Positions 1-64,000 are shown, counted from the first letter of the stretch. The stretch: 64,000 nt of DNA from an uncultured Methanosarcinaceae archaeon (GCA_963833425.1 CAWHXP010000008.1:564578-628577); one strand, 5' to 3'. Numbers and translations: made by a program. Notes: generated from the sequence alone by a model not told the origin.

Positions 1-259
1 TTTCCATGATAAGCTTATCTGCTTCAGGTTCCATCCATGTAGTGACAAAACTAGCTAGATTTAGTAAAGGATTGCCGTCGAGGCTCAGCTGATTGTGTAC
101 TATCTGATAAGCAGCTCTTGGACTCATCCCCTCTTCAGGGAACTTGTATTTGGTAATTTCTTTTTCGGTGCCTTTTGGAAGATAGCTGGCATTATATGCT
201 CCAACATGGCACTGTGCTGATTTATCTAATTTTTCCAGATTCACTTTTTTTGAAATCAT
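1..259 (-). CDS. gadB: glutamate decarboxylase (PLP-dependent, group II), N-terminal part; runs off the window start
   Basis: Manual translation [10 protein letters not shown]...[50 protein letters not shown]; [18 protein letters not shown] is the GAD N-terminal signature. Confidence 0.9.
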
Positions 260-1223
260 AATTTTAACCCTTACATGTAATACAAAATTCCTGCATTTCC
301 TCGTTTATCACTCAAAACAGAAGGAAAAATAAAAAGCTTTTGAGCATAAGGTTTAAACTTCTCATAGTTTACTTTTTCCATTAATCACTTTCGATATTAG
401 TTTTTAGGAAATTTTTTGGGAAAAACGATGTGAAAATCTACCTAAACAAACTTCAAGAAGCTTAACATGTATATCAGGCTACTAAGTTCAATTTAATGGA
501 GATTCGATGTTTCAGATAATTTCTACACAACCTATTTTATAAAAGCTTTGTGAATTTATCTAACTATAGAACTTCTACTAACCACATTCTGACAATAAAG
601 CTAAAATCTGTTCTTCATAAGAAATTATTGGATAAATCCATATTTGGTTGTGTCTAGAACTGTGTATAATATCTGAAAAAAGTTTATATCCCCTGTATTA
701 AGGAAAAAGTAGAGAAATCTTTGAGAATATATTTTTCAGTAACATGCCTCATAACCAAAAGTTGTTTTGCTGCTAAAAGAGAGTAGATTTCTCGAAGCTT
801 ACATTCAAAGAAAATCTTGAACAACTCCTAAATTCTATCATATGCTAATAAATGAAATATATGACTCATAAAACTCATAGATTGATCTAAACCCTCTTAA
901 AAATAACAAATTTTTGTATTAGTATATTTTTATACTGAAGTCCAATTATATCCAGAGGTAACTTCATAATCACTATCAAAGTTACATAAATATCTAAAAG
1001 AACAATCTTTTAGAAAAGTTATTTAATAGTCATATAAATATTATGTCCATTATTACCCTAATATCATATATAAATTATAAAATCAAAAATTTTAATTAAT
1101 AATTTAGATTCAATTTTATCTCTAATATTTTGGAACTGAGTCTACATATATGTTATCGGTTTCAGTAAATGGTTCTTACAACTCAAATTCGAAAATATCA
1201 AAATAATCCAAAGAAGTGATATC

Positions 1224-2204
1224 ATGATTTACCTCACTAGAGTTAAAAAAGACATTCCACAACGTGGTAAGGGGATAAGGTTGGCCATTTATCAGGGTGA
1301 AGGCTCCATTGGAACACCAAAAGCAGTACAAAGCAACATAGAAAAACTTGAAGAGGTTTTAAAGCAGGCCAAAAAGTATAATGCCCAACTCATCAGTTTT
1401 CCAGAGCTGTATATGACTGGCTACGCTCTTAACCCTGATCTAGTAAAAAAATTAGCAGAAGAGATTAATGGAACTTCCATTAGAAAAGTTTCCGAAATAG
1501 CCAAAAACAATGATATGGCTATTATCTTTCCTTATCCTGAAAGAGATTTAAGCTCAAGAGAAGTTCATTACTTTGACTCTATTGCTGTAATAAATTCTGA
1601 TGGCTCATTGCTACAAAATTACCGCAAAACACATCTCTTTGGACAGGTGGAGAAATCAAATTTTTCATTTGGATACACTGAGATAAATAATGAAAAACTG
1701 TTTCCTGTTATCAAAGTAGTAGATTTTCCTATTGGAATTTTAAATTGCTATGAGGCAGAATTTCCAGAATTATCGAGAATTTTAGCTATCAAGGGGGCCA
1801 AATTAATAGTAATCCCCACTGCTGCTGATTATTATTATACATTACTAGATGGGAAACATACACAAATACCCTATCCAGATGTTACAAAAAGTATTATTCC
1901 TTCGAATGCCTATTTTAATAAAATATTTATTGCTTATTCCAACCGCTGTGGCTGTGAAAAAGTAGGCAAAAATTCATGGCAATATAGAGGAAATTCTGTT
2001 ATCAGTAGTCCAAACGGCGATCTTTTATTAGCGGCCAGATCTGAAGAAACCCTTCTGATTGCAGATGTCATCCCCAGTGATTTTGGGCCCACACATCCGG
2101 AAGGAGATTATCTTAAAGATCGTAGACCAGAGCTTTATCGTGAACTCGTTACAAAAAATGTGACATTTGAAGGAGGATATGCCTACCTTGATAGGTCAGC
2201 TTGA
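1224..2204 (+). CDS. carbon-nitrogen hydrolase (nitrilase/amidase superfamily)
   Basis: Glu-Lys-Cys triad motifs FPELY, YRKTHLF and LNCYEAEFPE; C-terminal YLKDRRPELY. Confidence 0.9.
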   Translation: MIYLTRVKKDIPQRGKGIRLAIYQGEGSIGTPKAVQSNIEKLEEVLKQAKKYNAQLISFPELYMTGYALNPDLVKKLAEEINGTSIRKVSEIAKNNDMAIIFPYPERDLSSREVHYFDSIAVINSDGSLLQNYRKTHLFGQVEKSNFSFGYTEINNEKLFPVIKVVDFPIGILNCYEAEFPELSRILAIKGAKLIVIPTAADYYYTLLDGKHTQIPYPDVTKSIIPSNAYFNKIFIAYSNRCGCEKVGKNSWQYRGNSVISSPNGDLLLAARSEETLLIADVIPSDFGPTHPEGDYLKDRRPELYRELVTKNVTFEGGYAYLDRSA

Positions 2205-3444
2205 GATATATTTATGTACTAATACAGCTCTAAAATTTGAACTTTTACCTCAAAATAGGCAGCAGTTGATGAAAGTTACAACAATTTATGAATAGATGTC
2301 AACTGCATTTTGAGATCAGTATTTATTTAGGAATCTTAAAAATATTTTTACAGGCCCAATTGATTAATGAAACTTGACACTTAAACTAGACATCTTTCCC
2401 AATATCTTTTTATCGATTCAGGATGAAGCTTTAAAGCTCTGTGAAAACTATCTTCTTTCAATTATCAAACTGCCTCTTATAGAAAGTTGCTTAGATGGAA
2501 TTTCAGAAGCCAGTGAATGCGATCTTCTACCTCGTTCATGCAATGAATTTTGTGGCATTGTTAAGTAAAAATAGAATGCATATGACACGAAATTATTTTT
2601 AATTTACACAATTGTTTGCATACAGCAAGATACTTAAGCACCAGCATCAAGTGATAAGCGATCTGACCATATCCATGTATAAAGCTGTCAAATTCCATGC
2701 ATATCTGATCCCGGTTAGAAAGAGAAGTCATAATCTTTGATCATAATTGCTAAAAGAATCGTATTACAAAGAATTATGATTTAGAATGTTAGAAGAGACT
2801 AAAAAGAGGTGATTGTTAATCCCATACCCTCCCGAAAGGACAGGATATTCATTATCCACCGAACTCAAGAAGTGATGGAAATTACACCCTATAAATATAG
2901 AAGGATGATCTATAGCCTGGATATAGACCTTTCGTATGAACTTAAATTCAAATTTTAACCCCGATAAACATGCAAAATGTTTAAGAAAGTAAATAAGTAA
3001 CATTTTTTTGCGTCTCTACTTCTCAAAACATTTCTATAAAATTTTTAATTACTTTATATGACTTAAGAGTAGATAGAGCTAATGAAGTAATTGAGTTGTA
3101 CTTTCAAACACTGTATCTGAAGATGAAAAAATTCGGAGTGCTTCTAACCCACTTCTAATTCTATACCAAGTTGAATATTTAATAATCTGATCTAGCCCTG
3201 AGACTCTCTGTAGTCGTCAAAGTGATGATTAATTTGTCATAAACTTCAAAAAAGGGATTTATCAGCAGGTACATCCATTTATCCAAATCGTAAATGCAAT
3301 ATTGAATAGCCTAAGAATCCATTTTCTTCGAATATCGGAAAAAAACAAGAAAAAAATGATAAAAATTCTTTCTTGACATCGATTATTAAGTGTCAAATTG
3401 TTTTAAAACTATCAATTTTTGTGATAAGAGATCAAAATATAAAA

Positions 3445-4599
3445 TTATTTTCGATAAGCAAACAGAATGTTAGTAACGATATCATTCCAATCATATTTTT
3501 TAGCTTTGCAAAAAGCTCTCTCAACAGCCTCTTTGTAATCAATACTTTCTTGGATGATTTTTTTTATAGCGACTTTAACTGCATCTGCATCCAGGTTAAC
3601 AACAAACCCATCCATCCCGTCATCAACCAATTCCTGAGCTGCGTTGTATCTTTCCTTCACCGTCACCACAGGCACTCCGCAGGCAAAAGCCTCTATTACA
3701 ACCATTCCGAAACCTTCTCTGCTGGAAGGCAGCACAAGAACCTTTGAAGCCTTTATTTTTCCAATGAGCGCACGGTATTCCTGAAAGTCTACAAACTCTA
3801 AGTTTCCGCTTACTACTAGCTCTTTTGCAAGCTCCATAAGTTCTGCCTTTTCGGATCCTTCACCAACAATGCAGCATCTAATATTCGGGAAATCTGCTTT
3901 AAGAAGGAAAACTGCTTTAACTAAGACATCAACATTTTTTTCCTTAATAAGCCTACCTACGAAAATCACATCGTAGATTTTCCCATCAAGCCTTGAACAA
4001 GTTATAGCGCCTTCCGATTCGATCCCATTAATCATTTCAAGATCTATACCATTAGGGATAACCGTAATTTTTTCTTCAGGAACCAAAAGTGTTTCAAGCT
4101 TCTTCTTCGTCCAGTCCGAAACTGCTATGTTTTTGTCCGATATTTTTGAAATCGATTTTTCTATAACTTTTCCGAAAAAGCCTGCCTTTCCCAAATATTC
4201 ATACCAGTAATCACCCCAAACTTCATGCCATGTGAACACCGAAGGAGTTTTTTTCAGAATTGAGACCACTTTTGTGGTAAAACATGGAAAATATGGAAAT
4301 ACACTCACATCTATAAGGTCCATTTTTTCCCGTTGGAGATGGGAGAACAATTTCACTGAGAAAATAAGGGCTTCGGAAATTGATCTCCTACCGTTTACAT
4401 ACAGTTCCTTAGATTCACAAACTCCATGTAAAGTCATACCTTCATACTCAACAGTATCCTCCCCTTTCCACCACTTGATCCCAAAAATATGCACTTCGTG
4501 CCCCTTGACCGAGAGCCGCTTCCCCAATTCATGGATGCGCTTTTCTGCACCGCCTTTGACCCATGGATATACAGCGTCGTATACGAAGGCTATTTTCAT
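3445..4599 (-). CDS. glycosyltransferase family 4 (GT-B)
   Basis: GGAEKR, IPNGID, FVGRLIKEKNVD and PSSREGFGMVVIEAFACGVPVV motifs. Confidence 0.92.
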   Translation of the reverse strand: MKIAFVYDAVYPWVKGGAEKRIHELGKRLSVKGHEVHIFGIKWWKGEDTVEYEGMTLHGVCESKELYVNGRRSISEALIFSVKLFSHLQREKMDLIDVSVFPYFPCFTTKVVSILKKTPSVFTWHEVWGDYWYEYLGKAGFFGKVIEKSISKISDKNIAVSDWTKKKLETLLVPEEKITVIPNGIDLEMINGIESEGAITCSRLDGKIYDVIFVGRLIKEKNVDVLVKAVFLLKADFPNIRCCIVGEGSEKAELMELAKELVVSGNLEFVDFQEYRALIGKIKASKVLVLPSSREGFGMVVIEAFACGVPVVTVKERYNAAQELVDDGMDGFVVNLDADAVKVAIKKIIQESIDYKEAVERAFCKAKKYDWNDIVTNILFAYRK

Positions 4600-4610
4600 T
4601 TTATCACTTA

Positions 4611-5735
4611 CTAGTCTGTGTCCACTTCTAGTAGCATTACGCTGATAAAAATTGCAGAGAAAATTAGCTGAAGCCCAATTGCTGCAAGAACCATTGAAAT
4701 AACTGCCGATTCTACCTCTTTAAGGGAACCAAATCCAGAACTAATCCAAGTATAGGCGACTTTCAGCCCGAGAATGATGCCAAGCCCCAAAATAATGGAG
4801 CCTGAAAATAGTTCTTTTTCTAGGGAATGGTAGCTCAACATTTGTTTCCTTTTTTTGTCAACCTGATACATGCCATGGATCAGGCCATATGTTTTCATAT
4901 ACCCACCAGTAGCTAGAATTTGCCCCCCAATTATTAAAAGCATACTGCCTAAAATAAATGAATGTGATCTGTTATATGCAGCACTTTCTGTGAAAAGAAG
5001 AGAAGAAGTTATTAAAAAACCAAGGATAAACACAAAAGCACCTGGTAAGTATAAGAAAGGAACTGGCCTATAGAGCATCATGAAGCGTACATGTCTCCAA
5101 CCATCCTTAAAAGAGTTCAATTTGGACGGAGCTTTGCGTGGGTAATAGGTTATAGGAATTTCCTTGATCCTCAGTCCACATTTAGCGGCTTCAATCACCA
5201 TTTCGGAAGCTAATTCCATGCCATGAGTTTTAAGACTCATTTTTTCAAGTGCTTCTTTTGTAAAAGCTCTCATTCCACAATGAGCATCCGATATTTTCGT
5301 TTTGAACAAAAAATTAAGCATTTCAGTCAGTAAAGGATTGCCTATGTATCGATGCAACCAAGGCATGGCTTCTTTTTTAATATCACCTTTGATTCTGGTC
5401 CCTATTACAAAGTCTGCATCTCCTGCAATGAGAGGATCCAAAAATTTATCAAGCTCAAGTAGATCGTATGTATTGTCCGCATCTGAAATAGCAATATATT
5501 TCCCCTTCGCCAGGGCAAGTCCCTTGAGGTAAGCATTCCCATATCCTTTTATTGGGCCGATTACTCTTGCACCCATACCCGTAGCGATCTCAGCTGTTCT
5601 GTCTGACGAATTGTCAGCGACTATTATCTCTCCATCTATGTTATATTTTTTTAATATATATTGAGCTTTCTCTATGCAAATTCGGATGGTTTCTTCTTCA
5701 TTCATTGAAGGCATTACGAAAGACAGAGAGGGCAT
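4611..5735 (-). CDS. glycosyltransferase family 2, dolichol-phosphate mannosyltransferase-like, with C-terminal TM helices
   Basis: SFVMPSMNEE, VADNSSD, GYGNA, SDADNTY and ISDAHCGMRAF motifs; hydrophobic C-terminus; start placed at MPSLSF. Confidence 0.9.
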   Translation of the reverse strand: MPSLSFVMPSMNEEETIRICIEKAQYILKKYNIDGEIIVADNSSDRTAEIATGMGARVIGPIKGYGNAYLKGLALAKGKYIAISDADNTYDLLELDKFLDPLIAGDADFVIGTRIKGDIKKEAMPWLHRYIGNPLLTEMLNFLFKTKISDAHCGMRAFTKEALEKMSLKTHGMELASEMVIEAAKCGLRIKEIPITYYPRKAPSKLNSFKDGWRHVRFMMLYRPVPFLYLPGAFVFILGFLITSSLLFTESAAYNRSHSFILGSMLLIIGGQILATGGYMKTYGLIHGMYQVDKKRKQMLSYHSLEKELFSGSIILGLGIILGLKVAYTWISSGFGSLKEVESAVISMVLAAIGLQLIFSAIFISVMLLEVDTD

Positions 5736-6470
5736 GTTCAGTTTATACAGCATATTACTTAATAAATATTTTGACACATATCACTATTTTCAAATCTCTT
5801 CGTTTCCGAAAACCATTTTTTTTTACAAAAAAATAAGATAAAAAATTAAATGAAAAATAATGGAATCATCGATCAGGGACACAAAAAAATAAATATATTA
5901 CTGATACTGACGCCGCATTGTACTTTATGTATCTTTTGAATTATTTATTAATGATGATAGATAGCCTTATTTGGTGAAGCAAATTAGGACTATCAAAAAG
6001 TTCTTAAGTTTTATTTCGTGCTGCAGCATCATCTACAAATTATCTTGATCCGCAATTAACTATCCAAAGTCAAAATATTAAAAATAAGCATTCATTGGTG
6101 CTATTTTAATGACATAACTATTTTTTTATATTGAAAACATTATTTATTCATTAGCACTTTGTTTGACAGTGGATAAAGCGAAGAAACTCGGCTTTTGTTA
6201 TTCATTCCAATGGAAACAAACAAAGACATTATTGCACTCAACAGGCAAAGTTAGACTACAAATGAAGAATGATAGAGTCGGAACTCACTAAGACAAAGGA
6301 TTAAATTGTTGAGACACTAGTTTTAATGAATTAGAGATTGTGTCCACAAGTTATTGATCAAATCTGAAAAATCAATATCTCCCACATTTTGTTAAAAATA
6401 TAGAGAAATTTTTATGTGATGGTTTTACAATGAATAGATCCGACTAGCAAATTATTCATTAGACATTATA

Positions 6471-6508
6471 TAAATAAACGACAAAGTATTGGACTTTGTC
6501 GAATTTAT
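6471..6508. terminator. hairpin downstream of the AMMECR1-like gene
   Basis: CGACAAAGT-attgg-ACTTTGTCG 9-bp stem with AT-rich extensions. Confidence 0.3.
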
Positions 6509-6548
6509 ATAGTCCTTTGCGATAGTTTTTGAGCATTACGTTCTGTTT

Positions 6549-7151
6549 TTAATGGTATTTTTCTTCAAAAACTTCGCCGTGTGGTTCTTTTTCCTTGAAG
6601 ATCTGACCTTCGAAACAGTGAACTTCGGCTCCTTTGAGCCAGGCATCAGGAGAAAGACCGGCTTTCAGGCATGTATGGCTCAAAAATTCAATCGAATCCA
6701 TATTGTTTTCAGGGGCCACTTGAGGAAGCAGCAATCCCTGGCTGTAACCTTGCTTTACAATGAGACCATGCCTACCGATCTGTATACAGTTTGGAAGTTC
6801 TTTTGGAGGGGCATTGATTCTTTCAGGAGGGGTAAGAATTGTAACCTCAACAATTATATCATCCAGCTCATCTTCTTCAATAGGTGGAAAGCGAGGGTCA
6901 TGAATTGCTGCTGAGATCGCAGAATCCATAATTGCTTCCTTTAGTATGGAGTCCGGGAGAGGATGCCCTATACAACCCCTCAAGAGGCCATTTTCAGTAA
7001 GTGTAACAAAAACTCCCCTCATTTCCTCGAAAACCTGAGAAAGCTCAAACCCCAAATCTAGAGGCTCTTGAGGTTTTTTTGTAGATAGGAACGATTCAAT
7101 TGCATTTCTTGCAAGTTTGACTGCAGTCCTTCCTTCAGTTTCAGTAAGCAT
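6549..7151 (-). CDS. AMMECR1-domain protein (AmmeMemoRadiSam system protein A)
   Basis: RGVFVTL...LRGCIG, DPRFPP, GRHGLIV and GLLLPQV motifs. Confidence 0.92.
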
Positions 7152-7579
7152 GCGTAAACCAACACCTATTCTTCAATAGTCTAGTCTTAAATATCACTGC
7201 CATTAATCTGTAGATCTCATTTGTTATTATAATTTACACCGGTTAATAACAATATGTTACTGAAACTGGTATAACAATATGTTTATCCAAACTTCTCATT
7301 TCCAGAACATCATTTATGATGAGATGGAACTTACTTTCCGCAGCTGTGTATAAAAATGCCATCCATTTTTTTCAATATGAGGGTATCTTAAATAATCTAA
7401 CTTTCCGTATGTTAGTAGGAAAATAGACCCACAAATTGTACATATCTTGCATCCATGAATGTCAGCTTCCAGACGGGAAAAACTACTTAAAAAGCAAAAT
7501 CAAAAAAAAAATACAGCAACTGTTAAACAGAAGGTATTGCTACAAAATTAATCGATCCGGAGAATAAGGAAACAAATCT

Positions 7580-8818
7580 TTAAATTTTTTTAACCTCATT
7601 ATATTTTCTAGCCGCAACCTTCAGGGCCTCGACGCCTGGAAGTTTCACCCCTGCAAGATAATCAATGCAAGCTCCTCCACCTGTACTAATATGGGAGAAA
7701 CGATGTTCTAGACCAAGATGGTCAACTTCCGCAGTTATATGTCCCCCACCAATAATTGAAAACTCAGATTTTACAGCAGCCTTTATTATCTCGTGGGTCC
7801 CAAGAGCAAATTCAGCAATCTCTGATACTCCTGCAGGGCCGTTTAAGACAACAGTTTTTGAATTCTCGATTTCTCTGGTGAAATTCACAATTGTTTCAAG
7901 CCCTATATCGTTTATGGGAAGAGAGTTTGAATTAAGCTTCAAAATAGGCACTTCGACTCGCTTTTTATTATCGTTTACAGCCACATCCATAGGGAGATAA
8001 ACTCTATCTCTGAATCTCGTAAGTAGATTTTTTGCCTTTTCGATCTGAGTTTCGTAACCTTGGGATTTTATGAGTTCCATGTTGACTTTTCCAATGTCTA
8101 TTCCAGAAGCAGCTAAAGCAACGTTTGCTACCACTCCAGTAAATAGTACCCTGTCAGCCCCTCCACTTGCGAGTACATTTTCCGCCACTCTAAGAGAATC
8201 ATCAACTTTTGCTCCTCCCAAAACGAAAGTGCTTGGCCGTTCCACTCCTTTTATAGCCCTGTCAAGAGATACCAGCTCTTTTTCCATCACTCTTCCGGCT
8301 CCAGAAGGAAGAAGTTCCGTAAATCCTACCACAGAAAGATGAGATCTATGAGATACAGCAAATGCATCATTTAGAAAAATATCCACAAAAGGTACTAGCT
8401 TCTTAACCAAGTAGGTTGTAGCATGTTCTGGTGGCGTTCTTTCCAAGATTTCTTCGGAATAGAACCTTACGTTTTCGAGCAATATTACATCACCATTTTC
8501 CATCGAAGCAATCTGAATCTTCGCACAGGTTCCGAAAATATCGTCCACATAACTAACTTGCCTACCAAGGTGTTTAGACAGCAGATGAGCATGAGGCTTC
8601 ATTAGTGTGAAGTCTTGTTTCCCAGGCCTACTCTGGTGCGCAAGCAGAATAACTTTTGCACCCTCTAGATCTTTCAAGGTGGCAACATGACTTCTAATGC
8701 GCATATCATCCAAAATGTTGCCTTTGGGATCCATGGGTGAATTCAGGTCAACCCTTACAAGAATGGTTTTCCCGTCTATGTCAAAATCATCGATCGTAAG
8801 AAAGTTTCTGGAAGTCAT
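7580..8818 (-). CDS. pgk: phosphoglycerate kinase
   Basis: RVDLNSP, LLENVRF, NDAFAVSHR, GGAKVDD and HISTGGGA motifs. Confidence 0.97.
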   Translation of the reverse strand: MTSRNFLTIDDFDIDGKTILVRVDLNSPMDPKGNILDDMRIRSHVATLKDLEGAKVILLAHQSRPGKQDFTLMKPHAHLLSKHLGRQVSYVDDIFGTCAKIQIASMENGDVILLENVRFYSEEILERTPPEHATTYLVKKLVPFVDIFLNDAFAVSHRSHLSVVGFTELLPSGAGRVMEKELVSLDRAIKGVERPSTFVLGGAKVDDSLRVAENVLASGGADRVLFTGVVANVALAASGIDIGKVNMELIKSQGYETQIEKAKNLLTRFRDRVYLPMDVAVNDNKKRVEVPILKLNSNSLPINDIGLETIVNFTREIENSKTVVLNGPAGVSEIAEFALGTHEIIKAAVKSEFSIIGGGHITAEVDHLGLEHRFSHISTGGGACIDYLAGVKLPGVEALKVAARKYNEVKKI

Positions 8819-9540
8819 CTCTGCTCAGCACACCTTTGTGAATAGAGTCGTATATAAATTGAAATGAATTTGAGAATGGAATTTTTGATAATTGTTTATT
8901 ACGTGATAATTGTTCATTACTTAATTAGTGATTACTCTGTCATGGGATTTTTTCCATAAATAAGTTTGTTTCATTTAAGTTGCATAAGTGGATGTGAGTT
9001 TTATATAAAAAACCAAACGAAATCGAAAATAATTCAGGCATTTCACTTTAAAAAAGGTTTTGCATCTACTATCAATAGTGTATAAAGTGAAGAGCAAAGA
9101 CATATGAAAAAGATAATTCAAAGATTTTGAAGAAAGAGTTCGAGTAAATAGCAGTGGTACGTGGAAGCTAAGAATATACATATTTTCACTTTAAAACCTA
9201 TGCATCAGTACAAACGATTGAAACAGGCTTTTTGTCGTAAGGTACTGGCTGTCCATTAATTTCAACAAAGAACAAAATAGTAAGTGCTGCAAAGACTTAT
9301 AAAAAGAAATAGGACAATATCGATTATCTTAAGGCATGTCATTATTACCCTGAAAATTAGGTGATCAATCTATTGAATTATACATGTAGATTTCAACTAT
9401 CAACATGAAATTAACAACCATAAAATATTGTTTGTGTGGTTAGTGAGATGATCACCCGATGATTTAAAGCTGATTTGTCCATAGCTGTTTAACTCGCACA
9501 CTGCCAGATCTATACAATTATTTTACCCTTATTTTTCCAT

Positions 9541-9672
9541 TTACGATGGTTGTTTAAGTTGATTAGTTTCAAGTGTTCCATGAGCTCCATATTTTCTATG
9601 AGTCCCACAAGCTCCAAGAGTAATAGATCGACAACATTTTCCTATCTCAGATGGATCTATTGAAATATTCAT
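9541..9672 (-). CDS. small hypothetical protein, 43 aa, Cys/His-containing
   Basis: AGGAGG Shine-Dalgarno directly before ATG; MNISIDPSEIGKCCRSITLGACGTHRKYGAHGTLETNQLKQPS; may be the 5' stub of a decayed gene. Confidence 0.3.
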   Translation of the reverse strand: MNISIDPSEIGKCCRSITLGACGTHRKYGAHGTLETNQLKQPS

Positions 9673-9864
9673 AATCCTCCTAATTAAATATTGATTTCAT
9701 GCTACTGTTAATATCTATTCACAAAGTGTTAGCTGAAGCAAAAAGATGAGTTTTGATACAAAAGTGATTTAATTTAATCCAACTTATGCTTAAAATGAAT
9801 AGTTAAAACCTTTTACAAAACTAATTCCCATCTTTGATCCACCTTGTTGCTTTAAAGTAACCTG

Positions 9865-10751
9865 TTAAATATATTTTTCAATTATCGATTTGAAATGTGG
9901 ATCCATTAAATAAACGATATATGCAACGATCAAAGTAACGAATATATATGTAATTGTATTCAGATTATATGTGTCTGGGATTTTCCACAAGATTTCCTGC
10001 AGAAAATTATGTACAAGAAATATTGGAAAACATAAGTCGCTACAAAACTTTATCAGGATTGAATTGTTTATGGTTTTTATATAATATCCATTCTGGGCAA
10101 TATAAATCCCTAACGAAAATTCTAACATTCTGGATAATGGGAACCAATACCAACTCCTTCCTCCGAATCCTGGAGGTATGGTTATTCTAACGAACATGGC
10201 AACTAAAAATATTGTGAAGAGACCTGATATACCATTCTCTTTCAAAAATTTTGATAAACAGGGATACATAAAATAAAGACATACTATAGTCCCTACGAAC
10301 CAGCCTACTCCATCAATAGTGCCACTCCATGTAGTTGTGGGAACACCAGCTAATGTGAAGGCTGGATAAAATCCGGTGATTGTCATTACGAGTTCCGACC
10401 ATTTTAAATTTGAAAGTATTCCATCACTAAATACCACTGCAAGTAAAACAGTAAATAGATACATCGGATAAATCCTGATAAGCCTTTTTTTCATAAAGCT
10501 GTTCACATCAAAATTATTTACTGGTCTATGGATTTTAGTTCCATATGTATATTCTAAAGCTGCTCCACTTATCAGAATAAATATGAATACCCCCACCCTC
10601 CAATGTCTTCATATAAACCTATAGCGTACATTTCGGGTATTCCAAAGGATTTCTGTGCTAACCCATAGAACCAGCCTACATGGCTTAAGACGACCATCAT
10701 TATTGCTACAATCCGCAGCACATCGAACATCAAAATTCGATTCTTGCTCAT
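9865..10751 (-). pseudogene. acyltransferase family 3 (OafA-like) membrane protein, single frameshift
   Basis: GGTGGTG SD then MSKNRILMFDVLRIVAIMMVVLSH (FDxLR motif); frame shifts in the G-rich tract GGAGGGTGGGGG near 10590-10602; continues GVFIFILISG...KKRLIRIYP. Confidence 0.8.
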
Positions 10752-11324
10752 AACACCACCTAACTGTCGTGAGATCTATAATAAATTTCGTTAATTCTTG
10801 TCGATTTAACGTTAACAAAAAATAATTTCTTATTATTACATTTATGCATAGGTTTTTAAAGTAAAAGCATAAGTTTATTTTTCAATGTCACCTTTACATT
10901 ACTATTTTTTGGTAGAATAATATTAGTTAAATTTTCCTGTATACAGTGTCTTTCTTTATCTTTAGTCATATTTTTTTATCCAATAACTATAAATAATTAA
11001 TGGACAAAATTATCCCATCATGCCGTTTTTGTTCCATCATAAATCTGTAGCATTTGTAACTACATTTATCAAAAAAGTAATCAATTAAATATCAGTAATA
11101 TAGCTAAAAATTAGAAGTTGAATGAAAAAAATTAATGAATTAAACGCTACCACTATTTTGAACTGCATTTAGAAGGGCATACAAAATTGCAGGATCAGCT
11201 TTTTGAAGTGACAAAAAAAGTTCAGAGATTGCAGTTTTGTCGTGTTCTACGCATTGTCAGATTCTGTCGTTAACGGTAAACCATATTTAAAATAAAATTG
11301 TACTTTTTTGTCTACCAGGAAGTG

Positions 11325-11620
11325 TGAGCTACTCCGCTTTCGACCGTCTCTAGCTTAAATAGATCTGCCCATGTTAATAATGGCTGCCATACTAATTGGT
11401 GAAGAACCACAATAACAAAAACAAGGGTAACAACTCCCAAAATTATAGAAGTTAAATCCCCCTTATTTGCTGCTTCCTTAAGTAGCTACCTAATCCAGGC
11501 AGCCTGAAATCACGCTGACCTGCGGTGAATATCTCTGCAGCCATCAAAGAAAACCATCTTCCTGCTCAGCTCATCATACTATTCCAGATTAAGCTTATGG
11601 CAGCAAAAGAGAAATGTTGG
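11325..11620 (-). pseudogene. internal fragment of a NitT/TauT-type ABC transporter permease
   Basis: Degenerate translation SLIWNSMMS*...FSLMAAEIFTAGQRDFRLPGLGSYLKEAANKGD...HQLVWQPLLTWADLFK, with stops; no start or end. Confidence 0.6.
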
Positions 11621-12048
11621 TCCTTTAATTATAGCCGGGGAAGTGCGAGCCAAGTGTATACCCATATAAACCAAGATAGCTACAGTAATCAATATCACCA
11701 TATCACCCTAGGAAAAGGATACCGCACTGGTCTTCGGGGTATGAATTTATGAGCATCTTGTTGATAGATTATCCAACGCAAGTATTATTTTAGCTTTAAT
11801 AGAACTTATGCACTTAAATCACTGCCAATTTAAAATTAATTAATATATAATTAGTTAATGTATAATTTAAAAAAAGTTCAGTTGTATTTTCCTTGCAGGC
11901 ATTTAGATCAAGATCATATTATAGACTCAGATTATATAACATATACATTTTTAAAAATTAAATCTTGAAATGCAGAAGACTTGTCCTAGCACAGAAATAT
12001 TTATTTTAGTTCGAAGCCGATAATTGTAAATGAATATTTCAGACAGAA

Positions 12049-12321
12049 AAAAACCTTCGAGAAGCTAACCTTCAAGGAGCTGACCTTATAGAGGCTAATC
12101 TTAAAGGGGCTAATCTTACAGGAACTAACCTTACATTGACTTATTTTATAGGGGCTTATTTTAAGGATGCTAAACTTGAAGGAGCTGACCTTGAAAGAGC
12201 TCAGCATTTGTCACTTTTCCAGTTTGCAAAAGTGAAAACACTTCATGATGCAAAATTAGGCGAAGAGCTCCTCATACAGATAAAAAAGTGTATCCGCTCT
12301 TTTAGAAAAACCTATGGATAG
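12049..12321 (+). pseudogene. pentapeptide-repeat protein, C-terminal fragment
   Basis: [27 protein letters not shown]...[11 protein letters not shown], i.e. A(D/N)Lxx repeats; 5' end missing. Confidence 0.75.
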
Positions 12322-12600
12322 AAAATATTCTCAAAAATCACATAAAGCACTTCTAAAATGCTCATGATGTAATTAGTCTAGCCTTATCCTAAATGTTCAA
12401 TAGAGAGCCTGAGAATTAAGCAATATCTCTAATTTTGTAACTAAAAACAGAGATTTTGACCAGATGATCAAAAAAACTGGCACTGTACTAAAGTTCTGTA
12501 AATTCTAACTGGTCCAAAGCCTCTTTTCCTTAATCAAAAAATAGGGTTATAGTGCTTCATTGCTGCAGAGTTTCTAAAGTAAATGTATAATTACACCGAA

Positions 12601-12740
12601 AACTTGATCATGAAAACATCAATATTAATAGCTGACTACCACTGTTTTTGGAAAGTGACATAACTTTAAACAACATCTTGAAATCAATATTTATTTAGAA
12701 CTATTAAATATATTTCTATAGTCCTGATGGGATTGACAAA
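12601..12740 (+). repeat. copy 1 of a diverged ~140-bp direct repeat (copy 2 at 14589-14730)
   Basis: aacttgatcatg...tattaat...tgttttt..aaagtgacataa...aacaacat...aaatcaatatttatttagaactattaaatatatttctatagt aligns colinearly with copy 2. Confidence 0.8.
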
Positions 12741-12897
12741 ATGTGCAATTAATTGCACTTGCGAATAACTGCAATCAATCAAAAACCCAGAAAATAATAA
12801 AAAATTTTTTGTTTCAAATATTTTTTTGTAGAACCCAATCGGCCTTATAGCTGCCAAACAAACCGTTCAAGTCCAAATGTTAGATTAAAATCCATTG

Positions 12898-13452
12898 TCA
12901 GGCTTCCCGTAAATTATCGAATAAAGTTGCGATTTTTCGTAATTGTAATTTACTGATTTCGTTGTCCTGATTTTCATGATTCTTCGGATTAGAGTTCCCC
13001 GAATTACCGTAATTCATCGGCTTCACGTTGCCCTGATTTCCATAATTCATTGGATTAAAGTCACCAGAGCTTCCGTCATTCATCGGATTAAGGTATCTCA
13101 GAAGTTTTCCATCAAGCATATCCGAGTTGCCCGAATTACCATAATTTATAGGCTTCATGTTGCCCTGATTTCCATAATTCATTGGCTTAGAGTGGTCAGT
13201 TTTTCCATAATTCACCGGATTAAAGTTGCCCGAATTACCGTAATTCATTGGATTAACGTTACCAGGGTTACCGTAATTAAACTGATTAGAGTTGTCCGAG
13301 TTCCAGTCATTAACCGGATTCGAGTTTTTGACCAACTTCCGAGAACTTGCGCTTGCTGAAGCAACTGTTAATGTTATTATGAGAAATACAGCTACCAAAA
13401 TATTAATTGTCTTTTTTATTCTCGAATATTTTTGTTTACTCACTTGTTTCAT
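12898..13452 (-). CDS. secreted protein with tandem 11-aa Asn/Gly/Tyr-rich repeats
   Basis: Basic n-region, hydrophobic h-region and ASA cleavage site; about 10 repeats of consensus (N/K)PMNYGN(S/Q)GNx with a 33-nt period. Confidence 0.75.
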   Translation of the reverse strand: MKQVSKQKYSRIKKTINILVAVFLIITLTVASASASSRKLVKNSNPVNDWNSDNSNQFNYGNPGNVNPMNYGNSGNFNPVNYGKTDHSKPMNYGNQGNMKPINYGNSGNSDMLDGKLLRYLNPMNDGSSGDFNPMNYGNQGNVKPMNYGNSGNSNPKNHENQDNEISKLQLRKIATLFDNLREA

Positions 13453-14588
13453 CCCCAAAATTGTTCTAAATTTGATACTATTTTTTATATTGACTTGTCA
13501 ATTCATAAAATAATATGACTATTTACAAATATACCTGATATTAAATTCTATTATTAGTTAATTAATAGTCTAATTATATAATCTATACAGAATGATTATT
13601 TCTATAATAAACTCCTCCATTAATATTTTCAAATATTAATATAATTTAGCAAATAATCTGAAGTAGTTCAGTTCTTCTCAGAAAAATGCTTCATAGCAGC
13701 ACATATTCTGTTGGAAAAATTAAAATATATAAACCAAACAACACAAGATATAACTTTGGATTGTATGAATAATCTACATCCTCCAGTAAAATCTCTCAAA
13801 TTTAGGTTTTTGTGCAATTTTGGCTAAATCTTTTAGATCAACATCCAAAATATTTTTTGCTAGGTGTTTGAAAAATCCTGTTTCGAAGCACAATTTTATT
13901 AGCTGGGAGAAAAAGTAATTTCAATTAATGTTTTATTTTTTAATAAAATGTTGAAAAATTTGAAATCTATGACTATAAGAAGTGAAATGCATGATATTAT
14001 ACCATGTGAACCCAAAAGTAGCTCTTATTGCGGTGGCTTTGTAAAAGAAATCTGCAAGAAGGCAAAGTAACTTTGGCACAAGCCCTTATTGCTTCCGGCA
14101 AAAGTAGGCATTGAGAAGAGCTTGCAGGAGAGACACGGTAAATCCTTTAAAATGCAGTGCTGAAAGCAGCAATCTTAGTGGGAACATAACCTAATCCCAC
14201 TTACAGTCAAAATTTCTTAGGTCCTAACTTCAAACATAGGAGGATTCAATTTACTTTTTATTTCACTTTACCAATTAACCCCGAAAATCCCAATAACCAA
14301 GTTATAATATATAAAAAAAAGACTTCCATACTTTTATTAAAATTTATCGATTAAAGAAATCTCATAAATGAGAATAAAATTTTTCTGGTTTGAATTTGTG
14401 AAGTTACCATCGGAATTGAATCAATGTGACTCCGATAATAAACGGTTTAATTGCTGTGATATCTTGCAGGGTCAAAGAAAGAATGAAATATTTATTATTT
14501 TACGAGAGAACAATTAATTAATTCCCAAGTAATGGCAAATTATAGATGTAAACAGATAGGTATTTATAGTAGTTTTCATTGAACTAAA

Positions 14589-14730
14589 AACTTGATCATG
14601 GGGACGTCAACTATTAATGTGGAATAACATTGTTTTTAAAAAGTAACATAAGCGTTAACAACATATTGGAAATCAGTATTTACTTGGAACTATCAAATAT
14701 ATTTATATAGTTCAGATGAGACTAATAAAT
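14589..14730 (+). repeat. copy 2 of the diverged ~140-bp direct repeat
   Basis: aacttgatcatg...aaagtaacataa...aacaacat...aaatcagtatttacttggaactatcaaatatatttatatagt. Confidence 0.8.
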
Positions 14731-15245
14731 TCAGAGATTTTATCACAAAAATTATAAATTGTTACAGTAAAATTACAGTGGTTACACCGAACAGTATTTT
14801 ATAGAAACAACTTCCCTACACCGGGTCTCCCTTCTGGGCATCAGATTGTCTAGTTATATGGCAATATGGGTAATAATAAGTAAGCTGATGAGCGTCAATT
14901 TAAACATTCCCGCGCCGATTTAACTGATCGGAATGGGCTTCGTCTTTGCCCAAATTAGCTTGAAGAGCATGATAGAGTTCATTAGAAGTATAGCTAACGA
15001 TTGCTGGCAATAAAAAAAATAATATCAAAATTCCAATTGCAATTAGCTTCTTAAACATGATATTAATCATGGCCCAAAATCACGTAATTATTGAGTTTAT
15101 AGATTGAAGTGCTGAATTTGTAGAAAAAAATGTCGTTCAATCAAATAGTCCTAACTATTAAACGATATTTCCGGTCTTATTACGTTTAGGAATTTCAAAA
15201 AAATGAAAGAGCCCCGATTTCCAGGGTACATAAGGGAAACTATTT

Positions 15246-15521
15246 TTATTCGATTGTTTCTATTTTCTCCTTTTTGACAAAGGGCCTGCTGATTTTTTCT
15301 GGCATCCAGCTAGGCCTATTTTTGGGAGCTTCTACAATGTGCTTCCATGCCTTGAAAACATGTACTTTCTTTGTTCCGCGCTCTCTGAGGCGGATAGTCT
15401 CCGGTTTTGACTTTGTCCCTGCTCCCCGATTTGCAGCTTTCAGGGCAGCTTGTCGAGGCTGTTTTCCAGTGAAAACTCCATGCTCGTTGCCATCTTTATC
15501 TCGTAAAACAAAATTTCTCAT
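15246..15521 (-). CDS. chromosomal protein MC1
   Basis: RNFVLRDKDGNEHGVFTGKQPRQAALKAANRG...IRLRERGTKKVHVFKAW...WMPEKISRPFVKK; GAGGTGA SD. Start is ATG at 15521 or ATA at 15530. Confidence 0.96.
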   Translation of the reverse strand: MRNFVLRDKDGNEHGVFTGKQPRQAALKAANRGAGTKSKPETIRLRERGTKKVHVFKAWKHIVEAPKNRPSWMPEKISRPFVKKEKIETIE

Positions 15522-16323
15522 GTTGGATATCAAGATCACCTCATAAATTATTTGCTGATATTGTTTAAGTTTTCTAATATATATACTTTTTCTGTAAGTG
15601 TTGTCGATAGTAATTGATTTATGAAAATTTTCCATTATATCATAAGGACACCAAAACCAAATTTATCATTTTGTTAACGAAGTATGGGGTCGATATAGTC
15701 TTCAGATGCTGACTTCAGAGCTTCCCCAGCCTTGAATATATTTTTAGTTCCTGCATAAGCTCGTTCTTCTGGAACATTTTTTGAGCAAAATCTCTTGTTT
15801 CTTGATATATCCCTTATGCGTTAGGACTTGTTCATTTGCTACGTTTTTCATTACAGTATTATGATTTTTTTTGTTTTATTTTTTGAGTTGACCAAAAAAT
15901 ATAGCCATACGCTGTAACACATGGAAATCTACTCAAAAAAGTGACTAGGTATTAATAATTTATCGACTAGAATAATTTTAAAAGTTTTTGCTCTAAAAAA
16001 TAAATATCAGCAAGTTTGCATTTTTATAAGAATGTGCATCAAAAAAGTTGAGCGGCAAATTAATGAATAGTATCTAGATCAATTTATGATAAATTCACTT
16101 TCTGACCTCTCTTTTTCGATTTAACTAAGTCATCCAAATCAATTTTCTCGTTGCTCATTTGTGATTCCATAATATACTTTAAAGCAACTTGCTGGTTTAA
16201 TACCTGTTAGTCAACTTAAAAACTAAAGAAATTACGAGAATTGATTAAAAAAGAGATACACCCTTTTATAATAATAAACTGTTATATAAGTATTTATTAA
16301 AATGGTTTCAGGAGGTTCATAAT

Positions 16324-16464
16324 TTGGCGACCAAGAAACAGAAAGCTGCAAAACAAGATCTGAAAGATAAAGTAACAAACGAAAGGATAAAACAACCAAT
16401 TGAGGAAGTTAAGGAATTGGATGATAAAACAAAGGGAAGAGATGATAAAAGAAAAAAGAAATAA
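16324..16464 (+). CDS. small highly charged Lys-rich protein, 46 aa
   Basis: TATA-like TTATATAAG near 16282, GGAGG SD, TTG start; MATKKQKAAKQDLKDKVTNERIKQPIEEVKELDDKTKGRDDKRKKK. Confidence 0.55.
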   Translation: MATKKQKAAKQDLKDKVTNERIKQPIEEVKELDDKTKGRDDKRKKK

Positions 16465-17889
16465 AAAGGTAACTATTCAGCCTGGAGAAAATAAAATCAA
16501 TAACTATCTTTATTAAGATTAAATTAGCGAATTTCGATAAGCTGATTTTATTTCATTGTTAGCCACCAATCATACCACTACTTTTTTCATTAGTTAAAGA
16601 TAAATATATATCTACATCAAGATAAAAATCATTTAACGGATTTTTTGTAGGCTGAATTTTACAATATTTAAGCGACTAAATGCATAATTCTTCGATTTTT
16701 CTCTACACCGAATAAATCCTTCAAATCACTATCCGCGTATAGTGTTAATATTAGGATTTATCGCCTTTCTGATACTAGGTTTTCTCACAAAAATCTATAT
16801 ATCGAAAAATTGTACTTCAGCATAGTGATCACTAATTCTCAAACGCATAGGGATGTCAACTAAATTCAATCTATAACTGTCTCTTTTTATACATGCTACG
16901 ATACAGAATCATTCAGTATTCACAGAACTTTTAGACTTTCATGTAAAATCCTAAATTACATCTTTTAATGGAAGAAATATAATCGCATCGGTATTTTAAA
17001 ATAAAGAATTCATGGAATTTTTTTAATTTTGGAACTCTTTGATCTTTATCCATATAGAGATAGGTTTAGTTATTAAAAAGAAAGTAGAAATGAGCTCAAA
17101 ACCGTGAATGCGTGCAAGACGTCCAGGTTGAACTAAAATCAGTAGTATTAGAACTTCAAAATAAATCACAACGATTCAAATTCCTAAGTATACAAGCAAC
17201 CTGAACCCTAAAGTGAAACTGAAATTTTCTATGGTCTTTTGAAAAAAAATTAATGATAGAATTATGATATTAAGTGCAAATTGTTTAACGGATTCTGAAC
17301 CTACTTTTTCCTTCTTTTTATACATAAATGCCTGATGTATAGTGCATTTATAAATACAACAGGCAGGTGCTTTATCAAGGAATCATAACTTTTAACACAA
17401 AAAAATCACTTATTTGTCCACATTCAGCAATTTCACATCTTTTGGTAGAACTCAACTTTAACGAACTAAAAATTTCATCATCTTCTCCAGCTAAACATTT
17501 AGATAGTCTTTAATATGGCATTCTGAAATAGTGTATAAATAAATGTTTATGGATGTCTAAACCATAAACGTTATTCCACTATTTCGGACAATTTTATTCA
17601 CCAATTTATTATGTAGTGAATGGACTCAAAGTCATTTTTATACCCGTGATTGAAGTAATATTTTAGCCTATAGTTAAAATTTACTGATTATTTTTAGAAT
17701 TTTTTTAAAACAGAATGTAGAACAACTTTTCATTTCAAAGTAATGATGAGATCAATAATCAAAATAAATAAGATAGGAAGTATTTTTATTTTATTTGTGC
17801 TTTTTATTAGAACAATTTCATATCCATACTCAAATTTCTATCAATTTCACCCTTCTTTGCTGATTCTTTAAATGTTTGATCCTGCCCAA

Positions 17890-18594
17890 TTTCTCATTAT
17901 GTTCTTGAAAGCCCTTACAGGTTAAAGTAACATGTTCGAGTGTTTATTTAATCCTCGCGTTCACTCTCTTCTAAAATCATAACCGCTTCAAGCAGCTTCT
18001 GAAAATGGAAAAGTAGGTTTCCTCCGTGAAGCCCTGTAAGCTTAGAGAGATTTGAAAAGGTTTTGCTTCCCCAGGAAAGCGCCTTGGGCTTCAAGTTTCG
18101 CTGCCTGTATCCTATTGGTTTTTATACTTCAGAAACTAGTCTTTTAAGCCCTATTTTACTTTTATCATAGCTCTGATACTTTCATACCGATTGTCATAAA
18201 TTTGAAGGGAACACATGATTTTGAGTTGTTTTTCAAAAAGATTTGTAGCTTCTGAAGACGTCTGCTGCAATTAGTATTTTTGACTCCTTTTTTAACTCCT
18301 CTAGCCTATCCCCTATAAAGCTATAAAGTCTCAGTTTCGATCCTATTCCTGCAAATAAATATCGCGGCCTTTCACAAAATATCCAGACTGGTTTTCTCAT
18401 AGAACTCTCGCGTCCTGCAATCCTCTGCCTTCTAGTGTGCATCTTCTCGCTTGTGTCCTCACTGGGGTAGTTCACCACAGGTTTCGTGAAGTTCTTCTTC
18501 ATCCCCCAAGCATTATGTCGATATGTTGCTGGTTTGTTCTCTGGAAAAACCGCGAGAATCCATTATTTAATGACGCGACCCCTTCCTTATTTAT
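17890..18594 (-). pseudogene. winged-helix (ArsR-like) transcriptional regulator, multiply frameshifted
   Basis: Remnant KTFSNLSKLTGLHGGNLLFHFQKLLEAVMIL matches the GGNLLFHLQKL wHTH motif of Methanosarcina regulators; GGAGG SD followed by ATA. Confidence 0.7.
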
Positions 18595-18728
18595 AGCAGT
18601 TCCTCCAATGATAAATTTCAGCTTATTTGTGCTTTTTCTCAACTCTTATCTGTCTCACCAAGTTTTCAATAACTGGATTGTATGCAATTAAAATTTTGTG
18701 ACTCCGTTGAGATGTTATCTAAATTGAA

Positions 18729-18750
18729 GTTATCAAATTTATTTGATAAC
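18729..18750. promoter_or_regulatory. perfect palindrome GTTATCAAAT-N2-ATTTGATAAC
   Basis: 10-bp arms about 135 bp upstream of the regulator pseudogene; could be an operator or an IS-end relic. Confidence 0.35.
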
Positions 18751-19469
18751 GGAATCTAACGCTTTAATTTCGATCATCATTTTTTAAAATACTAGAATTC
18801 AAAGGATTTATACAGAGATAATAATTTCAATTAGAGGTTTTTAGTCAAAAATACAATGACAGTACGAGCACTTTGATAAATTTGATATTGGACTATATTT
18901 TCTAAAGCACATTAAACAAGTTGTTGAGATCGTAGTTTATCGAAATTATCTATGTCCTAACAGTGGAAATAACACCTCGAAATTTTAAATAGTTCCGAGT
19001 TTCATCAAGTCCGAACCATTTCGACAAATTAGAAGAATATAATAAAAATTATTCAAAGTGAAGAAGTCGTTGATTGTGACAACGAAAAATGATTCTACTT
19101 CTGGTGTCCATATAGCCAGCTTGCTGTCTTATCTTCTTAATTATTATAGTTTCGTAGATATAATAATTTTATCTGATAGAGCATGCTGCAGCTATTAGAG
19201 GTTTTAATGATTGATTTCAGTCGGATACCTACAGCTAGTGCAGGATGGAAACTTTCTCGAAAACAGGTAGCTACTAAATGGACTATTTTCAAAGCTAGTT
19301 TTGCATCATAGAATCGAAATAAGCGATATAAGATCATCGTCTCTGTAAAAATAAGATATTAAATGATTTTTTTGTTGTATGAAGCATCGTAAAAAATTTA
19401 TTTAGACAACGAAATTAATCTTAACTCACTGAAGAAATTTACCGATTTCCATATTGATTACAGATTAAT

Positions 19470-20396
19470 TTAACTCTCATTCCCGTATTGTTCCCGGATT
19501 TCAGACTCTTTGAGAACCCTAATTCCTAGTTTTTTCAAAATTGCAGAAATTCTATTTTTGTCTCCACTCTTCATGGATTTTCGATCAAAATAAGCAAAAT
19601 CAGCATCTGATTTATCAACAGCCTGTAAGATCAGAGGTTCATCCACTAAATTCAGCTGATACTTGGGAAAGTTATGCCCAAAGGAGACGGCGGTTTCAAG
19701 CAAAATTCTTGTTTGGCGCATAGCATAATGTCCGCCTCCAAAACCTAAAGCGACTGGTACTTTTTCAAGAGAAACTGCAAGGATAGCTTTTGCAGCAACC
19801 TCTCCTGCATCCGTGTCTTTCCATTTACTTTCGGTACTTCCGATTTCAGCATATAGAGAAGGAACTGAGAGTTCTGTGGGACCGTGATGTGTTACTTCGA
19901 GGGTAATATCGTAATTCAAGCCTTTTTTTTCCGCTAGATATTTCATTCCCTGAAGTATGGATTTCATTGCAGCCGGAGAGGAAACTGCGAGTTCTTTAGG
20001 TCTGCCCCCGAGTCTTGCCTCATTGGAAAGATTTCCGGTGCAATGCACGGTAAGGGAATTGATTTCCTCCTTACTACTGTGTTTGGATGCAAAAATTATA
20101 AGGGAAGCTGGCAGCTCTGCAGCTTCCAGTTTCGCATCGAGACCATCCTGAAAAACGTGAATTTTTTCAATTTCTACGAGCCTGAATTTTCCATCAGCAG
20201 ATTCCCAGACTGCAGAGAATTCAAATTTATCAGGAATTTCGATATGCACCCACTTACTAAGATTTAAAAGGTGGTTTTTGATATTCTGGCTAGCGAGGTC
20301 CGGGACAGAGCAAATTATCGTTATTTTAGGAATTGGATGTCCGTAGAAGTTTTTTTCCTGATCACTAAGGTCTTCTGGATTGCTGTTATCTATCAT
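19470..20396 (-). CDS. dtdA: D-aminoacyl-tRNA deacylase (archaeal DTD2/DtdA)
   Basis: IFASKHSS, LTVHCTGN, EVTHHGPT, AEIGSTE and GFGGGHYA motifs. Confidence 0.95.
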   Translation of the reverse strand: MIDNSNPEDLSDQEKNFYGHPIPKITIICSVPDLASQNIKNHLLNLSKWVHIEIPDKFEFSAVWESADGKFRLVEIEKIHVFQDGLDAKLEAAELPASLIIFASKHSSKEEINSLTVHCTGNLSNEARLGGRPKELAVSSPAAMKSILQGMKYLAEKKGLNYDITLEVTHHGPTELSVPSLYAEIGSTESKWKDTDAGEVAAKAILAVSLEKVPVALGFGGGHYAMRQTRILLETAVSFGHNFPKYQLNLVDEPLILQAVDKSDADFAYFDRKSMKSGDKNRISAILKKLGIRVLKESEIREQYGNES

Positions 20397-20737
20397 TTTT
20401 GATCAATCCGAGTATTATTACTTCAATGCACCTATAAATTTCGTTAAAATAGATAAAACCAACCCAAAATCGTATCCTTGAGTTCAAAGTTTTGAGGAGT
20501 CAAAGAGGAGATACCCCTGAAAGGCTAAAAGTCAAAGTAAAAGCAAACCAAGAAACAGTTTCAGTCTAAGAAAGCATGAGCCAAAAGAATAAAAGCCTTA
20601 AAATTAAGAAGTACATTACTCAAAATACCTAAAGAAAATATTTTTTTGGCAAACCCCTACTACGCAATTAGCAGGAATCTGTGGTTTTACTGCCCAAAAA
20701 AAGAAAAAAATGATTTTATAGTGCTGAAATATTAATA

Positions 20738-22258
20738 TCAGCCAATATGGATATAAGCATCCACAAGTTTTTTGATTTCTTCGTTCTTGCCGTAAAGCCT
20801 CTCGCTGAGCTGGTAGTCATCAAAGACTTCAAGTCCCTTCACAACGTCGCTGATCATGCCTTCGGTGAAAACATCGTACTGCGTGAAAATGCTTTTCTGT
20901 TTCTTCAGTGCCTGAGCGGACTCGTAACAGGAAGCAGGAAGGTGTTCAAGCTGTGCAAGCCTATCCTTATGTTCATCATTAAAGATATTCACGTCGATAT
21001 AAAGCTTGTCTGCAAGTTCCAGGGCGTTGTTAATCTCAAATCCATGGCGAACACCTACAGCAAAAGCTGCAAACAATAGATAGAGATCAGCTGTGCTGTC
21101 TGAAGCACGGTATTCGAAGGTCGACTTGTAACTGTGGCTCTTTAGATCCTCTTTATAACTCGGATTGGCGATAGTTACCATTTTGCTGGACTCGTCGGAG
21201 AACCAGCCAAGAGGTACACGGATTAGAGCAGAACGATTTCTGTCTCCCCAACAGATGTTGGTAGGAGCTTCCTGGTGTGGAACAAGACGCAAATAGGAAG
21301 TTGGGATCTTGTTTCCAAAAGCAGTTATGGCTGCTGAAATGTCTAGAAGACCGACCATTGCGCGCTTCGCAATGTCACTAACATCTCCGTTCTCGACCAT
21401 TACGCTCTTCCCGTCTTTCAGAAGCTTCATATGGATGTGCAGCCCGCTACCTGCTTTCCCTACAGTGATCTTCGGTGCAAAGCTGACAACGACTCCGTAT
21501 TGATCGGCAAGCATCCGGAGCATCCATTTCGCAATAAGAAGCTTGTCGGCACTGTTTTCTAAAGTATCTGTTTCGAATTCGATTTCATTCTGCTCGTAAT
21601 AGTACTTGTCGTCAGAGAAGTTCCCGACTTCAGAGTGTCCGTACTTGATTTTCCCGCCAGCTTCGGAGATGTACATCATTGCTTCCTTCCTAAGCTGATC
21701 GAATTTAGTGAATGGATTACATTCATGGTATCCCCTCTGGTCAACCGCTGGGAAACTCATGTTGACTTCATCTTTGTTAGCGATGATGTAGTATTCAAGT
21801 TCTCCCATCAACTGAAGTTCATAGCCTGTCTTCTGAGCCAGGGTCTGAGCAGCCTTCTTCATGACTGTTTCAGAAGCGCTTTTTAGGGGGGTACCATCTT
21901 TGTCGAAGTATGAACAGAGAATGTCCAGGGTGGGAATTTCTTCAAAAGGATTTACGAAAGCTGTCCTATACTTAGGGAGGACGTAAAGGTCGCTTGAAGA
22001 CGCCTCAATATATGTAAAAATGCTTGATCCATCTACTCTTTCCCCAGCGGAAAGCAAGTTGTCAAGATGTTCTTCGTCTCTTATAACGAATGCGAGGGAT
22101 TTAAGCCTCCCATCCCCACCAACATAACGAAAAGTCAGCATCTTAATGCCGTTTTCCTTGATAAACTTCATGATGTCTTCTTTGGTGAATTCGCTTGCTG
22201 GTTTGTTGAGGTACTGTACCAGTTTGTTCGGATTCAGTTCTACACTTGATGGTTTCAT
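20738..22258 (-). CDS. glnA: glutamine synthetase, long (506 aa) GlnA2-like type
   Basis: VDGSS, GELEYY, HSEVG, EQNEIEF, AGSGLHIH, RLVPHQEAP and NRSALIRVP motifs. Confidence 0.95.
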   Translation of the reverse strand: MKPSSVELNPNKLVQYLNKPASEFTKEDIMKFIKENGIKMLTFRYVGGDGRLKSLAFVIRDEEHLDNLLSAGERVDGSSIFTYIEASSSDLYVLPKYRTAFVNPFEEIPTLDILCSYFDKDGTPLKSASETVMKKAAQTLAQKTGYELQLMGELEYYIIANKDEVNMSFPAVDQRGYHECNPFTKFDQLRKEAMMYISEAGGKIKYGHSEVGNFSDDKYYYEQNEIEFETDTLENSADKLLIAKWMLRMLADQYGVVVSFAPKITVGKAGSGLHIHMKLLKDGKSVMVENGDVSDIAKRAMVGLLDISAAITAFGNKIPTSYLRLVPHQEAPTNICWGDRNRSALIRVPLGWFSDESSKMVTIANPSYKEDLKSHSYKSTFEYRASDSTADLYLLFAAFAVGVRHGFEINNALELADKLYIDVNIFNDEHKDRLAQLEHLPASCYESAQALKKQKSIFTQYDVFTEGMISDVVKGLEVFDDYQLSERLYGKNEEIKKLVDAYIHIG

Positions 22259-23939
22259 AGTTGTCCCTTCTTTTTAACTGGAATATTATAGGTACTCAGA
22301 GAATTTCCTTTAAATACCGAATATTCCCAGGCTTGCTGATTGCCACATTATCATAATTTTGTGAATTCTTGCCTGATAGGAAAGTGATAACTCACTGCTA
22401 TCTATATAATCTTTTCCTTTTTTTATTCATTTAAACAAATATTGTGAATCAAAAAGCAGCACATGTTTTTTTAGCACATGCTTTTCTGCTCATGGCATCG
22501 GAATATGCAAATAAGCATTTTTTTCAATAAAAAATTTGCTAATTTTTCCCATACGAGGATTTCGACTGAATATATTATTCTCACGAGGCATTTGTCAATA
22601 ATTAAGGCATACAACAAAAATTTAAGCACATAACAAGATGTGAGGCTCATTAAAATTTAAATGGAATTCTTGAGCTATTTGACTTATAGGGTGTTTTTTC
22701 AACTTGAAATCATATTTCCAGCCCTGAATACAACTAAAAATTCCGTCATTAATACAGAGTCTTTCGATGGACTGTATTTAGATACTGGTGAAGTTAAATG
22801 GATAAAGGAATTGCGGCACTCAAACAAGAAAGTGAATATGATCTTTTGAGCATTTCATATATTCTTAAAATAACAGGTGAAGATAAGTTACCATCACCGA
22901 CAATTGGGTCAAACCCGTGGTTTTAAATATCTCAACCATGATAAAAAAGGATTAATCTTTGAAAATAAATTGTGGGAACGTCGTGATTCTGAATTGCTCA
23001 AAAATGGAGCCCTTGAATTAAAGTATTTTTTAAATGTTTGCTATTCTGGCGGATTTTCTCCAAAACTTTAGGAAAGTATAACGTTTTTATTTAACTGAAT
23101 ATCTAGCTCATTGCAAATGGTACATAAAAACAAGCGCTCATTCTACAAAAATCAATATTAAGTCTTGCACAAGCGCGATAATGAAGTAGGGGGAAAAAAA
23201 TCCTTTGATGGAACAAAACTGAAACGAGTAGAAAGTATGTTCAGAATATCCCTAGCTCTTTGGCCATATTTAACTACTCTGTAGAAGCAGCAGTTACTGC
23301 ATCAAAGCTAGATTCCTCCGAAGCAGCAATTCGGGATATTTATCTCTATATCCAAGAAAACCTTATGGTTCCCATTTTTAACTAGGAATAGCAAACCGCT
23401 TTCATATCTCAAATTTCATACATTTAAAAAAAGAACTTTTTTTACAGCTGAAAAGGTAATGGCACAATTGTTTCGAAGAATGAAAAACTCAGATACAGAA
23501 ATCTTGGAACACTTTTACCTAAGTGGGATGTAAGAGTCCATCATCCCAATTTAGATAGGGGTTCCAGTTTGTTAGATTACATCTAGATCACATTCAGAAA
23601 GTTGAAAAATTTATCCTAAAAAATAAAAAAATAGTTATTTTCTCTATTTTACTTTCCAGTTCCCTCGTTCAATCCGTATTATTTCAACAAATTTCTTGGT
23701 TTTTGAATACATACTTGACAGTGCCACAGTCTAGTCATCCAGAAAAAAATATCAATAACTCCAAATGACTGAAAAGAAGAAATCGAAGGACAGTTGCAAT
23801 GCTAACTTAGTTGTCTCGGTTTAAAAAATAAAAAAGGAAATTATTAGGACGCTACTTTTATCCATTCAAATCCTTAACATACAAAAACTGATAAACCTCG
23901 AGAAAATAAGGCATAACAAGGATAATTAGAGATAATTAT

Positions 23940-24260
23940 AGACAGAAACTTAGAGAAAAAAGATACAGAAACTTAGAGAAAAAAAGTAGTGAGTCGTACT
24001 TTTGATATAAACTTCATGGGAATAATTGACGGAGATAATGAGATGGTTCGAAGATTCAAAACAACAATTTAATCACGTCATGATTCTTAGATCAAGTTAT
24101 CAGAAAAAATGAAGTAATTCACAGAGGCATAGGTACTAAGCAAAATCAAAATTTAATGACTTAATGCTAAAAAGGGCAGAAAACGATAATGCTAAAAAGG
24201 ACAATAAACGAACATTTTCTTGCGATAGGGAATATTTTAATGATAGTGAAAGGTAGCTTT
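23940..24260 (+). mobile_element. highly decayed IS5-family transposase fragment
   Basis: Remnant (F.YKLHGIIDGDNEMVRRFKTT...HDS) homologous to HFGYKLHNIIDRDYELIRRFKTT of the IS at 54020-55149; carries small tandem duplications. Confidence 0.65.
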
Positions 24261-24737
24261 AAAATCAGAGAATAATTAACCATAAACGAAAAAAATCAGG
24301 ACAACTATAAAAATTAGCGGTAAAGATTTGTACAGTGTTCAGTCGAAGAAAAATAGAACTCTTCGGTTCATTATAAATGATTTAACTAAACTCCTTAATT
24401 TCGTAATATGCTTGCAAATTATTTATAAATAAATTAATAAAGTTAGTGCCTATCTGAATATTTTATAAAGTGATACTCTAATTGCCGATAATGAGAAACC
24501 TGAAACTAAGAAATTATTAGAAATATAATTTTATAAAAGTAAACTAGATGCCAAACCAATCGTTATCTAAAATAGTAAATGATAAAATCGCACGATTCAA
24601 ATATATGTACTAATATTGGTAATTTTTGACAGAATTGCCTTTATCTATGAAAAAATTTGTGAATGATCGTTAGTAAATGTTTGATTAAAGTTGATTATTC
24701 AGATTTATTCAAGACTCTACTTATGGAAGTTGGAAGT

Positions 24738-25931
24738 ATGAACAATAAAATAATTGCATTTGATTTCCTTAGGGCTTTAGCAATAATTATGATTATTCCA
24801 GCTCATCTGAGCAACTTCTTATTTTCTATTTATAGTAAGCTAGGACTTTATGCCTTTGATCCATATTTCGCAAATATGGGTTTAGGGTTATTTATTTTTA
24901 TTAGTGGATATTTGTTATATTATAACAATCATTCTATAAATTCATTACAAAATTTATTATCCTTCTATAAAAAAAGACTTTTAAGAATTTATCCTCTTTA
25001 CTGGGCAGCTCTCGCAGCTTATATAGTTGTGTTCTTGGTATTTGCTCAAAAACTAAATACTGGTTTTGTATTTCCCCATGCCCATAGTGCATTTGGTTAT
25101 TTTAATATTTTGATACATATTTTGGGATTACAAATTTTTCTCGCTCCAGCTTACGCTTCTCCAATGTTAACCTTATATTTTATCGGTCTAATTATTGCAT
25201 TCTACACACTTTATCCCTTCATGATTATGTTTTCAAAAGATACAAAATATATTCTACTTACTTCATTTATTATATTTGTAGTTTTTTTATCAATCTCAAG
25301 GACTTTCAGCGTCATAGATCATCGTTTTTTTATGTTTTTCTCAATATTTGTGTTTGGTATCCTCACCTGTAAAGAGAGCCTATTTGAAAAATTCGAGATA
25401 AAAATCGTGACAAAACCCTTTATTCAGATCATACTGGCAGTTCTTCCGGTTATATTTGTATTGATTATTGTTTTAGAGTCAAGATTGCTATTGTTTTTAG
25501 ATCCAAAAGTTTATTTTGCAATTGACTCCGTAGGCAGCGGTACAATAGGATCTTCAATGATCAAATCGATGTTGAATAATTGGGCAGATTTATTAAATCT
25601 GAACTACTCAACGTTACAATTCATCATTGATACATTATTTCTAAATATTTTTGTAATAATCTTCTGTATCTTTGAATACAGGTTTACAATGAAATTTATC
25701 AATGATAAATTTTCAAGTTCGTTGAGCTCTATCTTTACTTATATGGCTACATCCTCTTATTGTGTTTACCTATTCCACCGGCCATTTTTTGCTCTGTGGA
25801 ATTCCGGAACAAACTTCATACACAATTCTATTTTGCACGATATTGTCATAATATTTGTAGCGCTACCTCTCCTTTTTTATGTTTCATATAATATACAAAT
25901 ATTTGAATCAAATTTAAGAAAATATTTCTAA
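24738..25931 (+). CDS. acyltransferase family 3 (OafA-like) membrane protein
   Basis: FDFLRALAI..H, FIFISGY, FYKKRLLRIYPLYW and SYCVYLFH motifs; many TM segments. Confidence 0.9.
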   Translation: MNNKIIAFDFLRALAIIMIIPAHLSNFLFSIYSKLGLYAFDPYFANMGLGLFIFISGYLLYYNNHSINSLQNLLSFYKKRLLRIYPLYWAALAAYIVVFLVFAQKLNTGFVFPHAHSAFGYFNILIHILGLQIFLAPAYASPMLTLYFIGLIIAFYTLYPFMIMFSKDTKYILLTSFIIFVVFLSISRTFSVIDHRFFMFFSIFVFGILTCKESLFEKFEIKIVTKPFIQIILAVLPVIFVLIIVLESRLLLFLDPKVYFAIDSVGSGTIGSSMIKSMLNNWADLLNLNYSTLQFIIDTLFLNIFVIIFCIFEYRFTMKFINDKFSSSLSSIFTYMATSSYCVYLFHRPFFALWNSGTNFIHNSILHDIVIIFVALPLLFYVSYNIQIFESNLRKYF

Positions 25932-27480
25932 TATAAAAAAATTACTGGCAGAGACATTTTCTTCAGCGGTTCCACTAATAGCGAGGCAAGAAGGCAACAA
26001 TTCAAATTAGTTTAACGTGGTCAACTCAATAATTAGCCAGAACTTACTCAAAATATAAATATTATAATTTTTGCATCTGCTCCATTCTTCTGTTTTAATT
26101 TCACAATTCAAACCATATCTTTTTTTAATTTTCAATATCGGTTCTTAGCCACTTAGAATGAGTAATTTATTATCCTTAGCTTGATAGTAAAAACGTTATC
26201 CGAAATGTAAACCTGTTCTTCTCGTTAAAAAAATCATTTTAAAGCATTCAAAAATTTAATCAAAAATTTATATAAATTTGTCGCTTTCCACCCTTCATAC
26301 AAAAAAAAAAAATATTAGTAGCAAATTTGGTTCTATTTTAGAATTTTTGTTGCCAAATTTTTCACACGATATTAAGTATCTTTTCGGCATCCACATCAAC
26401 TGCCAAATTCAGTATCAAAAATCCGATCAGAATTAGTAGCTATTCATACTGAGCTAAACAAAAATTATAGCTTCCTTTACTAGAATTCATTGAGCAAATT
26501 TTTAGGTTTCATTTTATATAATTGTCGGTTATTTATTATGTATTTATTCCGTTCAACATCAAGCGGATTGTACCTGGATGAAAACTTCCATATGAATTAT
26601 AATTGACTAACTTATTGATATTTTCACCTACTTTTGCACTATAAAACGGGACTACGTAAAGACTGGACTACCTAATGCAAATTATTTTGTCTACAAAATA
26701 AGAGATTATACAGTTTTTGTGTATGAAGTACAATATTAAATTTTTTCAGGCAATTCTGTCCCCGACTATTTGAGAAATATCTGATTTGAAATTGGTAAAA
26801 GTTTTTGTTTTGGGTTTGATACACTAGGTACTGATTGTTAGAATACACACCTTTTCATCGATGGTTACTCAATATTCTTCTCGAAGATTATATAAATTAT
26901 AAAATATATCATATAAAAAAGTCTTTGAAAAATACTCGCATTAAAAATCATTTAGTATGGTGAAATGGTTGTTTGATGAAGTTATAGTGGAACTGGGATG
27001 ATGGTGCGATTTTCAGTGTAATTAAAAAACTTTGTTGAAGCAGGGGAATCAATGAGAAAATGAAGTACATAAGCAAGTTAAAATATTTATTTGTGAATAA
27101 TTCCTTTGCGTCCAAGCTGTGGCTCTAACATACCAAATTGCTTGCAGCAGGGTACAACGAAACAACAGTTAGCCTCTTCTGAATTGTATAAATGGTTTCT
27201 AAATTGACGAGATTACGAAATATTAGGGTAGATTTTACATTTTTATAATATAAGAACATTGTTTTAGATTTATTCGAAAAAGCTATTGAAAAGCTCCAAC
27301 CGTTTTTGTACAGATATCTACATGGTACAATCTATTTTATCAACACGAAAGTAATTTAGAAATTGATCTAACTTTAGACTGATAATAGCGAGTAAATCGG
27401 CAACAAATTCTATGAATATGTACATCTTTGAATATGTACATCTTTGGAATGTCAGATTAAAGCATTTATGGAGAATAGTA

Positions 27481-28266
27481 ATGAATAACCCACTGCAAAA
27501 AATAAGAGAAACAAAACCGCTGATACATCATATTACTAACTGGGTTACCATTTATGATTGCGCAAATATAACAAGAGCTTGGGGGGCACTTCCTATGATG
27601 GCGCATTCCCCCGAGGAATGCATAGATATGACAGCGATTTCATCTGCGCTTGTAATTAACATCGGAACTTTGACATCTGGAATCATTGATGCAATGATAC
27701 TCTCGGCTTCTTCTGCAAATGAAAAGAAAATTCCTATAATATTTGATGCAGTCGGCGTTGGCTCAACTAAATTTAGAGATGAAATGGCTGCAAAAATTCT
27801 TGATTCCGTCCACATCGATATTATTAAAGGTAACTACTCTGAAGTTGCAAAATTGGCAGGTGAAATCACTGAAACAAGAGGTGTGGAATCAACTCCCATC
27901 AACGTTGATCCTGAAAAAGTAGCAAAAGAACTTGCAAAATCAAAATCCTCTATTGTAGTGATGACAGGAAAAGAAGATATAATAAGTGATGGGGAAAATA
28001 TATATATTATACGGAATGGAAACAATCTAATGGGGTCAATTGTTGGTACTGGATGTATGGCCGCATCAGTAATAGGTGTATTTGCTTCGATTAATCCCAA
28101 TTATTACGATGCATCTAAAGACGCTTTATGCTACTTTGGAGTTGCAGGAGAACTCGCAGCTGAGAAATCAAATGGACCTGGAAGTTTTATTGTCAATTTG
28201 TACGACATAGTTTTCAATCTTTCAGATGAGAAAGTAAAAAATATGATGGATTTTGAAGAAAAGTAA
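27481..28266 (+). CDS. thiM: hydroxyethylthiazole kinase
   Basis: [24 protein letters not shown] and VGTGCM motifs; GGAG SD. Confidence 0.95.
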
Positions 28267-28330
28267 GTTTAGACGAAGAAACTCTTCAATCTACTATGCG
28301 ATTAGAAAAAAATTCGAGGCTTTCATTATC

Positions 28331-28500
28331 GGGATCGCTGAAACTCCCTCAACTCTACTTGCAAACGATACAGAGGGTTCAATAAACATATGATTTAACG
28401 AGTTAATTACGTACCATTTGTAAGCAAACTACGAAATATGAATTTAATGAAATCCTTGAATCATGCGCCAGTAGAATTAATGGTAAGTTTTAGCGATCCC
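28331..28500. mobile_element. 170-bp MITE between thiM and thiE
   Basis: Terminal inverted repeats GGGATCGCTGAAACT / AGTTTTAGCGATCCC (14/15 match), with looser complementarity extending inward; no ORF. Confidence 0.75.
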
Positions 28501-28581
28501 CAAAAATCTCAAAAATTCTAATAAAAAGAAATTTAGGAAAACATGGTTTTAAAAAATATATTCTGATGGAAACAGAAAGCT

Positions 28582-29289
28582 ATGGAAAAAGGGAATCCAA
28601 AACAGAAAAAAAAATTCTTAAAATATATTGACTTTTATCTTGTGACAGATTCCAGACTCTCAAAGAAAGGAACTTTATCTGACGTCAAGGAAGCAGTTGA
28701 GGCAGGATGTCAGATTATTCAGTACCGAGAAAAAAATAAGAGTGAAAAAAAAATGATCTCTGAAGCATCCGAAATCAAGAGAATATGCAAGAACAAAGCA
28801 AAATTTTTGGTTAATGATAGGATTGATATCGCTTTAGCAGTTGATGCAGATGGCGTACATTTAGGTCAAAACGATATGCCAATTGAAATTGCGAGAAAGC
28901 TTATGGGCGACGATAAGATAATTGGTCTTACTGTCCATAATGTTGATGAAGCAATAGAGGCAGAAAATAAGGGAGCTGATTACATTGGTCTGGGTCCTAT
29001 ATTTGACACTTCTACCAAAAAAGACGCTGGAGGGGGAATTGGTCCTAATAAAATAAGAGAAATCAAAAATTCAATAAGAATCCCTGTAGTTGCTATTGGT
29101 GGAATAAACATGGAGAACTGCGAGAGCGTTATTCGGAATGGAGCTGACTGCTTAGCTGCAATCAATGCAGTGGTATGTAGCGATGATGTAAAAAGTGAAA
29201 CTAAAAAATTTATAGATAACATCCGGAGAATAAAAATCTCGCGGGATCATTCAATTGAACGGATAAACCCAAACAGTGAAGTTATTTAA
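28582..29289 (+). CDS. thiE: thiamine-phosphate synthase
   Basis: [37 protein letters not shown] and VAIGGIN motifs. Confidence 0.96.
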
Positions 29290-29302
29290 ACACTCCTTGA
29301 AC

Positions 29303-30157
29303 GGTTCCGTTGCAAAAAATTCAAAAAAATATGTAAATCTATAAGTGATGAATAAAAATCAGAATATTCAAGGAAAATGCACTAACATTATAAAACTATG
29401 TCAAACAATCGATTATTGTATTTGACTTCATTAAGAACAGAGTAATTTAAATTATTGACTTGTCTCTTTTTAATCATATTCATAGCTTCAATTCCTTTTA
29501 AAGTCTTATTAGCAGATCGAAAAGACTGAAATCCTAACATTGGATTAACGATTCGCTTTATAGATCTGTGACCTTGTTCTATAATGTTATTCAAATACTT
29601 GATTTGTCGAATGCCTACGTTCTTAAGTAGTATTTTATCAATTTTTAGTTTATCTATAGCATGTGGATAAGCTGGATTCTTATCAACGGTTGTTAATCTT
29701 GGAATTTGATTATGATTAGAACTTAAAGCTTTCTTAAAGAATCTCTTCGCTGCCTTTCTATCTCATTTTGAACTTAACATGAAATCAATTGTATCTCCAT
29801 TTGAGTCAACTGCTCGGTAAAAATATTCCCATTTATCTTTTACTTTGATATAGGTTTCATCAACTCTCCACGAATCATTTATTGGTCTTAAATGTCTTCT
29901 TATCTTCTTTTCTATTTCAGGGGAATATTGATGTACCCATCTCATGATTGTTGTATGGTCGACTTTTATTCCCCTTTCTGCCATCATTTCCTTTAAATTT
30001 CTATAACTTAATGCATATTTTAAGTACCATCTTACATTTAATAGGATAATTTCCCCTTCATAATGCTTCCATTTAAAGGAATTAGATAGCATGTTACTAT
30101 CTTTGGTTTTCTTTTTATTCAATTGTATTAGTAGAAAGGATTTTTTGCGATGGAACC
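29303..30157 (-). mobile_element. IS6-family insertion sequence (855 bp)
   Basis: Inverted repeats GGTTCCGTTGCAAAAAAT / ATTTTTTGCGATGGAACC; no obvious target-site duplication. Confidence 0.92.
29388..30092 (-). pseudogene. IS6 DDE transposase with one in-frame TGA
   Basis: FKWKHY..VRWYL..LSYR..VDHTTIMRWV..WRVDETYIKVK..YRAVD; TGA at 29763-29765, then DRKAAKRFFKKAL..TVDKNPAY..NNIIEQGHR in the same frame. Confidence 0.9.
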
Positions 30158-30193
30158 CCAATTCTTGATATACTCTGGAACGAATTAAATTAC

Positions 30194-31159
30194 ATGAATC
30201 TGGAGAAAACCGCAGGAGAAAGTGATTGCACGGGACGAATATACTCCGATATAACAGAGACAATAGGTAACACACCGCTTGTCCGGTTGAACCACATGAC
30301 AAAAGGTCTACATGCTGATGTGGTGGTTAAACTTGAGTCTTTTAACCCACTGGGGAGTGTAAAGGATAGGATTGGATTGGCAATGATCAAGGGAGCCGAA
30401 TGCGATGGTAAAATTAAATCTGGCACTATAATAGTTGAAGCAACTAGCGGTAACACTGGGATAGCGCTTGCAGGCGTATGCGCTGCCCGTGGCTATAAGC
30501 TTATACTGGTCATGCCTGAGACAATGACCATCGAAAGAAGAAAACTGTTGCAAGCTATGGGGGCAGATATCATCCTGACACCCGGGAGAGAAGGAATGAA
30601 AGGTGCCGTCAGTACAGCAGAGCAAATAGCTGCAGAAGATCCGATGCTTTATTTCATGCCCAAGCAATTTCAAAATCCTGAAAACCCTGAAATCCATCGC
30701 AGAACGACTGCCGAAGAAATATGGAAAGATACTGACGGCAAGGTGGATGTGCTTGTAGCAGGTGTAGGAACAGGCGGAACGATTACAGGCGTCGCAGGCG
30801 TCATCAAAAAAAGGAAACCTACTTTCAAGGTAGTTGCAGTCGAACCTGCAGAGTCTCCAGTTCTCAGCGGAGGAAGTCCGGGATTCCATAGGATCCAAGG
30901 CATTGGTTCAGGGTTCATTCCGGCTGTACTTCGGCTTGACTTGGTTGATGAAATAATTAAGGTAACTGGAGACGATGCAGCTGCTACGGCCAAAAAATTA
31001 GCAAGAAACGAAGGCATACTTGCAGGCATATCTTCAGGTGCAGCTACATATGCGGCACTGCAAGTTGCTTCCAGAGAAAAAATGAGTGGGAAAATGATTG
31101 TTGTAATCTTGCCAGATACGGGAGAACGTTATCTGAGTACCAATCTATTTGACGATTGA
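30194..31159 (+). CDS. cysK: cysteine synthase A (O-acetylserine sulfhydrylase)
   Basis: [16 protein letters not shown] (PLP Lys), [22 protein letters not shown] and [10 protein letters not shown] motifs. Confidence 0.96.
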
Positions 31160-31175
31160 CATTTGGAGATTTCAA

Positions 31176-31790
31176 ATGGGAATCAGGAAGATACAAGGAC
31201 AGTTTTTGAAAAAGATCCTGCAGCAAGGTCTACTTTGAAGGTGATGTGTTGTTATCCAATGATGTGTGATGGCTGAATTAATCTATTATCTCACTTTACC
31301 TGGGGAAAACACTTTTTTCTTGCGCGTTAACTATAACATTTTCCAGAACGCTTACAGAGATTCATCCAGGAGCAAAGCTAGGAAAGCGGGCGTTTATTAT
31401 TATGGATATGGAGGGGTAATTGGAGAAACTGATGGAGTAGACGATGATGTTCTCATATACATGGGGGTACTTGGTGGAACAGTTCCTGATAGAATAAAGC
31501 GTTATTCTACTGTTGAAAACGACGTGGTTCTAGGTTCAGTCGTAATAGTACTTGGGCAAATTACTATCGGAAAGGTGCTAAAGTAGGTGCATGCTAGATT
31601 GTGATCCGATCAGTTCCTCCAGAAGCTACATTTGTGGGAATACCGGCCAGAGTTGCAGAGCCACAGTTTCTATATCTGCAGGTCAACTGAATCGCGATAA
31701 GTTACCTGATCCAGTGCTTTCTTTAGCAAGCCCGATGCCTGACAGGTTAAACCGGCTAGAAGAACAGGCTCATGCACCAAATTATACACT
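31176..31790 (+). pseudogene. cysE: serine O-acetyltransferase, decayed
   Basis: [64 protein letters not shown] and KLPDP pieces spread over several frames; directly after cysK. Confidence 0.88.
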
Positions 31791-31829
31791 TTGCACAGAA
31801 TACCTTTACAAAAACAGTTCCAAAAAAAG

Positions 31830-32110
31830 ATGAACAAATTTAACCATGCTGAAACAAGTAATCTACCTGAGGTCTGAATAAATATTGCCAGATGGGTATG
31901 GCTAAAAAAGTAATTGTGGATGGAGCAAATGTAGACGTAAACCTTGTGTTGACAACAAATATTTGTCCTATGGTTAAATTTCTCAAGGACCAAGCAAAGC
32001 GAAAAGTTCTGATCGTTTTCGGAATATAAAAAGTTAATGTCTACATTCTTGATGAACCCTGGAACTGGGATCGATTCAAAGAACAAGCACCAGATCAACA
32101 GTCCACATGA
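31830..32110 (+). pseudogene. metal-sulfur cluster assembly factor (DUF59/SufT-like), decayed
   Basis: KKVIVDGANVDVNLVLTTNICPMVKFLKDQAKRKV...VNVYILDEPWNWDR; LT..CP motif; internal stops. Confidence 0.7.
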
Positions 32111-32200
32111 AAATGTAAGTCAGAATTATTCCGTGCCAGACTAGAATCAATATAGATTTCGATAGTTTAAATTTCATCATATTTTATAAAAGGAATCTAA

Positions 32201-32237
32201 ACGACTTGTGAAAAATCAGTGGTTTTTCACAAGTCGT
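32201..32237. terminator. perfect 15-bp hairpin between convergent genes
   Basis: ACGACTTGTGAAAAA-TCAGTGG-TTTTTCACAAGTCGT. Confidence 0.45.
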
Positions 32238-32417
32238 AATATAATTTATACAGCAAATTACCAATGCTGCCATACTATCAGTATCCACATTAGTACGATA
32301 TCGTCGATTGTATTTATCTATCGATGTCGTGACTGGTCAGGAATTAAACTTGTTGCAGCATTGCCCACATAATAAGATATTGAAATAGCTGGGAATCAGT
32401 GATAGAATCTTCAATTT

Positions 32418-33215
32418 TCATAGTATTTCATCCATACTACCGCTTCTATATCCTTTCAGGTCGAGAGTAACATAAGAAAAGCCGTATTCTTGCAATAACT
32501 CCACGATTCTATGTCTAATGTTTAATGCTTTTTCGAATTCTTCAGGCATCAACTCTATTCGCGCAATTTTACCGTGCAACCGTACGCGCAGATTGGAAAA
32601 TCCTAGATCTTGCAATATATTTTCGGCGTTTTCCACCATTTGCAGCTTTTCAATCGTTATCTCTTCACCATATGGAATTCTTGACGCTAGACATGAAGAT
32701 GATGATTTGTTCCAAAAATCAAAACCGCAATCTTGAGCTATCTGTCTTATATCAGCTTTATGAATTCCTAGATAAATAAAAGGGTGAATGATTTTCTCCT
32801 CATTGCTTGCTTGAAGTCCAGGACGGTATTCATTAAGATCTGAAGCGTTAATTCCATCAGCTATATTTGAAATAGCCAGCTTTTCAGCTTGGTCTCGTAG
32901 AATCCTCGCAGACTGCTTTTTGCAAATGTAGCAGCGATTGGGATTATTTCTCCTAAATTCTTCATTTTCCATTATGGAAAAAGGCAATATGCTACAAGAT
33001 AATCCGAATTTATTCGCGATATCCACCGCGTCATTAACTGCTCTTCTTGAGACTATAGGCGCATCAAAAAGTATACATTTTGCTCTCTCGTGAAGAGCTT
33101 TTTGCGCTAATACCGCAAGTAAAGTGCTGTCTATGCCCCCAGAATATGAAATGAGTAAGCTTTCAAATCCTGATAGCTCTTTGAGCAATGCGTCGCATAT
33201 ATTTTCTTTTTCCAT
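32418..33215 (-). CDS. larE: ATP-dependent sulfur transferase, LarE family
   Basis: PP-loop SYSGGIDS, RCYICK, DGINASD...YRPG, SCLASRIPYG, RVRLHG and GYRSGSM motifs. Confidence 0.92.
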   Translation of the reverse strand: MEKENICDALLKELSGFESLLISYSGGIDSTLLAVLAQKALHERAKCILFDAPIVSRRAVNDAVDIANKFGLSCSILPFSIMENEEFRRNNPNRCYICKKQSARILRDQAEKLAISNIADGINASDLNEYRPGLQASNEEKIIHPFIYLGIHKADIRQIAQDCGFDFWNKSSSSCLASRIPYGEEITIEKLQMVENAENILQDLGFSNLRVRLHGKIARIELMPEEFEKALNIRHRIVELLQEYGFSYVTLDLKGYRSGSMDEIL

Positions 33216-33399
33216 GGATGAATGCCGACTTTTTAATTTTTCAAGATTTTTTTGCAAATTTCATAATGTTATATTTTTTAGCATCATTCACTATTGTGAA
33301 TAGACTGAAAAAGATATTATTGGTAAAATACTTTTTGTCCCGAAAATGAAAGCTTAGGGATCTTCGCATAATTGATGTGATAAAAACAAATGTAATGCT

Positions 33400-33692
33400 T
33401 AAAATGATGCATTACGGAGATTCTAATAAAAAAATATTTGTCTAGAATAAGTACATTCTCGGAACGAACAGTTCTCTTGAATATCCAGATAGCATCTCAT
33501 TGAAAACTCCTTATATCACTTTATCAAAAAGCTGTTTAATCCGAAGATCAACTTTTTTTCCAGGGAAGGAGAATTCACAATTTTCTAGTTCTGATGATGA
33601 ACGGTAAACGAATTTACAAGGAAGATATTGAATCCATTAAACTTTCAGAAGGTAATGGAATTGTACTTTTTTCCTCGGTATTAGGAAATTGA
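33400..33692 (+). pseudogene. MoaD/ThiS-family ubiquitin-like sulfur carrier, decayed
   Basis: VLMMNGKRIYKEDIESIKLSEGNGIVLFSSVLGN* resembles the xxNG...L.EGD.I.LFPPVSGG C-terminus with the di-Gly lost; 5' part has stops; boundaries approximate. Confidence 0.55.
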
Positions 33693-34098
33693 TCGTTGAC
33701 GAGGAAAATATTTTATATTGACACAACAAAAATGATTTTAGCATGACCTCAACAATTGATGTGAAAAAGGAGAATAACAGATGAATAGATCCCTTTTTCA
33801 TGTATCGTTAGAATAAATGGAGGCATTCTTAGTGAAAATTATCTAAATGCTAAAATTTAAAGTTACAAAATAGAAAAGATTCATTAGCGTGGATTCCACT
33901 AATTATGAGATTATTGTGTAATCGTTGAAAGTGGGATCATTTTGAGTTAAAGCAACTTTCTTGTGAAGAACTTATTTTACTTTTTCAATTTGGAGGAGAT
34001 CATAAAGTTCGCAAGTTAAAAAGTTCCATGGCTTCTTCGCGTTAGAAATTCCGACGCTTTATATTTCCTCCGAAAAAGGTTGTAATTGAGGATTTTAC

Positions 34099-34577
34099 AT
34101 GAGAAACATTAGTTATAAGAAAATAATGATCGCAACCCATGGTTAGAATTGCTCCAACCTGGCTATTTACAAAGGAATGGAGCTTGCACGATTGAGTGGA
34201 GGGACGGTTTATGCAGTCCATGTGATATCAACAGCTTACTTATCTCCAATAAGTGGAAATTATTTTATGGGCATGAATCCTTATTGGGAATCAATACACT
34301 AAGAGTTGAATCTTCAAGGGAAGCAGGCTGTAGATCATATAAAAGGCTTGGGAGAGGAAAAAGGAATTAATGTAGAATCTATTCTTCTTGAGGGCAATCC
34401 CTCAGAAGAATTGATCCGGTATGCCGATGAGGAAAAAAAATGGATATCGTTATTATGGGCAGTCTCGGAAAGACAAGATTCGACAGGTTATTTCTGGACA
34501 GCGTTGCAGGAAATTTAGTCCGACACTCAAAAGTTCCTGTTATGGTTGTAAGGAAAAAGAATGAGCTACGAGATTGA
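34099..34577 (+). pseudogene. universal stress protein, inactivated
   Basis: YKKIMIATHG*..., EGNPSEELIRYA, DIVIMGSLG and SVAGNLVRHSKVPVMVV; TAG, TAA and an A-tract frameshift. Confidence 0.9.
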
Positions 34578-34851
34578 TCTAAAATGGACTAAAGAGGATT
34601 CCTATCAATTTCCGATTTTCGCAAGCTATTTATGCATAATTTATTAGCATGTGACTATATTTTGTTGTTTCTAGAAATCCTCTTTTATCATATCTATGAA
34701 GAAAATTACAATTTTTAATTAGTTTATTCGTGCTATTTTTATTATTTTTTAATCATATAAGGACATCTACCTCCAAATTATATCCTTTAGAGGATATTTT
34801 TTGCCTATTTTAGGGAATCTTTATAAAATCCAGATATTAATAATTGACTAT

Positions 34852-35679
34852 ATGACACAACAATCTGCGACACAGCAATTCACTCTTACCATTATTTCTG
34901 GAAAAAACAGGTTTAGAGAGCAGGAAGGATTTGACCGTATAGAGATCAGACCTGGGGACACCTTGTCAATTGTTGGTCCTACCGGCTCAGGAAAATCAGC
35001 TTTCATTAATGATATTGAAACCCTTGCACAGGGAGATACAGTTACAGGCAGAACGATTCTCATCAATGGAGAAGTTCCCCCAGAGTCTTTTGTACGGGAA
35101 CCGGCCTTCAAACCGATTGCCATGATAACCCAAAACACACGTTGTTTGGCAGATCTCACAGTCGAAGCATTCATATTAATGCATATAAGAGCACGACGGC
35201 CTGGTAAGGAGGATTTGCTTGGTGAGACAATTAATCTTGCAAATACATTCACTGGAGAAAAAATAAGTCTTAAGAGTCGAATGAGTGCTTTATCTGGAGG
35301 TCAAACGAGGTCTATTATGATCGCAGATGCACTTATAGTCGGCGATACTCCAATACTTCTTCTCGATGAGATCGAAAACGCAGGTATCTTCAAAAATCGT
35401 GTAATGCAGGCTATTCAGGGAGGAAATAAAGCTGTTGTTCTTGTAACACACGATCCGTATCTCGCTCTCACAGCCGATAAGCGCATAGTGATGAGAAATG
35501 GAGGAGTTTACTCTGTGATCGAACCTACGGGCCAGGAGCAATACATTATTGAAGATCTTGCATTAATTGAAACCAAGCTAAATCAAATAAGAGAGAAAAT
35601 TAGACTTGGAACTGCTCTCTCTTCCTGTTCTTCGGAAGGTTTAATGATAGCAGTTGGCCAAGGTGTGGCTTCTAAATGA
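34852..35679 (+). CDS. ABC-type ATPase with no adjacent permease
   Basis: Walker A GPTGSGKS, Q-loop ITQN, LSGGQ, Walker B LLLDEIE, H-loop VTHD. Confidence 0.9.
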   Translation: MTQQSATQQFTLTIISGKNRFREQEGFDRIEIRPGDTLSIVGPTGSGKSAFINDIETLAQGDTVTGRTILINGEVPPESFVREPAFKPIAMITQNTRCLADLTVEAFILMHIRARRPGKEDLLGETINLANTFTGEKISLKSRMSALSGGQTRSIMIADALIVGDTPILLLDEIENAGIFKNRVMQAIQGGNKAVVLVTHDPYLALTADKRIVMRNGGVYSVIEPTGQEQYIIEDLALIETKLNQIREKIRLGTALSSCSSEGLMIAVGQGVASK

Positions 35680-36380
35680 AGCTTCTTATAATTGCAGGTC
35701 CTCCAAGTGGAGGAAAAACTGCTGTGATTCGCCAGATTATAAGAAATCTTCCTGAAGATGCACTTCCCTCCTTTCTGAAAATTGATGTTGTACACGCAAC
35801 TGAAGATCAGGAACTTGCAGAAGAATTTTGTATTCCTGTTAAGAAAATATATTCCGGAGATGTTTGTCCTGATCACATGGGAATTCTGGTCCTTGATGAT
35901 GCAGTGAACTGGGCTAAAAGCCTATCCCGAAATATTCTTATAATCGAAAGTGCAGGCCTCTGTTTGAGATGTACTCCTTATACAACGCAATCTCTTGGAA
36001 TTGCAGTTATCAGCGCGATATCAGGAACAAATTCACCACTCAAAATGGCACCTTTGATTGCTCTTGCAGATGTCGCAGTTGTTACCAAAACCGATCTCGT
36101 GTCACAAGCAGAAAAAGAAGTTTTTAGGGAAAGTATCAAAAAAGTTGTCTCAGATATTGATATTATAGAGACAAATGCAATTCAGGGAACTGGGTTAAGA
36201 TATCTGATGAGACGGATTGCCGACCAGTCGGATATGGGGTCAGAACCTGTAGTGCTCAGAGGCTCCCCGCCACTAGGAGTATGTACTATATGTATAGGCA
36301 AAAAAGAGATAGGATGGAAAAATCACTTTGGAGTCATCAGGCCACTGGATATGCCAGATCCTATGTACAGAGGTGACTGA
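35676..36380 (+). CDS. UreG/HypB-like (G3E) P-loop GTPase
   Basis: GPPSGGKT, SGDVCPDH, IIESAGLCLRC, VTKTD and C-terminal CTIC; ATGA overlap with the upstream gene. Confidence 0.88.
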   Translation: MKLLIIAGPPSGGKTAVIRQIIRNLPEDALPSFLKIDVVHATEDQELAEEFCIPVKKIYSGDVCPDHMGILVLDDAVNWAKSLSRNILIIESAGLCLRCTPYTTQSLGIAVISAISGTNSPLKMAPLIALADVAVVTKTDLVSQAEKEVFRESIKKVVSDIDIIETNAIQGTGLRYLMRRIADQSDMGSEPVVLRGSPPLGVCTICIGKKEIGWKNHFGVIRPLDMPDPMYRGD

Positions 36381-37039
36381 TGGTTAATACATGGAGTCCA
36401 CCTGGGAAAAATTGTGGGGCTTGTGGATCTCATACGTGTAATGATTTCATTGATCGTCTTGGAGAAGGATCAGCAGAGTTAGACTTATGTCCATTCTACA
36501 GTAGTGAGAATATCATAGGTCAGGATACTACCTTTACCCTGGGGAATTCCGAAATTCAGGTCAGAAATGCCACTTATTCTGGTATAGATGTTACTGGAAG
36601 AGAATATGACTTCGTACTTCTCCCGTTCCCGGGTGAGCCATCAGCACGCAAGTTTATAGTACCTTTTAGGGCAGATCTTGTCGAATTGTGGGGAATTAAA
36701 AAAGGAGACCTAGTAATTGGCCGTCCTGCAGGACCAGGCTGTCCTCTTTATCATGCTTTAAAGGTCTTGAGTGCAAACCCTGTAACAGGAGTACTTGAGT
36801 GTCATACTGTAGGCCCTCTAGCTGCACGAAAAGAAGATTCTCATGATGTCCAAGCATATCATGTCCATGCTTTCGAAGGAGTTGTCAGTATTATAAAAAA
36901 ACCACCTGTCCTTGGAACCCGTCAGTATTTCCTGCCTGGTAGCTGTATGATGGATCTCGCACATACAGCTCTTGTAAACATGATTTTCCATAAGCCCTTT
37001 GGAACTCATGTCCGGCTTGAAGATATAAGGATATTATGA
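36380..37039 (+). CDS. Fe-S cluster domain protein
   Basis: N-terminal PGKNCGACGSHTC...CPF (RnfB/CdhE-type Fe-S domain), plus GPGCP and CMMDLAH; TGATG coupling with the GTPase gene. Confidence 0.85.
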   Translation: MVNTWSPPGKNCGACGSHTCNDFIDRLGEGSAELDLCPFYSSENIIGQDTTFTLGNSEIQVRNATYSGIDVTGREYDFVLLPFPGEPSARKFIVPFRADLVELWGIKKGDLVIGRPAGPGCPLYHALKVLSANPVTGVLECHTVGPLAARKEDSHDVQAYHVHAFEGVVSIIKKPPVLGTRQYFLPGSCMMDLAHTALVNMIFHKPFGTHVRLEDIRIL

Positions 37040-37063
37040 GAATATTGAATAGATCGGGGTACT

Positions 37064-38308
37064 ATGAAGACTATTGACGAAATAAATGAGAAAATCGCCC
37101 GTGAAGAAGCAATTATTCTTACAGCGGCCGAGCTTAAATCCATTGTACGTGACGGTCAAAAGATAACTGCTAGAGATGTGGATGTAATTACTACAGGAAC
37201 ATTTGGCGTGATGTCCGGTACCATGGCAGTTATGATGGTACCTGTTGCGGAAAAATGTAGTTTTGAAAAAGCGGATTCAATTTGGCTAAATGGTGTGCCG
37301 GCTCAGCCTGGCCCCTGTCCAAACGAACGTCTTGGAGTTGTGGACCTTGTCATTAACGGGACATCACATGCAGATGACCGATATGGCGGAGGACATCTTT
37401 TTAGAGATCTTGTAAAAGGAAAAGAGATCGACATTTTTGTTGAAGCTCATGGCAGAACTTACGAAAATAGAGTTACTCTTGATGATATCGAGTTTGCCAG
37501 GATCATTACCACAAGACTTGCATTTAAGAATTACCATGCGTTGATAAATCCCACTGCAACTACGATGAGTACTATATTCTCTGTGACAGGTCTAACAGGT
37601 CCTTTTACAGAAGCATCCGTATCGGGATGTGGCGAAATAAACCCTTTACAGAATGATCCATACCATAGAATAATTGGGATAGGTACACGAGTCCTCTTAA
37701 ATGGCGCTTCAGGTTATATTATGGGAAGAGGAACCAGGTCCAGCCCAGATAAACCGAATGTCTCTGCCTTTGCAGACATGAAGGCCATGGACCCTAGCAT
37801 GATGGGCGGAATGAAAACTTCCCATGGTCCTGAGTGTCTAACCTCACTTGCAGTTCCAATACCTGTTTTGGATGAAGAGATTCTCTTGGGATTAAAAGTT
37901 CTTGATCGTGATATTCCATTGCCTGTTTCAGACATAAACGGGCGTACTGCTCACACAAAAGTAAACTACGGACATATCTGGGAAGGCACCGATAAAGTTA
38001 TCCGGGTCGACAAGGACAGGTGTCTCAACCATCCCGATTGTCCTGCAATGCGCACGTGTCCTACGGAAGCAATTTCAGACCGTTTCGTAATTAACAGGCA
38101 TCTATGTATCAACTGCGGTACTTGTACCCTACAATGTCCTGGAGGGGTATTCCGTGCAAGACTTGGATCCATAGATTTGGCTGAAGGATCTGTCCCTATT
38201 TCGCTAAGACAATCAGATAGAGCCAGGGCGGAAAAGCTCTGTATGGTGCTTAAAAATCGTATTCAAAATCATAAATTCATACCAACGAAGATGATGGAAC
38301 CGCTGTAA
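37064..38308 (+). CDS. methanogenesis marker 16 metalloprotein (DUF39-type domain plus C-terminal ferredoxin)
   Basis: KTIDEINEKI, DVDVITTGTFGVMSGT, GPCPNERLG, YGGGHLF, SGCGEINPLQNDP; C-terminal CLNHPDC...CP and CINCGTCTLQCP. Confidence 0.88.
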   Translation: MKTIDEINEKIAREEAIILTAAELKSIVRDGQKITARDVDVITTGTFGVMSGTMAVMMVPVAEKCSFEKADSIWLNGVPAQPGPCPNERLGVVDLVINGTSHADDRYGGGHLFRDLVKGKEIDIFVEAHGRTYENRVTLDDIEFARIITTRLAFKNYHALINPTATTMSTIFSVTGLTGPFTEASVSGCGEINPLQNDPYHRIIGIGTRVLLNGASGYIMGRGTRSSPDKPNVSAFADMKAMDPSMMGGMKTSHGPECLTSLAVPIPVLDEEILLGLKVLDRDIPLPVSDINGRTAHTKVNYGHIWEGTDKVIRVDKDRCLNHPDCPAMRTCPTEAISDRFVINRHLCINCGTCTLQCPGGVFRARLGSIDLAEGSVPISLRQSDRARAEKLCMVLKNRIQNHKFIPTKMMEPL

Positions 38309-38619
38309 CAGAGTCCAAATTTGTGAACATACTTGAGATCGCAGTACTAGTGGCAGGTCAGCAATATAAAGTTGTAGAATGAAAGTTCTGTAAAAATTCA
38401 ATTATCTCACATCCTTTTTTACTAGTGGCTGTAAGGTACTAAAGATAGTAAGCATAAGAATATCTTTGCATTTTTTCAAATTATTCGGTAAAACTTATTT
38501 TTTCATAATTAATCAAGGACCCTAGGATACGATCAAGTTATTGAATTGGATCATTTCTTATGATTGAGAATAATATCCCGATAGACAATTAAAATATTTA
38601 CAGCACATATGTTGGCTTC

Positions 38620-38837
38620 ATGAGCAGGCAGTCTGTAACCACAATAAATGCAGAGAATTCAGCGAGGTTTTGTCAGAATTGCTAGTCAGGTTGGAAGATA
38701 TGAAGTTTTACCGGATTGCTGACAGATTGATGAGTATTCTCATAAACTGCAAGCCAAAAGAAGCTTCTCACTGCGAAAAGGCAAATATTGTTGAATCGAT
38801 GATGAAAGAGGTAGAAAAGTATATACAAAAAAAATAG
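38620..38837 (+). pseudogene. small hypothetical protein, apparently frameshifted
   Basis: MSRQSVTTINAEN then a frame change to EVLSELLVRLEDMKFYRIADRLMSILINCKPKEASHCEKAN; looks coding but family not assigned. Confidence 0.35.
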
Positions 38838-39383
38838 TGAATTAAAAAAAGAAGATGCTGAGTAGATTACAGTATATTTCCTAAAGTTTAAATTCTCCAA
38901 ACTTTGACAGATTCTACTACATTTGTAAAATTCTCCTATTTTGCTATAAGCTTTTAGTCTTTACACTGCGAAGATGAAAAATAGAGATTTTCGCTTTGCG
39001 TTTTTAAATCTGATTATTTCAAGCGATATAAGTATACCTGTGTAGCTTGTTAGTCCCTGTATTTGCGAATAAGGTATGATAGAAAAGCAGGCAAAATTGA
39101 AAGCATTATCCAGGGTTTTTTTTTCTACGATGCTTATCTTTGAATAGTTTTTGCTCTTTAAAATAGAAAAAATATAATATCTTAAAAATCACGTTAACAA
39201 TTTGAGTCATAAATAATAGTAACAAATAAGTAAGCATAAATACAAATGTGTTGAACACTCAAAAAGGATGATTCAAATTTTCGAATCCTAAAGACTTCAA
39301 ACATAGGCTCCGAGTATCTAAAGGTTCAAAGAGAAGCCGAAATGAAATATAAGGTATAATATAAAAATAAGTTTTGTGGTGAA

Positions 39384-39677
39384 TTGATGTCGTCTTCGAG
39401 CTCTGAATGTTACATAGAAAAAACCGAAAGTAAAAAAAGTCCTCTTGTTGCTGCGTTTTTATCTTGCATAGTTCCAGGACTCGGTCAGATATACGCAGGT
39501 GATCTCTTCCGAGGAATTGCAATACTTGCAGGGTTGGGGTTTAGTTTATGTTTGATGGCTCTTATCATAGGATTGTTTACATTTTTTGGTATATGGATAT
39601 TTGCAGTAGCAGATGCATATAACATGGTAAAAAAGCAAAATGATAACCGCGGGTCGTGTCCTTATTATATGAATTAA
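39384..39677 (+). CDS. small membrane protein (TM2-like)
   Basis: KSPLVAAFLSCIVPGLGQIYAG motif and two further hydrophobic segments. Confidence 0.8.
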   Translation: MMSSSSSECYIEKTESKKSPLVAAFLSCIVPGLGQIYAGDLFRGIAILAGLGFSLCLMALIIGLFTFFGIWIFAVADAYNMVKKQNDNRGSCPYYMN

Positions 39678-40657
39678 TCGGGCTTTCTTGACCACTTTTG
39701 AGTACGTTTCAAAGTGAAAACTTAGTGCTTATTTTATAGTTATATGTCGAGACAAAGCATGTCAGCTACTTGCAACACTCTACACAACCCATTTTTTTAT
39801 GGCGAAATGTGCCTCAAACATCCACGTGATCTTAAAGAATATTTTTTCTTGGTGAACGAAAGATAATTTAAAAACGATGTAGGAAATATAATTGAATCAA
39901 GATTAAACAGTCTCATAAAAGCTGTCTCAAAACTAAATTTGATTCCACAATTGGGATAAAATACTATCCTATAAGGTTAATGTTTACCTGAATTTCTGAA
40001 GAAAAGAAACTTGCAGAGTAATTTAGAATTATTCAAAATAAATGGGCATTAAGAGAGTAGCTAAATTACTAATTTCTCAAAATATCGACTAATTTAATAA
40101 TGAGTGTCTAAAATAGAGAAATGTAAATATACTATCTTTAATACTACTTTTCGCAAGTGTGCACAGGCACCACCTCTTTTTTATCGGCATAAGATCATCT
40201 TAGAAATAAATACGATCTTCTTCGGACAACACGCTCTTATGAACGAAAATATGCTCCAAAAAACTCTTTTTGAACATTGGTTATATCATTATTTTTGGTA
40301 AGAAATTTGTTATAATTTTGGTTTTTAAAATTGTCGAAAAAGGGTCCGTAAATTGCTATCTTAAACCTCAAAATTACTTTGATCACGAATGTTAAATTAG
40401 CATTTTAGATAATTTCATAGCCAATGAATTGGCTATTCAAATTGGCAAAAATAGCTAACGAGTCTTGTGGTTTAGACTTTCAGAAAAGTTTCTTTATTGC
40501 TACTTTCCTCGGTATATCTGGTGAAAAATAGTTGTAACATTTCGCTAGAGATGATGACTCACGCGGATTGTAGTGTGAATGCAAATTTCACTAAATCTGT
40601 AGGAATTCTTGGTTACTGAGGATTATGAATTAAATTCGAAAAATGGTTTTATCCATA

Positions 40658-41969
40658 TCAGAGCTTAAGGACCTTTGCGGCTTTTAAAGCACTGAAAACC
40701 ATAGTTTCAATATCCATCTTTTTTTCTTCAAGCGCAATTAGATCGTAATTTGCCCCTATTTCGGGATGTTCCGGGACGGCAGTACATGTACCTACTGATC
40801 TACTGGAAATATCATAAGTCCCAATTTTGCGGGCCATATCCATAATCTCTGTTTTGTCAAAGGCGATCAAAGGGTGATAGACTGGAACCGCAAGTTGATA
40901 AACCTCAGCATACATGTTGGCAGCAGTTTGAGATGCTACCTGTCCGAGGGAAGAGCCGGTGATAATTCCACTTGCTTTTTCCTTTTTCATGATCTCGTAG
41001 GCTTCTCTGTACATCATGCGTTTACAGAGAAGACATGTATTCTTCCTATTGCATTTTGCGATAAAGGATTGCAGATTAGGACCATGAGGAATCTCATAAG
41101 TTGTAAACTGATGCCCTGGAGCCCACTTATGGAGCTGGCGGATGCAATCAAAAACACGCTCATTTGCCTCTTTTTGGGCATAAGGAGCATTGTTACAATA
41201 GACAAGAATAATCATAACTCCACGTTTCATCATGAGCCAGGCTGCAACCGGTGAATCAAGCCCTCCTGACATTAGAACTACCATGCTGCCCTGTGTGCCA
41301 AGTGTGAGTCCTCCGATCCCTTTAAATGTTTTCAGATAAACATACGCTAAATTTTGCCGCATTTCGACGAAGATCTCCTTATCAGGAGAAGTTAGGTTAA
41401 CTCTAGGTTTTTTTTCCTAATTTTTCCATGAAATTCCAGACCGCATCTCCACAGGCTTTAGCAATATCTACTGAGGAAAAAGGATGGTTCCCACTTTTCC
41501 TCGCTCTGATTGCAAAAAACTCACCATCATGAATAAAATCTTGACCAAGAGCTGCACATACACTAGCTGCATCTTCAAGGCTGGCTCCTGTTGTCAACGC
41601 AGCGGAAGTTGAGACAACCCCAAAAACATCGGCTACTGTTTCAGCAGCTTGAGAATTCGTGGTCTCAATGAATATCCTGCCCCATTCCCGACGAATTCGA
41701 GAATAGGAAATTTCTCTCGAATCCAACATTGCCGCAATATTTTTTAGAAGGATTTTCTCATACCAGTTCCTAATTCCAGGACTTTTAAGAGCAAGTTCTC
41801 CATAACGGACTATAACCACATCTGTCGGAACTTCAGTCTCTGAACGATAGGAGCCAGAAAAATGCCTAGACATATTTTCATCATATTTTTTTTGCATTCG
41901 TCCGCTTTTTTCCTGAATATGAACATCAGGTTCAATTTTTGTTTCAGCATCATTGGATTTGTTTGTCAT
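40658..41969 (-). pseudogene. thiI: tRNA 4-thiouridine sulfurtransferase ThiI, split by one extra A
   Basis: VRYGELALKS and THUMP domain in 41403-41969; GGLTLGTQG, MSGGLDSPVA, CLLCKR and LGQVASQT in 40658-41362; A8 tract at 41408-41415, where A7 would give LGKKPRVNLTSPDKEIFVEMRQ. Confidence 0.9.
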
Positions 41970-42149
41970 GGATAATTAATAGTAAAGGTGGCATGAGGTT
42001 TAAAAGCTTTCAGGTAAATGAGTTTTTGTCCCGTGGACTTCTCTGCTCTATCGGTTTGATCCCCTCAGAATAGGGTTTTTACTTCAAGTAATTCCTCCTT
42101 CTCTTCCAATTTGAGATCCATTGGAAGATCTGAATTTTCAGGATTAGCT

Positions 42150-43150
42150 ACAAATTTTTGATAGCTCGTCCATAAGGTATTTTGTCATAGGAAATATAAC
42201 ATAATATTGAAAGAACTATTTCGATCCATATCAATATTATTCCTGCAACCACAAATCATAAAATGCTTCCAGGGAGGCATATCGTAGAGTTTACCACAAT
42301 GACAATATTTCTTATTTGTATATTTTTTTGTCAAGTCTTATTACATATTGCTAACAGTTTTACTTTATAGGTCAAGAATTCAATAAATCTTCCTAAGTTT
42401 TCTAGACCATGAGTTGAATGATTTTGACTTTTCTTTGTTTAGCCTCGTTTCCCCTTCTACCATCTTTTACTTAGGTTGAGCCATATGTTGTGCACTAAGG
42501 CCATTCAATAGTGCTAGCTTTAGTATTTTTTAACCATAGTTTTTGGAAATTTGTGTTGGAAATCTTTGACTCGATTTGCTTTCTTTCTACTCACTTCTGC
42601 AACTGCTTTAGCTATTCTTGTACCTCTTACTGTTATAGAACTTTTTTTAAACATCAGTATAATGATCTCTTCTTAATTCAGCTGTATCAATCCTAGGACT
42701 CCAATAATTATCAGATCTAGGTGATTTTACTCCAAAAAATTTACCATCGGTATATGAAGTAACCATCTTTGTGATACCTAAATCAATAGATGATACATCA
42801 CGCTTTGTGATACCTAAATCAATAGATGATGCATTAAGTTTTCAAAATAAGAATCTTCAATATCCAAATCATAAGCAACGCAAATGATAAATTTACCTCT
42901 TGTTTTGTAAGGATTATAATTTACAATTTCAATGTTTGATTCCCAAACCATTAGTTAAACTACCTTTATCAAAGGATAGAGAAACAACATTCACCTTATG
43001 TTAGAATGTAATTATATTATTTTCGACTTTGAAGCCGCTTTGATTGTGGGATAACGTCATAAGATGGTTCCTATCTTTGAAGTAGTACTAGCGCTTCCAA
43101 TTTCCATTTTTAGGGTGGCTAAAAAGAATGATTAGCCACTTGAAAAAGTA
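42150..43150 (-). mobile_element. tnpB: IS200/IS605-family TnpB remnant, heavily decayed
   Basis: NQSGFKVENN, SIDLGITK (RuvC-I-like, present twice), and zinc ribbon CHCGKLYDMP...MICGC...DMDRNSSFNI. Confidence 0.75.
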
Positions 43151-43500
43151 GAATAAGGATAAATAGAACCGTAAAGATATTTCTATTTTTAAAAATTCTT
43201 TGCGAGTAATGTATGCATGGTAACAATCTTATACTAGCTATCTAAAAAATAATTATCTTTCAAAGTGTTGATGTTTCTCCAACTTATGATACGTCTTGGT
43301 TAAATGCTGGTAGTCAAGATCAGCAATGGATGAGTAAAAAGTTAACAAATTTTCTGGTTCTTATGACTCTACCAGGTGATTTGATGTCATGAATCAGAGT
43401 TGCTTCAATACTCCGAAGCCTATTAGTGATTATTTACCTTGAAAGAATAATATTTTATTATTTAACTAATTAATAGTATTAGAAAAAGGGATCGAAATAC

Positions 43501-44128
43501 ATGATCAGTAAACAAAAGTTATATTCGATATCCGTAGCTTCAATATCTATTATTTTAATGTTGGTAAGTATTGCAAGTGCAGAGTCATTTGCAAATACCA
43601 AAAACCACTATAGCAATAATACCGCAGTAATTGACACAGCAATTAACACTACTACAGCAACAATGAATATAGGAAATACACCTTTTGGAGTTGCGGTCAC
43701 GCCTGATGGAACTAAAGTATAATATAACGACCGCATTCTCCAACAATGTCTCCGTGGTTGACACAGCAACTAACACTGTTACAGCCACTGTGCCAGTAGG
43801 ATCCAGTTCTTTTGGAGTTGCAGTCAGCCCGGATGGAACAAAAGTATATGTAACGAACTCGGCAAGCAACAATATTTCTATAATTTACACTGCAACTAAA
43901 ACTGTTACAGCTACGGTACTTGTTGGATCTTATCCTTACGGAGTTGTGACCACCCCTGACGGAAAAATGTTATATGTTGCTGACATCATGAGTAATAATG
44001 TCTATGTAATTGACACAGCTAAGAACACTGTTATAGCCACAGTGCCTTTAGGTTATAGTTCTTATGACATCAGACAGTATATTGAAAAAGCAGCTCCTAT
44101 ACTTACTAAATTAGTCCAGGTAACATAA
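43501..44128 (+). pseudogene. YVTN beta-propeller surface protein, frameshifted and truncated
   Basis: Signal peptide then VIDTATNTVTATVPVG..PFGVAVSPDGTKVYVTN repeats; frame break near 43720. Confidence 0.85.
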
Positions 44129-45564
44129 TTTAAGGGTTCCACACCCTGTTTGTAGAAGAGATCGCTGTATAAAAGCAGAAAAATCTGACTTGACGAAAAC
44201 GAAACTTTTAATATTGAATAAATCAGACATCTTGTATACTGAAAAGGGAAGATAAGCTATTATGGCACCAGGTTTAAATTTAGAAAATCTGTCTCAATCA
44301 GGAAATAATTCCAGATTAAAAACGATGGGTTACACAAAATTAGGTGGAGAATATAGAAAGTTAGTATCAGAAGCAAGCCAACTGGCAAATTGTTTACTTC
44401 TTTTTTGGTTAAGTCTGAATCGATATCATTCACGCAAAAAATTAGTTTATCGATAGCTATAGATGTTGATATCAATAACTTCTTTAACATCTCCAACGAT
44501 CAATATGCGCTCAATTCTAGATTTGTTGTTATAGAAGAAAAAGCGAGAGAATTTTGTTTGAAAAGGAAGTTTGAATCTCGTGAAAACTTATGGTTTGATT
44601 ACTATTGAAAATCTTCTGTTAATAGAATAACCAAAAATCATTTTCTTGCGAAGCATGCGGCCGATATATCTTGAAAAAAGTTAATAACCGTCACACTTAC
44701 AAAGCAGAATGGGACGTTCAACACGTAGGACTTATTAATTCAAGAAATATATCGCAAATGTAATCAGGTTGCTATCAAATTGTTAAAAAATAATTATCTT
44801 AAATAGCACCGATGTCCTTTATGAATCTTGTTCTTGATGGAGATCATGATGCAGTTATCGACATTCTCGGACTAGGATTACAGTTTGTTACGCAAGCTTA
44901 GCTGCCCGGAGACTTTAGTAGTTGCTGTAGTCACATAATTCTGTCTTAGCAAAAGGAAGCAAATTATATCTTCTTATTCGGTTTCCAATTCTTTAGATAC
45001 AAACATCATTTAGTGAATTGAACGACTTTCCAGCTGTGTCTAATTTTAAAATTATATTTTGTGCATATAGTATGGTAGGAATGTAGTCTCTCAATATGTC
45101 GTTCTATAAGTCAAATAGGTATCTAGCCATCATTAAGCATATTATGTTCAAGTTTTTGATGGACGTTGATTAATTGCTAAGAATCGACACTAAATTTTGA
45201 TAATTTCAGAAAATGATAAAAAATATTGGGGTTTAGTATGAACAGAAGTGAGTGTAATCTACCGTTAAATGAGTTTGCTTCTGAGATCAGACGCTGATTT
45301 CGAGAAGATTCCCATTGTCATGGAAATCTATTAACATTCATGTAAATAAATCTGGCTAGATAATTATTTTAAGATAGAGTTGCCCTTGTAAATCAAGAGA
45401 GTATTTTGATGAGAACGACAGTTCCGAATCAGAAGACCAGGTTGATTCCTAAATAATAATTAAAACACGATAAAATTATATACCTGCAAATAAACGAATT
45501 TAGAGAAAGGCAGTAGAAACTGTTGTCAATAACCTTCCTTTTCTCGAATATAGGAGTAAGAATA

Positions 45565-45792
45565 ATGGCAGAAATGGAAATCGACGTTAGGGAGCAAACA
45601 TGCCCTGTTCCGCTTGTAATATGCAGAAAAGCATTCAAGAGAGCATATCCAGGGGACATTTTAATTGTAAAGGGCACGCATCAAGCATCTAAAAAAGAGA
45701 TTCCTATGGCCTGCAAAGCAATGGGGCTCGAAGTGCTGGAAATAGAGGATAAAGAAGGAGGAAAAGAGTGGGAGATAAAAATCCGAAGATAA
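45565..45792 (+). CDS. tusA: TusA/SirA-family sulfur carrier
   Basis: IDVREQTCPVPLV (CPxP motif); AGGAG SD. Confidence 0.9.
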   Translation: MAEMEIDVREQTCPVPLVICRKAFKRAYPGDILIVKGTHQASKKEIPMACKAMGLEVLEIEDKEGGKEWEIKIRR

Positions 45793-45793
45793 G

Positions 45794-46215
45794 ATGAATA
45801 GATATTGGAGAAAAGACGGTAATTGCACTGCACAGTGGTGATTGGACAAAATATATAGTCATAATAAATGAAAACTGAGCCCTGGAAATAGGTACTGAAG
45901 TCTCCATGCTATTTACTTTCTGGGGGCTAATGCAGTTGGGAGAAGTAGAGCTGAAAGAAAGCCATTTCTCAAGATGAATGTGCTTGGATTTGGCAGGATG
46001 CTGGTAAAAAAGGGTATATAAGGCTACGTTGTTTCACTTAGATGGATTAACGATTTCAAGAAAATTAGAAAAAAGATGATACCCATCGAAAAGACCATTA
46101 AAATCATGGGCATAACGAAAGAAGAGCTTAGCATGAAATAGATCGTTAAGGGGGATTTTTGAGTCCATATATCCAAAAAATGAGGGATTCTAATTCAAAT
46201 CTCTTTATCAGAGTT
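45794..46215 (+). pseudogene. DsrE/DrsE2-family sulfur relay protein, decayed
   Basis: EKTVIALHSGD...GTEVSMLFTFWGL, SKMNVLGFG and KIMGITKEEL remnants across frames. Confidence 0.75.
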
Positions 46216-46409
46216 TTGAAGAGTTCTTGAGCTCTAGTTGCCAAAATCTGCAGAGTTTCCCCTAATTCTGCCTCTTTCCGACTCTAATCTCCTAATAAAC
46301 CTGATTATTATAAATAAGTTAGAATCCTAAATTCCTGTAATTTACTGGAAACTATAAAATTTTAAATTTAAAATTAAGAATTTACGATTCAAAATGAGGA
46401 GGGAAAAAA

Positions 46410-47576
46410 ATATTTGAGAATGTAATTTATCTTGACAATGCCGCAAGCACCAGGTTGGATGAACGGGTACTTGAGGCGATGAAGCCTTACTTTTTTGATA
46501 CATATGCAGTAGCTACATCTGAATTTGGCTATTCTATGGGCATAGAATCAAAAGAAGGACTTGAAAGAGCTCGTGAAATCATAATTTCAAAACTCGAAGC
46601 AAGTTCCGGAGAGGTAATTTTCACTTCTGGTGACACGGAGTCGAGCAATGCAGCGCTTAAAGGAGTAGGTTGGGCTCTTAAGGAAAAGAAAGGAAAGCAT
46701 GTCATTGTCTCGAAGATAGAGGATTTTTCTGTGCTGAATACAGCAAAAGCCCTCCAAAAACAGGGGTTTGATGTGACTTTTCTGGACGTGGATTCAGAGG
46801 GATTTGCATGTATGGAAGAATTAAGAAAAGCGATTACAAAAGAGACAGTTCTTGTCTCGATTCAGCACGGAAATCAGGAAATAGGGACTGTGCAGGACCT
46901 GAAGGCTATCTCAGAAATATGTGAAGAAAAAGATGTGCTCCTGCATACAGATGCTACCCATAGCTTTACACGGCTTCCCCTAAGTGTGAAAGAATTGCCC
47001 ATAGACCTAATAACAATGTCAGCACATACCATTCACGGTCCGCGTGGAATAGGCGCTCTCTTCATCCGCAAAGATACCAGGATAAATAAATTCATGGATG
47101 GAGGTTTTCAAGAATTCAACTTGAGGGCAGGTGTCGAAAATATTCCCGGGGCTATAGGCTTTGGAAAGGCTATAGAACTCGTAACCGAAGGGGAAATAAG
47201 ACGTCTCAAGTCAATGAGAGATCGGGTAATTGATAAATCTCTTTCCGAAATCCCGGATGTTACCCTCAACGGAAACCGAGAGAAACGCTTACCACAGAAT
47301 GCAAACCTGACTTTCCATTATGTAGAGGGGGAATCCATAACTTTGCATATGGATATGAGGGGTTTTGCTGTGAGCACAGGTTCAGCTTGTTTTAGTCGTT
47401 CTCTAGAATCCAGTCACGTAATCAGAGGGATAGGAGGAGACCATGAGAGAGCCCACGGTTCTGTACGCTTTACATTCGGACGCTACAATCACATGGGCGA
47501 TGCTGACGCGGCAATTGATGCCATGAGTGAAGTTGTTGCAAAGCTCAGAGAAATAAGCCCACTTGTAAGAAAATAA
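46410..47576 (+). CDS. iscS: IscS/NifS-like protein lacking canonical PLP ligands
   Basis: IYLDNAAST, IFTSGDTES, NQEIGTVQ and STGSAC (active Cys) present; SAHTIHGP replaces SxHKxxGP; the in-frame start behind GAGGAGG is ATA (46410). Confidence 0.88.
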   Translation: MFENVIYLDNAASTRLDERVLEAMKPYFFDTYAVATSEFGYSMGIESKEGLERAREIIISKLEASSGEVIFTSGDTESSNAALKGVGWALKEKKGKHVIVSKIEDFSVLNTAKALQKQGFDVTFLDVDSEGFACMEELRKAITKETVLVSIQHGNQEIGTVQDLKAISEICEEKDVLLHTDATHSFTRLPLSVKELPIDLITMSAHTIHGPRGIGALFIRKDTRINKFMDGGFQEFNLRAGVENIPGAIGFGKAIELVTEGEIRRLKSMRDRVIDKSLSEIPDVTLNGNREKRLPQNANLTFHYVEGESITLHMDMRGFAVSTGSACFSRSLESSHVIRGIGGDHERAHGSVRFTFGRYNHMGDADAAIDAMSEVVAKLREISPLVRK

Positions 47577-47664
47577 AATTTAACAAAGGGTAAGCATATC
47601 ACAGGGAAAGTAGAATGAATGGAAAGCAGAATAATAAATTGAAGACGGAGAGATCGGTGAGACA

Positions 47665-48300
47665 ATGAAGTTTCCTTACAGTGAAAAAGTACTGGAGCAT
47701 TTCAGGAACCCACACAATGTGGGAAATATAGAAAATCCTGATGGAAAGGGCCTTGAAGGAAGCCCTGCATGTGGAGATATGGTTGCAGTTTATATCAAGG
47801 TAAGTCCCGAAACAAAGGTTATTGAAGATATAAAATTCGAATCTTATGGCTGTGCCTCAAACATTGCTACAGCTTCAGTTATTACAGATCTTGCCCGTGG
47901 AAAGACTCTCGATGAGGCAAAGAAGTTAACATGGAAACTGGCTTCTGAAGAACTTGGGGGTCTACCTCCGATCAAAGCTCACTGTTCGGTGCTTGCAGTT
48001 GAGGGTCTGCGTGCTGCTATCCGAGACTACGAAGAAAAGCATGGGCTTGTTCTCGAAAAAGAGAGAACAACCGAAGAAGTTGTCCGTCGCAGACTCAAGC
48101 ACGTTATGAACCCACTAACAGGCCTTGATATTATCCGCACGAACCTTATCCTTAAAATAAGTATTGAAGATGGAGTGGTGAGGGTGGTTGTCGACTTGCC
48201 GTCAGATCACCAATTTGCTTCGGCTATCAAGGAAGACATTACAGAAAAGCTGAGGTCTTTGTGGGATGTGGAAAGAATAAATGTAGTATTTACAGCATGA
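47665..48300 (+). CDS. iscU: IscU/NifU-type scaffold fused to a C-terminal DUF59-like domain
   Basis: YSEKVLEHFRNPHNVG, GSPACGD, GCAS and LPPIKAHC; C-terminal VRRRLKHVMNPLTGLDII. Confidence 0.92.
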   Translation: MKFPYSEKVLEHFRNPHNVGNIENPDGKGLEGSPACGDMVAVYIKVSPETKVIEDIKFESYGCASNIATASVITDLARGKTLDEAKKLTWKLASEELGGLPPIKAHCSVLAVEGLRAAIRDYEEKHGLVLEKERTTEEVVRRRLKHVMNPLTGLDIIRTNLILKISIEDGVVRVVVDLPSDHQFASAIKEDITEKLRSLWDVERINVVFTA

Positions 48301-48695
48301 AGGGAAGTATAACAGGAATCGGATAGGTTAAATTAAAACTAGAATATTATTAACAATTTTTTTTCTATAGTCTTTTTTATTTTGTTTTTATGAAGAGAAG
48401 GCAGATATTCTTCAATCATACAAATGCATATTCCTTGCACTGAAAATTTAGTCATAAAAACACCCACCATTAATGTTGAAAAAAATCTACTTTTGGTAAT
48501 TAGCATAGATGCAAATAATCTATTAAAAATGCTATTTTTTTTAGAACTGTCTAAACTATATTAATAGTATAGATGAAAATGTGATAATTGAACAATAAGG
48601 CAATATATTAAGGAATCGTAGAAAAAAACTAGGCTCTCAAAACTTTGCTGGGAAGATCCGATACTTTTAATACTTCATAATGCTGCTATCTTTTG

Positions 48696-49565
48696 ATGTC
48701 TGCCGGTGTACACACATATATGGAGTTGATTAGGTACAAAAATTGCCTAATGGCAGGTTTTGCGGCTACAATAGGAACGATTATAACTGAAAATATTATA
48801 GCATCAGATGCTTTTGACTTGTTTCATTTGAAAGACTACCCTCTTCTTGATATGGGGCTTGTATTTTTGGTAGTATTTCTAATTTCAGGTGCAGGAAATG
48901 CCATTAATGACTATTTTGACTTTAAGATAGATTCAATCAACCGCCCTGAACGCCCTATCCCCTCGGGAAGAGTGAAATTAAAGGAAGCCATGTATTTGTC
49001 TTATCTCCTGTTCACTTTGGGAACTTTTCTGGCTTTTTCGATCCAACATATTTGTGGGTTTATTGCCTTTTTTAATTCTTTAATGCTAATCCTTTATGCA
49101 AAAACCCTTAAAAGTACCCCTTTTTTAGGAAACATAAGCATAGGCTATCTTACGGGTTCAACATTTTTGTTCGGAGCTTCTGTTTTTGGATTTGGAGGGC
49201 TTAAAGCTCTTTCTGTACTTTTTGTGCTTTCAGCTCTTACTACAACTGCCAGGGAAATTGTTAAGGATATTGAAGATATGGAGGGAGATCAGATGGAAGG
49301 AATAGATACCCTACCTCTTAGGATTGGAGCAAAAAAAGCGAGCTATATTGCAGCGCTAATGGGTTTCCTTGCCATATTTTTAAGCCCTCTTCCTTACCTC
49401 ATGTCAGTACTTGGCTTGCGTTATCTTTACTTCGTCCTTCTGGCGGACTTGGGTCTCTTTGCGGCTATCCACCAAATCCTCGCTCTTAAAAATCCGGCGA
49501 AATCTTCGAAAATGTTCAAAATCGCAATGTTTTTTGCTCTTCTAGCTTTCATTGCCGGAGTTTAA
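48696..49565 (+). CDS. digeranylgeranylglyceryl phosphate synthase (UbiA family)
   Basis: [25 protein letters not shown] and [14 protein letters not shown] motifs. Confidence 0.92.
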
Positions 49566-49920
49566 ATCATTTCAAATAAATTTCTCAAACCGATTCTCAA
49601 TGACTCTTTTATTAAAAAAGATGCTTCTGTGTTGTCAATCATCTTTTATAAGAGCTACTAAAAGTAAATTTGATTTTTTGGTCATGATTAAGAATTAGTG
49701 AAGTACTAAACATAGATACTTCTAGAACTTCAGTTATGGCTAAAAAAATAACCGGCGCATAGAAGCTGAAAATAGCTATGAATGTTGAGATTTCCTGTTC
49801 AATAGATTTGGACACGACCTAAACTTCTCTAAAAGGTTATAAGCTTTCTAGCAAGGAAGGAAAGCGAAATTCAAGAACTTCTGAGCTTTATCAGCTTTTG
49901 AGTTTAGATGACTTATAAAA

Positions 49921-50223
49921 TTAGGTATTAAAATCAAGTCGGACATCGATCACGGAATCCTCGTTTGCTTCAATTTTAGAAATTGTCAACAAATTACCTT
50001 TTCTGTCTAATAATGTAGCTTTTGTTACTTGAACTTGATGACCATCTGCCTGTTTCTTATTGTTGTTTTTGTGAATAACCAGAATTTTCTGGCCCACTTC
50101 AGCTCCTTCTCCAATTGTGGAAAAAATATTTTGTATGACCTGCTCAAAATCAGAATAAATTAAAATTTCCGACTTATTTGCAACCTTCTTAATGATGCCA
50201 ATCGGTTCCAGATTGAGGTGCAT
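49921..50223 (-). CDS. hypothetical protein, possibly a reduced TsaA/TrmO-like beta-barrel
   Basis: LEPIGII...ATLLDRKGNLLTISKIEA..SVIDVR echoes TsaA N- and C-terminal motifs; core motif missing. Confidence 0.55.
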   Translation of the reverse strand: MHLNLEPIGIIKKVANKSEILIYSDFEQVIQNIFSTIGEGAEVGQKILVIHKNNNKKQADGHQVQVTKATLLDRKGNLLTISKIEANEDSVIDVRLDFNT

Positions 50224-50747
50224 ATCAGCTTTCCTTCTTTACCTGTTAGCACAGGTATCATCAAATAATATTAAGTTTGGGTAATAATAATTTAAGATGT
50301 GTAATATTTTGTCCATTATATTTGGAATGATTTTGGTTTTGAATATTCGTCAGTTGTACATAATAACAAATATATATACTTTACCAAAAAATCGGGCCTG
50401 GCCATGAAATATCTAATGGATATGATTTAAATTGAAAAAAATTGACATATTTTTCCATTAAAATAGTGATGAACATGAATCAATTTATCAAAATCTAGCA
50501 AAATCAAAGTTTTACTTAAAATATTATTTTCTAATGTTTATCATTTACTCTTTTCAGAGAGTAGTTCCAGTGCCATAAAGGATTAGGTGCTAGACTTTTG
50601 CGCTTTTAAAAATATACAATTATCTTTATTTGTCAGAAAAATTTCAAATACAAAAATAACCTTCTTTCCTTCTTTAATAGTAAATTCAAAATTTCATTTC
50701 TACCAAAGAAGTGGTGTTAAGAGCATGCTTATGGTAATGAGTAGAAT

Positions 50748-51071
50748 TTAATGATATTTCCTGCGGTTGAATTCGTAAATAGCATCATCAACTTTGCTCG
50801 AGAGTTCATTCATTCTTTCGTCGATTTTGGTTTCAGTACTCTCTAAATTTACTTTTAGAGTACGATCTTTTGATTCTATCTTATTTTCAAATTCCTGAAG
50901 CTTGTTATTGATAGAGATAATCATAACAGCTAGTGTTCCAACTAAGATCATAACCGAGAGAATAATTAGGGGATTTGTGGATGCATATTCAAATCTTCGA
51001 AGCCATTCAAAAGATAAAAGGAAAGATGACAGAACCATCACAACAAGAAATACAGTATCTCTAGTTTCCAT
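50748..51071 (-). CDS. membrane protein with two TM helices and a coiled-coil tail
   Basis: GAGGT SD, two hydrophobic segments, heptad-like C-terminus. Confidence 0.75.
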   Translation of the reverse strand: METRDTVFLVVMVLSSFLLSFEWLRRFEYASTNPLIILSVMILVGTLAVMIISINNKLQEFENKIESKDRTLKVNLESTETKIDERMNELSSKVDDAIYEFNRRKYH

Positions 51072-52721
51072 AGTTATACCTCTAGTGTACCTTTAGAAAT
51101 TTTCTTCATTATCAAAATTTCCATGTTATAAAATGTTTAATATATTATGTGGAGATATTTACATTAAACTATTAAGTCCAAAAGGAAGTATATCCATATT
51201 ACGGAGGATTTTTGACAATTGATAATTTACGGAACGATTCGGAAATTATTGAGTGGGCTGATACTCTATACTCACTCAAGATCATTGGAAGAAATGCTTT
51301 GCTAGCCATTGAACAATTTCTGAATGGACCGAAAAACCTCCGGATGAACCGTCAAGTTGAGCTGAGTGGGAGTTAAATCTCGTTATCTGATGCGACAATG
51401 CAGTATAAAAAAGTATCTAATTGGATCCCGAAAGCACTTGCAAGAATGGAATAAAATTCCGACCTAATTGCTAAGACAACGTAGTAAGAGCCAAGAGCTT
51501 TTACCAGAACTTCACGAGTGAGATACCAACTTTACAAGGGGCTTGAACCAAACAGTGTCATTCGGAGACAATAGATATGCTCACGAAAGATGATCTCAGG
51601 AGATCCTTAAAGTACGTGATCTATTAGAAAAAGCTGTCTTGCATGCAGGAGTGGCAAGAATTAAGCGTAAATAGAATCTGAAACCTGAAGGTTAGAAATC
51701 TTTAAAGCGGTGTGTGACCCTGAACCTGAAATTACAAATTTTGATTTGCGTAGTGGAAATGTTAGCTTCGATTTTGTGACTTTCTTACTCCTAAACGATC
51801 CTTCTAGTATGGACCAATCTGGATTACCGAGGTAGGACCAGTAAAAATGTGAGAATAATCCGGATGCAGTAGGTAGAAAAGTTGGTAATTTTTTATGATT
51901 TCAGCTATCTTTTTGGTGGCTGGTGTGTCCTGGGTCACTATCTAAAAACTAAGTACGAGGATTTGCGGAAGCTGTAACATCCAATTTTTAATTTCAGAAA
52001 AATACAGCAAAGAAGCATGGAATTTGAGAAGTTTTCATACCATCTTCTTTAAACCCAAGATAATAATGATCTTACTCTATTTTATAAGCTTAAGTAATTC
52101 AGCAAATTTCTTTCCAGATCATTAATCAATAAACGAAATCCCAGCCAACACGATATGTTTTTGATTTACGATATTAGAGCTCATGTACAAGAAAAAAATA
52201 AAAATAAAAAGCTGCATGTATTAATTAAAAAAAGTAAATAGGTTGATCATGGCAAGGCCTTCTAAATTAATCCTCGATATAGAGCATAGCGGATTGATGA
52301 TAACGTTGCGTTAGAACTTTCAGACTCTCCTGTGAGCTAATCTGTGGACGTGACATATTAAGCATTCAATGAATAGATGAAAAATGTAAAAAATTCAAAA
52401 TCCATGTAGGATTTTCAGTTTTTACAATAAACTCAGAAATGTTATCTGATGCAATTATAAAACTTCTTGAGTACTTAAAAAAGGCAGAAATAGGGAAACT
52501 GTCGATCAGTATTTAGATTTTAGAACGATATTTCTCGGAAGGCTAGGCATAGGTGAATATCAAAAAGATGTTGTTTCAGAGAATAAAAATCAATATCAAT
52601 CAATTGTCCAAGAATTAAATGGAATGAGGGTACAAATTATTGAGAAGTTTGATCGGACTTGAGAAAGGTACGAGTCACCAATTTTTAAACTTTCTCATTT
52701 GAACTCGACCTATTTTTGTTA

Positions 52722-52807
52722 GAGGATTCTGATAATCATAGTTTTTGGCTGGTTATTTATAAATTCTATATACAATTTGTTTAAATCGGGGATTTTTCGA
52801 AATCCTC
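52722..52807. mobile_element. 86-bp mini-MITE with IS5-like ends
   Basis: Imperfect inverted ends GAGGATTCTGATAATC / GATTTTTCGAAATCCTC, flanked on both sides by TTA. Confidence 0.5.
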
Positions 52808-52902
52808 TTAATAATATTTGTTTATATTCCTCCGGTTCGTTTTTTCGTTTTTTACTCCCAAGATAGCTTTTTACCTTTCGATTATGTAAGTCAAAATAAA
52901 TT

Positions 52903-53265
52903 TCAGCAGGTTACGTGGAACATTCCAATTACTTTTCCTTTGCTTTTGTTCCACAGTTTAATTGCTTTGGGGGTGGGAAGTAGTTTTGCTTTGCAATCTC
53001 TTTCTTCGAAAAATTTACCGGCTTTTTTTGAAAGCTCAACGTATCCTGTTTGGCCAGTACCAATAATTAGCTTTTCCGCTCCCTTATCATAGATATATTT
53101 AGCCTCAGCTAGCGAAATTTTGTGGGAGGTTCCATATCTTTTTTTTGAAAGTTCTTTTCGGCGCTTTTCGGTTTGGCCATTCTTATGGATGATGATATCA
53201 TGCTCATAGGTCTTACTTTTAACCGTAATCGAACCAAAACTGGTTGAATTTATCTTCGGTTTCAT
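52903..53265 (-). CDS. Mth938-like (DUF498) protein
   Basis: FGSITV..KTYEHDIII, GTSH, LIIGTGQTG, PTPKAI and FHVTC motifs. Confidence 0.9.
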   Translation of the reverse strand: MKPKINSTSFGSITVKSKTYEHDIIIHKNGQTEKRRKELSKKRYGTSHKISLAEAKYIYDKGAEKLIIGTGQTGYVELSKKAGKFFEERDCKAKLLPTPKAIKLWNKSKGKVIGMFHVTC

Positions 53266-54019
53266 GGTTTTCTCCTTTCATAATGTCTCTTTAGATGTCT
53301 TTTTCGCATTTTTTTCTGGTTTCTACTCTTAATTTAGAGAATTTCGATAACCTTTGGATTTAATGGATCATTTATATATTCTTGAGGACTTACTCACTTG
53401 AGATATAAATCAAATTCTTTGTACGTTATAGTTAAATTTGTGCTTTAAACAATTTAAGGTTAAAACCTCTTGACATTTTTTTTAAACCGCGTAAGTTCCG
53501 TTCGTTACGAATTATTAGTGGTTTGATTTTACCAAATGCAGCTTATTGAATATTTCTTTCGCAGAATTGGATGTTATTAATGACTGATTAAAATTTTCAA
53601 AGAGTGGTAATTCAGACTATCCTTGTGGTAAATTTGTAGCATCGAAAAAAAACTTTATATCTTTCCATAATCTAGAGCACAGTGTGCAATAGTTATCATA
53701 AACTATTTCATCTGAATTACTTGCAGGAAGTACTTACTGGATTCTAGGACTGATATATTATCATCATGTTTATGGAATATGATGGAGCTCAGGGACCGCG
53801 AGACAAAAAAAGTGACTTTTTCAACGTGTGGAAACATCTTATCAAATCCCCACAAAATATGTTCAGCTAGAAGCCAGAGAAAATCAGCAATCCATCTTCA
53901 AGAAAAAGAAAATCGAGACAATGGAACGAATAATAAATCGAGCAGAAGAGAAATAGAAATTTCTAATAAGTAAAGTGATACCATCAAAGTTGAAACTTAC
54001 ACATTATGCACAAAGTAAA

Positions 54020-55149
54020 GAGTATTTCGATAAACTTCGGATTTATTTCTTAGCAGGAATTTCTCATATCTTCCCCTAAATTTCTCTATTTAATTCCTCT
54101 TTTTGGCTTTACTTATTCTCAATTCTTTGATTTTAAAGATAGCTTCCGCTATCTTCAATATACTTTTTTATTTTCAATTTCCTCAATTGATGGAGATTAT
54201 AACAAAAAGCCGTACACAACATTTTTAGATTTACTCTTTTAACAGTAGTAACAAAAACTCTTCCTGCTTTGAAAATTTCTTTAGTTACTGAACAACCTCT
54301 TTCCCCTTTGACTCTTTTTGAGCTAATTCTCTTATTTCTTAATATATCCTTTATTCCCAGCGTATGTCCTTTGACTGCTCTTTTCATTGTTGCATTATAC
54401 CCTTTCGTTTTTGCTCAAAGTATCCTCTGTCCCTATAAACCACTTCATTTTCCTCTGTCACATCTACATACGAATCATGTACTTACGCAGTTGTTGTTTT
54501 GAATCTTCTGATCAGCTCATAATCTCTGTCTATTATATTATGAAGCTTATATCCAAAGTGAGACTTGCCTCCCTTCTTTGTCCATGTTCCGTCTCTGCTT
54601 CTTCTTGTTTTTGCCTCATCTCTCTGCTTTTGCGTGTCCTGGATCTGAATGGATAAAAGTAGCATCCTGAATAATTCCCTGCTTTATCTGTAAACCCAGA
54701 GCATAGAGTTGGCCTTGCAACTTTCCCCATATTTTCTTTGAAATTCTCGATAATTCTCTCCCTAAATAGCCATACAGTAGTACTGTCAGGTACGTATTCC
54801 GGAAATCCAAGGAATTTTCTAAAGGAAATTCGATCTATACACTGTTTCTCAAGTTCAAATCAGAGAGCCCATGCCATTGTTGTAAAACAAGCATTTTAAA
54901 CATCACAATAACATCAGTTTCAGGTCGCCCTCATGAAACGGTTTTGTTAATAGACATAGACTCAAGAATAATAAGAAAAGTTTTCCAATCAATTAAGGAA
55001 TCAATTTCAGCAATCTTATCTCCAACAAATTCAAGACGTTTATACTCTTCTTTAAGAGCAAAATCAGTAAGAGTTTTCATGAATATACATAAATATTGAC
55101 AAATTTAAAGCCAACCATGCTCAAGAACAGGGAGGTTATCGAAATTCTC
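54020..55149 (-). mobile_element. IS5-family insertion sequence; transposase 54133-55080 inactivated
   Basis: Inverted repeats GAGTATTTCGATAAACTTC / GGAGGTTATCGAAATTCTC and a 4-bp TAAA duplication; transposase motifs LQQWHGLSD, IIQDATFI, SRDGTWTKKGGKSHFGYKLH and YRDRGY broken by stops and frameshifts. Confidence 0.9.
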
Positions 55150-55879
55150 TAAAGTTTTATAAATGTTATAGCTAAAAAAATGGTTTTTAGAATATTACGA
55201 GCTTAGTGATATTGATTTTCCACATCAACTTCGTAAGTCCCACGTACTTTGGAAAAGAGAGTTTTGAGACTTTTTAATATCTTCTGAGTAGTCAAAATCT
55301 ATCATTAACTTCACTAGCATGTAACGCATTTAACAATAACCAGATAATATTAAAAATTTTCAAAATTGGCATATATACAACGTAACGTTCAATAATTCTG
55401 AATATCAAGTTTACGGAATAGAATTCTGATTTAAATATTTGTGTCTAAATGCATATCATGAGAGTCAATAAGGGTATGTTTTAGAGGTTACAATAAGGAG
55501 CATAAATACCTACTTTGATCAAAATTTCACTAGGTAAGTTTGATACTTCAAAGTCAGTCTGCGTTGTAGAGCTACGTTCTAGATCTAGTTAATCCCTAAT
55601 AATTTATACAAATTTGACTAATAAACGACAGACTTCTAATCTACTATATCTATATCCACAAGAAAAAGACAGATTTTTTTATGGGTATGATAGTGAAAAG
55701 GGACATAAATTTGCGCTCCATTTCAGTCTTCGGTAGAAAATGTTCCTTATTTAAGAAAAAAGATTGAAAATAAATAAATGTCAGTAAAGAGAATTTTATA
55801 TATGATGCAAGAAAACAAAAGGCAGTCAAATATACAAAAGTATAAAAAGCATATTTCTAAGAATTAAGGAGTTTAACAC

Positions 55880-56776
55880 TTGAGTTCAAGCGAACGTTCA
55901 ATTAAAGATTATTTGCCTATTCTTCCTATGGGAGGACTTATCATTGCGGTCCAGATTCTTGCACTATTTTTATCCACACCCATGGAAGTTAGCGGGATGA
56001 AAACTTTTGAGGACCCAACTCAACTGTCCAACGCTGTCTATTATATGGGGTTAATATTGGTTTTCACTTTATTTGTCTTGATTGCAGTAAAGAAAAATAT
56101 GAAATTTATTATCAGCTTACTCATATATTTCGCCATAATAAGCACTCTCTATTATGTATTCTATGCTCTTTTTACCCTCCTGCAGCTTCTCTCCGGGTTC
56201 GAAGCCGTTATCTCAATTATGGCATCTGTAGGAGTTACAGCGCTGCTTTACAAGTACCCTGAATGGTACTTAATCGACCTCGTAGGAGTTTGCACTGCAG
56301 GTGGAGTAAGTGCTTTGATCGGAATTTCCCTTTCAGTTATCCCTGTTGTGTGTCTCTTAATTCTCCTTGCAATTTATGATGCCATATCGGTGTACAAGAC
56401 AAAGCATATGATAACCATGGCCGAGGGTATTATGGATCTAAAACTTCCCATTCTATTTGTGATTCCAAAGCACTCAAAGTATTCCTTTCTACAAGAAAAC
56501 TTTAAAAGGGGAACGGAACATGAAGCTTTTTTTATGGGCCTTGGGGATGCCATAATGCCCACGCTTCTTGTGGTCTCAGCAAGCATTTTTATGCACACCA
56601 CTGGGAGAAACACATATCCAGTACTAGGAGCAATGTTGGGTACTCTTGCAGGGTTTGTAGCGCTTTTTGTTCTCGTAATGAATGGAAAACCACAAGCAGG
56701 ACTTCCTTTCATGAACTCAGGAGTAATCCTTGGATTTTTTATCGGTGTTCTGCTATCTGGGGCTTCAATTACTTGA
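55880..56776 (+). CDS. presenilin/SPP-family intramembrane aspartyl protease (PSH)
   Basis: Catalytic IYDA and GLGD motifs, PQAGLP, many TM segments. Confidence 0.93.
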   Translation: MSSSERSIKDYLPILPMGGLIIAVQILALFLSTPMEVSGMKTFEDPTQLSNAVYYMGLILVFTLFVLIAVKKNMKFIISLLIYFAIISTLYYVFYALFTLLQLLSGFEAVISIMASVGVTALLYKYPEWYLIDLVGVCTAGGVSALIGISLSVIPVVCLLILLAIYDAISVYKTKHMITMAEGIMDLKLPILFVIPKHSKYSFLQENFKRGTEHEAFFMGLGDAIMPTLLVVSASIFMHTTGRNTYPVLGAMLGTLAGFVALFVLVMNGKPQAGLPFMNSGVILGFFIGVLLSGASIT

Positions 56777-56888
56777 AAGAAGAAATCTACTTAATCCAAG
56801 TTTTCATTTTTTGTATAAAATTCCGATTCCTTGTAGTTCTTTTGGCTTTTGCATAGATTTTTGTTATTTTGTAACTTTATTACTTAAT

Positions 56889-57689
56889 ATGGCTAAAAAA
56901 ATTGCAGTGGTTTTTGACAGTGCTGGAACCCTCTTACATATGTACAGAGTTGCAAAAGAAGCCAGCACCGGGAATATTCTTGAAAATATAGAGAGCACTG
57001 CTATTGTCGCTCAAAAAAATGGATGTGGGCTTGTTGTTCTAAATATCGAAAGCGATATAATTCTGGGTTCGAGGAAAGATATGCCTTTGTTTGAGTTTAT
57101 AAAAGAACATAGAATTTCACTAGGTATAAGTTGCTCAAAAGGAAAATTTCCCCCATCTATTGCCTACGAGATTATAGACGGAACAGCACTTTGTATGAGC
57201 GAGTTGCATGAAGTATTGGAAATGGTTACATACAGCCGCCCGAACATTTTTTATCGTGCTTCGGGATTGATAATTGACTCAGAATCAAGAGGCGTGCCCT
57301 ATGTACTTAGTACAGGTGGGCAGGTATTCAGCACTACGCTACAAACTGTTAGGACTCTTCATTCGATGAAAGTGGACACTTATATAGCGTCAGGGGATGG
57401 AGTTTTCGCCCTCACTAAACTTGCTAAACTCCTAAACATTCCTCAGAAAAAAGTCTTTGCCCTTTCAAATATATTTATGAAGGAGAACTTAGTGCTTGAA
57501 CTGAAAAGGAAGTACGAAAAAGTAGTTATGGTAGGTGATGGGATCAATGACATATTGGCTCTTAGAGCAGCAGACGTAGGAATAATGACAACACAGCAAG
57601 GAGACCAAAGACCTAAAAAACTACGAGAAGCAGCAGATATGGTAATTGATGATATTATTGAAGTTGTGGAGGTAGTGAAAAGGCTGTAA
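56889..57689 (+). CDS. HAD-superfamily hydrolase (soluble P-type ATPase-like)
   Basis: VFDSAGT, IASGD and MVGDGINDILA motifs. Confidence 0.88.
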   Translation: MAKKIAVVFDSAGTLLHMYRVAKEASTGNILENIESTAIVAQKNGCGLVVLNIESDIILGSRKDMPLFEFIKEHRISLGISCSKGKFPPSIAYEIIDGTALCMSELHEVLEMVTYSRPNIFYRASGLIIDSESRGVPYVLSTGGQVFSTTLQTVRTLHSMKVDTYIASGDGVFALTKLAKLLNIPQKKVFALSNIFMKENLVLELKRKYEKVVMVGDGINDILALRAADVGIMTTQQGDQRPKKLREAADMVIDDIIEVVEVVKRL

Positions 57690-57769
57690 TTAGCCTATAT
57701 TGGATATAGTCATAAAGAGGATTTTGAGAAATCTCTGACATTAATTGGTTATTTATATATCATTTTTTT

Positions 57770-58365
57770 CCGAATACCCCGCAGCTTGCTGCAGGGATGG
57801 AAACTTCCCTGGTAACCGTCGTTAAAGGACTGATTTATATCCTGAATCACCTTTTGCTGTAGATGGAGTTATGACGTGCAAATCATTGTGTCGATAAATT
57901 CGATATCATATGTTTTTTTTTTGCATGAAATTTCATAAAAACATTTTAAATTAGGACGCAGTTAATTTTTTAAAAAATTATGCTCTGAGATTCGCGAAAG
58001 ATACTTATTTGAATTTGATGCAATTGCTCGATGGTAATCAAGTACATCTTTTTTGTTGGGCCGAGCCAAAGTACTCTCTTCCAGAGTGATGCAGATTATT
58101 AGAAACATACCACCCATACAAATCTTCAAAGAGTGCCCTGAAAATCAAAAAACAGCATTGCGGTAGAGAACTATAGAGTGATGGGGGATTTATTGGAACA
58201 GTAGGAGAAGGAACTACTTGCGTTATTATAAAAAATTGTGTTCGGAATAATGGAGATCAGGAAGAAAAACATGCAGATAGACAAATGAAAAAATAACTTT
58301 CAGCAAAAAACTCTATCTTTAACGCTGGCGCGAACATACCCGTTGATTTCAACGGAGTGCTCCAG
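57770..58365 (+). mobile_element. tnpA: IS200-type element with decayed TnpA
   Basis: Subterminal hairpins CCCCGCAGC-TT-GCTGCAGGG and CCGTTGA-TT-TCAACGG; remnant from ATG 57863 includes VHLF.GAEPKYS.SRVMQII, SDGGFIGTVGEG and GDQEEK. Confidence 0.82.
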
Positions 58366-58641
58366 CACAATTTTGATTGAAATTCGCTATGTAAATCAAA
58401 ATAATATTAATGGAGCAAGTCTCCAATAATTCTAATCTTTAATGTTAACAGTGGAAAAATAATACGGTATATTTATGTAATGTTTCTTCTCATGTAGTTG
58501 TTGCTCAAATGGGTGAAATTTATTATTTATATAGCACATTATTTACTGAATTCATAGCTTTTCACTTTCAACGATATGCTCAAACAGGCAAGAAGGAACC
58601 ACCACAAAGTTAATTGCAGCTCACAATTTGGAGGAGAATTA

Positions 58642-60255
58642 ATGCCAGTGTTCATTGAAATTAAGAATTTAAGTGTAGAATTTGACGGTCTTAAAGCGCT
58701 GAAAAATTTAAATTTAAGCATCAATGAAGCGGAAATAGTTGGAGTTTTGGGAAAAAGTGGGTCAGGAAAAACAATCCTAATGCATGTGTTGCGTGGGACT
58801 GAATCTTATCAAAATATCTCAGGTGAAGTAATTTACCATCTTGCCCGCTGCAAGAAGTGCGGATACATAGAACGCCCAAGTCTGAAGAACCAGAAGTGCC
58901 CGGTTTGTGGAGAGATACTCGAAGCTTTTGAAGCTGATTTTATAAAACTTTCCCTTTATGATCCGATAAGGAAAGATATTACTAAAAGAATTGCAATCAT
59001 GCTTCAGCGTTCCTTTGCTCTTTATGGCGACGAAAGAGTTATTGTAAATGTTATTAACTCCCTACATGAGATTGGGTATCAGGAACAGAATTCCATAAAA
59101 AAGGCAGTTGAATTGCTAGAGGAAGTAAATCTGGGTCACCGAATGATGCATGTTGCAAGAGAACTTTCAGGTGGAGAAAAGCAGAGGGTTGTACTTGCGA
59201 GACAGCTTGTAAGAAATCCCTTGCTTTTGTTAGCCGACGAGCCCACAGGTACCCTCGACCCAATGACTGCAAAGTTAGTACATGATGCAATTATTAAAGC
59301 AGTTAGAAATTACAATATGAGCATGGTCTTTACATCCCACTGGCCTGAGGTCATCGAGAATCTAGCAGATAAGGCGATTCTCCTCGAAAACGGAGAGATC
59401 GTTCAGGAAGGGAACTCTCTTGAGGTCTCTGCAGTTTTTATGAAGAGCATATGCATGGTGAGACAAGAAAAGAATACCATGATCGGAGAGCCTATAATTC
59501 GAGTAAAGGACCTCTCTAAACGTTATATTTCGGTAGATCGTGGTGTAGTAAGAGCTGTAGACAAAATATCTTTTGATGTTAAAGAAGGAGAGATCTTTGG
59601 GCTAGTCGGTGTTAGCGGAGCAGGCAAGACTACCACCTCGAAGATTCTGATGGGAATTTTACAACCTACATCTGGAGAAGTTGAGGTTCGAGTTGGAGAT
59701 GAATGGGTTGATATGACAAAACTAGGTGTTAAAAATAAAGGACGGGCGACTAAATATATGGGATTCCTACACCAAGAATATGGTCTCTACACTCAAAGCT
59801 CCGTAGTAGATAACCTCACTGAATCGATCAGCTTGGACTTACCTTTTGAACTTGGTGTCAAAAAAGCTTTAATCACCCTCAAAGCTGCAGGCTTTGAGGA
59901 AGAAAAAGCAAAAGCTATTTTACCCAAAATGACTGATGAAACAAGTGAAGGAGAGCGGCATAGAATTGCACTTGCTCAGGTTCTTATAAAGGAACCGAGA
60001 ATCGTGATAATGGATGAACCTACAGGGACAATGGATCCAATTACTAAGATATCTGTAGCAACCTCGATTCTTAAAGCTAGAGAAGAAATTGGGGAAACCT
60101 TTGTTATAGTTTCGCACGATATGGATTTTATAAACGAGATATGTGACCGTGTAGCACTCATGCGGGAAGGGAAGATTGTAGATATAGGGAAACCGAAGAA
60201 TGTACTTTCACAGCTTACTGAAGAAGAATGGATCAAAGCTGCAGAAGAACTATAA
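58642..60255 (+). CDS. atwA: methyl-coenzyme M reductase system component A2 (dual ABC ATPase)
   Basis: Two ABC domains ([16 protein letters not shown]), CKKC...CPVC insert, [25 protein letters not shown]. Confidence 0.95.
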
Positions 60256-60297
60256 ATATTCTGCCACCTTTTTGTACGAGAAAAATACTAAAATGAG

Positions 60298-61848
60298 GTG
60301 CTGATTACGAGTGATGATATCAGCGTAGAGGTGAACGGTCAAAAATATACTTTGCCTGCAGGCTCTACCCTTGGAGATGTCCTTAAAATTTCCAGAGCTC
60401 CCTACATAGCTGGTACAGCAATTGTTATTTTGAAAGACACTGCTGAGAAAAGGATGGAGACAATCACCGAATACGCTATCAGTACTCCTAAGGGAGAATT
60501 CAAGATAGGACTTAAAAAGCATAAGTCTCCCTCAGGAAAATTATGGGCTGAGCATTTTAAAGAATATGAAGGAAAACCTGTCCATTGGGCCAGTCCTGAA
60601 GCTCTGGCTCTCGGGCCTTTTGAGGCTAATATTAAGCCTTCTCACGAAATCAAAAGCTTTGAAACATTTGATGTTCTTTTCGGTGCTGGAGGTTTTGACC
60701 CTAGTAATACGCATCTGATATTTTCAAGAAAAAGGCATACTGCAGAGTATGGCACTCCCAAGGACAGCGTTTTTGCTGAAGTTGTTACTGGTAGAAAAAT
60801 TTTGTTCAGACTTTCGAGAGGGGATAGCATTTTAAATATTAAGCCTATTATAGAAAGTGAACAACTCTCAAAAAAAGCAAACACTACTGACCTTTCTACA
60901 CTTCTTGAAAATGGGAATGGGATATTTACTTATCTTGAGTCTGAACTTTCCAGAAACTCTCCTATAGGTGCAGAACAATTTTATGCCCTGACTCGTGAAG
61001 GGACACTTAGCGTAGATGTGTCTACTAGCTCATTTATCTCGGATGATAGACTTAAAGGAGAACCTGTTCCATACGAAAATTTTGAGCCGAGAAGCGATGG
61101 TGCCATTTCTATCCGCACAGTGGGATACGGAGCAGGCAGGACTTATATCTCCAAAGAAGAACGGCCTTCAAGTCTTGTACATTCAGTTGTTGGACATGTA
61201 ACTAAAGGACTTGAACTCATAAAGCTAGCAGAAGCGGGCCAGAAAATATCAGTTGAAAGTATCCCTCCCCAGATAGTACTCCTTGGGCATAGTTTTGAAG
61301 AGATAGATCCCGCACTTTCCTCCATAGGAATCGAATTAGTAAAGGCCGGATATACTGGAAAGGATGCTGTAATTGTCAGCCATGAACCATCCACAACGCT
61401 GGAAATTCTTGGAGAAGCTAAAGTAACTGCTTATGCGGTGTCCAAGGCAAAACTTATTGAAATTAAACTTTACCCTGAGAAAGCGCCTAAATCTGTGGAC
61501 TTCTTCCGTCATTCGCTCGGACTTAAGACAAAAAAAGTTGGGAAATTGCCTATCTACATGGTATATGATAATACTTATTTATTCAAAACTGAAAAAGAAA
61601 CCGTGAAATATAAAGAAATCCTCCCAGAGAATACGCCAATGAACAAAATACTTGCTGGTGAGATCGGGATCACAAACCAGGCAGCAAAGAGGATGGGGAC
61701 TATAGGGGTCAAACTCGTAGATGATGATCTTTTCGGCCCAACTGGAGAAAAATTTTCATCAACAAACCTTATAGGTCGGATCATCGAGCCTTCGAAGCTT
61801 AAAGATATCGCAGAAGGAGACGCGATATACGTAAGTGAAGTATTATGA
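60298..61848 (+). CDS. mmp3: methanogenesis marker protein 3
   Basis: Cyclophilin-like repeats, KAPKSVDFFRH, GEIGITNQA and FGPTGEKFSSTNLIG; position after atwA. Confidence 0.92.
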   Translation: MLITSDDISVEVNGQKYTLPAGSTLGDVLKISRAPYIAGTAIVILKDTAEKRMETITEYAISTPKGEFKIGLKKHKSPSGKLWAEHFKEYEGKPVHWASPEALALGPFEANIKPSHEIKSFETFDVLFGAGGFDPSNTHLIFSRKRHTAEYGTPKDSVFAEVVTGRKILFRLSRGDSILNIKPIIESEQLSKKANTTDLSTLLENGNGIFTYLESELSRNSPIGAEQFYALTREGTLSVDVSTSSFISDDRLKGEPVPYENFEPRSDGAISIRTVGYGAGRTYISKEERPSSLVHSVVGHVTKGLELIKLAEAGQKISVESIPPQIVLLGHSFEEIDPALSSIGIELVKAGYTGKDAVIVSHEPSTTLEILGEAKVTAYAVSKAKLIEIKLYPEKAPKSVDFFRHSLGLKTKKVGKLPIYMVYDNTYLFKTEKETVKYKEILPENTPMNKILAGEIGITNQAAKRMGTIGVKLVDDDLFGPTGEKFSSTNLIGRIIEPSKLKDIAEGDAIYVSEVL

Positions 61849-62147
61849 ATGTGAACTGAAATATATGTTAAGAAAATGATAATGAATGTAAGACGATGAG
61901 ATAATAGCTAATCTAATAAATAATAACTGTAATGTATGAAAAATAATATTCACACTTTATTGTAATAATGGAAGAAAGGATAAATTAAAAACTAACAAAT
62001 AAACTGGCTGCTAATGTGTGAAAAGCTTGCTAATGAGTAAGTTAATTCGTTGTAAGTTGCTTGCTAGATATCACGTGGTGCTTAAAAAGATTCGTAGTAT
62101 GGATCCATCGCTTTTCAAGTTTCCCGTTGCTGAGGAGAAACAAAAAA

Positions 62148-62591
62148 ATGACGGAAACAAAAAATGAAACGGTTACAAAGTACATTGTAATCAGTTCAGA
62201 TAAAGTGCTGCCATCAGATGCAGCTATGAAGATCTATGAATCGGAGTTCTCGGTTACGGTGAAAGAGACCTGTTTTGGACTTATAGTAACAGGACCGAAG
62301 GAGGAGGTCCAAACAGTGATCGAAAAAATCAGGCAGTTGGATAAAAATCATATTTTTATAAAAGATAGAGGATTTCCTGCAGGAGATGGAAGGCGTTGTC
62401 GTGCAACCCTTGGAGGGGGACCACGGCCGGGATTTCATTTCCTTAGAGAAGAAGTTAAGATGCTCCCTTCCATAGGAGCTGCACTTGACGAATTGGATGA
62501 AAAAGCACCTGCAAGAGAACAACTTAAGGAGAAATCCAGGATTAAAGTTTCCGTTTTGGAAAAAATTATTGAAGAGGAGCTTGAGAGGTGA
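62148..62591 (+). CDS. mmp6: methanogenesis marker protein 6
   Basis: VKETCFG, IFIKDRGFPAGDGRRCRA and GGPRPGFH motifs. Confidence 0.9.
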   Translation: MTETKNETVTKYIVISSDKVLPSDAAMKIYESEFSVTVKETCFGLIVTGPKEEVQTVIEKIRQLDKNHIFIKDRGFPAGDGRRCRATLGGGPRPGFHFLREEVKMLPSIGAALDELDEKAPAREQLKEKSRIKVSVLEKIIEEELER

Positions 62592-62595
62592 GTTT

Positions 62596-63105
62596 TTGGC
62601 AAAGGTTTTCATTTATCCTGTAAATAGTCTTATTTTGGCTGACCTTATTGAACGCTTCGGACACAAGCCCCTTGTCATCATGAATCAAATAAGAGAAAAG
62701 GTTACAAATATAAGCTTGGATTCTCCCCCAATAAATATCACTCCTGAGGATCCTAAATTAGGACTTCGATATGCTGCAATTGAAGTTCCTCCAGGAGTAA
62801 GAGGCAGGATGGCTCTAATAGGGCCCCTTATAGAAGATGCAGAAGCTTCAATAGTAGTCGAAAACCCACCTACAAACTTCGGTTGCGTGGGCTGTAACCG
62901 TACTAATGAACTGATGAAATATTTGATTCGCTCGAAAGGGATACCGGTTCTAGAGGTAAAGTATCCGGAGTCAGATGAGGGAGCTCATGACTTCGTGAGT
63001 AAAATAATAGAATTCCTGAAATCACTGCCTAGAGAAAAGTTGGGAGATGAAGAAAAAGTAACAGATGAAGAACCTTCAAAAAGGAGACCGAAAAATGAGT
63101 TCTGA
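62596..63105 (+). CDS. mmp5: methanogenesis marker protein 5
   Basis: KVFIYPVNSLIL, YAAIEVPPGVRGRM and FGCVGCNRTNE; GAGGTGA SD before TTG. Confidence 0.9.
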   Translation: MAKVFIYPVNSLILADLIERFGHKPLVIMNQIREKVTNISLDSPPINITPEDPKLGLRYAAIEVPPGVRGRMALIGPLIEDAEASIVVENPPTNFGCVGCNRTNELMKYLIRSKGIPVLEVKYPESDEGAHDFVSKIIEFLKSLPREKLGDEEKVTDEEPSKRRPKNEF

Positions 63106-64000
63106 AGAATTGGGCCCTGTTAAGATTGCCCTTGTATCCTGTGGTTCTGAGTATTCAGGCGTTCAGCCTGAGTTTGAATCTGCTGCAGAGAAGGTGAATG
63201 CAAAGTTCGTTTACCCTGAGATTGACATCGCATCCATGGATACAATAGGTAGGGATTTCGGTCTTGAGGTTGCAAGCGGAGACCTCAGACTCATGATGGC
63301 ACGTGCAAAGGCTGTTGTTGAGGGCACAACCACTGTAGACGGAGTTTTCATTACCACATGTTTCCGCTGTGCCGAAGGGGCCATTGTCCGAAATGAGGTC
63401 AGAAGGTACATCCATAAGAACTCAAGAATCCCGGTGATTAGTTATTCGTTTACCGAACGCACCAGTGCAGGCACCTTACTTACCCGTCTGGAAGCTCTGA
63501 CAACTATTGTCAGGCGCAAGCATCTTCTTACAAGGGAAATTCAGTCAGGACTGACTGCGGGGATAGACTCAGGGTCAACAACTACAAAAGCAGTGGTTAT
63601 GAAAGATAATGAAATTATAGGCAAAGGCTGGGTGCCCACAACTAAAGTTATTGAAAGCGCAGAAGAAGCATATTCTCTTGCTCTGAAAGAAGCTGGGGTT
63701 TCCCTAGAAGAAATCCAGGCCCTGGGCACTACTGGATATGGACGTTTCCTAGTAGGAAACCATTTCAAAGCACAAATTGTCCAGGAAGAAATCACCGTTA
63801 ACTCTAAAGGAGCTGTTTATCTTGCGAATAGGCAGAGAGGCTCTGCAACAGTTATTGATATAGGTGGTATGGACAATAAAGCAATATCAGTTGAGGATGG
63901 TATTCCTGGAATGTTCACAATGGGAGGTATATGTGCCGGAGCTTCAGGACGTTTCTTTGAAATGATCTCAAAGCGTCTTGGCGTAGATATTGCTGATTTT
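63095..64000 (+). CDS. mmp15: methanogenesis marker protein 15 (ASKHA-type activase-like ATPase), runs off the window end
   Basis: KIALVSCGSEYSG, TCFRCAEG, GIDSGSTTTK, TTGYGR, DIGGMDNK and MGGICAGASGRF motifs. Confidence 0.92.
   Translation, partial: MSSEELGPVKIALVSCGSEYSGVQPEFESAAEKVNAKFVYPEIDIASMDTIGRDFGLEVASGDLRLMMARAKAVVEGTTTVDGVFITTCFRCAEGAIVRNEVRRYIHKNSRIPVISYSFTERTSAGTLLTRLEALTTIVRRKHLLTREIQSGLTAGIDSGSTTTKAVVMKDNEIIGKGWVPTTKVIESAEEAYSLALKEAGVSLEEIQALGTTGYGRFLVGNHFKAQIVQEEITVNSKGAVYLANRQRGSATVIDIGGMDNKAISVEDGIPGMFTMGGICAGASGRFFEMISKRLGVDIADF

Follow-up and report, generated by a model that had tools for sequence, protein, structure and literature searches.

We analysed a window of 64,000 nt from an uncultured Methanosarcinaceae archaeon (GCA_963833425.1 CAWHXP010000008.1:564578-628577). 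Reading of its open reading frames gave an operon of four intact genes on one strand. The first three, which we call the trio, encode an ABC ATPase (abc), a G3E GTPase (gtp) and a COG2000 Fe-S protein (fes); the fourth encodes methanogenesis marker 16 (mmp16). Cysteate synthase is abbreviated as cs. The operon and its context genes are listed below.

30194..31159, + strand: cysteine synthase CysK, context gene (TIGR01139, 463 bits vs cut-off 351)
32418..33257, - strand: LarE-type PP-loop sulfur transferase, context gene (TIGR00268, 288 bits vs cut-off 150)
34820..34828, + strand: element TTTATAAAA, read from the sequence about 28 nt 5' of the ATG, which we take to resemble an archaeal TATA box; putative promoter
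34852..35679, + strand: ABC-type ATPase of 275 aa, soluble and permease-less, encoded by the first trio gene (PF00005, E=6e-14)
35676..36380, + strand: UreG/HypB-like GTPase of the G3E family, 234 aa, extended at its C-terminus by a Cys-rich segment (PF02492, 47.2 bits vs cut-off 20.7)
36380..37039, + strand: COG2000 Fe-S protein, 219 aa, with an N-terminal 4-Cys PF04060 domain (E=2.8e-10, residues 8-39 only) and a beta-rich C-terminal domain whose fold found no match
37064..38308, + strand: methanogenesis marker 16 (MMP16) metalloprotein, 414 aa, with a ComF-type COG1900 domain as well as a ferredoxin domain (TIGR03287, 507.2 bits vs 363.95)
40658..41969, - strand: ThiI (tRNA 4-thiouridine sulfurtransferase), in two frames, context gene (TIGR00342 matches both pieces)

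The abc/gtp junction is an ATGA overlap, the gtp/fes junction is a TGATG overlap, and 24 bp separate fes from mmp16. The maximal Kyte-Doolittle 19-residue mean was below 1.6 in each of the four proteins, which indicates no transmembrane segment. In all these respects the sequence agrees with the first-pass annotation of this DNA. That annotation also described the operon as intact between pseudogenes. The flanks are indeed broken, as a universal-stress-like gene is split across three frames (34147-34577) and ThiI lies in two pieces (40658-41362 and 41403-41969). However, the ThiI break falls at an A8 run, and the operon itself is fragmented in metagenome-assembled copies from close relatives (L046, L047, L050, L094). 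Therefore some of the flanking "pseudogenes" may be homopolymer sequencing errors. All four genes and all three junctions were covered by contigs from RNA libraries of relatives, 90-95% alike, although bridging contigs are not proof of a single transcript. Neither cs nor comDE was found in the 64-kb window, in agreement with the earlier remark that they are not adjacent; both lie on another contig (C7) of the window genome.

The ABC ATPase matched PF00005 with 53.2 bits (gathering threshold 25), and GPTGSGKS, LSGGQ, LLLDE and THD, presumably the motifs of an ABC nucleotide-binding domain, can be read in its translation. Its best score against NCBIfam was 56.5 bits, far below every cut-off, with no transporter model close, and its PDB matches were generic ABC nucleotide-binding domains. 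We saw no ABC permease among the annotated neighbours in the loci of 15 relatives which, together with the lack of transmembrane segments, bears out the description of the system as permease-less. SufC (TIGR01978) was rejected as an identity, since it was absent from the best 25 of 138 families. The trio resembles SufBC(D), where SufC drives the scaffold in Fe-S assembly, in that an ABC ATPase lacking a permease is encoded together with a Cys-rich partner, and SufBC, NifS and NifU adjoin the trio in one lineage (L020, L023). However, the genuine neighbouring SufC scored 207-213 bits on TIGR01978, while the best score of the trio ATPase came from a different model, and the cassette contains no SufB/D homologue and has an additional GTPase. 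Activation of MCR involves A2 (AtwA), a soluble ABC ATPase specific to methanogens that probably links ATP to the supply of low-potential electrons via Fe-S proteins. The likeness to the trio ATPase is an analogy only: A2 is a twin-cassette protein (TIGR03269) with different partners, the trio ATPase has a single cassette, and no A2 match was found among its 25 best families.

The GTPase carries the motifs CPDH, CLRC and CTIC, as had been claimed, and their Cys and His residues are kept in 18/18 diverse homologues. The residues invariant in this set were GxxxxGKT, C64, P65, D66, H67, E91, C96, C99, D140, C203, C206 and H217. They include Walker A (G8..G13-K14-T15); the ExxG Walker B of G3E proteins (E91..G94) was invariant as well. 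The NKxD position, which bears on guanine specificity, reads T137-K/R-x-D140, with Thr and Asp invariant and the canonical Asn replaced. The top Foldseek matches were UreG and HypB (E=4e-9 to 5e-8, TM 0.61-0.73), and C64-P-D-H67 aligned with the CP-H of UreG chain 4hi0_E and of chain 5xkt_A; this motif is invariant in 18/18 homologues. The CPH motif of UreG, at the dimer interface, binds Ni. Both equivalogs were rejected, UreG (TIGR00101) at 29.7 bits vs 204.2 and HypB (TIGR00073) at 54.2 bits vs 121.2. Judged by its sequence, the GTPase is like the G3E chaperones, yet it is neither UreG nor HypB. It shares with them the fold, Walker A and the CP(D)H aligned to the nickel-binding CPH of UreG, and differs by the additional invariant CxRC and the C-terminal CxxC...H extension. 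We saw no UreE/F/H or HypA partner; the GTPase is coupled instead to the ABC ATPase and the COG2000 protein.

The Fe-S protein matched PF04060 with 40.2 bits (gathering threshold 23), and the four cysteines of this domain (C12, C15, C20, C37) were invariant in 19/19 homologues, which confirms the reported 4-Cys Fe-S domain. In the C-terminal domain the invariant residues of the 19 homologues were R115, P116, C121, P122, H125, C189, H195, R212 and E214. Among them, C121, H125, C189 and H195 form a putative Cys2His2 site beyond the 4-Cys domain, in the region of unmatched fold. A Foldseek search with the AF2 model (pLDDT 83) gave no match at E<=1e-3, and the best VIA Z was 4.0. Just 126 clusters (50% identity) matched the protein among 1.84 billion representatives. 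The PF04060 "FeS" domain is shared with the N-terminus of CdhE/AcsC and with RnfB, and certain records call the protein "ACDS gamma subunit" on the basis of this domain alone. It is not CdhE, as NF003195 gave 23.9 bits vs 306.

MMP16 matched PF01837 (337.8 bits, E=8e-101) as well as Fer4, and scored above the TIGR03287 cut-off, so that a DUF39-type domain plus ferredoxin had been correctly recognized. Invariant cysteines of the ferredoxin domain are C348, C351, C354 and C358. The first ferredoxin motif is C320-x2-H323-x2-C326-x5-C332, with His in the usual place of Cys; this CxxHxxC form occurred in 11/11 Methanosarcina rows of the window type, and CxxCxxC in 22/23 other trio-adjacent rows. 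MMP16 has been published as ComF, the coenzyme M (CoM) synthase (Chadwick 2025, PMC12068725). In the excerpted text of that paper, the conversion of sulfoacetaldehyde to CoM has genetic evidence for MA3299 only and heterologous evidence for MJ1681 only, and COG1900 enzymes are said to have no known sulfur donor.

The trees of the trio and of MMP16 both nested the Methanosarcina rows inside Methanomicrobiales (97 and 96, respectively), and grouping of all Methanosarcina MMP16s in one clade was rejected by the AU test (p=2.8e-6). Window-type Methanosarcina lineages contributed 11 rows to the MMP16 tree. Since the window trio and its MMP16 both fall in Methanomicrobiales clades, the operon reached one Methanosarcina subgroup as a single unit, that is, the sequences place all four genes as co-transferred from Methanomicrobiales. 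All 34 trio-adjacent MMP16s, the one in the window included, formed one clade (96), and in its Methanomicrobiales members cs and comDE come next, behind mmp16. The earlier suggestion that the product might be a thiol other than CoM therefore finds no support, and the window MMP16 is predicted to convert sulfoacetaldehyde to the thiol CoM. The enzyme had further been called a paralog. This holds for M. hadiensis and sp. DH2, which keep a canonical MMP16 (613 and 611 bits) beside the window type (499 and 502 bits), but in the 80% complete window genome the operon copy was the only full-length MMP16 found and no canonical ComF was detected. It may be the sole ComF there.

We surveyed 119 trio loci and counted as a CoM gene any cs, comDE or mmp16 lying at most 6 kb away. 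The order abc-gtp-fes with overlapping stops and starts was seen in 38/38 unnamed loci, and among 80 named loci wherever a flank was available. Identity between Methanosarcina and Methanomicrobiales was 68-71% for the GTPase and 63-68% for the Fe-S protein. A CoM gene was present at 96/119 loci. In 46/119 mmp16 is directly 3' of fes, adjacent or overlapping, in agreement with the proposal of a conserved cassette linked to marker 16; cs is directly 3' of fes in 35/119 and directly 5' of abc in 14/119. The 23 loci with no CoM gene in this range hold reduced-sulfur enzymes (NifS, NifU, SufBC, ThiF/MoeB-type E1, SAMP/MoaD, LarE, ThiI), and in L020 NifS is inserted between gtp and fes. A LarE homologue, encoded on the other strand, lies 3' of the trio in 6/119 loci of relatives, and the gene immediately 3' of mmp16 in other Methanosarcina is ThiI, in the same orientation (L048, L049, L053, L059, L061, L062, L117). 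A cytoplasmic SsuA/NMT1-like protein of the sulfonate-binding type is a frequent neighbour; the match to its Pfam profile begins at residue 3-5, so that it has no signal peptide.

The placement of genes for an ATPase, a Ni2+-binding GTPase and a COG2000 Fe-S protein beside CoM genes has been published, with the statement that their "putative role remains unknown" (Chadwick, Williams, Shalvarjian, Nayak, PLoS Genet 2025, PMC12068725, Fig 2 legend). The first-pass view that the trio is functionally uncharacterised is consistent with this legend, but the colocalisation itself was already in print. The published set likewise comprises these three families, in this order and beside MMP16; the window cassette differs in having MMP16 only, far from cs and comDE, and in being horizontally acquired, and is a second copy in relatives. 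The excerpted text of PMC12068725 holds no analysis of the residues, fold, phyletic pattern or transfer of the trio. Our analysis adds the cassette order, the CoM context, the nesting in the pathway, the horizontal origin, the copy number and the invariant site of the Fe-S protein.

We profiled 201 sampled genomes for COG2000, cysteate synthase and MMP16. The trio was found in 44 of them, and all 44 have cysteate synthase (43 above the cut-off; the copy of the window genome is broken). MMP16 is missing in 7 of the 44, while 57 of the 94 MMP16-positive genomes gave no COG2000 match, among them 5/5 genomes of the same genus with canonical ComF; MMP16 therefore works without the trio. In genus g9, 2/7 genomes are without the trio, and both are also without cs and MMP16. 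Trio methanogens without MMP16 include Methanoregula SKADARSKE-2, G064 and G194, where cs-comDE comes after the trio, and some members of genus g24. Thus the trio follows the CoM pathway, represented by cysteate synthase, and not MMP16. By this profiling against marker 16, which had been proposed as a check, the trio is not dedicated to marker 16, nor does marker 16 need it. The presence of an NIR_SIR sulfite-reductase-like gene does not complement that of the trio, and is uninformative either way.

We tentatively favour, at somewhat less than even odds, the reading that the operon combines the last step of CoM synthesis with an NTP-driven metal- or sulfur-loading machine, which would feed sulfur or electrons to the thiol-forming step. 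Gene content and order, coupling, conserved residues, families, nesting in cs genomes and co-transfer are observed; from the data above we infer a complex, a metal site, a delivered species and a recipient. The three upstream proteins would form a soluble complex with the COG2000 protein as its working part. The N-terminal [4Fe-4S] domain of this protein belongs to a type that accepts electrons of low potential, and its new beta-rich domain would offer the putative Cys2His2 site, bordered by invariant Arg and Glu residues. At the expense of GTP and ATP, the GTPase and the ABC ATPase would charge or recharge this site with a metal or metal-sulfur species. The loaded protein might then hand reduced sulfur, possibly with electrons, to an aldehyde-thiolating COG1900 enzyme, here MMP16, and a homocysteine-type L-ASST where MMP16 is missing. 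The outcome would be efficient CoM synthesis that does not depend on free sulfide. A comparable case is L-ASST (MA1821/MA1822), which acts with the sulfur-trafficking protein MA1715 in homocysteine synthesis: it is an aldehyde-thiolating enzyme of COG1900 and depends on a ferredoxin module and on a separate helper for sulfur traffic (PMC12068725, excerpted text). It differs in its helper families and is not known to involve NTPases, and MMP16 has its own ferredoxin domain.

The loading model is consistent with the fixed order and coupling of the trio, the strong conservation of its Fe-S protein and GTPase, the UreG/HypB fold with CP(D)H and five further invariant Cys/His, and C121, H125, C189 and H195 of the Fe-S protein. 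The CoM context, the nesting in cs genomes, the reduced-sulfur neighbours elsewhere, the co-transfer and the RNA contigs of relatives point the same way. In addition, loss of MMP16 caused CoM auxotrophy only in the absence of sulfide (PMC12068725, excerpted text). Against the model stand the MMP16 genomes with no COG2000 match and the observation that MJ1681 alone enabled CoM production in E. coli (PMC12068725, introduction).

The main alternative is that the trio makes, or safely carries, sulfite for cysteate synthase, that is for the sulfonate group of CoM, and that MMP16 is only a pathway neighbour. This is possible, though rather doubtful. In many Methanoregula cs-comDE follows the trio and MMP16 lies elsewhere or is absent, so that a role in the sulfite step fits at least as well as loading. 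The constant presence of cs in trio genomes, its place directly beside the trio in many loci and the SsuA/NMT1-like neighbour agree with it, and the sulfite source for CoM is described as unclear in the excerpted text of PMC6286981. However, the window and the sampled window-type Methanosarcina (11 rows) acquired and keep the trio with mmp16 and without cs, the enzymes in non-CoM contexts (NifS, ThiI, LarE, E1/SAMP) use reduced sulfur and not sulfite, and 56/100 cs genomes are without the trio. Formation of sulfite from sulfide would also be a six-electron oxidation, for which the trio proteins offer no precedent. Somewhat unlikely in our estimate is the broader view of the trio as the inorganic-sulfur branch that CoM biosynthesis has so far been missing, an NTP-driven metalloprotein system that would provide the sulfur of the pathway, either as the sulfite source for cysteate synthase or in an MMP16-independent thiolation. 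If so, the trio with cs and comDE would be enough for CoM in the MMP16-less SKADARSKE-2, G064, G194 and part of g24, and the COG2000 domain would represent a novel metal-sulfur enzyme fold of Cys2His2 type.

The reading given at first pass, a maturase or activase dedicated to assembling or activating the metal centre of MMP16 itself, we regard as unlikely. The adjacent or overlapping fes and mmp16, the single clade of trio-adjacent MMP16s and the transfer of the four genes together would suit it, as would residue 258 of MMP16, which is Cys in 41/41 trio-adjacent or trio-near rows vs 3/13 rows without the trio in the locus. The Cys258 pattern, however, needs just two changes on the tree and so carries no statistical weight. 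The trio is kept in genomes that are devoid of MMP16, canonical ComF is kept in the same genus with no COG2000 match, and an MMP16 homologue was active without the trio in E. coli (PMC12068725, excerpted text).

Still less probable is a general Fe-S cluster or sulfur-trafficking module, adjacent to CoM genes only because of their sulfur demand. The loci with NifS, NifU, SufBC, E1, SAMP, LarE or ThiI and no CoM gene would be expected from such a module, but most loci have CoM genes, the trio was found only in cs-positive genomes (44/44) and was lost along with the pathway in g9, and it was found in none of 150 Nitrospirota genomes, the sole match being a Methanosarcina-like contig in the 151st, the centre genome G206. 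Finally, it is very improbable that the ATPase energises an importer of sulfonate or CoM with its permease encoded elsewhere, and gtp and fes as unrelated passengers: a binding-protein homologue often adjoins the trio, but it has no signal peptide, no permease was seen in the 15 loci, and translational coupling joins abc to gtp and fes in the loci examined.

We analyzed the four-gene operon of the window by means of open reading frames, junction sequences, family scans and hydropathy. The first three genes, abc, gtp and fes, are referred to as the trio, while the fourth, mmp16, encodes methanogenesis marker 16 (MMP16), which is the coenzyme M (CoM) synthase ComF.

34852-35679, plus strand: ORF 1, abc, ABC ATPase (PF00005)
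35676-36380, plus strand: ORF 2, gtp, G3E GTPase (PF02492; under the HypB and UreG equivalog cut-offs)
36380-37039, plus strand: ORF 3, fes, COG2000 Fe-S protein (4-Cys PF04060 domain in the first 40 residues)
37064-38308, plus strand: ORF 4, mmp16 (TIGR03287, 507 bits against a cut-off of 364; PF01837 and Fer4)

The junction between abc and gtp is ATGA, that between gtp and fes is TGATG, and a spacer of 24 bp separates fes from mmp16. Hydrophobic stretches in all four proteins were below the Kyte-Doolittle threshold of 1.6. Therefore the operon, its couplings and the absence of transmembrane segments were confirmed as the first-pass annotation had described them. That annotation also placed the operon between pseudogenes. 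We did observe broken frames, as the stress-protein-like flanking gene was spread across three frames and the flanking ThiI gene was in two pieces, but their status as pseudogenes is less firm, since homopolymer errors may explain them. The ThiI break lies on an A8 homopolymer (window 41400-41410, minus strand), and genes of the operon itself are fragmented in MAGs of close relatives (L046, L047, L050, L094); therefore sequencing artefacts may account for many of the "pseudogenes" in this lineage. GC content was rejected as a signal of transfer: the operon has 0.39-0.43 and its flanks 0.34, but the intact cysK region also has 0.42. An open reading frame at 29763-30302 on the minus strand overlaps the start of cysK and looks transposase-like, as judged from its translation alone.

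All four genes were covered by contigs of three metatranscriptome libraries from two studies. These contigs were 90-95% alike to the window and so derive from relatives. The junctions were bridged by the following records of sequencing runs X9 and X12.

34875-35737: abc/gtp junction, X12 record 9
36058-36647: gtp/fes junction, X9 record 28
36823-37985: fes/mmp16 junction, X12 record 15
36981-37476: fes/mmp16 junction, X9 record 29

The contigs hint that the operon is expressed in relatives, although contigs are no proof of a single transcript and DNA may be present in RNA libraries. Gaps in the coverage by runs X1 and X17 are not meaningful.

The order abc-gtp-fes was found in all 38 loci fetched around COG2000 matches, one of which starts at a contig edge and is without abc. 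The same order was present, wherever the flank was available, in 80 named loci of Methanosarcina, Methanospirillum, Methanoregula, Methanosphaerula, Methanocalculus and Methanofollis, which were found with an 8-row Fe-S alignment and are thus biased to the window's own subtype. We counted neighbours in 119 loci, which are mutually dependent and include at least three duplicates. A CoM gene was located within 6 kb of the trio in 96 of the 119.

Genes directly adjacent to the trio
Behind fes, mmp16: 46/119 loci
Behind fes, cysteate synthase (cs): 35/119 loci
Behind fes, comD/E: 8/119 loci
Behind fes, NMT1/SsuA-like gene: 6/119 loci
Behind fes, LarE on the opposite strand: 6/119 loci
Behind fes, ThiI: 1/119 loci
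Behind fes, other or none: 17/119 loci
Before abc, cs: 14/119 loci
Before abc, divergent HTH_3 regulator: 38/119 loci

Gene order around the trio in individual lineages
Several Methanomicrobiales lineages: HTH divergent from trio-mmp16-cs-comDE
Many Methanoregula: NMT1-like gene and HTH divergent from trio-cs-comDE
Two Methanosarcinaceae genera (g5, g6): cs-trio-comD-comE, mmp16 convergent
Methanospirillum: trio-NMT1-like-E1
Family f10: abc-gtp-NifS-fes, beside SufBC, NifU, SAMP and E1
Methanosarcina of the window's type: trio-mmp16-ThiI

Both main kinds of trio occur as paralogs on the chromosome of Methanospirillum lacunae (L067, L125): one is accompanied by an NMT1-like gene and a ThiF/MoeB-type E1, and the other is the arrangement with HTH divergent from trio-mmp16-cs-comDE. 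The trio is tightly linked to the CoM pathway; where this link is missing, it lies with reduced-sulfur enzymes. The divergent HTH_3 (XRE-type) protein of 162 aa, with an unassigned C-terminal part (e.g. L005:6046-6534, L010:5287-5775), is likely a regulator of the CoM operon. Its homologue, 41% identical, is encoded elsewhere in the window's genome (contig C3:569162-569641).

The phyletic pattern was assessed by whole-genome search in 201 genomes of the phylum. There were 44 genomes with a full-length COG2000 match (the window's genome counted), 94 with MMP16 above the cut-off and 100 with a cs match at E<=1e-60. Cysteate synthase was present in all 44 trio genomes, in 43 of them above the cut-off, the 44th being the window's genome with its broken cs. 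The association with marker 16 which the first-pass annotation expected from profiling was found only in part. MMP16 was present in 37 of the 44 trio genomes, but seven lacked it (G064 and G194, 98-99% complete; G077, G085, G093, G117 and G132, 81-99% complete), and no COG2000 match was obtained in 57 of the 94 MMP16 genomes. The latter include 5/5 genomes of the window's own genus, with MMP16 of 582-617 bits beside cs-comDE. On the complete chromosome of Methanoregula SKADARSKE-2 we found trio-cs-comDE, and the sole COG1900 gene there is of the homocysteine type (L-ASST). Five genomes of genus g9 have the trio, MMP16 and cs, and the two without the trio are also without cs and MMP16. Since the trio accompanied cs in 44 of 44 genomes and was not in step with MMP16, it goes with the entire cysteate-synthase CoM pathway rather than with MMP16 alone, and within that pathway it is optional.

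Sulfite-reductase-like genes (PF01077, in 129/201 genomes) showed no pattern complementary to the trio and were uninformative on a role of the trio in sulfite supply; they occurred in most trio families and were absent from family f6 (0/24), trio present or not. Among 150 Nitrospirota genomes there was no true match to the Fe-S protein. The sole match of this search was in the centre genome G206, additional to the 150, on a Methanosarcina-like contig with an Fe-S protein 79% identical to that of the window; this contig is probably misbinned. Contigs with methanogen-type trio loci in MAGs labelled Nitrospirae (L053/L136; trio-mmp16-ThiI with 79% identity to the window) and Nanohalarchaeota (L120; HTH divergent from trio-cs) are probably misbinned.

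The operon proteins of the window shared 80-91% identity with those of several Methanosarcina and 63-71% with their Methanoregula and Methanospirillum counterparts, while the window's trio was only 35-43% identical to the trio of other Methanosarcinaceae. In a tree of concatenated GTPase and Fe-S proteins (68 rows), eight Methanosarcina rows formed a clade (support 100) nested in a clade of 33 Methanoregulaceae and Methanospirillaceae rows (97), and the vertical Methanosarcinales trio was separated by branches of 5.3 and 2.0 changes per column. In the MMP16 tree (55 rows, L-ASST outgroup), 34 trio-adjacent rows formed one clade (96) with 11 Methanosarcina rows inside (99), and the canonical Methanosarcina MMP16s belonged to another, Methanosarcinales clade (97). 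A constraint uniting all Methanosarcina MMP16s lowered the log-likelihood by 133 units (p-AU 2.8e-6; we defined this group only after seeing the tree). Both trees and the identities place the source of the four genes in Methanomicrobiales, from which they came as a single unit. The acquired operon is kept in many Methanosarcina lineages.

The first-pass annotation regarded the MMP16 of the operon as a paralog. This agrees with M. hadiensis and sp. DH2, which have both the canonical and the acquired copy, but not with the window's genome, in whose 80%-complete assembly no canonical Methanosarcina-type MMP16 was found by tblastn; in relatives (L042, L043, L124) it lies behind comDE. In the window's genome comDE is intact and the adjacent cs is split over several reading frames (contig C7:296999-299562, tblastn). 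The acquired MMP16 may be the only ComF there. A second, partial copy, of the 3' end of the operon, is located at the end of contig C16 (96192-98931, L003). It includes 489 bp from the end of mmp16, with 96.5% identity to the window's copy and a frame break (window 37891-38379), and the ThiI region then follows (window 39835-41883; 88% over 2059 bp), which is the mmp16-ThiI order of other Methanosarcina. This copy is either a real duplication or the result of two strains in one assembly. A third copy of the ThiI region (82%) was found on contig C19.

All biological methane-forming and methane-oxidising pathways depend on CoM. The trio is a candidate missing part of CoM synthesis, either as the sulfite source in sulfide-grown anaerobes or as the sulfur or electron donor of the last thiol-forming step, since it lies in CoM operons, was seen exclusively in genomes with the cysteate-synthase route, is lost with the pathway and was co-transferred with ComF. 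We tentatively favour a model in which the COG2000 protein would be loaded by the two NTPases with a metal or metal-sulfur species, and would then deliver sulfur, possibly electrons, to the COG1900 thiolation step; we consider both steps jointly to be possible rather than probable. Such delivery would provide a sulfur donor for COG1900 enzymes and would fit the sulfide dependence of the ∆MMP16 phenotype and the NifS, ThiI, LarE and E1 contexts. The main alternative, that the trio supplies or handles sulfite for cysteate synthase, seems rather unlikely to us: it agrees with the nesting of trio genomes in cs genomes, the trio-cs adjacency and the trio genomes without MMP16, but in the window's operon it was transferred, and is still kept, together with mmp16 and not with cs. 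The proposal of the first-pass annotation that the trio is a dedicated MMP16 maturase retains its coupled soluble NTPases, Fe-S protein and co-transfer with marker 16, but is improbable given that the trio occurs without MMP16 and MMP16 without the trio, and given the published work on MMP16.

A 2025 paper (PMC12068725) established MMP16 as the primary CoM synthase of M. acetivorans, which can do without it at high sulfide but requires it when sulfide is absent; its dispensability at high sulfide means that other factors matter. The paper remarks on the trio gene set beside CoM genes without explaining it, as does the preprint. Full-text literature search found no further paper on the trio beyond these two, and PMC12713407 does not mention it. 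The MMP16 part of the operon is thus ordinary and now characterised, and the trio is already in print; new here are its co-transfer with ComF and the horizontally transferred form of the gene set. The delivery model would give the UreG/HypB chaperone family a new client and a new type of partner, and the trio could be a target for methane mitigation that is specific to methanogens. Cultured Methanosarcina (M. mazei strains, M. barkeri 3, M. vacuolata) carry the cassette, as judged by their Fe-S gene, which opens it to genetic analysis.

The GTPase keeps Walker A, C64-P-D-H67, E91..G94, C96, C99, D140, C203, C206 and H217 in 18/18 sequences. C64-P-D-H67 aligns on the CPH of UreG, and the model was nearest to UreG and HypB structures, with a disordered Cys-rich tail. 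As read from the alignment, the Fe-S protein comprises two domains: the first keeps all four PF04060 cysteines (19/19 sequences), and the second carries a Cys2His2-type set among its invariant residues R115, P116, C121, P122, H125, C189, H195, R212 and E214 (19/19). The latter domain was modelled confidently (pLDDT 83). Foldseek gave no match to the COG2000 protein in the PDB at E<=1e-3. In VIA-align against 48,161 chains the best Z was 4.0, for small fragments of beta-barrels in phage tail proteins and PilZ, which names or excludes no family, and the ESM Atlas returned PF04060 clusters and no other lead. With 126 clusters at 50% identity matching at E<=1e-3 out of 1.84 billion representatives, this is a small family, and 14 longer or odd representatives gave no fused form as a functional hint, having identical architecture or no Pfam match, apart from one doubtful dockerin match below the cut-off. 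Identity with CdhE was rejected, as that model scored 23.9 bits against a cut-off of 306. Public records P0042 and P0259 name the Fe-S protein "acetyl-CoA decarbonylase/synthase complex subunit gamma", apparently from its 33-residue PF04060 domain.

Residue 258 of MMP16 (motif GPEC, window 37835-37837) was Cys in 41/41 MMP16s next to or near a trio, and Ile or Val in 10 of 13 without a nearby trio. We rejected it as evidence of trio linkage and keep it as a lead, because just two independent pairs and two state changes on the tree allow no statistical test. The first ferredoxin motif (residues 320-332, window 38021-38059) reads CxxHxxC in all 11 acquired-type Methanosarcina MMP16s; the second-ligand position is Cys in 22 of 23 other trio-adjacent MMP16s (Pro in L014) and in 20/20 rows of the other two groups. 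This His suggests a His-ligated or altered cluster.
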